NCBI GenBank assembly: GCA_964016885.1
Contig: OZ024753.1
Span: forward strand, 29,016,001 to 29,080,000
DNA: 64,000 nucleotides
Direction of reading: 5' to 3'
Origin: Eledone cirrhosa
Lineage: Eukaryota
This document shows, in pieces, positions 1 to 64,000 of the stretch; the first letter of the stretch is position 1; the number at the start of each line of letters is the position of its first letter. The translations under genes and the position numbers were made by a program. Under the pieces are notes generated by a model, which had not been told where the DNA came from, ran no database searches, and was given only the letters and a program-made list of their open reading frames with translations.

Positions 1-147
1 ATCCTGATCCTTCTTCCGAAATGATATCGGAAGAAACGGACCAGTTGTTGGCCAGAGAGAAAGGTGCCTGACCTCAGTCCTTTCAGACGCGTCCACCATA
101 CAACCTCTTTCGCCATGGCTATTACGCACAGAAACACCGCCTCTGCT

Positions 148-3100
148 TCATCTTTGAAGGGGGGGGGGGCGGGGCGGCTTGATCATTACAATAGACTCGG
201 TGGTCAACCGGATCGGTCCCACCCTTGACAGCAGTTGTTCGACATAGCCCCACAGATCGGCTACGCCCGAGCAGTGTACCAATGCGTGTGCAACGGTTTC
301 CTCGTCGCACACGCATCTGGGACAGATCTTTTTGGCGGGGTCCCTACCCGGGCGCCCGTGTCTGTAGAGCCTTTCTCGAACGGGTAAAGCCCCTCGGTAG
401 CACTGCCAGGCCAGGGACTTCTGGAAGTTGTCCATAGGTCCCGGGCTGAATGTCCTACCGAACAGGCTGGCCAGTTCGTCCTCCTCCATGTCTAGGGCTT
501 CTCCGAGGGCGTCGTCGCACCTGCTGCGTACCAGCCCTCTATAGAATGTTGCGGTGGAGTCTCCACTGATAACCGGATCCGCCTGCCAGAGGGCGGTGAG
601 CGCCTGGGCACACTCAGTGTGCCAGGCGCCCAGTTTTCTCGGTCTTTGCTTGACCCAGGATTGCAGCTCGGTGAGTGAGACGAGTCTGGGAAAGGTTCGT
701 CTCACAAACGAGGCCCACACCGGTTGTCCGGTGAGGAATACGTAGAGGTGCCGTAGCCTTAATGCGTGTTTACGCATCATTAGCCACGGCATCCCCAGCC
801 CTCCTTTCGAAGGGTGTTGACAGCAGATGGATCTCCTCACCATAGGAGCCCGCCTCTTCCAAAGGAATTGGAAGAGCGCGCGCTCCATCTTGGTGAGGGT
901 TTCCCTTGGGCAGGGCACTACGGTCAGGCGGTAGTAGATGACGGACGCTATGTAGGTGTTCGCCACCTCCGCCCGACCTTTCAGGGATAGTTTGCAACTG
1001 GCCCACTTCTGGGTCAGTGCAAACACCCTGTTCGTAACCTCCGCCCAGTTTTTCTCCACCTGGAGGTCCGGTCCGAACCAGACCCCGAGCAACTTCACCG
1101 GGCCCTCCGTCCAGCGTCCGACGACGCCATCGGAGGGCATCGGTCTGCCCCTCCACGTGCCGAGTTGCAAACCGATCGACTTGTCCCGGTTCAGCTTAGC
1201 CCCTGTGAACTTTTCGTACTCCTCCAGTAAGGTGCCGACCGCCTCGATTTCGGAGGCCGTCGACACCATTACTGTCACGTCATCGGCGTAGGCCGACACC
1301 GCTTTCCGCAATCCCGGTTCCAAAGGGATGCCCTGCAACAACTCCAACTTCCGCAGTAGTGGCTCGAGAGTCAACACATACAGAAGGGAGGAGAGAGGGC
1401 ACCCTTGTCGGATGGACCGCGCGATTTTGAACGGCTCCGAGAGGTAGCCGTTCACCTTGACCCTAGAGCAGATGCGGCTGCTGTGCATAGCAGTGATCCA
1501 GCCCCTGAAAACGGGTCCGAAGCCTGCCGCCGCTAGCACCGCATCCAGGTAACCATGGTCGACCCTATCGAACGCCTTAGATTGATCCAAGTTGATCAGA
1601 GCCCCACCAAAGCCGGGTTCGTTCCCAACCCTCTCTATGATGTATCGCATGAGGTGGAGGTTGTCATGGATGGACCTGGACGGGATAGCGCATGTCTGCG
1701 CATCTCCCACCAGGTTGCCCACGACAAGCGCCAACCTCTTTGCTAGCACCTTGGCCAAAATCTGTAACTCTGTATTTAGCAGTGTTATGGGCCTGAAGTT
1801 ACTTATTTCGTCCCCCTTGTTCTCGTCCTTCCTCACTAGCGTGACTACGCCCTTGGTCACAGTACAGGGAATTCTCCCGTTCTGTTGCCAGTTGCAGTAG
1901 ACCGCCTCGAGGAGATCGGGGAACAAGTCCGGCATAGCTAGATATAATTCGTAAGGAAGACCATCGAGACCCGGGGATTTGCGTTTGCCGCATTGGCTCA
2001 GCACGTCCTCTATCTCAGCGGCCGAAATCGGCTCCTCGCAGGACTTCGCCTCCCTGTCCGAGAGGCGCGGCAGGCCGTCGAGGTATGGACCGAAGTCCAC
2101 GTTCCCAACCGGCTCCCCGCCCCTCCCGAACAGTCGGGCAAAGTGCCTTTGAAAGGCCTCACACATCTGCTTAGGCTCAAGAATCGCCCGTCCATCCAGG
2201 TCTCGCAAAGACCGGATGGTGGATTTAGTTCCACTGTTGGCCTCTGTCACGCGGGCCCAGCTAACAGCTTTGGTCCCCTCGTTCCCTAGAGCACGTATTT
2301 TACTTCGGACAACGCAGCCTTCGTGCTTCGCGTCGAAAAACTGGCTCAAAGCCGTTCTCGACGCTAGCACTCTGGCCACGTCGCCGCTTCTAATTGCCTC
2401 TTCTACTCTATCTATTAGCTCCCTTTCCTTCCTATTCCTATCCGCAGCTAGAACCTTACTAAATTCTATCGAGACTACTCTAATCTCTCTCTTTAGAGAT
2501 ACCCACCACCTGCTGTTGACGATCGCTCCAGTCAACCGTTCCTTAACTAACGTACTAATCCGATTCCTGTAGGCTCTACTTGCCGGCAAGGACAAGTTGA
2601 GCTTCCAGTAACCGGGGCCCTGTCTATGAGTTCTGTCAAGGTTGACCATGCAGGTCACTAATTTGTGGTCTGAATAGCCAACCATGCGCATTTTTGGACA
2701 ACTTAAAAAGTCCTTATCCTTAATTCTAACTAAGAACCTATCTAGGTACGACCTAGATGATCCGCTACGATTTGCCCAAGTCCAGGTTGGCGCAGTCGGA
2801 AAATCTAGTCGATATCTATCGGCCAGGTCAAATCGACCGATTAACCCTTTGAGGCTATTACACCCCTCTCTATCGGGGCAGGCCCCTACGTAGTCCCAGC
2901 GTGCATCTAGGATACCATTCCAGTCCCCCACTAATAGCAAGGAGCGGGACGTCCCTAGAAAAGTCTCCAGACGATGGAAGAAGTCCGGCCGCATTGACCC
3001 GAAAGGGCCGTAGGCGGCTACCAACCTAAACGCTCCGCCTTTACCACTGCCAAGGTCCAGAACCACTAGTCGACCCTCCGGGTCCAAATGTACCATCTGT

Positions 3101-3345
3101 GTTGCGAGACCCAGATGTTTTTGCAGCAGAACGACAACTCCACCCCCACCTCCGGGCTGACAGAGAGATGCGTGCATCTCAAAGTCATCAAAGGTGGGGG
3201 CCAGCTGTCGCACGTTGCTGATCCGGGCCTCGCAAATAACCATCACATCTATACGTTGTGACCTGAGGTCATTTAGAAGCATTGCTTGCTTCCAAGTTGA
3301 GCCCAGGCCACGCGCATTTAAACAGCCTACTCTTAGCATAGCCAT
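148..3345 (-). CDS. Tx1 ORF2 (APE endonuclease + reverse transcriptase + CCHC), frameshifted in a G-run at ~159-176
   Basis: First ATG at 3345 (MAMLRVGCLNARGL). APE motifs GDWN, SYLDRF, SDH. RT YADD intact. CPRC..ETVAHALVHC. Copy B reads GGGGGGAGGCGGC where A has a longer G-run, so the true ORF continues past position 1. Confidence 0.92.
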   Translation of the reverse strand: MAMLRVGCLNARGLGSTWKQAMLLNDLRSQRIDVMVICEARISNVRQLAPTFDDFEMHASLCQPGGGGGVVVLLQKHLGLATQMVHLDPEGRLVVLDLGSGKGGAFRLVAAYGPFGSMRPDFFHRLETFLGTSRSLLLVGDWNGILDARWDYVGACPDREGCNSLKGLIGRFDLADRYRLDFPTAPTWTWANRSGSSRSYLDRFLVRIKDKDFLSCPKMRMVGYSDHKLVTCMVNLDRTHRQGPGYWKLNLSLPASRAYRNRISTLVKERLTGAIVNSRWWVSLKREIRVVSIEFSKVLAADRNRKERELIDRVEEAIRSGDVARVLASRTALSQFFDAKHEGCVVRSKIRALGNEGTKAVSWARVTEANSGTKSTIRSLRDLDGRAILEPKQMCEAFQRHFARLFGRGGEPVGNVDFGPYLDGLPRLSDREAKSCEEPISAAEIEDVLSQCGKRKSPGLDGLPYELYLAMPDLFPDLLEAVYCNWQQNGRIPCTVTKGVVTLVRKDENKGDEISNFRPITLLNTELQILAKVLAKRLALVVGNLVGDAQTCAIPSRSIHDNLHLMRYIIERVGNEPGFGGALINLDQSKAFDRVDHGYLDAVLAAAGFGPVFRGWITAMHSSRICSRVKVNGYLSEPFKIARSIRQGCPLSSLLYVLTLEPLLRKLELLQGIPLEPGLRKAVSAYADDVTVMVSTASEIEAVGTLLEEYEKFTGAKLNRDKSIGLQLGTWRGRPMPSDGVVGRWTEGPVKLLGVWFGPDLQVEKNWAEVTNRVFALTQKWASCKLSLKGRAEVANTYIASVIYYRLTVVPCPRETLTKMERALFQFLWKRRAPMVRRSICCQHPSKGGLGMPWLMMRKHALRLRHLYVFLTGQPVWASFVRRTFPRLVSLTELQSWVKQRPRKLGAWHTECAQALTALWQADPVISGDSTATFYRGLVRSRCDDALGEALDMEEDELASLFGRTFSPGPMDNFQKSLAWQCYRGALPVRERLYRHGRPGRDPAKKICPRCVCDEETVAHALVHCSGVADLWGYVEQLLSRVGPIRLTTESIVMIKPPRPPPLQR

Positions 3346-3369
3346 GTTGGTGGTGAAGAGAAAAGGCAC

Positions 3370-5140
3370 TTACCTCTCTGCGTCCCGTGTATCGGGCTGC
3401 ACAATTTCCATTAGGGTGGGGGATGGGTTGTTGGGTGGGGTGGTGGTTTGTGGAAGTGTGGGGGCATCAGTGTATTGTGTGGTTGGGGAGCTTGGAGTTG
3501 TGTGGGTGTTTGGGGAGGGGGTGGGATAGTTTTTTAGGAGGACGCGGTTAATGGGCCCGACGCAGGGGGGACCCACGTCCTCTTTAAAATTGTTTTTTAA
3601 AGTTTTATAGGTGTCCTGTGGGGCCTTAATCATTTTGAGGTGGGGGAAATCCCCTGCCTGGGTGAAGTTAGGCCCTTGTGTTTTTATTAGATTGTTGTTG
3701 TACACAATGTTTAACAGTTTTTTGTTTCTTGTATTTATGTATGTGTATGCATGTTTTTGTTTTTGTGTGGTGTTTTTTGTTTGCTGTTGTTGTGAGCTCT
3801 TTTGTGTTGGTGTCAGTGTTGTTTTGGGGAGGGTTTTTTTTCATTTGTGTGTCTGAGGTGTGTTTTCTTTTTTTTCTTTTGATTGTGTGGAAGTGCTCCT
3901 CCTCGTCTGACGACGAACTAGGGTCATCTTCCGCGTTGGAGGGGAGGGGTATATTTTCGGGTTGTGTTTGCGGTACGGGTGTTTTGGAAATTGTTTTTGT
4001 TTTTTGAGTGGAGGGGATGGGTTGGACATTGTTTTGTTTTGGTTTGAGCTGTGGTGGTTGTTTTTGTAGTGGTGATTGTGTTGGTTGTGCAGTTGTTGGT
4101 GGTGTAGGCAGGATTGGGGTTTTCTTATTAAGTTGGGGACAGACAGCCCTCAGGTGACCTCTGGTTCCGCAGAGGTAACACGAGGGCCGTCTACCCTCAA
4201 CGGTAATGTTGATGAAGGTTAGATCATCCAGTATGACGCGTTCAGAGATCTGGGCGATCCTTTCGGGCCTCATTTGAACTACAAGTTCGAGGCTCGTTCC
4301 ACTGAACGCGTCACCCGATGCCTTTCCCATGGACACCAGCATGTCATCCTCCAGGTCCAGAAAACCTGTCAAAACCCACCATATGTCCATAATCGGCAGG
4401 ATGGTGTGGATTTTTATTTTTTGTGTTCTTCTACCCATGTACGTAGGGTAGAAGGTGTATGCGGTGGATGTGATTGGTTTGATGGACAGTTTCACTGCTG
4501 TGTCCCTGTCCTTCATGAGAATGGATAGACTCCCGTAGAGTCTATCCTTCTGAATGAAGGTGATGTCCTTCATGACGTCTTTTAAAACCAGCTCTATCTC
4601 GCTCTGTGATGGTTGAGCTGGTTTTTTACTTTTGTTCGAGATTGTCCTAAACATGACCGTGTTTAGGAGTCTCTGGCTTTTTAGTTCCGGGGGGGAATGG
4701 ATTGTGAATGAACCATTTTCCCCGTACACTATATATTTTTTCGCATCCGCCAGTAGCTCCTTCGCTTTTGTTATATCTACTGGCAGATAGTCGAGGGTTT
4801 TCCTTGTCGTCTCGGCGAAGGAGAAATTTTGTTTGTTTGTGTTGTTGTTGTCGTTGGTGGTGTTGTTGTTATCATTGTTGTTGTTGTCACCGTTATTGGT
4901 CTTGTTGTTGTTGTTATTGTTATTGGTGTTGTTTTCGTCCATCGCATTGTTGTTGTTGTTGCTGCTGGTTCTTTGGGTTGTTGCCATGGCAACGTCAAGT
5001 TGTCGGTTAACAGGTGGAGAGAATTCTTCCTCTGGCTGACCTTTCTTCTTGACCTCTGCTACTGTGACAGTGGCAGGGGGAAGTTGTAAGTTCATCTTCC
5101 CCTTTCCTCCTTCGAATTTTGGTGAAGAAGCTTCAGCCAT
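3370..5140 (-). CDS. Tx1 ORF1 (nucleic-acid-binding protein), split by one frameshift near 3700-3840
   Basis: ORF 3668..5140 has an Asn-rich N-terminus, CYLCGTRGHLRAVC zinc knuckle and a Pro/Thr/Lys-rich tail. An overlapping open frame continues to the TAA at 3370-3372, directly before ORF2. Confidence 0.8.
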
Positions 5141-5366
5141 TTAAAAAAAATATTGACTCTTCAACAAGAAAAAACTTTTTTTTTTGTTTAACTATTTCGC
5201 CTAAAGGCGTAGAATATTTTGAGAGACTGACCAGATCAAAGTTTGACCTGGCAGTCCCTCTACAAAATGGTACAAAAATTAAAGTTATCAGACAAGAATT
5301 TCTATAGAAATTTAAACAGAACTTACTCAGCAAGTTATACGCGTGTGTCCATCCCAGAGATAGATA

Positions 5367-6356
5367 TATTTCTTTTATTTGCCACTAGGGCATCAAAAGT
5401 GGGACAAATACAAAGGGGGGAGTTTACACAAAAAGGCGTCCTCAATAAGGAGGAGGCAATAACAAAATATAAAAATAAAATAAGATATAACAAAAAATAA
5501 AATTTTTAACAAAATCCTCAATAGAGAGGAGGCGCCTTGGGGGGTCGCACACACCCCCGAAAAAAGTGTGCAACCCTTCTCCTCAGGAGCACAGAGAAGG
5601 GGTGCTCCCTTGGTCTTTCATCTTCCTCACCTATAGTCTGATGTAGAGTGAAGGCCCATTCACACGGGCCATTCTCGCCACTTTCACCCATCTTTCATAG
5701 AAACGGCTGGGGTGCAGCACCTCTCTCTCCATCCTGATCCTTCTTCCGAAATGATATCGGAAGAAACGGACCAGTTGTTGGCCAGAGAGAAAGGTGCCCG
5801 ACCTCAGTCCTTTCAGACGCGTCCACCATACAACCTCTTTCGCCATGGCTATTACGCACAGAAACACCGCCTCTGCTTCATCTTTGAAGGGGGGAGGCGG
5901 CTTGATCATTACAATAGACTCGGTGGTCAACCGGATCGGTCCCACCCTTGACAGCAGTTGTTCGACATAGCCCCACAGATCGGCTACGCCCGAGCAGTGT
6001 ACTAATGCGTGTGCAACGGTTTCCTCGTCGCACACGCATCTGGGACAGATCTTTTTGGCGGGGTCCCTACCCGGGCGCCCGTGTCTGTAGAGCCTTTCTC
6101 GAACGGGTAAAGCCCCTCGGTAGCACTGCCAGGCCAGGGACTTCTGGAAGTTGTCCATAGGTCCCGGGCTGAATGTCCTACCGAACAGGCTGGCCAGTTC
6201 GTCCTCCTCCATGTCTAGGGCTTCTCCGAGGGCGTCGTCGCACCTGCTGCGTACCAGCCCTCTATAGAATGTTGCGGTGGAGTCTCCACTGACAACCGGA
6301 TCCGCCTGCCAGAGGGCGGTGAGCGCCTGGGCACACTCAGTGTGCCAGGCGCCCAG
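5367..6356 (-). mobile_element. 5'-truncated Tx1 copy B (ORF2 C-terminus + 3'UTR)
   Basis: 5731-6356 is almost identical to 1-631. Stop at 5631. 3'UTR ends AATAAAAGAAATA. Flanked by CCCAGAGATAGATA at 5353-5366 and 6352-6365. Confidence 0.93.
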
Positions 6357-6707
6357 AGATAGATAGAAGGTAGATAGATATGTAGGTAGGTAGATAGGTA
6401 GATAGGTAGGTAGATAGGTAGGTAGGTAGATAGGTAGGTAGGTAGATAGGTAGGTAGGTAGATAGGTAGATAGATAGGTAGATAGGTAGGTAGGTAGATA
6501 GGTAGATAGGTAGATAGTTAGGTAGATAGATAGGTAGGTAGATAGGTAGATAGATAGGTAGGTAGGTAGATAGGTAGATAGTTAGGTAGATAGATAGGTA
6601 GATAGTTAGGTAGATAGGTAGGTAGATAGGTAGATAGTTAGGTAGATAGTTAGGTAGATAGTTAGGTAGATAGTTAGGTAGATAGGTAGGTAGATAGGTA
6701 GATAGAT
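6357..6707. repeat. (TAGA/TAGG)n compound tetranucleotide microsatellite, the Tx1 target tract
   Basis: Read directly. Shorter tracts of the same type lie between the following Tx1 pieces (6738-6758, 6884-6939, 7296-7335, 9515-9572). Confidence 0.95.
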
Positions 6708-6737
6708 ATATTTCTTTTATTTGCCACTAGGGCATCA
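6708..6737 (-). mobile_element. Tx1 copy C, ~30-bp extreme 3' end only
   Basis: TTTCTTTTATTTGCCACTAGGGCATCA is identical to the 3' terminus of copy B and sits within the TAGA/TAGG tract. Confidence 0.8.
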
Positions 6738-6758
6738 TAGATAGGTAGGTAGATAGAT

Positions 6759-6883
6759 ATGTTTCTTTTATTTGCCACTAGGGCATCAAAAGTGGGACAA
6801 GTACAAAGGGGGAGTTTACACAAAAAGGCGTCCTCAATAAGGAGGAGGCAATAACAAAATATAAAAATAAAATAAGATATAAC
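6759..6883 (-). mobile_element. Tx1 copy D, ~125-bp 3'UTR fragment
   Basis: Near-identical to 5367-5491. Confidence 0.88.
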
Positions 6884-6939
6884 TAGATAGATAGATAGGT
6901 AGATAGATAGATAGGTAGGTAGATAGGTAGATAGATAGA

Positions 6940-7295
6940 TTTCTTTATTAGCCACAAGGGCGCAACAAGAAAAGGGGACAATACAAAGACATGCCGGGGA
7001 TTTTACATACAGTCGTGTAAAAAATATAAAAACAAACAATTTCAACAATCGAAATCCCCAATAGGGGGGATGCGCCACAAATGGGTTGTTTAATACCCCG
7101 TCGATAGAACAACCCTCAACTCAAGGAGCGTGTTGTGCAAGTGCTCCTTTCTTCCTTTTGCTCTCTTCCTCAACCTTATAAACAGAGAAGGCCCAATCAC
7201 TCGGGCCATTTTCGCTTCATTCACCCACCTTTCAGTAAATTTACTGGGGTGCAGTGCCTCTCTCTCCACCCTGATTCTTCTTCTAAAGTGATACT
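6940..7295 (-). mobile_element. Tx1 copy E, divergent subfamily, 5'-truncated
   Basis: Encodes KYHFRRRIRVEREALHPSKFTERWVNEAKMARVIGPSLFIRL, homologous to the ORF2 end. 3'UTR differs but has a similar GCC-N5-GGC + AATAAA terminus. Confidence 0.85.
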
Positions 7296-7335
7296 TAGAT
7301 AGGTAGATAGATAGGTAGGTAGATAGGTAGGTAGA

Positions 7336-9514
7336 TATGTTTCTTTTATTTGCCACCAGGGCATCAAAAGTGGGACAAGTACAATGGGGGGAGTTTAAAT
7401 AACAAGGCGTCCTCAATAAGGAGGAGGCAATAACAAAATATAAAAATAAAATAAAATATAACAAGATAAAATTTATAACAAAGCCCTCAATAGAGGGGAG
7501 GCGCCTTGGGGGGGGGGGGGGTCACACACACCCCCGAAAAAAAGTGTGCAACCCTTCTCCTCAGGAGCACAGAGAAGGGGTGCTCCCTTGGTCTTTCATC
7601 TTCCTCACCTATAGTCTGATGTAGAGTGAAGGCCCATTCACACGGGCCATTCTCGCCACTTTCACCCATCTTTCATAAAAACGGCTGGGGTGCAGCACCT
7701 CTCTCTCCATCCTGATCCTTCTTCCGAAATGATATCGGAAGAAACGGACCAGTTGTTGGCCAGAGAGAAAGGTGTCTGACCTCAGTCCTTTCAGACGCGT
7801 CCACCATACAACCTCTTTCGCCATGGCTATTACGCACAGAAACACCGCCTCTCCTTCGTTTTTGAAGAGGAGAGGCGGCTTGATCGTTACAATAGACTCG
7901 GTGGTCAACCGGATCGGTCCCACCCTTGACAGCAGTTGTTCGACATAGCCCCACAGATCGGCAATGCCCGAGCAGTGTACCAATGCGTGTGCAACGGTTT
8001 CCTCGTCGCACACGCATCTGGGACAGATCTTTTTCGATGGGTCCCTACCCGGGCGCCCGTGTCTGTAGAGCCTTTCTCGAACGGGCAGATCCCTTCTGTA
8101 GCATTGCCAGGCCAGGGACCTCTGGAAGTTATCCATGGGTCCCGGGCTGAATGTCCTACCGAACAAGTTGGCCAGTTCGTCTTCCTCCATGCCTAGGGCT
8201 TCTCCGAGGGCGTCGTCGCACCTGCTAACCACCAGCCCTCTATAGAATGACGAGGTGGATTCTCCACTGACAGCTGGGTCCGCCTGCCAGAGGGCGGTGA
8301 GCGCCTGGGCACACTCGGTGTGCCATGCGCCCAGTTTTCTCGGTCTTTGCTTGACCCAGGATTGCAGCTCGGTGAGTGAGACGAGTCTGGGAAAGGCTCG
8401 CCTCACAAACGGGGCCCACACCGGTTGACCGGAGAGGAATACCTGGAGGTGCCGTAGCCTTAATGCATGTTTACGTATCATTAGCCACGGCATCCCCAGC
8501 CCTCCTTTCGAAGGGTGTTGACAGCAGATGGATCTGCTCACCATAGGAGCCCGCTTCTTCCAAAGGAATTGGAAGAGTGCGCGCTCCATTTTGGCGAGCG
8601 TTTCCCTTGGGCAAGGCACAACGGTCAGGCGGTAGTAGATGACGGACGCTATATAAGTGTTCGCCACCTCCGCCCGACCTTTCAGGGACAGTTTGCACTC
8701 GGCCCACTTCTGGGTCAGTGCAAACACCCTGTTCGTTACCTCACCCCAGTTCTTCTCCACCTGGAGGTCTGGTCCGAACCAGACCCCGAGCAACTTCACC
8801 GGGCCCTCCGCCCAGCGCCCGACGACGCCATCGGAGGGCATCGATCTGCCCCTCCACGTGCCGAGTTGCAGACCGATCGACTTGTCCCGGTTCAGCTTAG
8901 CCCCTGTAAACCTTTCGTACTCCTCCAGTAAGGTGCCGATCGCCCCGATTTCCGAGGCCGTAGACACCTTTACTGTTACGTCGTTGTAGGCCGACACCGC
9001 TTTCCGCAATCCCGGTTCCAACGGGATGCCCTGCAACAACTCCAACTTCCGCAGCAGTGGCTCTAGAGTCATTACATACAGAAGGGAGGAGAGAGGGCAC
9101 CCTTGTCGGATGGACCGCGCGATTTCGAACGGCTCCGAGAGGTAGCCGTTCACCTTGACCCTAGAGCAGATGCGGCTGCTGTGCATGGCATTGATCCAGC
9201 CCCTGAAAACGGGTCCGAAACCTGCCGCCGCTAGCACCGCATCCAGGTAACCATGGTCGACCCTATCGAATGCCTTAGATTGATCCAAGTTGATCAGGGC
9301 CCCACCAAAGCCGGGTTCGTTCCCAACTCTCTCTATGATGTATCGCATGAGGTGGAGGTTGTCGTTGATGGACCTGGACGGGATAGCACATGTCTGCGCA
9401 TCTCCCACCAGGTTGCCCACGACAAGCGCCAACCCCTTTGCTAGCACCTTGGCCAAAATCTGTAACTCTGTATTTAGCAGAGTTATGGGCCTGAAATTAT
9501 TTATATCGTCCCCC
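7336..9514 (-). pseudogene. Tx1 copy F, 5'-truncated inside the RT; catalytic YADD changed to YND
   Basis: Aligns to copy A from ~1816 downward with scattered substitutions. AVSAYNDVTV versus AVSAYADDVTV. Same 3'UTR as copy B. Confidence 0.92.
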
Positions 9515-9572
9515 GGTAGATAGGTAGGTAGGTAGATAGGTAGGTAGATAGGTAGGTAGATATGTAGATAGA

Positions 9573-9613
9573 TATGTTTCTTTATTAGCCACAGGGGCAC
9601 AAAAGAAGGGGAT
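9573..9613 (-). mobile_element. Tx1 copy G, ~40-bp 3' end resembling subfamily E
   Basis: TTTCTTTATTAGCCACAGGGGCACAAAAGAAGGGGA resembles 6940-6978. Confidence 0.7.
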
Positions 9614-10532
9614 ATGTAGATAAATAGAAAGATAGATAAATACAAGAGTAGTTAGAAAGATAGATAAAAAGATAGATAAATACAGATACCAAAAAACAAA
9701 CAAAAAAACAAACATGAATGGAAAGAAAGATATATGGAAAAACACCGAGATGGAATGAAAGAAATGCATGAATAAATAAATAATTAATAAGAACAAGAGA
9801 ATGAAATAAAGAAGTGAAGATATATTAAATGAAAGATATATTGACAGAAAAAAAATACATACATAAAAAGATCGAAAGCACGAATTGAATAACCACTTCG
9901 GATCAAAATATGGCCATCGAAATGTTTGGATAACACTCAACTGCTGATAAATCTCCTGTCGGAATCTTTCTTGTTAACAGTCGGAATCGTAAAGTAAAAC
10001 ATGACAACTACAATCTAGTTATCATAAAACTTACTCAACCTAACTTTATACTCATCTACAAGAGATACTTGAAGGTTGTGATTAAAAAGGTTTCTTTTAA
10101 GAGATACTGTAACTAGATAGTTTCAAATGTCTCCTCTAAACCAACATCTCTTGCTGAAGTACCAAAGAATAATCAACAACAACTGTAACAACAATATCTT
10201 TGTGAAAAATGCTATTTTACTACATTGAGAAAACGAAGCTATGAAAAATACTTCTTTCTTCCAAAAATTATCTCTGAGACATACATCTCTCACCATTTCT
10301 TCACAACACATTGTCTAATTTCTAGATCTGTACTAAATAAGTATCGTCCTTTTGCCTTTCCACAAATGCCTCTATCCCCGCTGCTAAAAGTCTCGCAGTG
10401 GTGAGGGAAATTGTGGCTCAATAAAGGAGCCAATGGTAGTGTCTCTATGTAGTTGATTGGCATGCTAAAAATAGTAACATCTTTCTCAGATCACACTCTA
10501 CTTTATTAGAGTGTGATCTAATCCAAGATAAT

Positions 10533-10717
10533 TGTTTCTACTTTAGGCACAAGGCCAGCAATTACCCAGTGCATTACTGGTACTTTATTTTATCGACCCC
10601 GTAAGGATGAAAGGCAAAGTCAACCTCGGCGGGATTTGAACTCAGATCGTAAAGGGACGTAACTATGCTGGAAAGCATGGCGTCCGACCCTCTACTGATA
10701 CTGCCAATCCACCGCCC
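10533..10717 (-). mobile_element. tRNA-derived SINE with a Meta-domain-like core
   Basis: B-box GAGTTCAAATCC and core GCCTTTCATCCTTACGGGGTCGATAAAATAAAGTACCAG. 16-bp TSD TCTA(A/G)TCCAAGATAAT. Related copies at ~32140-32260, 33340-33455, 35880-35945, 42050-42225, 44935-45105 (TSD ATAAACAAAGAATAAT), 49225-49315, 54133-54220, 60615-60765. Confidence 0.8.
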
Positions 10718-11477
10718 TCTAGTCCAAGATAATATCTAAAGAAAAACATTGAATGGTCACATTTTATTTCTCATCTTCGCTGTTATTTTTCGTGCACTCA
10801 ATGCATTGTTTAAATTGCCTGAATGCACTAACTTTACTCATCTATTTATGTACGAAGTGCAGAGCTTTCGAGACTAGTGGAGGTAAAGAAGGAACAAATA
10901 ATGACTATTGGGTTGTTTTCAAGTTTGAGACATAATCCAAAAGCTAGCAATAGAATGGCTTGTGCCTTCGGGGTGGGGACTGTATGTATGTGTGGCATGT
11001 GTGCGTGCAAGTTAAGAAAAACATAAACACAGCATGAGCCAAGTCGAATCAAAATCGCGACTCATTCAATTTTACGCTACATATAAACTTTGTAAATATA
11101 TAAACAGTGCAATCGATATTCACAGCCTGTTTTGTCAATATATAGCCTATACGAGAAATCAATATGCCTTTGTTTCTCAGTCTACCTGCAACATATCTGT
11201 TTTTACATATATTTTTCCAAACTGATTAATTATTTTTCAGTCCATCTCTAAGATATATCATACAATTGCGTTTTTTTTCTTTCAACTATCCATTATTAAA
11301 CCGCTATCAACTTCCATTATTAAACCGCTCGATGAATGCAACGCAATACCAAACACGGAACGAAATTCAACCTTCCAGAAATGACAGCAAATTAGTTTAA
11401 CTGAATATATGTAGCCAACCAATCGCAAACTTACTAACGAGAACCAGATTTGTAAAGACCTCAGTGTATGCGCACGG

Positions 11478-11508
<31 letters not shown>

Positions 11509-11574
11509 TATATATGTGTGTGTGTGTGTGTATACATATTCATATACACACAGACACACACACACAAATGTCTA

Positions 11575-12009
11575 TGTCTAAGGCGGGTAAAATTCCCAAG
11601 ATCCATGGACGAGTTCTCTCCAACGGTCTCTGTCCCTCATTATCGCTGCCATGTCCTGCATCTCCAACAGTGGAGTCTGTGCTGCTGTACGGGTCTGAGA
11701 CTTGGACACTGACCAAGAAACTCACTCAGATGGTGGATGGGTGTTACACGAGAATGCTGAGGATGGCTCTGAACATTAATCAGTATACACTGAGGAAGAA
11801 AAACTCAGAGCTGTATGGGAGCATCCCAAAAGTCAGCTCAAAAGTGACACAGAGGAGACTGAGGTTAGCTGGACATGCTCACCAACATCCAGAGTTGACA
11901 TTACACTCAGTACTCATTTGGGAGCCCATACATGGACACACTAGAAGAGGAAGACCAAGGTTAACGTATGTTGATGCCCTAAGGACAGACACTGGTCTGT
12001 TGGAGATAC
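11575..12009. mobile_element. RTE-clade LINE fragment with an internal inversion
   Basis: Plus-strand SVLLYGSETWTLTK...RMLRMALNI...RRLRLAGH...[16 protein letters not shown] is the RT C-terminus. 11575-11670 is the reverse complement of the family 3' end seen at 18190-18290. Confidence 0.85.
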
Positions 12010-12148
12010 ACACATATATATATATATATACACATATAGAGTATTTTAAGAAGCGTCGAGTGAGTTTTGAGTATAGAAGAACAGCATAAGTTGAGGAAGA
12101 ATGCTCCTTGACGGAAAAAGTGGACAGCGTCAACCGTGTGATATATTT

Positions 12149-12409
12149 TTGTGTATATATACATGTATCCATATATAAATATATATATGTATATATACGT
12201 ATATATGTGTATATATATACATGTATGCATATATAAATATATATATGTATATATACGTATATATGTGTATATATATACATGTATGCATATATAAATATAT
12301 ATATGTATATATACGTATATATGTGTATATATATACATGTATGCATATATAAATATATATATGTATATATACGTATATATGTGTATATATATACATGTAT
12401 GCATATATA
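12149..12409. repeat. 58-bp AT-rich tandem repeat, ~4.5 copies
   Basis: Unit GTGTATATATATACATGTATGCATATATAAATATATATATGTATATATACGTATATAT repeats up to the gap. Confidence 0.8.
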
Positions 12410-12609
12410 NNNNNNNNNNNNNNNNNNNNNNNNNNNNNNNNNNNNNNNNNNNNNNNNNNNNNNNNNNNNNNNNNNNNNNNNNNNNNNNNNNNNNNNNNNN
12501 NNNNNNNNNNNNNNNNNNNNNNNNNNNNNNNNNNNNNNNNNNNNNNNNNNNNNNNNNNNNNNNNNNNNNNNNNNNNNNNNNNNNNNNNNNNNNNNNNNNN
12601 NNNNNNNNN
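12410..12609. other. Assembly gap (200 N)
   Basis: Run of N. Confidence 0.99.
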
Positions 12610-12831
12610 TGGAGATGGAGAGAGAGAAAGAGATGTGTAATAATCCCGACTGCGGCGACAAGCGGTTTCGGCTTGTGCGTTTAACAATCCTTTACCCTCT
12701 CTCTATTTCCCCATGTATCGAGTACTCACATGACGAGTGGTCTCCTCGGTTTCAGCACGGCAGACTCTATATATGTAGATTAAGATGAACAAACAAAATG
12801 CAGGAAGTAGTATATATGTGTGTATGTGTGT

Positions 12832-14960
<2,129 letters not shown>

Positions 14961-15368
14961 TGGTGGCTGCCAACTCGTTTTCGAGTACGGCCACTACTTT
15001 ATATCCATGTAGGAGAACCCCTACCGTTGCGCTGAACGAGTGTGACTTTTTAGTCCAGCCAGCGACTTGAAAACTCTGGTACAAACACTACACCTATGAC
15101 AACTATTAACACACAGTGCTGGGCCCATGGTACCATGTGACGACAAGTGCAGAGATCTCCAGATATAAAGCAATGCCTGTGCCGTGAAGCTTTTATAGTG
15201 AGCAAAGGCACTGCACAAAGCCAGTCCCACTCTCTTAACCAAGATGATATTTACCTAAAAGAAGAACAAGTCAACATCATTGGATACCATCAGGGTTGCA
15301 GGTGCTATATCAGAGTTTTCCTTCTCCTAGAATTCTGCCTTGACAAAGGCTAAGGGGTCATCTCTCCC
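14961..15368 (-). mobile_element. Short RTE-derived non-autonomous element (5'UTR-like part + ORF 3' end)
   Basis: Encodes the C2H2 finger [19 protein letters not shown], typical of RTE C-termini. 3' end ...CTCGAAAACGAGTTGGCAGCCACCA. A second truncated copy lies at 16945-17090. Confidence 0.6.
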
Positions 15369-15369
15369 A

Positions 15370-16125
15370 ATACATACATATATATATATATATATATACA
15401 TACATACATACATATAGACATACATACATACATATATATAGACATACATATATATACATACATACATACATATATATACATACATACATATATATACATA
15501 TACATACATATATACATATACATACATATATACATATACATACATATATATACATACATACATATACATATACATACATACATATACACATATACATACA
15601 TACACATACATACATACACACATATACATACATACATATATATATACATACATACACACACACATACATATATACATATACATACATACATATATACATA
15701 CATACATATATATACATACATACATATATACACACACATACACACACATATACATACATACATATATATATACATACATATATACACACACATACATATA
15801 CATACATACATATATACACATACATACATATACACATATATATACACATATATATATATACATACATATACATATATACATATACATACACACACATACA
15901 TACATACATATACATATATATATATACATATATATATATACATATATATATATACATATATATACATATACATACATACATATACATATATATACATATA
16001 CATATACATACATACATATACATACATATACACATACATATATACACATATATATATACATACATACATACATACATACATATACATACATACATATATA
16101 TACACATACATACATATATATACAC

Positions 16126-16170
<45 letters not shown>

Positions 16171-16944
16171 CACATACATACATATATATACATACATACA
16201 TACACATACACATACATACATATATATACATACATATATACACACATATATATACATATACATATACATACATATATATATACATATACATATACATACA
16301 CATATACATACATATATACATACATATATACATATATATATATACATACATACATATATATATACATACATATATATATACATACATATATATATACATA
16401 CATATACATATACATACATATATATACATATATATACACACACACATATACATACATATATATATATACATACATATATATATATACATACATATATACA
16501 CACATATACATACACACATATATACATACATACATATATATATACACACATACATATATATATACATACATACATATACACATACATACATACATATATA
16601 TATACATACATACACACATACATACACACATACACACACACATACATACATACACACATATACATATACACATATATATACATACACATATACATACATA
16701 TACATATACACACATATATACATACACACATATATACATATATATATACATACACATATATATACATATATATATACATACATATATACATACATATACA
16801 TACACATACATATACATATACATACATATATATATACATACATATATATATATACATACATATATATATACATACATACACATACACATACATACACATA
16901 TACATACATGCATGTATACATACATACATATATATATACATACA
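15370..16944. repeat. ~1.6-kb degenerate (TA/CA/TACA)n tract
   Basis: Read directly. Confidence 0.97.
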
Positions 16945-17092
16945 TGGTGGCTGCCAACTCGTTTTCGAGTACGGCCACTACTTTATATCCATGTAGGAGA
17001 ACCCCTACCGATGCGCTGAACGAGTGTGACTTTTTAGTCCAGTCAGCGACTTGAAAACTCTGGTACAAACACTACACTTGTGACAATTATTG

Positions 17093-17415
17093 TTGCTTTA
17101 CAACGTCACGGGCTTTATAAGCTGGCAATCTCTATCTTGCTTTACAACGTCACGGGCTTTATAAGCTGGCCATCTCTATCTTGCTTTACAACGTTACGGG
17201 CTTTATAAGCTGGCCATCTCTATCTTGCTTTACAACGTTACGGGCTTTATAAGCTGGCAATCTCTATCTTGCTTTACAACGTCACGGGCTTTATAAGCTG
17301 GCCATCTCTATCTTGCTTTACAACGTTACGGGCTTTATAAGCTGGCCATCTCTATCTTGCTTTACAACGTTACGGGCTTTATAAGCTGGCAATCTCTATC
17401 TTGCTTTACAACGTT
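17093..17415. repeat. 44-bp minisatellite, 7.3 copies
   Basis: Unit TTGCTTTACAACGT(C/T)ACGGGCTTTATAAGCTGGC(A/C)ATCTCTATC starts at 17093, 17137 ... 17401. Confidence 0.95.
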
Positions 17416-18037
17416 GCTTTATGAATCACCCTAATAGGTTCAGTATCCCAGTAGCGATATCTCAACAACAATACACCAACTGCAGACCGAGGTTATCATC
17501 AGTCTAATATTTATCAAGAGCACTTAAGAAAAGTATACGGCAAACGTCTCTGTATGTATGTATGTATGTATGTATGTATGTATGTATGTATGTATGTATG
17601 TATGTATGTATGTATGTATGTATATTATATATATATGTGTAGATAGATAGATAATCATTCATACACAAACACCACATATACACACACACACATTATATAT
17701 GTGTGTGTGTGTGTTTGCGGAAAGTAAACAGTCGATTAAGTACAATGAAAATTTATGTATATCAGTTACACACACAGAAACACATGTGTGTATGTGTGTG
17801 TATATATATATAAACACTTCCTGAATGTACGGCAGAGATAATTGTAAGATGCTGATATGATCAAGAATGATTTGCGATAAGGTGTCAAAAGAACATAAAA
17901 TGGAACGGAAATATTTAAACAAAGCTCTGGTTTTCGATTTCATATGTTTTCATCATTACCTTATATCCGTGAGTAAATGTTCTATTGTTGTGCTGACTTT
18001 ATTTGGCACACACACCACACACATATATATATATATA

Positions 18038-18298
18038 TACAGCACAGATGAGACTGCGGTTAGCTGGACATGCTCACCGACATCCAGAGTTGACATTGCA
18101 CTCAGTGCTCCTGTAGGAGCCCCTGCTAGGACACACTAGAAAAGGGAGACTGAGGTTGACATATGCTGATGCCCTAAGGACAGACACCGGTCTCTTGGAG
18201 ACACAGGACATGGCAGCAATGATGAGGGACAGAGACCGCTAGAGAGAACTCGTTCATGGATCTCGGGAATTTTACCCGTCCTAGAATAGAATAGAATA
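18038..18298 (+). mobile_element. RTE LINE 3' fragment with (TAGAA)n tail
   Basis: Homologous to 11847-12009 and continues into the 3' terminus followed by TAGAATAGAATAGAATA. Confidence 0.82.
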
Positions 18299-18332
18299 TA
18301 TATACAGTGAGGGATATATATATATATGGGAA

Positions 18333-18705
18333 AGCACATGGTTTAGTGGTTAGAGCGTCACGTTTGAGTTCGATTCTCGGACAGGGCTTTGCATTGTGTT
18401 CTTTCGCTGGGCTGTAGAAATGAGTTGCGACGTCACTGGTGCCAAGCTGTATCGTCCCAAAATAAGGCAAACGCCAACAACGGTGGAGTTGAGAAGGGAG
18501 ATGTTATGCATAGGCAACTGCTGGTCTTCTACAAACAATCTTGCCCGTACAGTTGCCTAGGTGTAATTCCCGGTGTGGTTAAGGAGTTCGTTTCCCAACC
18601 ATGTGATTCTGTGTTTAGTTCCTCTCCGCGTAACCTTGAACAAGTGTTGTACTCTAGCCTTGGTTTGTCCAATTCAATATCATGTGAGTGGAGAGACGGA
18701 CTCTG
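18333..18705 (+). mobile_element. Two degenerate tRNA-derived SINEs
   Basis: A-box TGGTTTAGTGG and B-box GAGTTCGATTC at ~18339-18375. Second head at ~18572. Related SINEs at ~23540-23770, 43930-44050, 60365-60450, 61735-61925. Confidence 0.55.
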
Positions 18706-19193
18706 CAGCCCCTCATTATATATACACTATAAATGATGTCCTTAGCCCCCAATCAACATAATCAACCACACAAAAAAAAAACAATTAAACCAGGCTATAA
18801 GATTAAAAGGCACCTGTGAAGAAATAATAGATAAAGAAACGATAGCCATTTATTCGCGATCAACAGCCATAGAATATTTACCCATCATTTCAATAGCACG
18901 TAGAAATCGATTAAATGACATACCCTGACATAGTAGATGGTTAAGATTCAGTCATGGTAGTGAATAAGATATGACAAAACTCAATATTTATATACCTTAA
19001 TATTTGATTTATTCATTGAACCTTGTTTAACCTTTAAATATATCTCATATGAAATGATACAGCCAATTTTCCACACAATACAATTAGTTAGCACCCCGAA
19101 CGTTTAATTAGGAATATACTCACTTATTTCCTAATGTTTGTTGAGTGAGTTGGGATTCGACCGGAGTATCGCTATTAGCTTTCACCGTTTATT

Positions 19194-19232
<39 letters not shown>

Positions 19233-19378
19233 TTTTATCGAGCGATACATATATATAAATATGTACATTTCAACTCGTAATACAACATTTTTGGAGCTTT
19301 AGAACCCTTAATCGGTCCAGATGAGTTGATTCTTTTACCTGTTCCTATTTGTCGTTGTTGTGTTTCTATACACCTAGT

Positions 19379-19430
<52 letters not shown>

Positions 19431-19736
19431 ATGTGTGTGTGGGGGGGGGGGGGGGGTGTTCATATATGTATGAGAGTGTTCTTTGTGCATGAGGTAGAGT
19501 GCAGGTATATTAAAGAGGTAAACCCCCAAAGCTTGGTGTGGGCTTTTTTAAAAAATCTATTTGCGATATATATATATATAATGTATATATGTGTGTTATT
19601 CATATTCTATTTTTATTAATTCCGCCCCAACTCGCAAGGAATCAGGTCACTAAGTGAAGAAAATCTTAACTCTATGGAGAGATGTAAGTATATTTAGTCC
19701 ATTCAAGAAATATCCCTGTTGCAATACGATATCCAC

Positions 19737-19779
<43 letters not shown>

Positions 19780-19785
<6 letters not shown>

Positions 19786-20176
19786 GTAGAAGTTACATTT
19801 AATTTGTTGGGATACAACAAGCAAATATTTTTATAACTGATATAAAGCACTCAACAAATTTTTGGAGTCAAAATACAATATATTAACAAATGGAAACTAT
19901 ATTTATAAAACCATATTTATTTCATTATACATATTTCAAGGACACCAAAGCAAATTATGGTGCGCTTTCATCAGATAAAATATAATATAGATCAGTTTTA
20001 TAAACAAATATTGACATGGTTGCATTCTTTAACGGTATGGCAATATTTGTTTATAAAACTGATCTGTATTATATTTTATCTGATGAAAGCGCACCATAAT
20101 TTGCTTTGGTGTCCTTGAAATATGTATAATGAAATAAATATGGTTTTATAAATATAGTTTCCATTTGTTAATATAT

Positions 20177-20180
<4 letters not shown>
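19780..20180. mobile_element. Penelope-like inverted-pLTR remnant (family A)
   Basis: ~135-bp near-perfect inverted repeat (19879-20013 / 20041-20175) with a hammerhead in each arm, one-sided tail, (TA)n flanks. Confidence 0.75.
20072..20136 (+). ncRNA. Type I hammerhead ribozyme motif (mirror copy on - at 19918-19982)
   Basis: Stem I TATTTTAT/ATGAAATA; core CTGATGA 20080-86; stem II AAGCGCACC/GGTGTCCTT; GAAA 20117-20; self-complementary stem III ATATGTAT; predicted cleavage after A20128. Confidence 0.8.
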
Positions 20181-20206
<26 letters not shown>

Positions 20207-20207
<1 letters not shown>

Positions 20208-20413
20208 ACAAAAAAAGTATGGTAAGAAACCAGGTGGACCATAACGCACCGGAGTACTCAATACTTAGAGTAGTAGAGTGGGTAATAGGAAAAGAGCCAG
20301 GACCCCGACGGCTGAGCTCTGGCCGTCTCGACAGGTAGATCCGAATTATGGCTTAGTTCGAATCTAGCTGTTGTAATGGCTGGAGCTCAGCCGTCGGGGT
20401 CCCGACTCTTTTC
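20207..20413 (-). mobile_element. PLE remnant family B (inverted arm + tail)
   Basis: Homologous to 34581-34760, 51889-52089 and 25013-25067. Imperfect palindrome 20291-20412. Confidence 0.65.
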
Positions 20414-20745
20414 ATGCATGTATGTATGTATGTATGTATGTATGTATGTATGTATGTATGTATGTATGTGTGTGTGTATGTATGTATGTGTGTGTGTATG
20501 TGTGTATGTGCGTGTGTGTGTGTGTGTATGGGTGTGTGTGTATGGGTGTGTGTGTATAAGTGTAGATATATATGTCTGTGTGTGTGGGTTTATTTATATG
20601 CTTGTACAATTGATATCTGTATGTATTAATGCAAGCCTATGTTTACGGATGTGTGTATCTAGGTAGTATGCCTATATGTATGTTTACTTGCGGGCATATT
20701 TGCATATTCCCCTGTATGTATGTGTGTGTGTATATATATATATAT

Positions 20746-20842
20746 AGTGGCCCAAAAAATGTATACACACTTTGATTACCTGTACAGGCACTATTTATTA
20801 GAATGCTGTTGAAGTGTGTATACATTTGTTTGGAACACCCTG
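20746..20842. mobile_element. Tc1/mariner-type MITE
   Basis: TIR CAGGGTG(T)CCCAAAAATGTATACA in TA context. Further copies at 21768-21843 and 34236-34329. Confidence 0.7.
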
Positions 20843-21265
20843 TGTATATATATATATATAAACATGAAGATTTATTTTTTGGAGATAAGATTAGAAGCCG
20901 TATGCCTTACTTTAAATTGAAAAAAAAATTAAATAAACTATGAAGCATTAGCAGTGCGTCAGATAAAATATAGCTTTAGTATTTTTTTCATGAATAAGAA
21001 CTATGTTTTATCAAAAGCTTTGTTGAGGATTCCAATTTAGTTTAAAATTTCACATAAATATTTGTATGTGCTTTGAAGAAAGTAAAATAACGCCAAACTA
21101 CATATAATACATTACAGCCGTCCAACCTGGTTAAAGTCCAAAACAGTTTTGTGGGCTGGCATAATATTACAGTGACTGTCTCTTCCAGCTTTTTTCTTTT
21201 ATTTACTGTAATTATTATTGTGGCTGCTGTTTATGAGTGAGTGTGTGTCAGTGAAATATATACAT

Positions 21266-21480
21266 ATACACCAGGTCCGAACACAAAGGAACCAAACTGC
21301 CACTGTCACTGCCTCTGTCTCCCCATCTCTCACTATTATGAGCAAATGGGGACCGACGCGCTGGCCACCCCGACGCGCTGGCGAATAGAATAGAGTAGGC
21401 TTTCCCTGGACTTGCGGGTAGCCAACTTTGTGCCGATCGTGATGAGTAGGGAAGTGGCCCTAGGCCAAGAACACCAGCTA
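21266..21480 (-). mobile_element. CRE-clade (restriction-like endonuclease) LINE 3' fragment
   Basis: Homologous to 25690-25965 with an internal deletion. The same 3'UTR end (...GTTCGGACCTGGTGTATA) occurs at 22824-22880, 35252-35360 and 55083-55195. Confidence 0.65.
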
Positions 21481-21840
21481 GACCGATATTTGGAGAGTCA
21501 ATAACGAATAGCTTCTGGGTCATTGGCTGAAATTACCAGATATATGAGAGCTTTGCACAACTTCATATTCATAGTTAGAATAGTTTTATTTTTCAGTCTC
21601 TCACTAGGTTTCTTACAAATCGAAACAGGATTTATTCTGTAAATCCAGTATTCTGTAAATCCAGTAACAAATATATCACAGCTTCTATGCTGCGAAGTAT
21701 CGAATATTTTTAATTTGTATCTGTCAGCTTTTTACTCAGGAAAATATACAAGAACATTAAATATATACAGGGTGACCCACAAAATGTGTACATGTTTGAG
21801 TTATCTGCTGTTGAAGTGTGTATACATTTTGGGGGGGACA

Positions 21841-21964
<124 letters not shown>

Positions 21965-22665
21965 CTCACCCTACGTGGTTAATTGGTTTCAGAAGTTGTG
22001 ACGAAACTCAAAACAACCTAAGCCGAGGTATACATGTATACCTCGGCTTAGGTTGTATATATACATGTATGTATATATATATACACACACACACGTTATT
22101 TATATATATATATACTCGCACCCGATGTGTATTGGCTCTTTTGACAATATATAGAAAGAGTGGAAAGAATAAATTAACATATGGGTTGAAGGAGAAATAT
22201 AAATACAGAGTAGGTCGGAAGACAGAAAGTGAGAGAAACAGAAAGGCAATCCGCACACAAAAACACATATATGCACGTGCACACAAACAACCACACACAC
22301 ACACAATCACACACACAACCACACACACACAAAAAAAAATGTCGGGTGAACCTTTGTAGTTTAGTTTTTCCTTTCATTCTTCGTTCATTTTGATGATTTG
22401 AATATACGTAAATGAATTATATTCCTTTTCTCATTTTTTTTTCTGTCGTTTTCTCAAACAAAGACATTTTTTATTTCAATGTTTATAGTGTCTGAGCGGC
22501 GGGAATATTATGAAAGCTTCTAACAAAATGCGAGCATAATGAATTAATTTATCACTTTTGTATAAATGTATTTGTTTATTCTTATAAATGTATTTCCCTC
22601 CTATTCTTACCCACAATGGTATGTACACTCACCAAATTATTCGGCTCATGGTGGGTGACAGTCTA

Positions 22666-22715
<50 letters not shown>

Positions 22716-23313
22716 AGAGAGAGAGCGTTAGAGATAATGTGTGTTTGAATATACGTTCATCTCTTCCTTTCTCTCCTCTTCTCTCTCTCTTTATATATAT
22801 ACTCATTCTCTTATATACACATATATACACCAGGTTCGAACACAAAAGAATCAAACTCCCACTGTCACTGCTGCCTCCGTATGTATGTGAGAGAGCCTTT
22901 TATGGGAAATAAAAGATGTGAACCCTGTGCATCATCCTGAAGTTAATTGGATGAAACACCTTTTGATTTATCCCTCTCATTATAACATGTCAAGTAATTA
23001 AGAGGATCAAACTATTTGAAAAGAAGCGACATCGTATGAAGAATCGAGAAAAATCAATTAGTACAGAAATCGATAATTAATTAGGAACATCGATGTATGT
23101 AATAGCCTCAAAATAGTTGTGCTGTTATTTCTTAGCCCCAGATCAGCTCTGATTGGGCTGGATCCATCCAGAATTGATACAACCACCTGCCCTCCACCCT
23201 GACACTGTACATCTAGAACCAGATATACTACGTACCCTTAATTTATGCCGTTAGAATGCAGTTTGAGGGAGATTTGACTTTAATTTCTAGCATATCGAGT
23301 AAGCGCTCTACAG

Positions 23314-23440
23314 CAGGGCTTCTCAAACTTTTTCAAATGCGGAACTCTTTTTGGTTAACTCCAAAGTCTAATACTGTTATATGGTCGTTATAAATATATT
23401 CCTCTACCTTTGTGCGCGGAACCCACTTTGGAAACCACTG
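23314..23440. mobile_element. hAT (Charlie-like) MITE
   Basis: Termini CAGGGCTTCTCAAACT / TTTGGAAACCACTG. Imperfect 8-bp TSD CTCTACAG/CTTTAAAG. Confidence 0.6.
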
Positions 23441-24280
23441 CTTTAAAGTGATGTTTTTATTAGAGTATCTCTGTAAAGAACTATTGCTGGGATCTCCGTC
23501 GATTGCGATGACTAGTATGCCATATGTTCAAATAACCTAGCAGCCTGCTATGAAATTAACGTATAAGTGACTTGGCAGTTCATAAACATGTTCACCCTTA
23601 AAGTATTTGTCAGGGAGATTCAGCGGGGCAATTTGTAAGAAGACCGACTCCTTTGAATTAGAGGTACAACTCATTTTTTTCTAGTTGAAGGGCACAACGT
23701 GTGGCCAAGAGTTGAATTCCTAACCTAGTGATGGTTAGTTGAACACCCCTAACTCCGAAGTTGAGCACGTCCACACATATTTATGATGTATACGGACATG
23801 GGTACATTGGCGTGTGTGTGTTTATGTATAAGTGCGTATGGTGTGTGTGCATGAGAGTGAGTATGTGTTTATGAGTGTATGTGTGTGTGTGTATGTATGT
23901 ATGTATATGTATGTGCCTCTATGTGTGTGTGTGTGGATGGGTGGGTGTCTGTGTGCATATGCATGTCTATGTGTGTGTATATATGTGTATATATGTGTGT
24001 GTATATGTGTGTGTAAATTTGCTCTCATAAGTCAGATCTTTTGGAAAACATTAAAACAGATACGAAATGAGACATGAAAGCAGATAGTAAGCCATAACCA
24101 AGTTTAAAGATAAACGAATATTGGACGTAGATCGGAGCTGGAGATGATTGACAAACCCAGCTGACCAGGGAGGAGAAAGATAGAACCTCTAACAGAGAAT
24201 TACAGAATTTATAACCGTGTCCTAGGAATTTAACTCTTAAAAAGGCTGCTGTGTTTATAATACATCTGTAGACTTACTAA

Positions 24281-24650
24281 GAGAGAGGAGAAGAGAGAGA
24301 GAGAGGGAGGGAGAGAGTGGGAGAGCGTTTGAGAGAGATAGTTAGAGTGGGGAGAGACTATTTGAGAGAGCGCGCGTTTGATAGAGAGGGAGAGAGGGGG
24401 AAGGGGGCGATAGGGGGAGTGAGAGAGGGGGGAGAGAGAGTGAGAGAGAGGAGAGAGAGGGGGTGAGAGGGGGTGAGAGGGGGTGAGAGGGGGGGGTGAG
24501 TGAGAGGGGTGAGAGAGAGAGTGAGAGAGAGAGTGAGAGAGGGGAGAGAGGGGAGAGAGGGGTGAGAGAGGTGAGAGAGAGAGGGAGGTGAGAGAGAGAG
24601 GGAGGGGGTGAGAGAGAGAGGGAGGGGGTGAGAGAGAGAGGGAGGTGAGA

Positions 24651-24689
<39 letters not shown>

Positions 24690-24730
24690 AGGTGAGAGAG
24701 AGAGGGAGGTGAGAGAGAGAGGGAGAGAGG
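24281..24730. repeat. Polypurine (GA/GGGGT)-rich tract
   Basis: Read directly. Confidence 0.9.
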
Positions 24731-25257
24731 CGGATAGCAGCCATGAAGGTGTTAAAACCAGTAGCAAGAATGGAAAATACGAAGAAAGCAATGAAGATAA
24801 GATAACAAGGTCAAAATTGTTTGTAATGTCTGCATTGAGAATATCTGTTAGTTTAGAAGTTCCGTTTATCTGTTTGTTATGAATTAGTTAGTCTAGTCGC
24901 TTGATATTTCATTTGTGAATGTCACTGAATCTATTCAGCCGTTACTCAGTCAGTTCTAGTTTGTGTAGGCCCACATGTTTTTCTGATGAGAGTAGGTTAA
25001 GTATGTATGTATGAGCTCTGCCGTCGGGGTTAAACATTTTCCTATTACCCACTCTACTACCCTAAGTGTATATATATACACAAATAAAGATTCAGCGAGA
25101 ATCGCATTTGGGCGGGCAGGAAAAGCGAAGCGAAACGCAAAAATCAGAAATGATACTGGCAAAGTGCTCAATAGTTAAAAACCAGAGCTAAACAATGTGT
25201 TAAGAAGCCATACAAAACTGAAAAGGTGGTCAAGAAGGCATTAACCACCCAAGCCAA

Positions 25258-25455
25258 TATATATTTAATATAGAAAAGGCTTCTATAGGACTAGAACTGT
25301 TTCATTCGGGAGAAATCATCAGGGTGATGATTTCTCCCGAATGAAACAGTTCTAGTCCTGTAGAAGCCTTTTCTATATTAAATATTTATACTCTGCTTTG
25401 TATTGAGTACCTTACTTACAGTGGTTACCCCCGATTGAACCCAGGATAAACTTAT
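25258..25455 (+). mobile_element. PLE remnant family C: palindrome 25258-25386 + tail
   Basis: Hammerhead core on - (CTGATGA 25322-25316 ... GAAACAG...CTATA GAAGCC). Homologous to 56000-56123. Confidence 0.65.
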
Positions 25456-25631
25456 ATATATAGTAATTCACAATGTTTGTCACAATTATGCAAATACACT
25501 CTTGACAGTTGAAATGTGTCCGAACACGAAAGGGCCTTTACTCAGTTAACTCTATGAACGAATGGAATGGATCTCCGGCGGTATCGACGATGAATCTGCC
25601 CAGCTGCTCAATCAACAGAGCAGACTCGTCC

Positions 25632-25970
25632 TGAAATTAACGTAGCTCGCCGACAGGTTTGCGGTCGAGCCCGTAGCAGTGGAGGTTTCTGGCGTCCTTA
25701 GTCTTAGGGCTACCTCCCTGCTCACCACCATCGGCACATAGTTGGCTACCCGCAGGTGTGACTCTCACGAGCTGGAATGGCTCTTCCAGCGTATCTCCCT
25801 CACCATCCTCCGGGGAAACGTCTTCTTCATTCTGTCCGGCGAGGCCACAGGGCGGCCAGCGCGTGGGCCCCCATGTGCTCATAATGGTGAGATGGGGAGA
25901 GTGGGGGAGACGGAAGCAGTGACAGTGAGAGTTTGGTTCTTTTGCATTCGATCCTTGCGTATGTGTATAT
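25632..25970 (+). pseudogene. CRE-clade LINE RLE domain C-terminus + 3'UTR
   Basis: Translation LADRFAVEPVAVEVSGVL...LEWLFQRISLTILRGN matches the P.A.E..G...FQR.S..I.RGN terminus of CRE-type RLE elements. Internal stops. Confidence 0.7.
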
Positions 25971-26707
25971 ATTTCACATACGCACACCCGTGTATGTGAC
26001 CCTAACTACACACGCTCGTGTATGTGACCCTAACTACAGACACTCACATACAGCACACGCTTCAACATATATTTGTAAATCCGAATTCTGTAATTTTCTA
26101 ATACACTTTTAGATAATCTAGTCACAGAGTATTCTAAATCCATGCGTTCCCCTTTATGTAATTTTCAGGGAGATTCAGCATGTCACAGTATGTGAGGAGG
26201 TTGACGTTGAATTACTGACTGTCCATCCGACGTACATTCAAACAATTTTCCGTCTACCGACCTAGCATACTTATCGCGAAAATAAGGTGTGAGTTCGATT
26301 CCCATGCAAGCTAATACCCATTATTCACGTTCTGGAGTGGGTGTCCATATATCCTAATGCTAGAGTATTTTCTGTCGTCAATTTAGGGGTAAAATCTTCT
26401 AATTCTATTTTCATCTCTCTATACCCCCTTTACATCTCACCCAGGTATCAAGTACTCACATCATAAGTGGTCTCCTCGATCTCTCTCACTCTCTCTTTAT
26501 ATATATACACACGCACATCTCTCAACGTATATATGTATATGCATACATCTCTTAATATATATATATATATATATACATCTCTTAATATATATATATATAT
26601 ATATACATCTCTTAATATATATATATATATATATCTATACATCTCTTAATATATCTATATCTATATATACATCTCTTAATATATATATATATATATCAAT
26701 ACATCTC

Positions 26708-26749
<42 letters not shown>

Positions 26750-26825
26750 TACATATATATATGTATATACATATATATATATGTATATTTATATATATGT
26801 ATATACATATATATATATGTATATA

Positions 26826-27390
26826 TAAAATAAAACATGTCTATAGAATCACCAGATAAAATATATACCGTTTCCTCTCCCAATTAGCATAATTAACCAT
26901 ATAAAAAATCAATTAGACCAAGCTATAAGAATAAAGGCTCCTATGAAGAAATCTCCGACAAATAACCGAAAGCAGCCCCTTCGCGGTGGTTACGACGGAT
27001 GTCTTAAAATGCAGATGAAACCATGGTAGAGGTAATTAAATATGTACACTTTTCTTCTAGTTTATTTTACACCTAATTCTGTTTAGTTGACTGTATATCT
27101 GGTCGATATATACATGCTGTAGAAATATTCGATAAATGATCCGTCGTAACCGCCGCGAAGGGGCTGCTTTCGGTTATTTGTCGGAGATTTCTTCATAAGC
27201 GCCTTTATTCTTATAGCTTGGTCTAATTGAGTTTTTATATGGTTAATTATACTAATTGGGAGAGGAAACGGTATATATTTTATCTGGTGATTCTATAGAC
27301 ATGTTTTATTATATATAGCTCTGATTATTTAATTTATTAATTCTTCATTGAGCCACAAAGTGACCCGTTGCAAAACATATATTTAGGACT
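26826..27390 (+). mobile_element. PLE-like inverted-repeat remnant
   Basis: ~170-bp arms (26829-27000 / 27139-27310), one-sided tail, (TA)n flanks. Partly homologous to 18775-18960. Confidence 0.55.
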
Positions 27391-27590
27391 TTATATATAT
27401 ATATATATGTAAACCTTTATATATGTATATATATACATATATATATGTATATACATACATCTCTTAATATATATATGTATATACATACATCTCTTAATAT
27501 ATATATGTATATACATATATATGTATATGTATATACATGTATATACATATATGTATATACATACATCTCATATATATATATAGACATACA

Positions 27591-27626
<36 letters not shown>

Positions 27627-27627
<1 letters not shown>

Positions 27628-29111
27628 ATATAATTAGAAACACACAGATACATGCGGACACACACATATATACATGAATGCATCCGCACCCAACTGTGAG
27701 TTAAGGGTGCCAACTTCACCGATGTTGCTCAATGAATGACTGGGACAGACCAATTCAGTTGAACTAGACTGAACCAGTATCAGAGTTAAAAATACATTAT
27801 GAAGAGAGAAGAAACATTTAGATATAATTAGTAATAAAATGTATCATACCTAAACTGCTCCTAAATTCCTCGACTACGTAGTTTCGTGGCATAAACAAAA
27901 ACAATATATCATAAAGATATAGAGTCCCTGCGAGGTCTGCCGACTTATCAAGAGGATACCTCGTTTTACTAGTCTCAAGAACGCGTCTACACGACGTGAG
28001 AAAGAATCCCAAAAGGCGGAGGGAGAGATAGTCACGCGATATAACGGTCGAGAAACAGAGCTAAGCCTCTTATAACCCCGAAGAAAATACCACGGAGGCG
28101 GAGGGGGTATTTATATCGAGGCTGTAGAAGAGGTGGTGAAGAAGGCGTGAAGTATGAGTAATGGAAGCCTTCCAGCTGTCCCCACACTTCAAAGATTGCT
28201 CGACCAGAGGGAGTTATTAACAATATAATTAGAAACACACAGATACATGCGGACATACACATATATACATGAATGCATCCGCACCCAACTGTGAGTTAAG
28301 GGTGCCAACTTCACCGATGTTGCTCGTTCTTGAGACTAGTAAAACGAGGTATCCTCTTGATAAGTCGGCAGACCTCGCAGGGACTCTATATCTTTATGAT
28401 ATATTGTTTTTGTTTATGCCACGAAACTACGTAGTCGAGGAATTTAGGAGCAGTTTAGGTATGATACATTTTATTACTAATTATATCTAAATGTTTCTTC
28501 TCTCTTCATAATGTATTTTTAACTCTGATACTGGTTCAGTCTAGTTCAACTGAATTGGTCTGTCCCAGTCATTCATTGAGCAACATCGGTGAAGTTGGCA
28601 CCCTTAACTCACAGTTGGGTGCGGATGCATTCATGTATATATGTGTGTGTCCGCATGTATCTGTGTGTTTCTAATTATATTGTTAATAACTCCCTCTGGT
28701 CGAGCAATCTTTGAAGTGTGGGGACAGCTGGAAGGCTTCCATTACTCATACTTCTCGCCTTCTTCACCACCTCTTCTACGGCCTCGATATAAATACCCCC
28801 TCCGCCTCCGTGGTATTTTCTTCGGGGTTATAAGAGGCTTAGCTCTGTTTCTCGACCGTTATATCGCGTGACTATCTCCCCCTCCGCCTTTTGGGATTCT
28901 TTCTCACGTCGTGTAGACGCGTTCTTGAGACTAGTAAAACGAGGTATCCTCTTGATAAGTCGGCAGACCTCGCAGGGACTCTATATCTTTATGATATATT
29001 GTTTTTGTTTATGCCACGAAACTACGTAGTCGAGGAATTTAGGAGCAGTTTAGGTATGATACATTTTATTACTAATTATATCTAAATGTTTCTTCTCTCT
29101 TCATAATGTAT
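27627..29111. mobile_element. Non-autonomous PLE/retrozyme-like element: 595-bp tandem unit in two inverted arms
   Basis: Left arm 27627-28325 (27627 repeats at 28222) and right arm 28326-29111 (28326 repeats at 28921). Arms nearly identical. No meaningful ORF. (TA)n on both sides. Confidence 0.85.
28352..28441 (+). ncRNA. Variant type I hammerhead ribozyme (U3-A8 core); copies at 28947-29036 (+) and 27867-27956 (-)
   Basis: Stem I TCCTC/GAGGA; core TTGATAA 28357-63; stem II GT(C)GGCA/TGCCAC with a long insert; GAAA 28423-26; palindromic stem III ACTACGTAGT; GTC cleavage after C28436. Confidence 0.75.
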
Positions 29112-31964
29112 ATATATATATATATATATATACAAATACATCTTTCAATATATATATATAATCATAGATCTCAATATATATACACACATACATCTCTCAG
29201 TATATATATACACATACATACATCTCTCTCTATATATATATATTTATACATACATACATCTATCTATCTCATATACATATATGAGATACATGTATGTATG
29301 TATAAATAAATATATATATATCTATCTCAATATATATATATATACATACATCTCTCTCTATATATATATATCTCTCTCTCTTTCTCTCCCTATATATATA
29401 TATATACATCTCAATATATAGATATATATATATATATGTATGTGTATGTGTGTGTTGACTAAACGCTTCCTCTTTAAACAATGGAAAAAATGTAGTTCTA
29501 CATTACCAAATAAATAAATAGAAAATATCAAAAGTTCTGAGATAAATTTCTCTTAAGGATTCCTCGAATCTCATATCAACAGCGACGACAACAACAGCAA
29601 CAATATGAAACAATCAAACAAGATAAACAGTAAAACAATAACGCAATCACATGACTTGTCCTGTGTTTTGTCTTCCTATAATAGCGTTATTTGTCAGTTG
29701 AACGGAAACTGAGGAAATCGTTGCACAAATTGCCGACATTTTTAGTCACTTTGTTATGGAAGCAGATTTGAAGAAAACAACGTGCCACTATGTTTTTATA
29801 TTGCTTTTATTTTTACATTGATTCATTTACATTTTTTTTTTTGCTAGTTTTGGGGGATTTATATTTATAACTGTCAAACCTAGAATGTTTGAATTTTTGA
29901 CCGATATAGCAGAAGCTCGTTAGACGGGATGATTCATTGCAACTATCAATTGTTATTGTTTAGCCTCAGGTCAACCTTCATTGAGAATACAGATCGACGT
30001 TCAAAGATATTCTTACTGTAACCATTTATATCCTTTATTCAGACAATCTATTTAAGATAATACGGCATTATTCTATGTGTATTTTCATCTCTATGAATGT
30101 ACGGTGTGATTGAACTAAGATTTGTCGCTTATTTCTGCTAGCAGGTCAAGTGAACACTAATTGGTGATGATGGTGGTGGTGATGGTAGTAGTTCTTCTTC
30201 TTGTCTTTCAAAGCGAATAATAACTGGAGTTGCTGCACCTCCCAGGCTAAACAACAGAATGTTTAATTGAATCGATGCTGTTGTTTAGCTTGAGCAGGCT
30301 TATTGATCAAAGGCATTCTTATCGTTCTCATCCAGTCTTCATAGTCAATGTCCTATTTTTGAAGCGTACGATATAATTTGTAAAACAATTAAGCTGCTTG
30401 TGGGTCTAGGGCCCACATTGAGTGACTATTTCGAGGCTCACGCCCCAGCCTGGCCTGAAGCTATATTTATCATACAAATCCACGATGAAAACATTAAAGT
30501 CACAATTTCCTACTTCCTCACTAATATCCTCTCCTAATGGCGCCCAGCTAGTAAAAACTACAGTGACTGGTCGATCGTGTGTTTTCTCTTTAAGGATTGT
30601 TATTGCAACTTAACCCCTGGTGAGCTGTGATCGAGTAAACATGATCAAAGGTATTCCAGCTGTAACCCCATCATTTTAGGTTTAGTAAGAGTGCATCTAG
30701 GACCACATTATCCAATAAACCCTTCAAATTTTAAAGATTGCTTTAAAGGGTATTTGAATGCTGTTAGCCGACCAAGTGATTACGCTGGCTCGGAATTTCG
30801 TATCACTTCTTATTCCTAAAACTGCAAACTATTTACTACAGTCAAGAACGAGATGTTCTGCCAGTCTCATTGATACATCTTACACTTATATAAAGACATA
30901 TTCTTTGGATCAATTCCTCCACTTTAAACATTACACGATGTGCTCAGTATTTTTTAAGCTCCAAGCTCGTGTTAAAACAGTCTGCTTTTGTATTTTACGG
31001 TATTTGTTATGCTAAACAATTTTTAGGAGTGTCTGGCATTCCTGTACTTGTTTCATCAAGTCAAATGACTTAAACAATTATTTTGAAACAAACATTTTGT
31101 GGCAACATTCGATTATTTTCTTTTAGGATAACGAGCTGTAAACCATACCGGTATTTGTTTGTTTGAGAACATCGTCAATAACTTAAACGAATTTAACAAA
31201 TGTTGGCTATTTCATTTATTTATTTATCCTATTTTTGCCATCCTTAATATTTAGCAGATCTTCAAGTTTTTTTTGTTTTTTGTGTTTTTCTAAAAAAAAA
31301 AACCCAAGAATTTGGAAATTCGTTCATTCATTTATTTTTTACAGATTTATTTTCCTTTCTGCTTTATTTCCATGGCTTCTCGTGCCAAAGACAGATGGAC
31401 GTTTATTCAATGTTGATTTATGATATCGAATAACAAAAACTGTATACAAATTAAAATAGGATGTCTTCCTTCATTTGCTTTTGTTTGGGTTTTCCTGCTT
31501 TAGTGTATCACTGGAATTCAGGTTAAACTCACAAACATATCCGAGATCCGTTGAAAAGACAGGAAAATCATCAGAACATACGTATGGGTTACATGTGTTA
31601 TAGAAAATATGAAGAAACCTATAAATCACAAAGAATGAATCAAAGTGGAATGGCTCAGCTGACGAGGTGTTCATTTCCGGTTCCTATGAAATCTGTTGCA
31701 AGAGCATGTGTTTCTCATCAAGATACTAGATTAGATGTGCTATTTCTTACGTGATTAAATTCAAGGTTTCATGTGAAAAATGTTAGACTTCATAGCTACT
31801 TGAGAAGGTAGCAGGAAACATAAAAAAGACTACAGTTTGGCCAAACATTTGATCAATTAGCTGTTATATAGTTAGCAAAAGGAGCTCAATGTATTTTACA
31901 GTGGGGCCATCTATAAGTGAAAGATGTGTGCATGTATGGACCCGTAATTCCTGAATTTAGTCGC

Positions 31965-32260
31965 AAGGGTGCCATATTGACATGCGACGTTTCTAGGGCA
32001 TTTCTTTAAACCTGGTGGAGCCCATCTCCTCTCCAGCCCTGAGTACAGCAAATTTCTTCCAGAGAAGAATAGAAAGAATGAGAGAAAGGAAGTAAGAAAG
32101 AGATATAGAGGAAGAATCGACCCCACTTCCAGACTGCTACTTTTTTATCGACCTTAAAAAGTTGACCTCGGCGGCATTTGAACTCAGGGAGTAGAGAGCC
32201 GGAACGAATACAGTAAATCATTCTATCCGACGTTCTAGCGACTCTGCAAATTCGCCGTCT
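31965..32260 (-). mobile_element. Composite SINE (Meta-like core + distinct 3' segment); second copy ~35725-35945
   Basis: Segment GCCATATTG...GGAGCCCATCT...TTCTTCCAGAGAAG...AGAGATATAGAG abuts the Meta-like core in both places. Confidence 0.55.
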
Positions 32261-34160
32261 AAATAATAGATAGATATAGTATATGAATAGAGAGTGGAGC
32301 TGTCATCGGATTTAAAGTCTCGGAATCTATCATGTACATTGTTATGGGAAAGGTATGAACGTCGTATTATCTCATTCCCAGCTGGATTTCGCCCTTGAGC
32401 TCAACAAAGGTAAGATATTAATGTCTTAATATGTGAGATGCCATTTTCATCCGAATAGACAAACACATATAGTCCTAAATCGACTTTCCCCATCTCCCAA
32501 ATTGTTGGCCTTAAGCCTAAATAAGAAACCATTATTTTGACGAAGCCTCACAGTCAATCGGTTTGGATCAATTTCCACATTCCTTCACAAACTATCATCA
32601 CCCTAACTCCATAACCATTTTCTTCTTCACAAACACTTTATTACAGAAGAACCGCCTTGCGAATTGGGAGAGGGGCAATAAGAAATACCCAAATTTTTTA
32701 CCAGATTTCTGCTGTTAATACCACTACAACTACTACCACTTCTGTCCTTACTACTATTACCACCATCGACAACAACAACAGCAAATTTACTACTACTACA
32801 ATTCACCGCAACATATACGGTTTACATTATTTTAGATTTATAATTCCTTTTAACATATACTGCTCTATGCCGAGTGAAGCAATGTCATCACATTTCGGTT
32901 TATTCGAAACATATGTCTTCATGTTTGGAACATGAATTCTTTCAGCACACAGGACAACAACAATAACAGCAGCAACAAAATAAATCACAGAGAGGAGATG
33001 ACACAAACAAAGCTATTACAGAAGAACTTATACCCACGTTTCCTTGGTGTTTATATGCGTGGGGAATAAAGATGAGAAAAATACGGTTATTTTATTGTAT
33101 ATATTTACGTTGCTGGTTTAGTGTGGTAGATTGTCAGAATTGGTAGAGCTTCGGACTCAATACCACGTAGTACTAAGTTAAGCCTTTTTTAATTCTTGAG
33201 TTCGAAACCCAGAGAAATTGACTTTACTTTTCACGATTTTAGAGTCTAAAAGAATCAGTCAGATGCTGTTCTAAATACGGACTGCTTATGAAATTGGATA
33301 ATAAAGTTCTAGATATAAAATATTATTTTAAAAAGATGAGTGAGTTTAAATCCCGCCGAGGTTAACTTTGCCTTTCATCTTTACGCAGTCGATAAAATAA
33401 AGTACCAGTAATGTATTGGATAATTGCTGGCCTTGTGCCAATTGTAGAAACAATTATTTAAAAAAAGATGATTGGGCTCTGGCTGGATCAGGGGCAACAA
33501 GGGGGCTAAACAGCAACAACAGAATGTGCTTACTTATATTCACGTTTGAGGACGAAATATAAAAGCAAATTCGATTGGAGTTGACGATAAGTGAACTTGA
33601 ACAAATACTGTAACACACTTGAGTGGTTTCCTACCAATTTTACTACAACATTGTTCGTTCAGGAATAGAAAATTAACAAACATAGACATACATAGGAAAT
33701 AAACGCACAACACACATATATATATATATATATACATATACACACACACACACACACTGACTGACAAAAATAGCCTCACACACATACATGACTGACTTTT
33801 TTGAGGTTTTCTATTTCTATATAATTTTTCTTTTGTTTTCGTGTAATGTTCTTTCTCTTTCCATGTCTCTCCCTCTCTATCTTTCTCTATCTCTCACCCT
33901 CACTCACTCTATCGTGATTTCCTTGAAAAATTGGCAAAAAAAAGAAAAGACAAAAGAAAAAAAGCAGCCCCCTTCTCCCCCTCACCAGACAATAAAAGTT
34001 ACTGCTATAAATGTTACAAGTTAGTAACATGAGGCAGGCAATCGGTCTATCATCTAAAGGTCACTTGATTCTGAACGATGTCGCATACATATACACAGCA
34101 CAACCGACGTGTATGTAGTCACATATGAATAAAGACTTGATTCGCATATACATACTCAGC

Positions 34161-34198
<38 letters not shown>

Positions 34199-34325
34199 CG
34201 AAAAACTCTTTTTCATTGAATATATATATATATATTGTATCCCAAAAGATGTATACACACTGATTACCAGTACAGGCAATATTTATTAGAATGCTGTTGT
34301 TGGTGTATACATTTTTGGGGACACC

Positions 34326-34364
<39 letters not shown>

Positions 34365-34548
34365 TAAGAGAGAGAGAGAAAGAGAGAGATGTGTGTACAC
34401 ACACAGATTTGGTGTATTTATCATGCTTAATCTGATGTGCATTTTATCTGCTTGAGCCATCGCAGGCAAAATTTAATTAAGTCCTCTCCCTAAGCAAGAC
34501 TTCACCGGATTTGCCCTGAAGTAGTGAAAACGTAGGACATCTCTGGTT

Positions 34549-34580
<32 letters not shown>

Positions 34581-34585
<5 letters not shown>

Positions 34586-34760
34586 AATTCGGGACTCCGA
34601 CAGCTGAGCTCCTGTCGTTTCAACAGCTAGATCCGAATGCAGGAACTCAGCCGTCGGGGTCCTGAATTTTTCATATTACCCACTCTACTACCCCAAGTAT
34701 CGAGTACTCGGGTGAGTAATGGTCTAACTGGTTTTTACCGCATCCATTCTAATTTTTATA
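34581..34760 (+). mobile_element. PLE remnant family B
   Basis: Inverted arm 34581-34640 plus tail CACTCTACTACCCCAAGTATCGAGTACT. Confidence 0.6.
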
Positions 34761-36055
34761 TATTCTTTTACCTGTTCCAGCCATCCGGCTGAGGCTATGC
34801 TGGGGAACCGCCCTTGAAAAAAAAAAAAAATATATATATATATATGCCCCAGCATGGCCGGAACAGGTAAAAGAGTAAAAGAGTATATATATGCACACAC
34901 GCATACATATATGTGATGATTGCATCATTTTGACAGATGATAACTATTTACAATAGTGACATATATAGCTACTTACGTTTCGTTGGGTTATACACACCGA
35001 CTCATGCAGCGAGTTATGTGTATACATTTATGTCCATTACAGAGGAGATTACATAAATAGATATTTCTCAAAATACCTCAATATGTAATTTCCGCTTAGG
35101 AAATTCCTCAAATTCTCATACCAAATATCAAATTGAAGCTCTTATACGAATTCAAACGATACTAAATCTTAAAGTCAGTCTAAATAGTGTCTTGTACTAA
35201 AATATGAATGCCTATTACAGTTAATGTTGTGTGGTAAATAAATATATACTTATACACCAGGTCCGAACACGATGGAGCCAAATTCCCACTGTCTCCCGCT
35301 CTCCCCAGCTCTCACTAATATGAACAAATGGAGGCCCACGCGCTGGCCGATCCGCGGCCCCGGGGGACTGGATTCAGTCTTATTTACGCTTTTTGTGTAA
35401 ACTCTACACGCGCTGGAGGGTTGTATTGAGTGTGGTAGTATATTTGTTCGAAATGCTTTTGTTTCACTTCATGTCAATGTTTTGGTAACAATATTTACCG
35501 ACGACGACATCGAGAGGAAGAAGAAATGTAATCTACCTGTGCACTTCCAAAGTCACAGAGACCTTGTACTCTCTTAAGAACAGCTGAAGACAGCCCTCAC
35601 TGGAATTATATCACCTACGTCTCACGGGAAGGGGCATATAACACAAGATGTGTTAAAATGGGGTTCAATTGTGTTGAGTCTGAACATGGTATGGTATGGG
35701 CCGTATCTCCTGAGGAGTCGAATGGGCGCCATATTGGCATACGGCGTTTCTAGGACATTTGTTTAAACCAGGCGGAGCCCATCTGCTCTCCAGGCCCGAA
35801 TACAGTAGATTTCTTCCAGAGAAGGATAGAGAGAATGAGAAAAAGGAAGTGAGAAAGAGATATAGAGAGAGAATTGATCCCAGTCCTTGACTGGTACTTC
35901 TTTATCGACCTTCAATGGATGAAAAGCAAAGTTGACCTCGGAAGTCTGAACATAATGGAATCAAATTCCCATTGTCACCGTCTCTCTCGTGTTGTTTTTA
36001 AAACTGAAAACGCGTCTAAGAGACAAGTTCAGTTAGATCTCCATACACCTGTACA

Positions 36056-36221
36056 ATGACTAATCCCACAAAAGTCTTTTTGGAAGACGAAACACGAGGG
36101 TCACCGACCGTTTAATACAAGGGAGACGACGTTGACACTCGATGACTAATCCCACAAAAGTCTTTTGGGAAGACGAAATACGAGGGTCACCGTAAAATAC
36201 AATGGAGACGATGTTGACACT
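36056..36221. repeat. ~86-bp tandem duplication
   Basis: ATGACTAATCCCACAAAAGTCTTTT...GTTGACACT at 36056 and 36142. Confidence 0.8.
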
Positions 36222-36662
36222 GGCTGGTTCCCGATGGCCTTCATAGCAAAATTGCTAATAAGTGGTCGAATTTATGCGTTGTTAGACGGTATGGCGTCGA
36301 CGGTTCTTGGTTGGCGTCTACTGCTTCGTAACTCGACGGGGGGGTTATTAAGGCCTAAATTGTACGCAATGACCTTCGTTTATGAAAACAAATACAGCAG
36401 ACGATATGTGGGAGTCATAGCATCAGAAAATAATGGTCATGTTTTAGTTGGACAACTTGTTTTCCTGAAACGAAGGAAATGACGCTTCGCCTGTTGTCGT
36501 CTTAACTACTGGTTATTATGGTGAGGTTGATGATTATGATAATGATGATTAGGATCATTATGTTGATAATAATGGTGGTGTTGTTATTTAGCTCCTATTG
36601 TTGGCTGACCCAATAGTAAATTCTCTCTCTCTCTCGTTGACCAAGCAGGCGTCACCTTCCCG

Positions 36663-36701
<39 letters not shown>

Positions 36702-36768
36702 TTTTATTAAGGCTAAATAGGGAATCTTGTTACTTTGAAGTTTCGTCTGTTTATCACCAGGTCACCTG

Positions 36769-36811
<43 letters not shown>

Positions 36812-36991
36812 GAGAGTGTGTGTATGTGAGTGTGTGAGAGTGTGTATGTGTATTTATGTGTGTATATAATTTAAATCCTGAGTAAACGGCGAAAAATTAT
36901 TGACCCAAACGTACACACGAACAAATGTCATCGACTGTTCATTACACGCACACAGTATATATATATACACATTATATATATATATATATAT

Positions 36992-37029
<38 letters not shown>

Positions 37030-37439
37030 CTAACATATTACCCATAAAAATGACGAAGTTTATAGCAGTAATGACTGTTATTTCTAACAGGTTAAACAAA
37101 GACAGATATTAGTGGTTTGACTATGTGGAGAAAGCTACAAAGAGAAAATAACATGACAAGAAGGAAATGGAATCTCACACAGTTTAACAATCTCTGTCAT
37201 GTCTGCGTCATAGGAAGATGTTATGGTGACATCATATGTTGAAATAATATGTATGGGGTGGGGTGGGTGTATGTGTGTGGGGTAGGTGTATGATTCCACC
37301 GGGAATATTTTTAGCTTCTTTTCCACTTCCTCCACATTCTCACTATATTGTCCGTCTCTTACCATCCATCATCAGCACTAACATCACTGTTATTCAATGT
37401 TACTCTCGTGATCACCCATCCCACTTATTTTTCTTCATC

Positions 37440-37640
37440 ACCAACACGATTATCACCATCACCTCCACCACCACCACGATTATAACCATCATCATCATCA
37501 CCACAATTATAACCATCATCATCACCACCACCGCCACGATTATAACCATCATCATCACCACCACCGCCACGATTATAACCATCATCATCATCACCACCGC
37601 CACGATTATAACCATCATCATCACCACAGCCACGATTATT
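37440..37640. repeat. 30-36-bp CAC/CAT-rich minisatellite
   Basis: Repeats of ACCACCGCCACGATTATAACCATCATCATC. Confidence 0.85.
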
Positions 37641-37790
37641 CAATGTTAACTCGTGACCATCTGTACCACATCCTCATCGCCACCATCACCACTTTGTTGA
37701 ATTCTTGTAAATGTGAAAAACTTATTTTCCGATTAACGTAGACATGTCTGGTGTTTATTGTATGGTGATTTTGTCAGGCTGTTTAAAGCT

Positions 37791-37853
<63 letters not shown>

Positions 37854-38179
37854 GCGTCAAGCGATTCTCTATACCCACTCTGCATCTCCCCATGCAATGT
37901 GTACTCCTATGATTAGTGCTCTCCTCGGTCTCAGCACTGCAGACTCTCTCTCTCTCCCTCTCTCTCATATACACATCATTTCTTATTTTACAGATTAAAA
38001 ATAAAAAAACCTGAACCTCATTTACATAGGTATGCGTTGAATATCGTTCCAATGCGTGTATTTACAACATTAATGTATTAATACAATGAAATACCTCGAT
38101 ATATTTGGAAAGACACTAGCTGCAAATGTTCCCAGTGAAATACAGTATATGTTAGATCCAATGTTAAATGGAGAAATTC

Positions 38180-38217
38180 ACTTACCTGCAAAAGAGAAGA
38201 AAAATTAAAATGTTAAA
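38180..38217 (-). promoter_or_regulatory. Candidate recursive splice site (3'SS immediately followed by 5'SS)
   Basis: Minus strand TTTAACATTTTAATTTTTCTTCTCTTTTGCAG|GTAAGT, junction 38186/38185, in non-repeat sequence. Confidence 0.5.
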
Positions 38218-38420
38218 TATATTTCTATGCTAATACAAGAGCAACAGAATATCACAGAAACACACAATCACAGGTATTGGTTAATACTAGGTTATGATAC
38301 AAGACACTTGACCAATGTTATGTGCAATGAGATCAAACATGAAATAACGTATATGCGAAGCAACCCTTTTCTTAGAACAACCATATATACATACGAATAT
38401 ATATATATATATATATATAT

Positions 38421-38807
38421 TAAAGAGTTAAACAAGATTCAATGAGTACATCAAAGAATGAGTTTTACAGTAGATTGGAAGCACTCTACAGTTAAATAAT
38501 TTTCCAGAGTTATTAATATTAAAATACAAATATTAATAAAATAGATGTTCTTTTGATCAATAAAATTTTATTATACATATTTCAGAAGTACAACAGTACG
38601 TCCTCATCAGACAAAATATAATGATACATGACATACCCTGAAATATTAAATGGTTAATTTACCTTGATTAAATCTTAACCATTCAACATCTCAGGGTTTG
38701 TCATATATCATTATATTTTGTCTAATGAGGACGTACTGTTGTACCTCTGAAATATGTATAATAAAATTTAATTGATCAAAAGAACATCTATTTTATTAAT
38801 ATTTGTA

Positions 38808-38815
<8 letters not shown>
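38421..38815 (-). mobile_element. PLE remnant family A with hammerhead (- strand 38565-38618 intact; + arm core mutated to CTAATGA)
   Basis: Inverted repeat 38517-38657 / 38675-38815. TATTTTGT CTGATGA GGACGTAC tgtt GTACTTCT GAAA TATGTA TA ATAAAAT. Confidence 0.75.
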
Positions 38816-38842
<27 letters not shown>

Positions 38843-38844
<2 letters not shown>

Positions 38845-39673
38845 CGGCGATGAATTAGTTTTGCGAGGTTTTTTAACAACATACATAGGTGAGACAGCTC
38901 GTAGCATAGGTGAAAGGATAGACCAACACTGGGGGGAACTAAAAGGACGAAAAAACGGGTCAGTACTATACGAACATGCTAGACAACATCATGACGGTAA
39001 CATAGACAACATAGAAATTAGAATAATATCTAAACATAGGAATGACCCAGCAGATAGGCAAATCAGAGAGGCCAGTGAAATAGAAATTAGAAGACCAAAG
39101 CTAAACAGAAAGAATGAGTGGAACAACAACAACACCCAAACAAACAACACTGACATAAGAGAAGTATAAATAAATAAGTAAATTAAATTAAATAAAATAA
39201 GATAAATAAATACATACACAAGCACATAAACACACACTAGTCACCCAGCAGACACAACACTATACACACTAGTCACACATCACACATAACACTATACACA
39301 CACGCAAACGCATGCGCAAAGAAGACAAAATAAAATAAGATAAACAAACAAGCAAATGAATAAATAAATATATAGACAGACTGAACAAAAAAATGGCGTA
39401 GACATACAACACAACAGGAGGAACAATGAATATAACACCACTGACGATGTTGCAGATGTGCAACGAAAGATTTATGTAAACTATATATATATGTGTTTGT
39501 CTATATTGTATCTGTATTATTTTTGACCGCCGGTCAGTCAATGGCAACATTGAGGACCGAGTAAGTTAGATCGCAGATATATATATATAAAAGACAGCGA
39601 GAAGCGAAAACCAACCAAACAGTGAGTGTGTTCTGTTATTAATTCTGGCAATATTACGCAAATATGACCCTCC

Positions 39674-39676
<3 letters not shown>
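38843..39676 (+). mobile_element. 5'-truncated Penelope-like element (family D): EN end + pLTR with hammerhead
   Basis: CTGACGA T GTTGCA gatg TGCAAC GAAA at 39441-39468. pLTR homologous to 51388-51868 and 53940-54108 (-). Confidence 0.8.
38879..39169 (+). pseudogene. Penelope-like GIY-YIG endonuclease, C-terminal part
   Basis: YIGETARSIGERIDQH...LYEH...RQIREASEI...PKLN has the YIG, R, H, E and N motifs of PLE GIY-YIG domains. 5'-truncated. Confidence 0.85.
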
Positions 39677-39710
<34 letters not shown>

Positions 39711-39940
39711 GTGGATCTATGGCTCCGTTTTGCATCTATATTGCATTGAGTTCACTTTCATAGGATCGCAATTTTCTAATTATATATATAATCATAATAA
39801 AAGGTATAAATCGCAGGATAGTAGATACCAATCGGATTGTTTGCGGCAGTCACAAAGCACTCAATGGTGTGAAAAGTTAATACATTTTCATCCAGAGTAA
39901 ACACACACACACACACACACAATATATATATATATATATA

Positions 39941-40246
39941 TTAAAATATAAGTATTAATAAAATAGATGTTCTTTTGATCAATTACATTTTATTATACAT
40001 ATTTCGGATGTACAACAGTACGTCCTCATCATCAGGGTATGTCATGTATCATTATATTTTGTCTGATGAGGACGTACTGTTGTACATCCGAAATATGTAT
40101 AATAAAATGTAATTGATCAAAAGAACATTTATTTTATTAATATTTATATTTTAATAACTCCAGAAAATTATTTTACCGTTGAGTGCTTCCAATCTACTGT
40201 AAAACTCATTCTTTGACATAATCATTGAATATTGTTTAACAATTTT
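39941..40246 (+). mobile_element. PLE remnant family A with hammerhead at 40055-40108
   Basis: ATTTTGT CTGATGA GGACGTAC/GTACATCC GAAA TATGTA TA ATAAAAT. Inverted arm 39941-40031. Tail homologous to 38421-38516. Confidence 0.78.
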
Positions 40247-40665
40247 ATATATATAAATAATTGTGGAGAAAATATCTATTCAATGAGAAAAAATAAAAGA
40301 GTATATGAAAGTACAGGGAGGATTAAACGCGATAAAGACGAGTCGTTTGGAGTTTGAATCTCTGATTGAGGAAGAGATAACCAGGAAAAGACTCTAGATA
40401 ATGTTGACATTGGCATAGGGGGGTATGCTTAAAGTACAGCTTGTAAGGGTAACACATGTCTTAATTCTTACAGGTTTTATATTTATAGCTGTATGAACGT
40501 GTCTTATCTTTTCTTTTGAACTTTTAATATTCAAGTAGTAGTTCACTTTACAGAGATTTGTTTTGTCAACGCCTTCGAAATGCAAGCTGCACTGCGTGTT
40601 TCTATGTATGTTCTGGAATGTTCAGTTAGCGCTACAATTAAAAGGCCACTTAATATAGCCTAACC

Positions 40666-40837
40666 CAGTGGCCTCCACAGAACCCCAGGTTTCTGCAGAG
40701 TGTCTGGGGTTTCGTGAAAAAAGGTAGAGGAGTATATTTATATATTACGACCCTATAACAGTATTAGACTTTTGGGTTCCCCCAAAAGTTTCTGAACCAA
40801 AAAGGGCTCTGCGTTTGAAAAGGTTTGGGATACCCTG
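40666..40837. mobile_element. hAT MITE
   Basis: CAGTGG.../...ACCCTG termini. 8-bp TSD GCCTAACC/GCCTAATC. Confidence 0.7.
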
Positions 40838-41283
40838 GCCTAATCAATAATCTCCCGCACTATTATCACCGTAAAAGCTGGAATGTCATATCTGTTCACC
40901 CAGGAAACAGGATTTGTACACAGTGAAATTATTCAATTATCCAAGACAAAGAAAGAGCCTTATATGGTCACCCAAAGTACTACAAACAGGGTCAAAATCT
41001 TTCTCAGACCTTTCTCTAACATCTATAAAAGGGACACATTGGTTAATGTCTTTCAGCGAAAGGAGGAATCACCGGTGAGAAAATAGACAAGTTTACGACC
41101 CTCTTTCGATGAAATCCTTTGCAATATTTATTCTGTAGGAAATTATAAATACAAGCTTGTCACTCTAATCAGTGAGAAATGCAGTGAACCAGTGGCCTGT
41201 TGGACATCTGTAACCGACGACTATGGTATATCAATTGCGATATAAAATAAATATATTTTTGCTTCTTTAAAAAGTCATGTTAA

Positions 41284-41434
41284 CAGTGCCGGATTTACCA
41301 TTGTGCTTAAACACACGCCCCCGTTGGCCAGGATGGAGGCATCTGCCTGCCAAAAATCTTTTTACCTCCTTGAGGCCCTAAGTAAGAGGTCACATAACTA
41401 GCACAGGGCCTCATTTGTCCTAAATCCGACACTG
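41284..41434. mobile_element. hAT-type MITE; second copy 58221-58385
   Basis: TIR CAGTGCCGGATTTA. TSDs CATGTTAA/ACTGTTAA and AGTGTAGA/GGTGTAGA. Confidence 0.75.
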
Positions 41435-41624
41435 ACTGTTAATACTTTCTGTTCAAAGTGGTAAGAAGTCGTTCATATACCAATGGTTCTTAGCTTTCAA
41501 TAAGAACAGAGTGATTCATTTCAACAAGTCATTAGTTATTTACAAAACACAGTTATTAAAAAGAAAATTTGTTTTCGCTCTAACATGGTGGATACCTAAA
41601 TGTATTTCTTTCTGAATCTTCTTT

Positions 41625-41830
41625 TCGTATCTTCAAAGCATGTGGTTATATGACAGTTCCCCATTTCTTTACACAGTCCTTTGCATTATTATTAAATTCT
41701 GCGAGATATTTTAAGCTGCACTGGTTGGGCAGTAGAGGGCAAATAAGGCTGTGCTGCATCGTATGGTCCTCCTCTCCGCATTCGCAGATGGTTGCGCCGG
41801 TCTTGTAGCCCCATCTGACCATAGCAGCTT
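41625..41830 (-). pseudogene. Vingi/Ingi-like LINE C-terminal fragment
   Basis: RWGYK...CECGEEDHTMQHSLICP....C....LA......A...V..W resembles the Vingi terminal CCHC region. Confidence 0.6.
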
Positions 41831-43004
41831 TTGATTCTTTCTGAATGAATAATAATATTATTAATATTCGGTTTGTTTGCAAGTGAACAGCTTCATTAAC
41901 ACCCCGAAACGATTGTCAACTGGTTTTTCTCACCTACCCTGGAACAAAAGGATGTCATTGGTCATCTAGAAAACACTCATGGTGTTAATGAGGTTCTTTG
42001 CTTGCAAACAAACCGAATATTATTATTATTATCATTATACAAGCGATGGATATCGGTAGAAGGTCGGACGCCATGCTTTGACGCATAGAGTTACGGCCCT
42101 TTATCATCCGAGTTCAAATCCCGCCGAGGTTAACTTTGCCTTTCATCCTTACGGGGTCGATAAAATAAAGTACCAGTAATACCCTGGAATAGTTGCTGGC
42201 CTTGTGCCAAAAGTAGAAACAATTATTATTATAATTATACACTCAAGAATATATTAGTTATTTCCACAAAACAGTTATTTCCAAAAGACAGCTATTTCCT
42301 CTATACATATACTAAAAGAAACTAGTTTTATTCACAAATTTCTCTCTTTTTTTTCTTTCTTAATTTTATCAGGTTTCTGTTTTTTATTTATATACTTATA
42401 TATACATATTTTTTTAATGTTGTTTGTCTTTTACTTTTGTTGTTATATTTTTGTTTCTTGTCACTGTTTTTAACTTTGGTTCTGTTTGACCATAGAAAGA
42501 TTCGAAAGTGGTTCACACAAATTATTTTCAATTTTATTTCGAAAAGAGTGACGAAAGACGATAGTGTGTGTGTGTGTGTATTTCGGACGCCTTATTACTG
42601 TCACTTAAACGTTATTACGCGCTCCATTTCATATACAATTAACATTGTTAGTGAGAAGAGTTGGCATTCTCCATTGAGAGCTATTACTAACTTGTTAAGA
42701 GAAAGAAACCTACTACCATACCTGTAACCCAGTAGAATTTGACACGACAGTCAGTGAAATATTTTAAAACTATCTATCTTTGCTCTAGCATAACGAATCA
42801 TTCATATATCACTCTTCAAGACAGTTTAAAGTTTCCTTCCTTCCATTGCTTCCATTTTATTGTTTTCTTATTTATCTTATCTTTTAATTGAGGTTTTATT
42901 TTCTTGCCTTTTTTTATTTTTATTTTTGCTTTTTTTAAAAATAGATTTTAACATTTCATTTATGTGAATATATAGCATGTACTCATTTGGTTATACTGAA
43001 TAAA

Positions 43005-43042
<38 letters not shown>

Positions 43043-43044
43043 GT

Positions 43045-43330
43045 GCAAATTTAGACGGGAACAAAACAGAGGCAGACAAATAAAGGTTTATTAGGTTCAC
43101 GCTCTTGAGAGTTTGGAGGGGGACGTTTCGGGCATAAGCCCTTCTTCAGGATAAATAGGTTAGGAAGAGAGTTCCGAGAGTGTGTGAAAATACATTTAGA
43201 AAAAAGGGGGAAAAAGACTCGGGGCCTAATGGTTGTGCTCTTGCCGTTCCGACAGCAAATTTCTTTACACTCTATTATCCCAAGCATCGAGTACTCTGCC
43301 GAATAATGGTCTTACTAATTTAAAATTAGT
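43045..43330. mobile_element. PLE remnant with minimal hammerhead core (- strand 43122-43149)
   Basis: CTGAAGA A GGGC ttat GCCC GAAA CG TC, with weak stem I. Family-B-like tail CACTCTATTATCCCAAGCATCGAGTACT on + at 43268. Confidence 0.55.
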
Positions 43331-44059
43331 ATAATCCTCCTGGTCCTTCCCTTTCTCTCTTTGTATGGGTATGTGTGTGTGTGAGAGAGCATATGAGAGT
43401 GAGAGTGAGAGCGAGCGAGCGAGTGAGTGAATAAATAAATTTAAAAAAAAACACTTTACAAAAAAGTAAGACTACTTCTGTACACGATATTTTCAGTAGT
43501 AATCACACTGATAGTTTTATGACAGTTGCTATCACTGTAGCAGAACAGCAACAGTAAACAGAGTTTCAACAACATTTTTTTAATGGCTTATTCAACGGGA
43601 GAAGTTCAATGCCCATGGCCCTTTTACAGCGCTTCCGTGACTGAGATAAGAGGAGAGGGATGAAAAGGCAACGCAATGGTTGCAGTCGTAATTAAAAAAC
43701 AGTACATCAAGATATCAAGTTATATTTAGCAATGTTTGCACGTTTTCAGTGGACCAATCTCCGGTTCACAGCTTTTCTGGCGGGGACTGGGACAAGGGAG
43801 CATCTGTAACTCGGTGCAAGTAAATGTTTGTTTCTAATAGCATTAGTTTCAATCCGATGCTTACATCTTTTACTGATATACATCGGTGAAATATATTCAC
43901 ATCCGTATGCATACATATATGCATACACGGTGGACCTGTACAGTTTCCATGTTCTCGATTCTACACGCTAGGTATTGGCAAACCAAGAGCTTTGGTAAAA
44001 AAAACAAAAACATTTGCCTAAGATGTGGTGCCTGTAGGATCAAACCCGAAACCTGATCT

Positions 44060-44550
44060 TTATTCATCGCTAATGACGTTTACTCAGTCTGAAATGCTAG
44101 TATGTGTCGTCCTACGCGGTTACTAGAGCAACTATGACACGAGTACAACTTAAAGTACCCACAATGAGACTTATGTACGTCTATTATATATAAACATAAT
44201 GTATATGCTTTTATACAAGCTACAATTCTGAATCATGTTATGCTAACGTTGTTGCTTATTAATGCTGGTCCATCAAGACCGCAATATATGCAAATGAGGA
44301 TCTTCATAAATATATTATTTGCTAACATCTACATATAAGCTATCAGCTTCTTTGCTTTAGTATTGAGCGAGTAAATGTCACTGAAGATGGATAAAGATCC
44401 TGAAATACTAATATTTGGCGTCCTCACTCGGTTACTAAATTAAATGTTACCTGATTACAACTTAAAAGACTCATTGCGAGACTTATCTATACATAAACAT
44501 ATTTGTATGTGCTTTCACATTCTCGTATATTCTAATGTAATGCTAATACG
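44060..44550 (+). repeat. Diverged ~311-bp tandem dimer, each unit with a hammerhead-like core
   Basis: CTAATGA..GAAA (44070/44091) and CTGAAGA tGGAT/ATCCt GAAA (44381/44402). Shared downstream blocks GGTTACTA, TACAACTTAAA, GAGACTTAT, ATAAACATA, ATGCTAA. Confidence 0.5.
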
Positions 44551-45267
44551 GAAATTATAACACATCACTCAGAAGTGTATGTGGGGTTCTCCTAAGATAA
44601 TTCCAATGTCTCGAGAAAATTACATGTACCAAAAAAAGGCCTAATTACATGTACCAAAAAAAGGCCTAATCTCACCCAAGTGAAACAAACCCCTCGAAGT
44701 TGTTTAAACTTGGTTCAACACACTTAACAAACACAAGATTTATAACGAGTTTTTCTTTGCTTTAAACCAAACATTTAAGTCGAGTAAAATATATTGTAGT
44801 CATAGAGACAATGTGACGATGAGGAGGATGCTAATGATGGTGATGATGACGATGGTTGTGATGACAATCATGATGGAGATGTTGGGTGGTGTCTTTAAAG
44901 AGCTCATCCGAATCAATATAAACAAAGAATAATTGTTTCTACTTTTTGGCGCAAGGCCAGAAATTACCCAGTGCATTACTGGTACTTTATTTTATCGACC
45001 CCGTAAGGATGAAAGGCAAAGTTAACCTATGCGGGATTTGAACTCAGACCGTAAAGGGATGTAACCATGCTTGAAAGCATGGCGTCCAACCCTTACCGAT
45101 ACTGCATAAACAAAGAATAATGACGAAATACTTGAATATAAGACCATCTGAGATGTCTTTCTCACTCTGTGTAGTTTCTTGGGTATGGCCAAAGTGCGCG
45201 CGTGCGTGCGTGCGTGTGCGTGGATATATATATATATATATATGGATATATATATATATATATATAT

Positions 45268-45311
<44 letters not shown>

Positions 45312-45315
<4 letters not shown>

Positions 45316-45490
45316 CTTCACTGTAACAGATACCTAAATATGGAATGTTACGCGATGAGGCACCCCAACAGCCCCGGCGGACAGGATGGAGAAGGCGTTC
45401 CCCTGGAGGACGGCAAAGGAGACGCGCTGGAAAAGCCACTCCAACTCGCGGGGTTCACACCTGCGGCTGGCCAGCTCGGCGCCTATGGTG
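45312..45490 (-). pseudogene. CRE-clade LINE 3' end, second subfamily
   Basis: [37 protein letters not shown], ending in (TA)n. Confidence 0.68.
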
Positions 45491-46640
45491 TGTGGTTATA
45501 TACGAGTTTGTTTCATTAGTGTTAGTACATATGTCTATGTTTGGTATATGTATGTTTATTGTGTGTACGCGTTTTATTTTTGTGTGTTTTGTTTTTGTGG
45601 CGCGCACGTGCCTGTTTCATTTGCCTGAGTGTGTGATTGTGCTTCATTCGCATGTGATGAGTGTGTTTGTGAGGGTGTATGCTTCATTTGCGTGGGTGCG
45701 TGACTGTGTGCGTGTGCATATCTGTATGAATACATTCATGTATGTATATGAGTGTGTATTTGTATGTGAGTGAGTGTGTATATGTGTGTGTGTGAGTATG
45801 TGTGTGTGTCTTACTAAGTACACGAGTACTCAGAGGTTTTGGAACAATCACTTGAGAAAACAAAATGTTGAACTACTTGCAAAAAAGATTTAAAAGTAAT
45901 TTCCGAAAAAAATAAATTGCGGGTACTATTTTGAAAGTCTTATTGTAGATGTTTTCATATTGTTGACGATGACGATGGTAGCTATGGTGATGGTGGTGGT
46001 GGTGGTGGTGGTGGTGGTGGTGGTGGTGGTGGTGGTTTTGGAGGCAGTGATGTTTTAAAGGTGTCAACGTTGATAATGATGATAATTGTGGTGGTGACGG
46101 ATAGTTGCAATGATAATGGTGATGATGACTATGATGATGATGATGTTGATTGTGATGGCGACGGTGGTCGTGGTGCGAGTGATAATGGCGATGTTGGTGC
46201 TTGTCATTATCGTCGTTATCGTGGTAGTTAGGAGAGTTGGTCTTTAGCTACGTATTAGCCCCGATTAAACAGATCCGTGAGCAAAGGCGTTCCAGCCTTA
46301 ACCATCTCGTCTGTTTTAGAGTATGTCAAGGATTACATTAACCAATGTTCTTTTTGTCCTTTCTGTGAAGAAAATAAATGTTATTTGAGTAAATTTCTGG
46401 CTCGCTGGGGGGGAGGGGGGGGCTGATTCTTTCACATTGTAGTGGTAGTAATAATGACTAGGCCAACAATTGTGGGGGGAGGGGGTTAAATCAACTCCAG
46501 TGCGTTACTGGTACATTTTTTATCGACCCTATCTGCTTCTCTGGGACACACTGATCTAGGATTATATTATCTAGCGTGAACTTCCTTTCTGTCAGATGTT
46601 AGAATATAATTTGAGATAGATATAGTTGTTATGTCTAGCA

Positions 46641-46779
46641 CAGGCATGTCAAACTGAGGGTCCCCCGAGGGCCACATATGTGTACATTACAACTAATATT
46701 TTTTTTATATTACGCTCGCACTGTAAAAACCTTTGCGCGGGCCGCAGGTGACCCGGGGGCTGCATGTTTGACATGCCTA
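46641..46779. mobile_element. hAT (Charlie-like) MITE
   Basis: TIR CAGGCATGTCAAAC / GTTTGACATGCCTA. TSD GTCTAGCA/GTCTGGCA. Confidence 0.8.
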
Positions 46780-46896
46780 GTCTGGCAGATCTAATTTATT
46801 AAAAACAGAGTGAATTGGGTCACATGGGTCTATATGGTAATACTGATTCACTTTCTCAAGCTATTTGAAAAATTGGAAGACACATATATATTTACA

Positions 46897-48791
<1,895 letters not shown>

Positions 48792-50910
48792 GAATGATTT
48801 ATGTGGGTGTAATTGGAATCAAATTTCAAAAGTTTTAACAATTAAAATAACTATGGTGACAAGAAAAACAGCTGAACGAGCAGGAATAACTATAATAGTA
48901 ATCAATAAATAAATAAACGACTGAAAATCTAACAACAACAACAACAACCCTAGCTTACAGTCACAGTAACCACGAGAGTCTCTCTTTCTTTCTCTCTGAT
49001 ATGCTTGAGTAAGTTTTAACGATTTCCTTTCTTAATTTTTTTTCAATCTAGTTTTAGAAAGTTTCTCACGATTAAAAACGAAGACTTTCTCTATATCTGA
49101 ACAACTTAAAACCACTGCCACCATTAACACCACCACTGTTATTTAGCCAATGAAGAAACATCTACTTGGTCACTTGACCCGAGATAAATAGCAGCTAAAT
49201 CTCCTAGCGTCACTCATATCCAAACGGGGTTCAAATCCCGCCGAGGTTAGCACTGGGGTCGATTTAATCGATTTTCCCCTCTTCCCAAATTGCTGGCCTT
49301 GTGTTTATAATAGAAATCCATATTTATTATATATTATTTACAATTGGCGTGTTGGAGGGGGCGTTGAGGGTATTACGTGGTTGTGATGGAGGTAGTGGCC
49401 CCAAAACGTTTGAGAACCTCTGTATTAATCTCATGAACTATGATACTCAATAGCACTTATTAATGACGGAATGTGGATTGTGATGTTATAATCAGTAAAG
49501 TAGAAAATAAATTAAGTGCTAAGACACTTAATGTAAACAGCGTGATTGCATTAATTAATTCGGAGTATAACTGCAATGAAGAGGGGAAAATCATGTACAA
49601 ATAGATTAGACAAATGCATGGGTGACAGCTCAAAACAATTTGTTTAGCAGGTTGACGACACACCAAGATAATTAAACTTTGAAATAAGCATTGCAGGAGG
49701 AATAGCGGTGGTGAAAAGCCTGACAGTTGGCAAGAGAGGATGAGAACTCTCCAGCACGAAAGATAAAAATTCAGATAGTGTGTTGGCTTCTTCAAGATTA
49801 TAGATTACTTAGAAACACAGAAAATATCGTTTTTTTTTGTTGTGTACCAGAAAATATACTTTTGTCGTAAAGGTATACCATGAAAATTGATAAAAAACTC
49901 CTAACACATACACACCCTCTCTCTCTCACACACATGTATAATTGCTTGTATATATAAAGAATCTGCCTTGCCTTAAACCAATATATTTTATTTGACTGAT
50001 ACAAACTTTTTTTTTTGTGGCGGGTTTAATAATACAACTTTCTCATTATTAAAAAAAATCATGTATATATATTATGTGTGTGTGTGTGTGTGTGGTGTGT
50101 GTGGTGTGTGTATGCGTGTGTGTATATAATATGCGTATACAAGCATATCTAAATATATTAGATTTGTGTATGTATATATGTACGTGTGTGTCTGTATGTA
50201 TTATGTTTGTGTGTATGTCGGTGTTTGTATATCTATGTATTTGTGTATGTATGTATACGTGTGTGCAATTACAAATACAAATATATATGTATGTATTATG
50301 TTTGTGTGTATGAGTGTATATACGTGTTTGCATATCTATGTATTTGTGTGTATATATATATTATATATATACGTGTGTGCAATCACATAAATGAATAATA
50401 AAGAAAATGAGGGAGAGGGTGAGAGAGAAAAACAAGGACAAAGAAATCAGAAAAAATGTGTACACAATGCTTGTGGATGATAGACATACTTCCATTTTTT
50501 TTCTTTTCAAATGGCCGAATATGAGAAGGAAGTGTTGTGAAATAAATGACATTGTCTGAGATGGAAAAAAAATTAGAAAAGAAAAACATTTTATTAGGGA
50601 GACGGATGTTTAATCTGAATCTAGTCTGTATTTCACTAACATGGAGACGTCAGATTGGAACGAGAAGATAGCAACAAGAACGACTACAACAGTAACAAAA
50701 ACGACAACAACGACAGCAGTAGCAACAAGAGTAGTACCAACTAACAAAAATCTTCAACAGCAAAGTAGTGACAGCAATAAAATATCTGAACTGATAGCAA
50801 ACCTATGGCTTCATTCTTTCACCTCAACTGAAACTGTATTATTTTTGTAATTGGCGCAAGAGAAACCTTCCAGCATTTGTATGTATAACAACCTGACAAT
50901 CTATCTCTCC

Positions 50911-50970
<60 letters not shown>

Positions 50971-51007
50971 CTGTTTCTACATTAGGCACAAGGCCAGCAA
51001 TTACCCA

Positions 51008-51051
<44 letters not shown>

Positions 51052-51054
<3 letters not shown>

Positions 51055-51373
51055 GTAGGAGGTGAGTTTTATTGTAGTACAATAAAGCAATGCAGATATC
51101 GGATAAGAAGCACTCTACAGTTTGTAGGACTGGAGTATGCATAATATAAGATCAAAAGATGGTTAAAGGAGTTCCATGTATTTTATTATGCGCATTTCAA
51201 TATGATATGTTGATTTAAAACTGCACTATCCACAAGTGTTTTTTAGCCTTCATATCATGTTCTCCTATTTTATCTGATGAAAGCACAAATATTATTGCAT
51301 GATGATGTTTGTTTTTGAAATGCGCATAATAAAATACATGGAACTCCTTTAACCATCTTTTGATCTTATATTA
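51052..51373. mobile_element. PLE remnant with an intact-looking hammerhead at 51266-51336 (+)
   Basis: Stem I TATTTTAT/ATAAAATA (8 bp); CTGATGA; long stem II; GAAA; palindromic stem III ATGCGCAT; cleavage after A51328. Inverted arm 51142-51200. Confidence 0.78.
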
Positions 51374-51387
51374 TATATATATATATA

Positions 51388-51868
51388 ACGGCGATGAATT
51401 AGTTTTGTGAGGTTTTTGATATGAAATCGTGTGTCGAAACTACTAAACTAAGATAGAATACAATAACCAATGCAGTCACCCAAACACGAACACACATCAA
51501 ACAAAACACTGTACACATGCGCAGAGAAGACAAAGAAAACAACAAATAAATAAATAAATAAATAAATAAACAGACTAAATAAAGATGGCGTAAGCATACA
51601 ATACAACGGGAGGAAACATAATAGTACCACTGACGATATTGCAGATGTGCAACGAAAGAACTTTGTTAGACTATATATATGTGTTTGTGTCTATATTGTA
51701 TCTGTATTTTTGACCGTTGGTCAGTCAATGGTAACATTGAGGACCGAATAAATTAAATTAACCGATATAAAAGACACAGAAGCGAAAACCAACCAAACAG
51801 TGAGTGTGTTCTGTTATTAATTCTGGCAATATTATTACACAAATATGACCCTCCCCAAGTATAACAAT
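51388..51868 (+). mobile_element. PLE family D pLTR with hammerhead core at 51630-51657
   Basis: Homologous to 38843-38872 plus 39230-39676. Confidence 0.72.
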
Positions 51869-51888
51869 ATATATATATATATATATAT

Positions 51889-52089
51889 AGGAACGAGTAG
51901 GACCCCGATGGCTGAGCTCAAGCCGTTTCGACGGCTAATTCTGGACTCAGAGTCCAGAATTAGCTGTCGAAACGGCTTGAGCTCAGCCGTCGGGGTCCTA
52001 CTCGTTCCTATTACCCACTCTACTACCTTAAGTATTGAGTACTTTGGTGCGTTATGGTCCACCTGGTTCCTTACCACATTTCTTTCGTT
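51889..52089 (+). mobile_element. PLE remnant family B: palindrome containing hammerhead 3' halves
   Basis: TAGCTGTC GAAA CGGCT tgagctc AGCCG TC GGGGTCC is stem II 3' strand, GAAA, stem III and a GTC site. The CTGANGA half is lost at the inversion. Confidence 0.65.
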
Positions 52090-53413
52090 ATATATATATC
52101 CTAAACGGACAGTAGTCCGTTTAGTAATATTGTTGTGGTCGTGGTTTCGTTGGCAATCGTCTGTTTACGACAGTACAGCGCGGCTCTACTTTATTTAACT
52201 GAGATAAAACTTATATGAGCATGAACAGTAGATCATTACGTATCTTTTGGCTTAAAAATCTAGAAATTTGGTCCAGCGGGAAAAAGTTTATAATCAAAGT
52301 TTGCTGATAAATCTTGTGTTCAAGTGAGTGAGTAGTAAGCGTGACGCTAGGGGAGGTAATCCAGAAATGACGTAGCTTTGTCATTAAGCTAGTTGCCTCA
52401 ACTAGATTGCAATTATACTCAAAAGAACTTTAAAATGTCAATCACTTGTCAGTAATTCACTGTGATCATTTAATTATTAGATAGTTGTTGCTTGCATTGC
52501 CTTAAAAAATAGTAGACGAGATAGAAAAATGCGTACAGCAAAAAAAAGTAATATTGGTGGAATATAAACCTTTAAAAATACAGGACAAGAAACTAAAATA
52601 AAACTTTAAAGAATTGGACAAAAAATAAAAAATTTTACAATAATATTAGTGGCAAATTTTTTTTATTCGTTTCCTGTATTTTCTTGATTAGTGCATAATA
52701 ATTGTCATGCTCTCATTGTGCGTTGCCCCTGAGCCGTTGGTTCTGGTTGGGGTTGGTTGGCTGAGCAGTTCTGCTCCGTCAGAATGACCATTGCAAGAAG
52801 AATTGGCCGATGCAGCTGCAGGTCTCCTCCAAGAATGCACTTCTGGTCCCGCAACACCAGACGAAGATGGAGAAGACGACCGGGACAAGATGTCGACTGA
52901 CCACCGACTACGGCACCTCCCTCAACCACCGGTCCTCCCTCCCTCTGTCCCGTCCTCCTGCTCCACCTTCCTGTACCAGAAAGCTGTGGCACGCATTCAT
53001 CTGGACTGCCGGACTTGAACTCAAGGACAAGATGCAAGGAGAAGATGGACGGGTTGGTCAAGATCAAGGATGAGCGGGACAACAAGACCATCCGCTCATG
53101 GGCCCATGGGTCCATTCACATTATGCATGACACATGAGGCGTGTCGCCGAATGATGAAATAGGGGTATGCTTATGGCCCAATTGGTGTTCAAACCAGGAT
53201 CAAATGATCCCCCCGGTCTGACGACGACCTCTGAATGTGGAACCCAGAGCCTATGAATGTGGAACTCGATTTTTTACCAATAAAAATTTTGCCACTAATA
53301 TTATTGTAAATTTGTTTATTTCTTGTCCTATTCTTTTAAAGTTTTATATTCCAACAATATTACTTTTTTTTGCTGTACGCATTTTTCTATCTGGTATATA
53401 TATATATATATAC

Positions 53414-53928
53414 ATACTTTGGTTCGTGGAAACGTTCCCTGGCAAAGATCGGGAAAAAACGAATATAATACGTCATTAATAGGAGCGGTGAAAAACAATT
53501 ACGCGCAAAGACAGAACCACGTTTATGCTATAAAAGAGGCCGTAGACTAATGTTCTCTTAGGTGGTTCATAGAGACGTTCTCTGGCAATGAACGTTTTTT
53601 TCGTTCATTGCCAGAGAACGTCTCTATGAACCACGTAAGAGAACATTAGTCTACGACCTCTTTTATACCATAAACGTGGTTCTGTCTTTGCGCGTAATTG
53701 TTTTTCACCGCTCCTATTAATGACGTATTATTCGTTTTTTCCCGTTCTTTGCCAGCGAACGTTACCACGAACCAAAGTATCGTCTTCCTGTCTTCCTCCG
53801 GTTGCAACGTTTTTTGAAATATCCACTTCTGCGTTTACAGATTGACTTTGTTAGTTTCAGAAGATCCCGTTAAGGGTGAAAGCAGCGATTCTTTGCTTAA
53901 ACTTTAATCTGTTATTTTAATAAATAAA
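53414..53928 (+). mobile_element. PLE-like foldback: ~180-bp inverted arms + tail
   Basis: Arms 53414-53594 / 53602-53780. Degenerate core CAGAAGA TCCC gttaa GGGT GAAA at ~53858-53881, then AATAAA. Confidence 0.55.
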
Positions 53929-54438
53929 TATATATATATATTGTTATACTTGGGGAGGGTCATATTGTTGTAATAATATTGCCAGAAATAATAACAGAAC
54001 ACACTCACTGTTTGGTTGGTTTTCGCTTCTGTATCTTTTATATCTCCACAGTTAATTCATTCGGTCCTCAATGTTTACCATTGACTGACCAACGGTCAAA
54101 AATACAGATATATATATATATATGTATATATAGTTGTTTCTACTTTTGGCACAAGGCCACCAATTATCCCAGTGTATTACTAGTACTTTATTTTATCGAC
54201 CCCGTAAGGATGAAAGGCAACCCGCTGGTGATACTAATGTGACCTCTCGATGCACAGGCAGATTGAATATGAATAAAAAATAAAAAACGATGTAATTTCG
54301 TTTACATGCGCATATATTTTTATTGTGTTGGCGCGTTCCGCAGATGGTTGGCTCAAGGTCACCAATGGAAGCTATGGACCCGACACCAGCAGCGATCTGC
54401 TCGTCAGGCTGGTGAATCAACAACAGATAAAGTGGTTT

Positions 54439-54513
<75 letters not shown>

Positions 54514-55561
54514 CAAGAATAAACGAGACAAACACTGCGATGCAAAAATTACAAAGTCTTATTAGGTTCACGCTTGGAAATGAAGATAAAAAAAAAAGAG
54601 AAGTAAATGTCTCAACGTATCGGACATAAGTCTTGTCAGGAAAGACCATAAGGTTGTGAGTAAAAAATGTAAAAGGAATCTCGGTCAGTTACAACAATGA
54701 GTATTCTAGTTGTGTGTTGTTTTAGCCTATTTGTAGCTGAGTATTTCGCATACACTTCTATTTTTAATGTAAATCTTAACGAACTACAGAGTTCGGTAAA
54801 GCTGGCCCCACAAATTACAGGAACCTTACATCTGTGGCTCTCGGATACGGTTTCCGTCTTCATTCAGGAAGCTTGTCAAGAATCGATAATTTGGTAAAAG
54901 ATACTTGGCTGCGATACCTCGCTGTGCAGCCGAACTTGGTAACTCATGATTGCAAGACTTCTTAATCACTAGGACATGCTTTCAGAGGTCAAGCGAGATA
55001 TATTTCACAAGTGTCCTAAACGTTCATAGGTGTGTGCTGTAAGTTAATGGGAAAAACCCATTCACTCTTATATACACACATATATACACCAGGTCTGAAC
55101 ACAAAAGAACCAAACTCCCACTGTCACTGCCTCCGTCTCTCTCCCCGATCTTTCATTACTGTGAGCAAATGAGGGCCCACGTGCTGGCGCCCCGAGCACG
55201 AATTTTTAATAGCCATGCTGAATGTGTATTCAGTATGAAAAAAAACTAAATTAAACAAGATTGTTATTCTACCGACTGATTTCATAATTTGATTCTATCA
55301 ACATCAACACGTTTACGGTCACGAGAACTGACAGAAAATTAAATATGCCATGTCATGAACTTATTCCAATTGTACTCAAGACTTTACATGACCCCGAGTA
55401 TGTATGTATGTATGGTGTCGTGTATTAAATTACCTTCTATCAGGCACTTATCTGCCCTCACAGTCACACAAACCTCTAAGAATAAGCTAAGATATTAAGC
55501 GCATAATTCAAACATTCAATATATATATACTGCCTCTATTTTTTGTTCTCGTCTAAATTCG

Positions 55562-55609
<48 letters not shown>

Positions 55610-55613
<4 letters not shown>

Positions 55614-55830
55614 GTGGTAACACAACAGTTAGTTCACCATACCGAGAACAATTGTTTCGCCTTAGCGGATCTTCAGCTCGTGACCAGTACGAGCTGAGGA
55701 TCCGCTAAGGCGAAACAATTGTTCTCGGTATGGTGAACTAACTGTTGTGTTACCACTTCTACCTAACTCGTCCCATGGACTGAGTGCTCTACCACTACAT
55801 ATATTACATTCCAGTGTTCTACCTCTCTCT
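55610..55830 (+). mobile_element. PLE remnant with back-to-back minimal hammerheads (55643-55680 -, 55690-55727 +)
   Basis: CGAG CTGA(G/A)GA TCC gctaa GGC GAAA CAATTG TT CTCG, within 70-bp near-perfect arms. Confidence 0.72.
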
Positions 55831-55831
55831 C

Positions 55832-55876
<45 letters not shown>

Positions 55877-56001
55877 ACGATTTATTAAATATTCATTATG
55901 TTTATTGATTGGTGACGCGCGTTTTGCTATTGATCAGCATCGATCTGGCCCAACTCTGGAATCAAAAGCTCGTCGGACCACACTCTCTCGCTATATATAT
56001 A

Positions 56002-56052
56002 GGCTCTCCTGATGATTTCTTCGAACGAAACAGTGCTAGTCCTGTAGAAGCC
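56002..56052 (+). ncRNA. Type I hammerhead motif (PLE family C)
   Basis: Stem I GGCT(C)TC/GAAGCC; CTGATGA 56009-15; short stem II TTC/GAA; GAAA; stem III ACAG/CTGT; GTA cleavage after A56046. Confidence 0.6.
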
Positions 56053-56140
56053 ATTTCTATATTAAACATGATGTTTACACTCTACTAATGTATTGACTAC
56101 CTTATTTACTGTGGTTACCCCCGATTGAACCCGGGATATA

Positions 56141-56184
<44 letters not shown>

Positions 56185-56590
56185 GTAAATCTGAGTTTTT
56201 CGAATATTAATAATATTTGATTCATTTGCAATTATACAAACAGCCTCTTCAGCCATGTCAGTAGAATGACCTCGTCATTCTTGTTTTAAGCTAGTGCCAA
56301 TCTTCGCGCCCATTAAATAAACTATCTACCGTCCATCATAGTTGATAGGTTTTTATACTAAGAAAACTCCATAGCATATATCTTAGCTGCAATACCACTG
56401 GATTTATACTTGAAACAGTCAGATATACGTTTGCTTACAGCATATCAGAACTATAATAAAACTGATACAATAATAGAGAAGTTATTACACCAACGTGCCG
56501 CTGTAACACCACTGATCTTAGACTAAATATGCTATATTCCTTTACTATATACCTCTTGTCATAGTTGTTTGGTTGTTCACTAAACAAACT

Positions 56591-56983
56591 TGTAGCAAGA
56601 CGGTCTGCAGTGAAATAAAAAGGTGTATGATAAATCAGAAGGCGTTTTGATTGAAAACAAACATAGGAATTTATTAAGTCAAGTTACAAGCCTGACTAAT
56701 GCAGAATATGTGACAAAGGTGTATGTGAGCAGGTCAGTGGGAAATAAGGTTGAAATGTTGCAAATGTTAGCTTTCAGTTACTCACAATGAAGAAGTAAAA
56801 AGTCCTTGTTTCGTATATAAGAATAATGTCCTGAGTTACTGATGGCGATAGAAGTAGGATCACTGGACAGGTCTTGACAGGCTGAACAACCGGCAGCAAC
56901 TAAACTGTTCGGTTTGAATATTCGCGCTCGTCACACTTAGGTGGAAGTGACGTCACCGAGCCTTTGCGCATGTATTCGCTACA
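56591..56983 (-). mobile_element. Probable solo LTR
   Basis: TGTAGC...GCTACA termini, 393 bp. AATAAA on the minus strand near 56670. Imperfect 4-bp TSD AACT/AGCT. Confidence 0.5.
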
Positions 56984-59327
56984 AGCTATACATCAAATAG
57001 TTGGAATTCCTGTGGATTCATTCTAGACATGTTATATATATATATAGTGAGTTCTATAAGTCATTGAAGAGTTGGGATGTTACTGCAGACTTTATCTTCA
57101 TGTAATATATCTATCTCTCTGTCAGTTTGAAGATAGCTGCAATACCATTGGAGTTATGTTGGGTGTTATATATAGTGAGCCGCATAATTCAGTGAACCTT
57201 CGAGATGCCACAGCAGACTTCATATAATGTAACTACCATATGTCAGTTAAGAAGAACCCATCACACAAATACATGCTCTCTCACAGAAAGAGAGGGAGTA
57301 GAGAAAGAGAGGGAGGTAGAGAAAGAGAGGGAGGTAGAGAAAGAGGGAGATAGATAAAGAGAGGGGGAGTCAGAGAGAGAGAAAGAGAAATCCATTCAGC
57401 TCACGAAACGTTCATACAATTTTAAACTACTGACACTTCTTACAAGTTAAATTCCCTTCTGTACGCTATCTATACACGACGAAACAGACCGGGCTTTTGA
57501 GAGTTAACTGTCTTGGATGAAGGTCATAAGGTAAATGACACTGACAGGTTACGAACTCCAGACTGCTCAGCTTGTTATCCCATGTTCTGCCATCTCAGCT
57601 CATTTACAAACTACGTCCTGCACATTAAAAACAGCAATAAATTGTTATTACCAGATAAGATATCATCAAATACTCGTTTTTATTTGATCAAATAGTAGAT
57701 AGAACCATACTAAATGGCAGCCATCGTTTATTCAAACTATAGGTATCATCTCATCAAATATCATCTAGCATCTAAATAAATCGTAGATACGATGAGAGGA
57801 AACTGCAGATATCATTTGATTGAATCATTGATGTCGTGAGATGAAATATCAACTATCAACTCATCAAATTATAAGATCTTATCAATGATTTATCATCAGC
57901 TCAAAGATTAGAAATCAAACCATAGATAGATCATAGATTAACTCTCAGACATAGTCAAACTACAGATAGCATGAAATCGATGTTGGTACAAATATATAAA
58001 CAACGAGGATTTACATGGAATTACATCAACTAACATAACTTAATGTGTAGCAAGTAAGGACATCTTAACGTGAGCCAATTGTCACATGATACAGCACTAG
58101 TTGGATGGGCAATAGGGAATTAGCCTAACAATAAAATATAAGCTATCATCGAAGATCTCATAAGATCATAGCCAGCTTAAATCTCGCGGATAACTGTATA
58201 TAAATAGAGATAAGTGTAGACAGTTCCAGATTTACCACTATGCTTGGCTATGCTTAAGCACAGGGCCCCATTGGACAGGAGAGCCCATCTTCCTGCCCCC
58301 AAAATTTAAACGATGAATTTTTCAAATGTAAGGGGCCTTATAACTTAACTAGCACATGGCCTCATTTGTCCTAAATCCGGCACTGGGTGTAGACGACCTC
58401 GGTAAGCAGCAACAACTCTATATATTTGATGAATGTTTTACTAACTTAGATTGTAATAAAGGGTTCAACGATGTTTCAGCTGTGACCATTTAATCCTTGT
58501 TACATATATATGTTGGTCACTGAGTACTAACAAAGATGGTTTGAAGTGTATCAGATTAGGAAATCTTCACTCACTCACTGAAGGATGTTGAGAAGGACTG
58601 GGAAAACTTATACCTAGCACACAGATCTTCGTGTGTAATTTTATCTCCCCTCAGCAACTATTGGCTTCGCATTAGTTTACTCAAAGTTTGTCATGGGCTA
58701 AATGTAAGCGTCACTTAACTACATTCTTGTACTGACTGTTCGAAGAAAGAATGCAGAGTCTATTATCAAATGGTAAACATATAATAGTGAGACTTGATGT
58801 CTTATTAAAGAGATACGACACGAAATAAACAATATCAGTGATATACTAACAGAGAAACAAACAGTCGTTATCTGTAATTACAATCATTTAATCAAACTAC
58901 AGAAAACAGGGAGTATATGTGAAATAATATTACAGTAATCAAGTATTATATAAAACTTCTAGGTTAAAAATTGAGAACAGAATGACGCAAAAAATAAAAT
59001 AGCCCCAAAAAATAAAAAATAAAAAGTCTTCATTTATCACTACTAACTTTTAAATAATATCAACAGCAATAAGACAGTAACAGTAAACTTTAGCGAAACC
59101 TTTTGGAATAAGCAAGCTATAATGCCTCGAAATGTCAGACAAGCAATCTTCCATTTACCCAACTAAGGCGCACATATAAAACACATATAAAACACATATA
59201 AAACACATACAAAACACATACATACATGTCCCTTCATTATTGGGGAGGACAAAAACAAACAAACAATATCAACCAGACCGCCAACAACACCACAACAAAA
59301 ACGTAATCTATCAAACAAAGTGCTATA

Positions 59328-59369
<42 letters not shown>

Positions 59370-59516
59370 CACACACTGTTAGTCATATATACGAATGACT
59401 ACATATATAGTACACACAAAGGATAATAAAAGAAAATGTTGCACAAAATAAAAGACGCATCCTTTTACACAAATCCATGAATATACACACAGATGCCCAC
59501 ATATATGTCTGTTGTG

Positions 59517-59557
<41 letters not shown>

Positions 59558-59578
59558 ACGTATATATATATATGTATG

Positions 59579-59609
<31 letters not shown>

Positions 59610-60300
59610 TTATATATTTATGAATATATGTGTACATTTATGTATATGTGTGTATGTATATATATATGTGTGTGTGTGTATGCGTGTGTGTCTCTGCATG
59701 CATATGTCATTTGCTCATATATACAAGTATTGACACACAAGCGCAGTCATACAGTCGAATGCAATCTCACATATTCATACGTTAGGTTGTAGAAAAAGAG
59801 ACAGGATTTCAAACACGCTTATCTGTGTATCTGTCTACATTTATGTATAATTATATCCCTACACACACACACACACACGTACACAAAACCATACACACAC
59901 GCGTACAAAACCATATGCTAACACACACACAAAAGCACAAGTATGTAGATACAATCCTACGTATAGCTAAGCATACAAACAAACAAGCTGTGTTTAGCAT
60001 ACTTCTCTTTAAAATATGTAAGACGATGGTGGTGATGCATGTAAAGTAGACGCAGTAATATAAAACTATGACCAGTTAACCTGAGGATATTTTGTTGACA
60101 TATAGATAAACCTTGTTGACAAATACATGGGAAAAAGGTTTCACTGCGTGTTTAGGAAGGTCGCTTTGCAGCCGTGTGGTCCTTGTTTCAATCTGACCAA
60201 GCGGCATCTTGGGTAACACTATGTATAACTCTTAATGTGTTCCAGTGTGGAAGAAAGATATCGAAACAAAGACAAAAGGACATGTTACTGTACGTGGACA

Positions 60301-60343
<43 letters not shown>

Positions 60344-62687
60344 GAGGGGCGTTGTACACGCGGACACGTGAGTGGTTAAGAAGACCATTTTATGCGTTTT
60401 ACAGTCATGGGGTTCCGGTTTCGGGTTATTTACATCGACTCTAGTCCTGAGGTTCTCAAACATTTTAGGCCGCCGCCCTCCCCTCCCTCACGGTCACGTA
60501 ATACCCTCAGCCCCAACCCTATTTCCAGAGAAACCTGCCTACACGCAAATTGTAAATAATATATGATAGATAAAATCATTAATTTATATATAATATACTA
60601 TTGTATCATATTTACGTTCTGAGTTCAAATCCCACTGAGGTTAGCTTTGCTTTTCATCCTTATGGGGTTGGTAAAATTAAGCACCAGTAATGTTCTGGGG
60701 TCGATTTAGTCGACACACCCACCCAAATATATTGCTGGCCTTGTGCCTAAAGTAGAAACAATTATTGTATTATACTATACTATATTATATTATGCTATAT
60801 TATATTACATTATATTTGTGTTAGCGTGTGTACTGATTCATAATAAGCAACGTTAAAATATGAAAAAATAGAACTCATGGAATGAGAGAGAGAGAGAGAG
60901 AGCGAGAGAGAGTGTGAGTGAGTGAGTGAGTGAGAGTGTGAGTGAGAGATGTAAATGGCTGTTTCAATGATAGTCTTAGACTTTGCATCAATTATGTAAT
61001 TTGGTTACAGAAAATAATTTTATCTCTAATGTTTCATTATTTTCGTAGACGATATAATTAGTTTCATGTGGTCTTTATGCAATAAAAATCTTTTAACATT
61101 TACCAGCATTCTCGAAGAATTTTTGACATGCTCTTATTCTAGCTACAAGCCAGGTAGCTGCCAGCTTTTCTACCAAAATATATTGTCTTTAAGGTTATCA
61201 GAAAAAATATTACTGAAGTGAACACCCACGTTTCTGATTCGAATGACGCATAAAGCTCATTACTACTTCTCAGTTTAATATTTAGTTAGAAAAAAGAAAA
61301 AAAAGCAAGTTACAGCTCTGAGAAAAAGAAAAAGAAAAGAAATAAAAAGAAAGAAAAAGAAAAATTATATATATGTGTAGTGAACGTCTTGGAGTGGGAG
61401 ATGAGCTCGTGAAGAATTGATTTGAAATATATCTCCGAACTGACTGGGAGAAAGGCATGAACTCTACAAATGTAAACTCTTCGACTTGATAAAGAAATGG
61501 TGTTATTGGTCCTTAAATTATGTAAAATATCGAAGACATTTCGAGCCAACAAATGAATCCTTCCGTCGTTGCAACCAGCCTCCTTAAAATCAAACCCCGC
61601 CGTCTTAAAATAAAGGACGCATTGGATAACACAATCCACTGTACACTAAGTCTAGTCTAGTCTAAAGTCTTTCACACGCCAGGAGGATCTTCCAGCCGGT
61701 GCTGATCCCAGTTTTCTGGTGTGAAACGACTGTCAGTAACAGACAGGACGCCAGTCCATCGCAGAATTAAACCCCTAAATATTGCTAGTATTCATGTTTA
61801 GCTGAGTATACTTGAGCAACATGAAATGAAGTGTTTTCCTCAAGAACACAACACACAACCCAGCCCAGGAATCGAACCCACGACATTATGACCGTAAGTC
61901 CAACACCCTTACCACTAGGCCACACCAGAAAAGAAAACACAAGAAATGGTCTCAGCTAAAATACTTTTGATCCTAGGTCCACACTAGCTTTGACGAACGG
62001 GGTGTACAGCTACAACGTAAAACATCTTCAAGCAATAACATGAACTTGTGGTTTTTACGAGATTAACCACACAAGCAAAATGAAATAACTGAAATGAATA
62101 ACCTAAACTTGCTCACGAAATAGGCGAACGAAAAACTATTTTTATTCTACTTTGAATCACACCAAAATCGCTGAGTATATCGATATGTATGCAAGTAACA
62201 TTCTTAAGAATATATAAATAGAAACATGTATATAATTAATTTTCTTCATTAAAGCCTTATCTGTGCTTCATGGGTGTAATATGTGGTTAGAATTGCAAAT
62301 GTCTCGGTTATTTGTTATATTATCATAACGTGTGTTATGATTACGGCTCCAGCTGATGTTAGGATAACCTATAACAGAATGCCGTAGGAAGGAGAGCATA
62401 TATTAAATCAAAGCACATGATGGTAGCATACAGATTAAAATCCATACCATATTCAGTAAACAGATAGCTGTTTCTAGGTAGCGAAACACGTGTCAATTGC
62501 ATAATAAATGTTGATCCTCTAACTCCGATATAGTCATATTCATGTTACTTGTTATATTATATATAAACACCTCCATCGTACCCGCAGTTAATCAACACTT
62601 GATAAACCTTTTACCTGTCGAGTCAAAAACCATTATATGTTGATGTGGTCTTCGATCTCCCCTAACGAAATCTGATCACGACTATAC

Positions 62688-62725
<38 letters not shown>

Positions 62726-62811
62726 GAGAGAGAGTTCATTAAATTTCTTTTTGTGAAACAATTGTACCCAGGCTTGATCAATAAATTTCTTCATGTAACA
62801 CCTCCACTTTG

Positions 62812-62814
<3 letters not shown>

Positions 62815-62889
<75 letters not shown>
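62815..62889. repeat. (TA)n microsatellite
   Basis: Read directly. Confidence 0.97.
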
Positions 62890-62891
<2 letters not shown>

Positions 62892-64000
62892 GTAAGTCAT
62901 GGAAACAAGAAACAAACAATCAAGAGGATGCAATCACCAGTGATCTCACCTGAAAGAAATTTGGTGAAAGCAGTATCGTTATCCTTACCATCAGCAGATC
63001 TTTAGATCTTTGCAGCAGATCTGGCACATAAATCTCTCGGCTCCATCTGTCTGTCATTTCTAAGATCGATAGTTTCCTTTCGCAACCAGTGCTAATAGAG
63101 TTTTCTAGGATCATAATTTTTTTTTTTTTTTTTTTTTTTACTATAATGGATTTTAGCATATAACATGGGTCGGCAACCTTTTAGAGGTGTGCCGGCCATA
63201 TTGCTATGTAGTGTTTCGTCAGCGGCCCATGATATCAAAATATTATAAATTTGCTCGATTTCAGACTGTTCTGTCCAGGTTACCTAAATCCCGTGATTCA
63301 AAGAAGAACAATGAATGTTATGTGATATTACATGTTATATGCCATATAACATGAAAAGGCTGTGGATCGACAGAATCGGTAGAGTAACAGACCACATGCC
63401 TTGGATTTAAACCCATACCTTGACGTTCTCATTTCAATTCTTTGTGGCTCCATTAAAATAAAAAATGCCAGTTGAGTAATATGGGGCGATCACATCGATT
63501 ATAGCTATCCCCAAATTTCAGACTTTGTGCCTATCTTAAAAGATTTGGAGATTACATATATTGTAGTTAATAGAATCGTAGAGTTTTCAACTGATTGTCT
63601 ATAAACAAATGACCTCCAGACCAAACAGTTTTTCACAGCCTCTTCTGTAACCTACAACAGCTGCTAAGATATCAACGCCCTTCAGCATTTTAGGTAGTCA
63701 GAGGTGGTGGTGTTTAAACAGCAAACTGAAAAGGTATAAAGGTATACAATGGAAATATTTGGGGGTGTATAGTTGAATTCCAGGCTGGTGGAATAATAAT
63801 AGTATTTGATGTGATGCGGAAACATCAGGGATCATTTGAGTGAAATATAGTACGAATAATAGCCATAACAGACAAGCAGAAACACAGATGTAGAGCTAAA
63901 TACAAATACATTCCTGCAACAGGCAACGGGCTGATAGCCAGTTTTAGAAGAGGCCAACGGAAAACTGCAAAAACAAATGAAACGAAAGCAGAAACATAAA

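Follow-up and report, generated by a model that had tools for sequence, protein, structure and literature searches.

At the start of the 64,000-nt stretch of DNA analysed here (the window), seven LINE pieces, 27 nt to >5.3 kb long, stand head to tail in one TAGA/TAGG (GATA/GGTA) array. This raises the question of whether the element sought out the repeat, made the repeat as its own tail, or was multiplied in place. Judging from the sequence, we consider it probable that the pieces belong to a (TATC/TACC)n-specific Tx1-type family and arrived singly by target-primed reverse transcription, with the endonuclease nicking the GATA strand at TAGATA^G.

All seven pieces lie on the minus strand. Copy A (1-5357) is a near full-length Tx1-type LINE whose 3' end falls beyond the window start, and copy B (5367-6356) is 5'-truncated, with 988 nt (5369-6356) plus a terminal TA. 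Tandem-repeat analysis then finds, on the plus strand, a 352-nt TAGA/TAGG(/TAGT) microsatellite (6357-6708), followed by copy C (6709-6737; 27 nt at 6711-6737 plus terminal TA), which is an abortive insertion or a local duplication. The remaining pieces are D (6760-6883; 122 nt at 6762-6883 plus CA), E (6938-7295; 356 nt at 6940-7295 plus TC), F (7338-9514; 2175 nt at 7340-9514 plus CA) and G (9575-9612; 36 nt at 9577-9612 plus CA), of which E and G represent a second subfamily. The spacers between copies (9, 352, 22, 54, 42 and 60 nt) are mostly longer than one target site duplication (TSD). A degenerate plus-strand (TAGA)n run forms the outer flank (9613-9682; TRF 9617-9682, 16.5 units, 68% matches).

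The original prediction of seven minus-strand pieces, from about 30 bp to >5.3 kb and from at least two subfamilies, thus holds, with the proviso that C may duplicate D's end. Pairwise identities separate at least three lineages: A/B/C/D, F, and E/G. A and B are identical at 622/633 columns and D and B at 121/123, while F shares 93.5% identity with B; E matches B at 63% over the 3' UTR and 80% in coding sequence, and G matches E at 33/39. In the A-F comparison, 458 codons are unchanged, 45 differ synonymously and 37 non-synonymously, a synonymous excess that indicates purifying selection on the copies.

These comparisons bear on whether the array is a tandem duplication or a misassembly in a repeat-rich region. 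Such an origin would fit the 51-nt tandem unit formed by C and its spacer (94% matches), the 200-N gap in the window at 12410-12609, and the absence, from the run data searched, of any long read crossing the whole array. We regard it as very improbable, however, because the six 5' truncation points are all different, identities range from 63% to 98%, terminal dinucleotides differ, and both the 2-37% divergence between copies and the signature of purifying selection argue against local duplication. Tandem duplication, named with the original prediction as a ground for refuting it, is thus opposed within the window by divergence, truncation points and synonymous excess alike. For C alone, local duplication of D's end instead of a seventh insertion has a real, though minor, chance of being correct.

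By its sequence, the element is an L1 group LINE, with an N-terminal APE endonuclease and reverse transcriptase (RT), and human L1 ORF2p is its nearest solved relative (ORF2 profile against PDB: L1 ORF2p E 2e-105, R2 1e-35). A's ORF2 (148-3345, minus strand, ATG at 3345) encodes APE endonuclease, RT and zf-RVT, with Pfam hits to RVT_1 (E 4.6e-26), Exo_endo_phos (4.5e-08) and zf-RVT (3.6e-05, below cut-off) and the motifs LNARG, ICE, YGP, GDWN, SYLD, SDH and YADD. It stops early through a frameshift in a G-run (approximately 158-176) that is 7 nt longer than B's. Copy F covers RT to the C-terminus, its YADD motif being short by one codon. A single-sequence search of PDB with the endonuclease returned nothing at E <0.001, and an AlphaFold model of this domain was set aside for low confidence (mean pLDDT 57).

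A's ORF1 (3668-5140, minus strand, 490 aa) has one CCHC zinc knuckle (aa 320-336; CX2CX4HX4C) between low-complexity N/T-rich and K/T/Q-rich ends. The knuckle is present in the sequence, with Pfam zf-CCHC at E 0.039, below the curated cut-off; no Transposase_22 was found at E up to 1 and no RRM was detected. Atlas look-alikes at 0.90-0.92 are mostly CCHC proteins of Mollusca/Arthropoda. Published work is cited here from the portions of each paper that were available; there, ORF1 of the Tx1 clade is of RRM/zf-CCHC type, not Transposase_22 (PMC5203782), and the CCHC type without Transposase_22 is what we find.

The junctions carry most of the argument. At each of the six visible 3' ends, AATAAA(A)GAAA is followed by 2 nt (TA twice, CA three times, TC once) and these by TATCTA(T/C)CT, with no poly(A) run at any of them. 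The original prediction was right about motif, flank and missing poly(A), but the ends do not run "directly" into the repeat, as 2 nt intervene. A possible hairpin near the 3' end was rejected as a conserved structure because its z-scores were only -0.6 to -3.1 and its stem is invariant. The repeat adjoins 6/6 3' junctions, in the same phase each time, and 7/7 5' junctions. The latter had been proposed as a check on the idea that the repeat is the element's own tail, and GATA is present at every one.

TSD-like flanks of 14-20 nt surround all six two-ended copies. B's 3'-side copy, CCCAGAGATAGATA (5353-5366, plus strand), overlaps A's 5' end and is identical at 14/14 positions to 6352-6365. E's TSD matches at 18/18 (6920-6937 and 7296-7313), and G's, GATATGTAGATA(G/A)ATA, at 15/16 (9559-9574 versus 9611-9626). 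The flanks of C (18 nt, 17/18), D (14 nt, 13/14, with 10 nt perfect) and F (20 nt, 19/20) have one mismatch each. The informative TSDs are those of B, which includes the non-repeat CCCAG (9 occurrences among A's 5353 positions), and G, which contains a rare TATG unit. The other four lie entirely inside the two-letter repeat, where slippage makes neighbouring spacers alike; 6/25 cross pairings of flanks score >=11, four of the six TSDs contain a mismatch, and TSD lengths vary. In a permutation test designed post hoc, with the data already in view, the true left-right pairing scored 88, a value reached by 24/720 permutations, or by 2/309 when pairings within one spacer were left out. The score is maximal with exactly 2 nt assigned to the element in 5/6 copies (E is maximal at 1 nt, 19 versus 18). 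The unit preceding the nick is TAGA in 6/6 cases, while TAGA makes up 56/129 spacer units (rough P 0.007). The hallmarks of target-primed insertion are thus present, i.e., TSDs, variable 5' truncation and a constant 3' end.

The same junctions could be read differently: the GATA/GGTA runs could be the element's own long 3' tails, with RNA tail pairing drawing in new copies and a loose endonuclease. The constant phase at 3' ends would fit this, as would the fact that 9 of the window's 10 TAGR runs lie next to a copy. The TSD mismatches of C, F and G lie 7, 3 and 4 nt from the junction, and it is the 3'-side copy that is closer to pure GATA, which templating by RNA would produce; a short target-like 3' end raises accurate priming by SART1Bm from 36% to 76% (PMC7265360). 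However, only 9 nt of repeat stand at B's 3' end, and in B and G the informative TSD directly follows the 2-nt terminus, so that a tail could span about one unit at most. Beyond the outermost 5' flank, a degenerate TAGA run, no further copy follows; the run belongs to none of the visible copies as a tail and is likely an old host array, which speaks against long tails made by the element. Spacers of just 10 and 16 nt at two further joints (described below) also count against long tails. We therefore consider this reading unlikely.

The remainder of the window speaks to specificity. Neither blastn nor tblastn found further pieces in 9613-64000, in agreement with the claim that no Tx1 piece lies elsewhere, and short-word blastn gave only AT-rich low-complexity matches outside the array. 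A 17-nt 3'-end pattern with <=3 mismatches has 8 matches against 0.41 expected; six are the copies, and those at 33931 and 59419 are A-rich partial matches. There are 10 runs of >=3 TAGA/TAGG units, nine in the array and the tenth an empty (TAGA)3 at 17640-17651. Perfect runs of >=6 units comprise 222 of (TA)n (4234 bp), 56 of CA/TG (898 bp) and 9 of GA/TC (194 bp, none with an insertion), so the kilobases of simple repeat originally described exist for TA but not for CA and GA.

If the element were not sequence-specific, the locus might be a passive sink, i.e., a hot spot or tolerated site where the repeat is incidental. The evidence comes mostly from one locus, and accumulation near CA repeats has been proposed for Drosophila Waldo-A/B (PMC3812793). 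Against this stand the uniform strand (7/7) and phase (6/6), the other 54 kb without pieces despite all its (TA)n runs, and two extra GATA-spaced joints in sequencing run X1, which together make a passive sink quite improbable.

Those joints are head-to-tail and have no counterpart in the window. In them, copies truncated at 296 and 334 nt from the 3' end lead into GATA spacers of 16 and 10 nt and on to the 3' end of the next copy, at summed depths of 12.5 and 3.3. The flank sample thus consists of one locus (6/6 3' junctions) and two X1 contig joints, and is not genome-wide. Among 12 of 266 listed loose contig ends, none was at the 3' terminus, which neither confirms nor excludes other flanks. 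Contigs of X1 cover A's 5' UTR (5050-5357), and X1 depth over the 3' kilobase exceeds that over the 5' UTR by approximately 10x or more, the pattern expected from 5' truncation, although this is not a copy number. Of 24 listed runs, four were searched, with 6280 matching records in X1, 29 in X5, 3 in X7 and 1 in X22. The X5 and X7 pieces are low-depth and were excluded as evidence for the family in other species, and the single X22 read, in 12.8 million raw-read records, yields no flank data and does not support the presence of the family in its source organism. None of the runs listed as carrying the family is an RNA run. One X7 contig, at depth 2.7, starts with GATATA and the 3' end.

Specific insertion into (TATC/TACC)n could proceed as follows. 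The endonuclease would nick the GATA strand at ...TAGATA^G, and the freed ...GATA-3' end would prime cDNA synthesis on an RNA ending AAUAAA(A)GAAAYA, which probably carries one extra UAUC unit pairing with the primer. The second strand would be cut approximately 10-20 nt away, so each event would duplicate target, and 5' joining could use microhomology (the 5-nt CCCAG in B, GA in G). Every TSD would leave a new target site at both sides of the copy, allowing later copies and other subfamilies to accumulate, while slippage would lengthen some spacers. The junctions and the two X1 joints favour the predicted target-primed insertion into existing GATA/GGTA repeat, but they are compatible with a very short templated TATC tail as well, and pairing between RNA and DNA may therefore contribute to the targeting originally ascribed to the endonuclease; perhaps a one-unit TATC RNA tail aids insertion. 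The same evidence agrees with the proposal of a self-renewing landing pad, in that TSDs regenerate target, but this is not new in kind: tandem SINEU-3 / Tx1-Mar copies sandwich a TSD (PMC4494074). Those are likewise stacked sequential insertions, and their reported 16-nt TSD falls inside our 14-20 nt range; their target, however, is a Mariner transposon, whereas the window's seven pieces, from several subfamilies, sit together in one microsatellite array.

Other known systems differ in target. The microsatellite families Kibi (TC)n, Koshi (TTC)n and crocodilian (TTCC)n/(TTTC)n (PMC4494074, PMC3812793) are, like the window's element, Tx1-type APE-RT LINEs with a pyrimidine-rich sense-strand target. 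Here, however, the flanks are TATC/TACC, not (TC)n or (TTC)n, and this unit is missing from the target lists in the available text of both papers; moreover, those hosts are vertebrates while ours is likely a cephalopod, a comparison made by description and not by sequence. SART1Bm and R1Bm are repeat-specific APE LINEs whose RNA is proposed to pair, through a short target-like 3' end, with the nicked strand, but they belong to the R1 clade and target telomeric repeat and 28S rDNA, and SART1Bm has a poly(A) tail (PMC7265360). Keno is specific for U2 snRNA (PMC4494074, PMC4640811), and Rfam detected no family in the window. Tx1L-EN nicks almost exclusively its own target (PMC1950540), and a family is called target-specific when one sequence type makes up >20% of its genomic flanks (PMC4494074).

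Microsatellite-specific Tx1 families and TSD-separated stacks are already known, so this is not a new kind of system; what is likely new is the target, GATA repeats, within a familiar kind of retrotransposon that seeks out repeats. Our literature search found no report of a (TATC/TACC)n target, although it did not extend to Repbase, Dfam, or the Fig. 3 target annotations and supplementary files of PMC4494074, which might list one. If true, the finding would extend the short list of sequence-specific APE endonucleases by a new target (GATA tetranucleotide repeats) and a new host group. How such elements target microsatellites at the molecular level is poorly understood according to one review (PMC3812793), and the locus predicts a nick exact enough to be tested (TAGATA^G) and supplies an endonuclease domain whose catalytic motifs are intact. 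It also bears on GATA marker use and repeat assembly in cephalopods. More tentatively, and less likely than not, a cephalopod Tx1 lineage may have acquired its GATA specificity separately from the fish and crocodile families and may prime with an RNA end of one UAUC unit in place of poly(A); it would both invade and make GATA/GGTA microsatellite (10-20 nt per insertion), form LINE-only arrays genome-wide, and be the source of a share of these animals' GATA loci. In Octopus vulgaris, 80 L1-Tx1 families are annotated over 56.3 Mb, 13 of them recently active, with no target analysis in the text and supplement parts covered (PMC13282606).

Searches for relatives found the closest named matches in cephalopods. 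Viral contigs held no protein relative and no 3'-end pattern match, and the genome contigs collection held no relative by protein; its 120 prokaryotic short-pattern matches were dismissed as chance, 0/120 being followed by TATCTA. No translated TATC/TACC run occurs in the 419 proteins retrieved. In two quick RT trees (P0142 and P0069 left out as too short), whose rows include neither a named Repbase Tx1 element nor a vertebrate L1, the family falls among rows including U2- and 5S-inserted elements, apart from rows labelled plant-like (an inferred label). Its group has SH-aLRT 100 and joins the U2 group at support 84 in one tree, with an unresolved fork in the other, so neither places it with strong support beside any target-identified Tx1 group. 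The metagenome protein scan gave distant relatives only (23-36% identity, best 80 of 335), and 2/80 of these loci have >=3 TAGR units. In the top match, L001, along with L003 and L011 (29-31% identity among the same best 80), the upstream flank contains the 5' part of U2 snRNA, which is what Keno would show, and L001 shares with the window's element a AATAAAAGAAA-like 3' end. Another relative, L005, runs into 5S rRNA.

The first 9.6 kb of the window contain one LINE family in seven pieces, all on the minus strand: A (1-5357), B (5369-6356), C (6711-6737), D (6762-6883), E (6940-7295), F (7340-9514) and G (9577-9612). The TAGA/TAGG spacers between them are, in order, 9, 352, 22, 54, 42 and 60 nt. 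The array is real, which confirms the original prediction of seven minus-strand insertions in a GATA-type repeat and fixes their coordinates, and its best reading is probably a GATA-repeat-specific Tx1-type LINE family. A, B, C and D share 98-100% identity and F matches them at about 94%; E and G are more distant and belong to a second LINE group. In copy A, ORF1 (490 aa) carries a CCHC knuckle and ORF2 combines an APE endonuclease, RT and zf-RVT. ORF2 is shortened by a G-run that exceeds its counterpart in B by 7 nt.

Each of the six visible 3' ends has AATAAA(A)GAAA followed by TA, CA or TC and next by TATCTA(T/C)CT, and none has poly(A). The original prediction was therefore right about the sequences and the missing poly(A) but wrong that one runs directly into the other, as 2 nt intervene. 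It had also seen no piece of the family elsewhere in the window, and our searches of the other 54 kb found none. That region contains 222 perfect (TA)n, 56 CA/TG and 9 GA/TC runs, along with a single empty (TAGA)3. We consider it improbable that the array is just a passive hot spot. An inverted motif, GCC-N5-GGC, is kept just upstream of AATAAA in 6/6 ends (at 5369-5395 and its five counterparts); changes fall solely in its 5-nt loop, with no covariation. It is the predicted hairpin in four of the five folded 3' ends and could possibly be an RT recognition signal.

Our scan for target-site duplications (TSDs) scored best with 2 nt assigned to the element in 5/6 copies (E favours 1 nt, by one point), giving matches of 14/14 (B), 17/18 (C), 13/14 (D), 18/18 (E), 19/20 (F) and 15/16 (G). 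The true flank pairing was equalled by 24/720 permutations, or 2/309 once within-spacer pairings were excluded. Counting against it, 6/25 cross pairings likewise reached 11 or more, and adjacent spacers have a common history. Two TSDs are informative beyond the repeat: that of B is CCCAGAGATAGATA on both sides, and both copies of G's TSD include the rare TATG unit. Each starts immediately after the 2-nt terminus, so that a long tail would not fit, and the 5' flank farthest out (9617-9682) consists of degenerate TAGA repeat behind which no copy lies. Both observations speak against the GATA runs being a long tail made by the LINE itself, an explanation we consider unlikely. B appears to have inserted beside the 5' end of A, joined via CCCAG microhomology (a word found at 9/5353 positions in A).

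The 3'-side TSD copy ends in TAGATA in all six cases and a G comes after the 5'-side copy in all six, from which we infer that the GATA strand is nicked at GATA^G. TAGA accounts for 56/129 spacer units, yet it is the last unit at 6/6 junctions. TSD mismatches lie near the junction in C, F and G, with purer GATA in the 3'-side copy, while that of D lies 11 nt out and goes in the opposite direction. These few mismatches suggest that the RNA may carry a one-unit templated TATC end, similar to the target-like ends that have been suggested for SART1Bm and R1Bm (PMC7265360); each TSD would then be shorter by 4 nt.

Could the array instead have arisen by duplication or misassembly? This is very unlikely, because the copies' 5' truncation points all differ and, between A and F, 45 codons differ synonymously and 37 non-synonymously, with 458 unchanged. 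Neutral decay would be expected to give a synonymous to non-synonymous ratio of roughly one to three, far from that observed, so A and F likely come from separate active lineages. The claim that the copies are not tandem duplicates thus holds, except that C alone might be a local duplicate.

Part of B is present in 20/24 listed public sequencing runs, four of which (X1, X5, X7 and X22) we aligned to 5050-6350. X1 yielded 6280 matching contigs and two copy-copy joints absent from the window, in which copies truncated 296 and 334 nt from their 3' ends adjoin 16 and 10 nt of GATA repeat, respectively, and beyond it the next copy's 3' end (summed depth 12.5 and 3.3). The window itself may come from the X1 sample, so the joints are evidence of additional loci or alleles rather than of additional species. 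Low-depth contigs numbered 29 in X5 and 3 in X7, and the raw reads of X22 gave one read. Among the 12 of 266 rows listed for loose contig ends, zero are at the 3' end.

The best-matching named proteins come from Argonauta hians (63%), Acanthosepion pharaonis (48%) and Octopus bimaculoides (47%), which makes a cephalopod host likely. In a profile comparison, human L1 ORF2p is a far better match than R2. At metagenome locus L005, a related LINE, which we take to be Mutsu-like, has an A-tailed 3' end running into a 5S rRNA gene (5892-6010). Among the best 80 of 335 loci, L001 (701-751), L003 (554-604) and L011 (1715-1747) carry 33-51 nt from the start of U2 snRNA upstream, at the LINE 5' junction. 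These flanks mark all of them as target-specific Tx1-type elements, and the U2 target makes the latter three Keno-like (PMC4494074, PMC4640811). Two quick trees place the window elements in a group with SH-aLRT 100; the RT tree (51 rows) joins this group to the U2 group at support 84, and in the longer tree (28 rows) the two groups meet in an open fork. Tx1 membership is therefore likely.

Three other sequences deserve mention. The L008 contig ends in (ATTG)n (4174-4209) soon after AATAAA and an A-rich stretch, possibly a (GATT)n target or tail. The last 100 nt of L016, directly after the LINE 3' end, look tRNA-like on the reverse strand, and an Rfam gathering search of them gave no match. P0216, a 133-aa fragment from a 404-nt contig labelled Escherichia coli, is 59% identical to the window ORF2 and is probably contamination.

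Known targets are (TC)n for Kibi, (TTC)n for Koshi and (TTCC)n or (TTTC)n for crocodilian families, and tandem SINEU-3 copies have a TSD sandwiched between them (PMC4494074). Togen targets (TG)n (PMC4640811), and a review gives ACAY, AC, TC, TTC and TAA as targets (PMC3812793). For Octopus vulgaris, which has 80 L1-Tx1 families, the searched text and supplement contain no target analysis (PMC13282606), and the searched portions of PMC9115989 and PMC10294476 mention no Tx1 target. Our full-text literature search, which covered papers and not Repbase or Dfam, found no GATA/TATC-targeting LINE, and an earlier database entry is quite possible. The strategy and stacking are already known; the GATA target appears to be new.

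The rest of the window contains a 4.1-kb (TA)-rich array (12835-16942) beside an assembly gap of 200 N (12410-12609), a second array (TA/CA, 1.9 kb, 46884-48785) and a 44-bp tandem repeat (17093-17415; 7.3 copies, 97% matches). A plus-strand frame at 11415-12089 is like the C-terminal portion of a different LINE's ORF2, presumably RTE-like, and has no Pfam match at E 0.001. The short repeat at 10540-10700 may resemble the SINE that is abundant in octopus.
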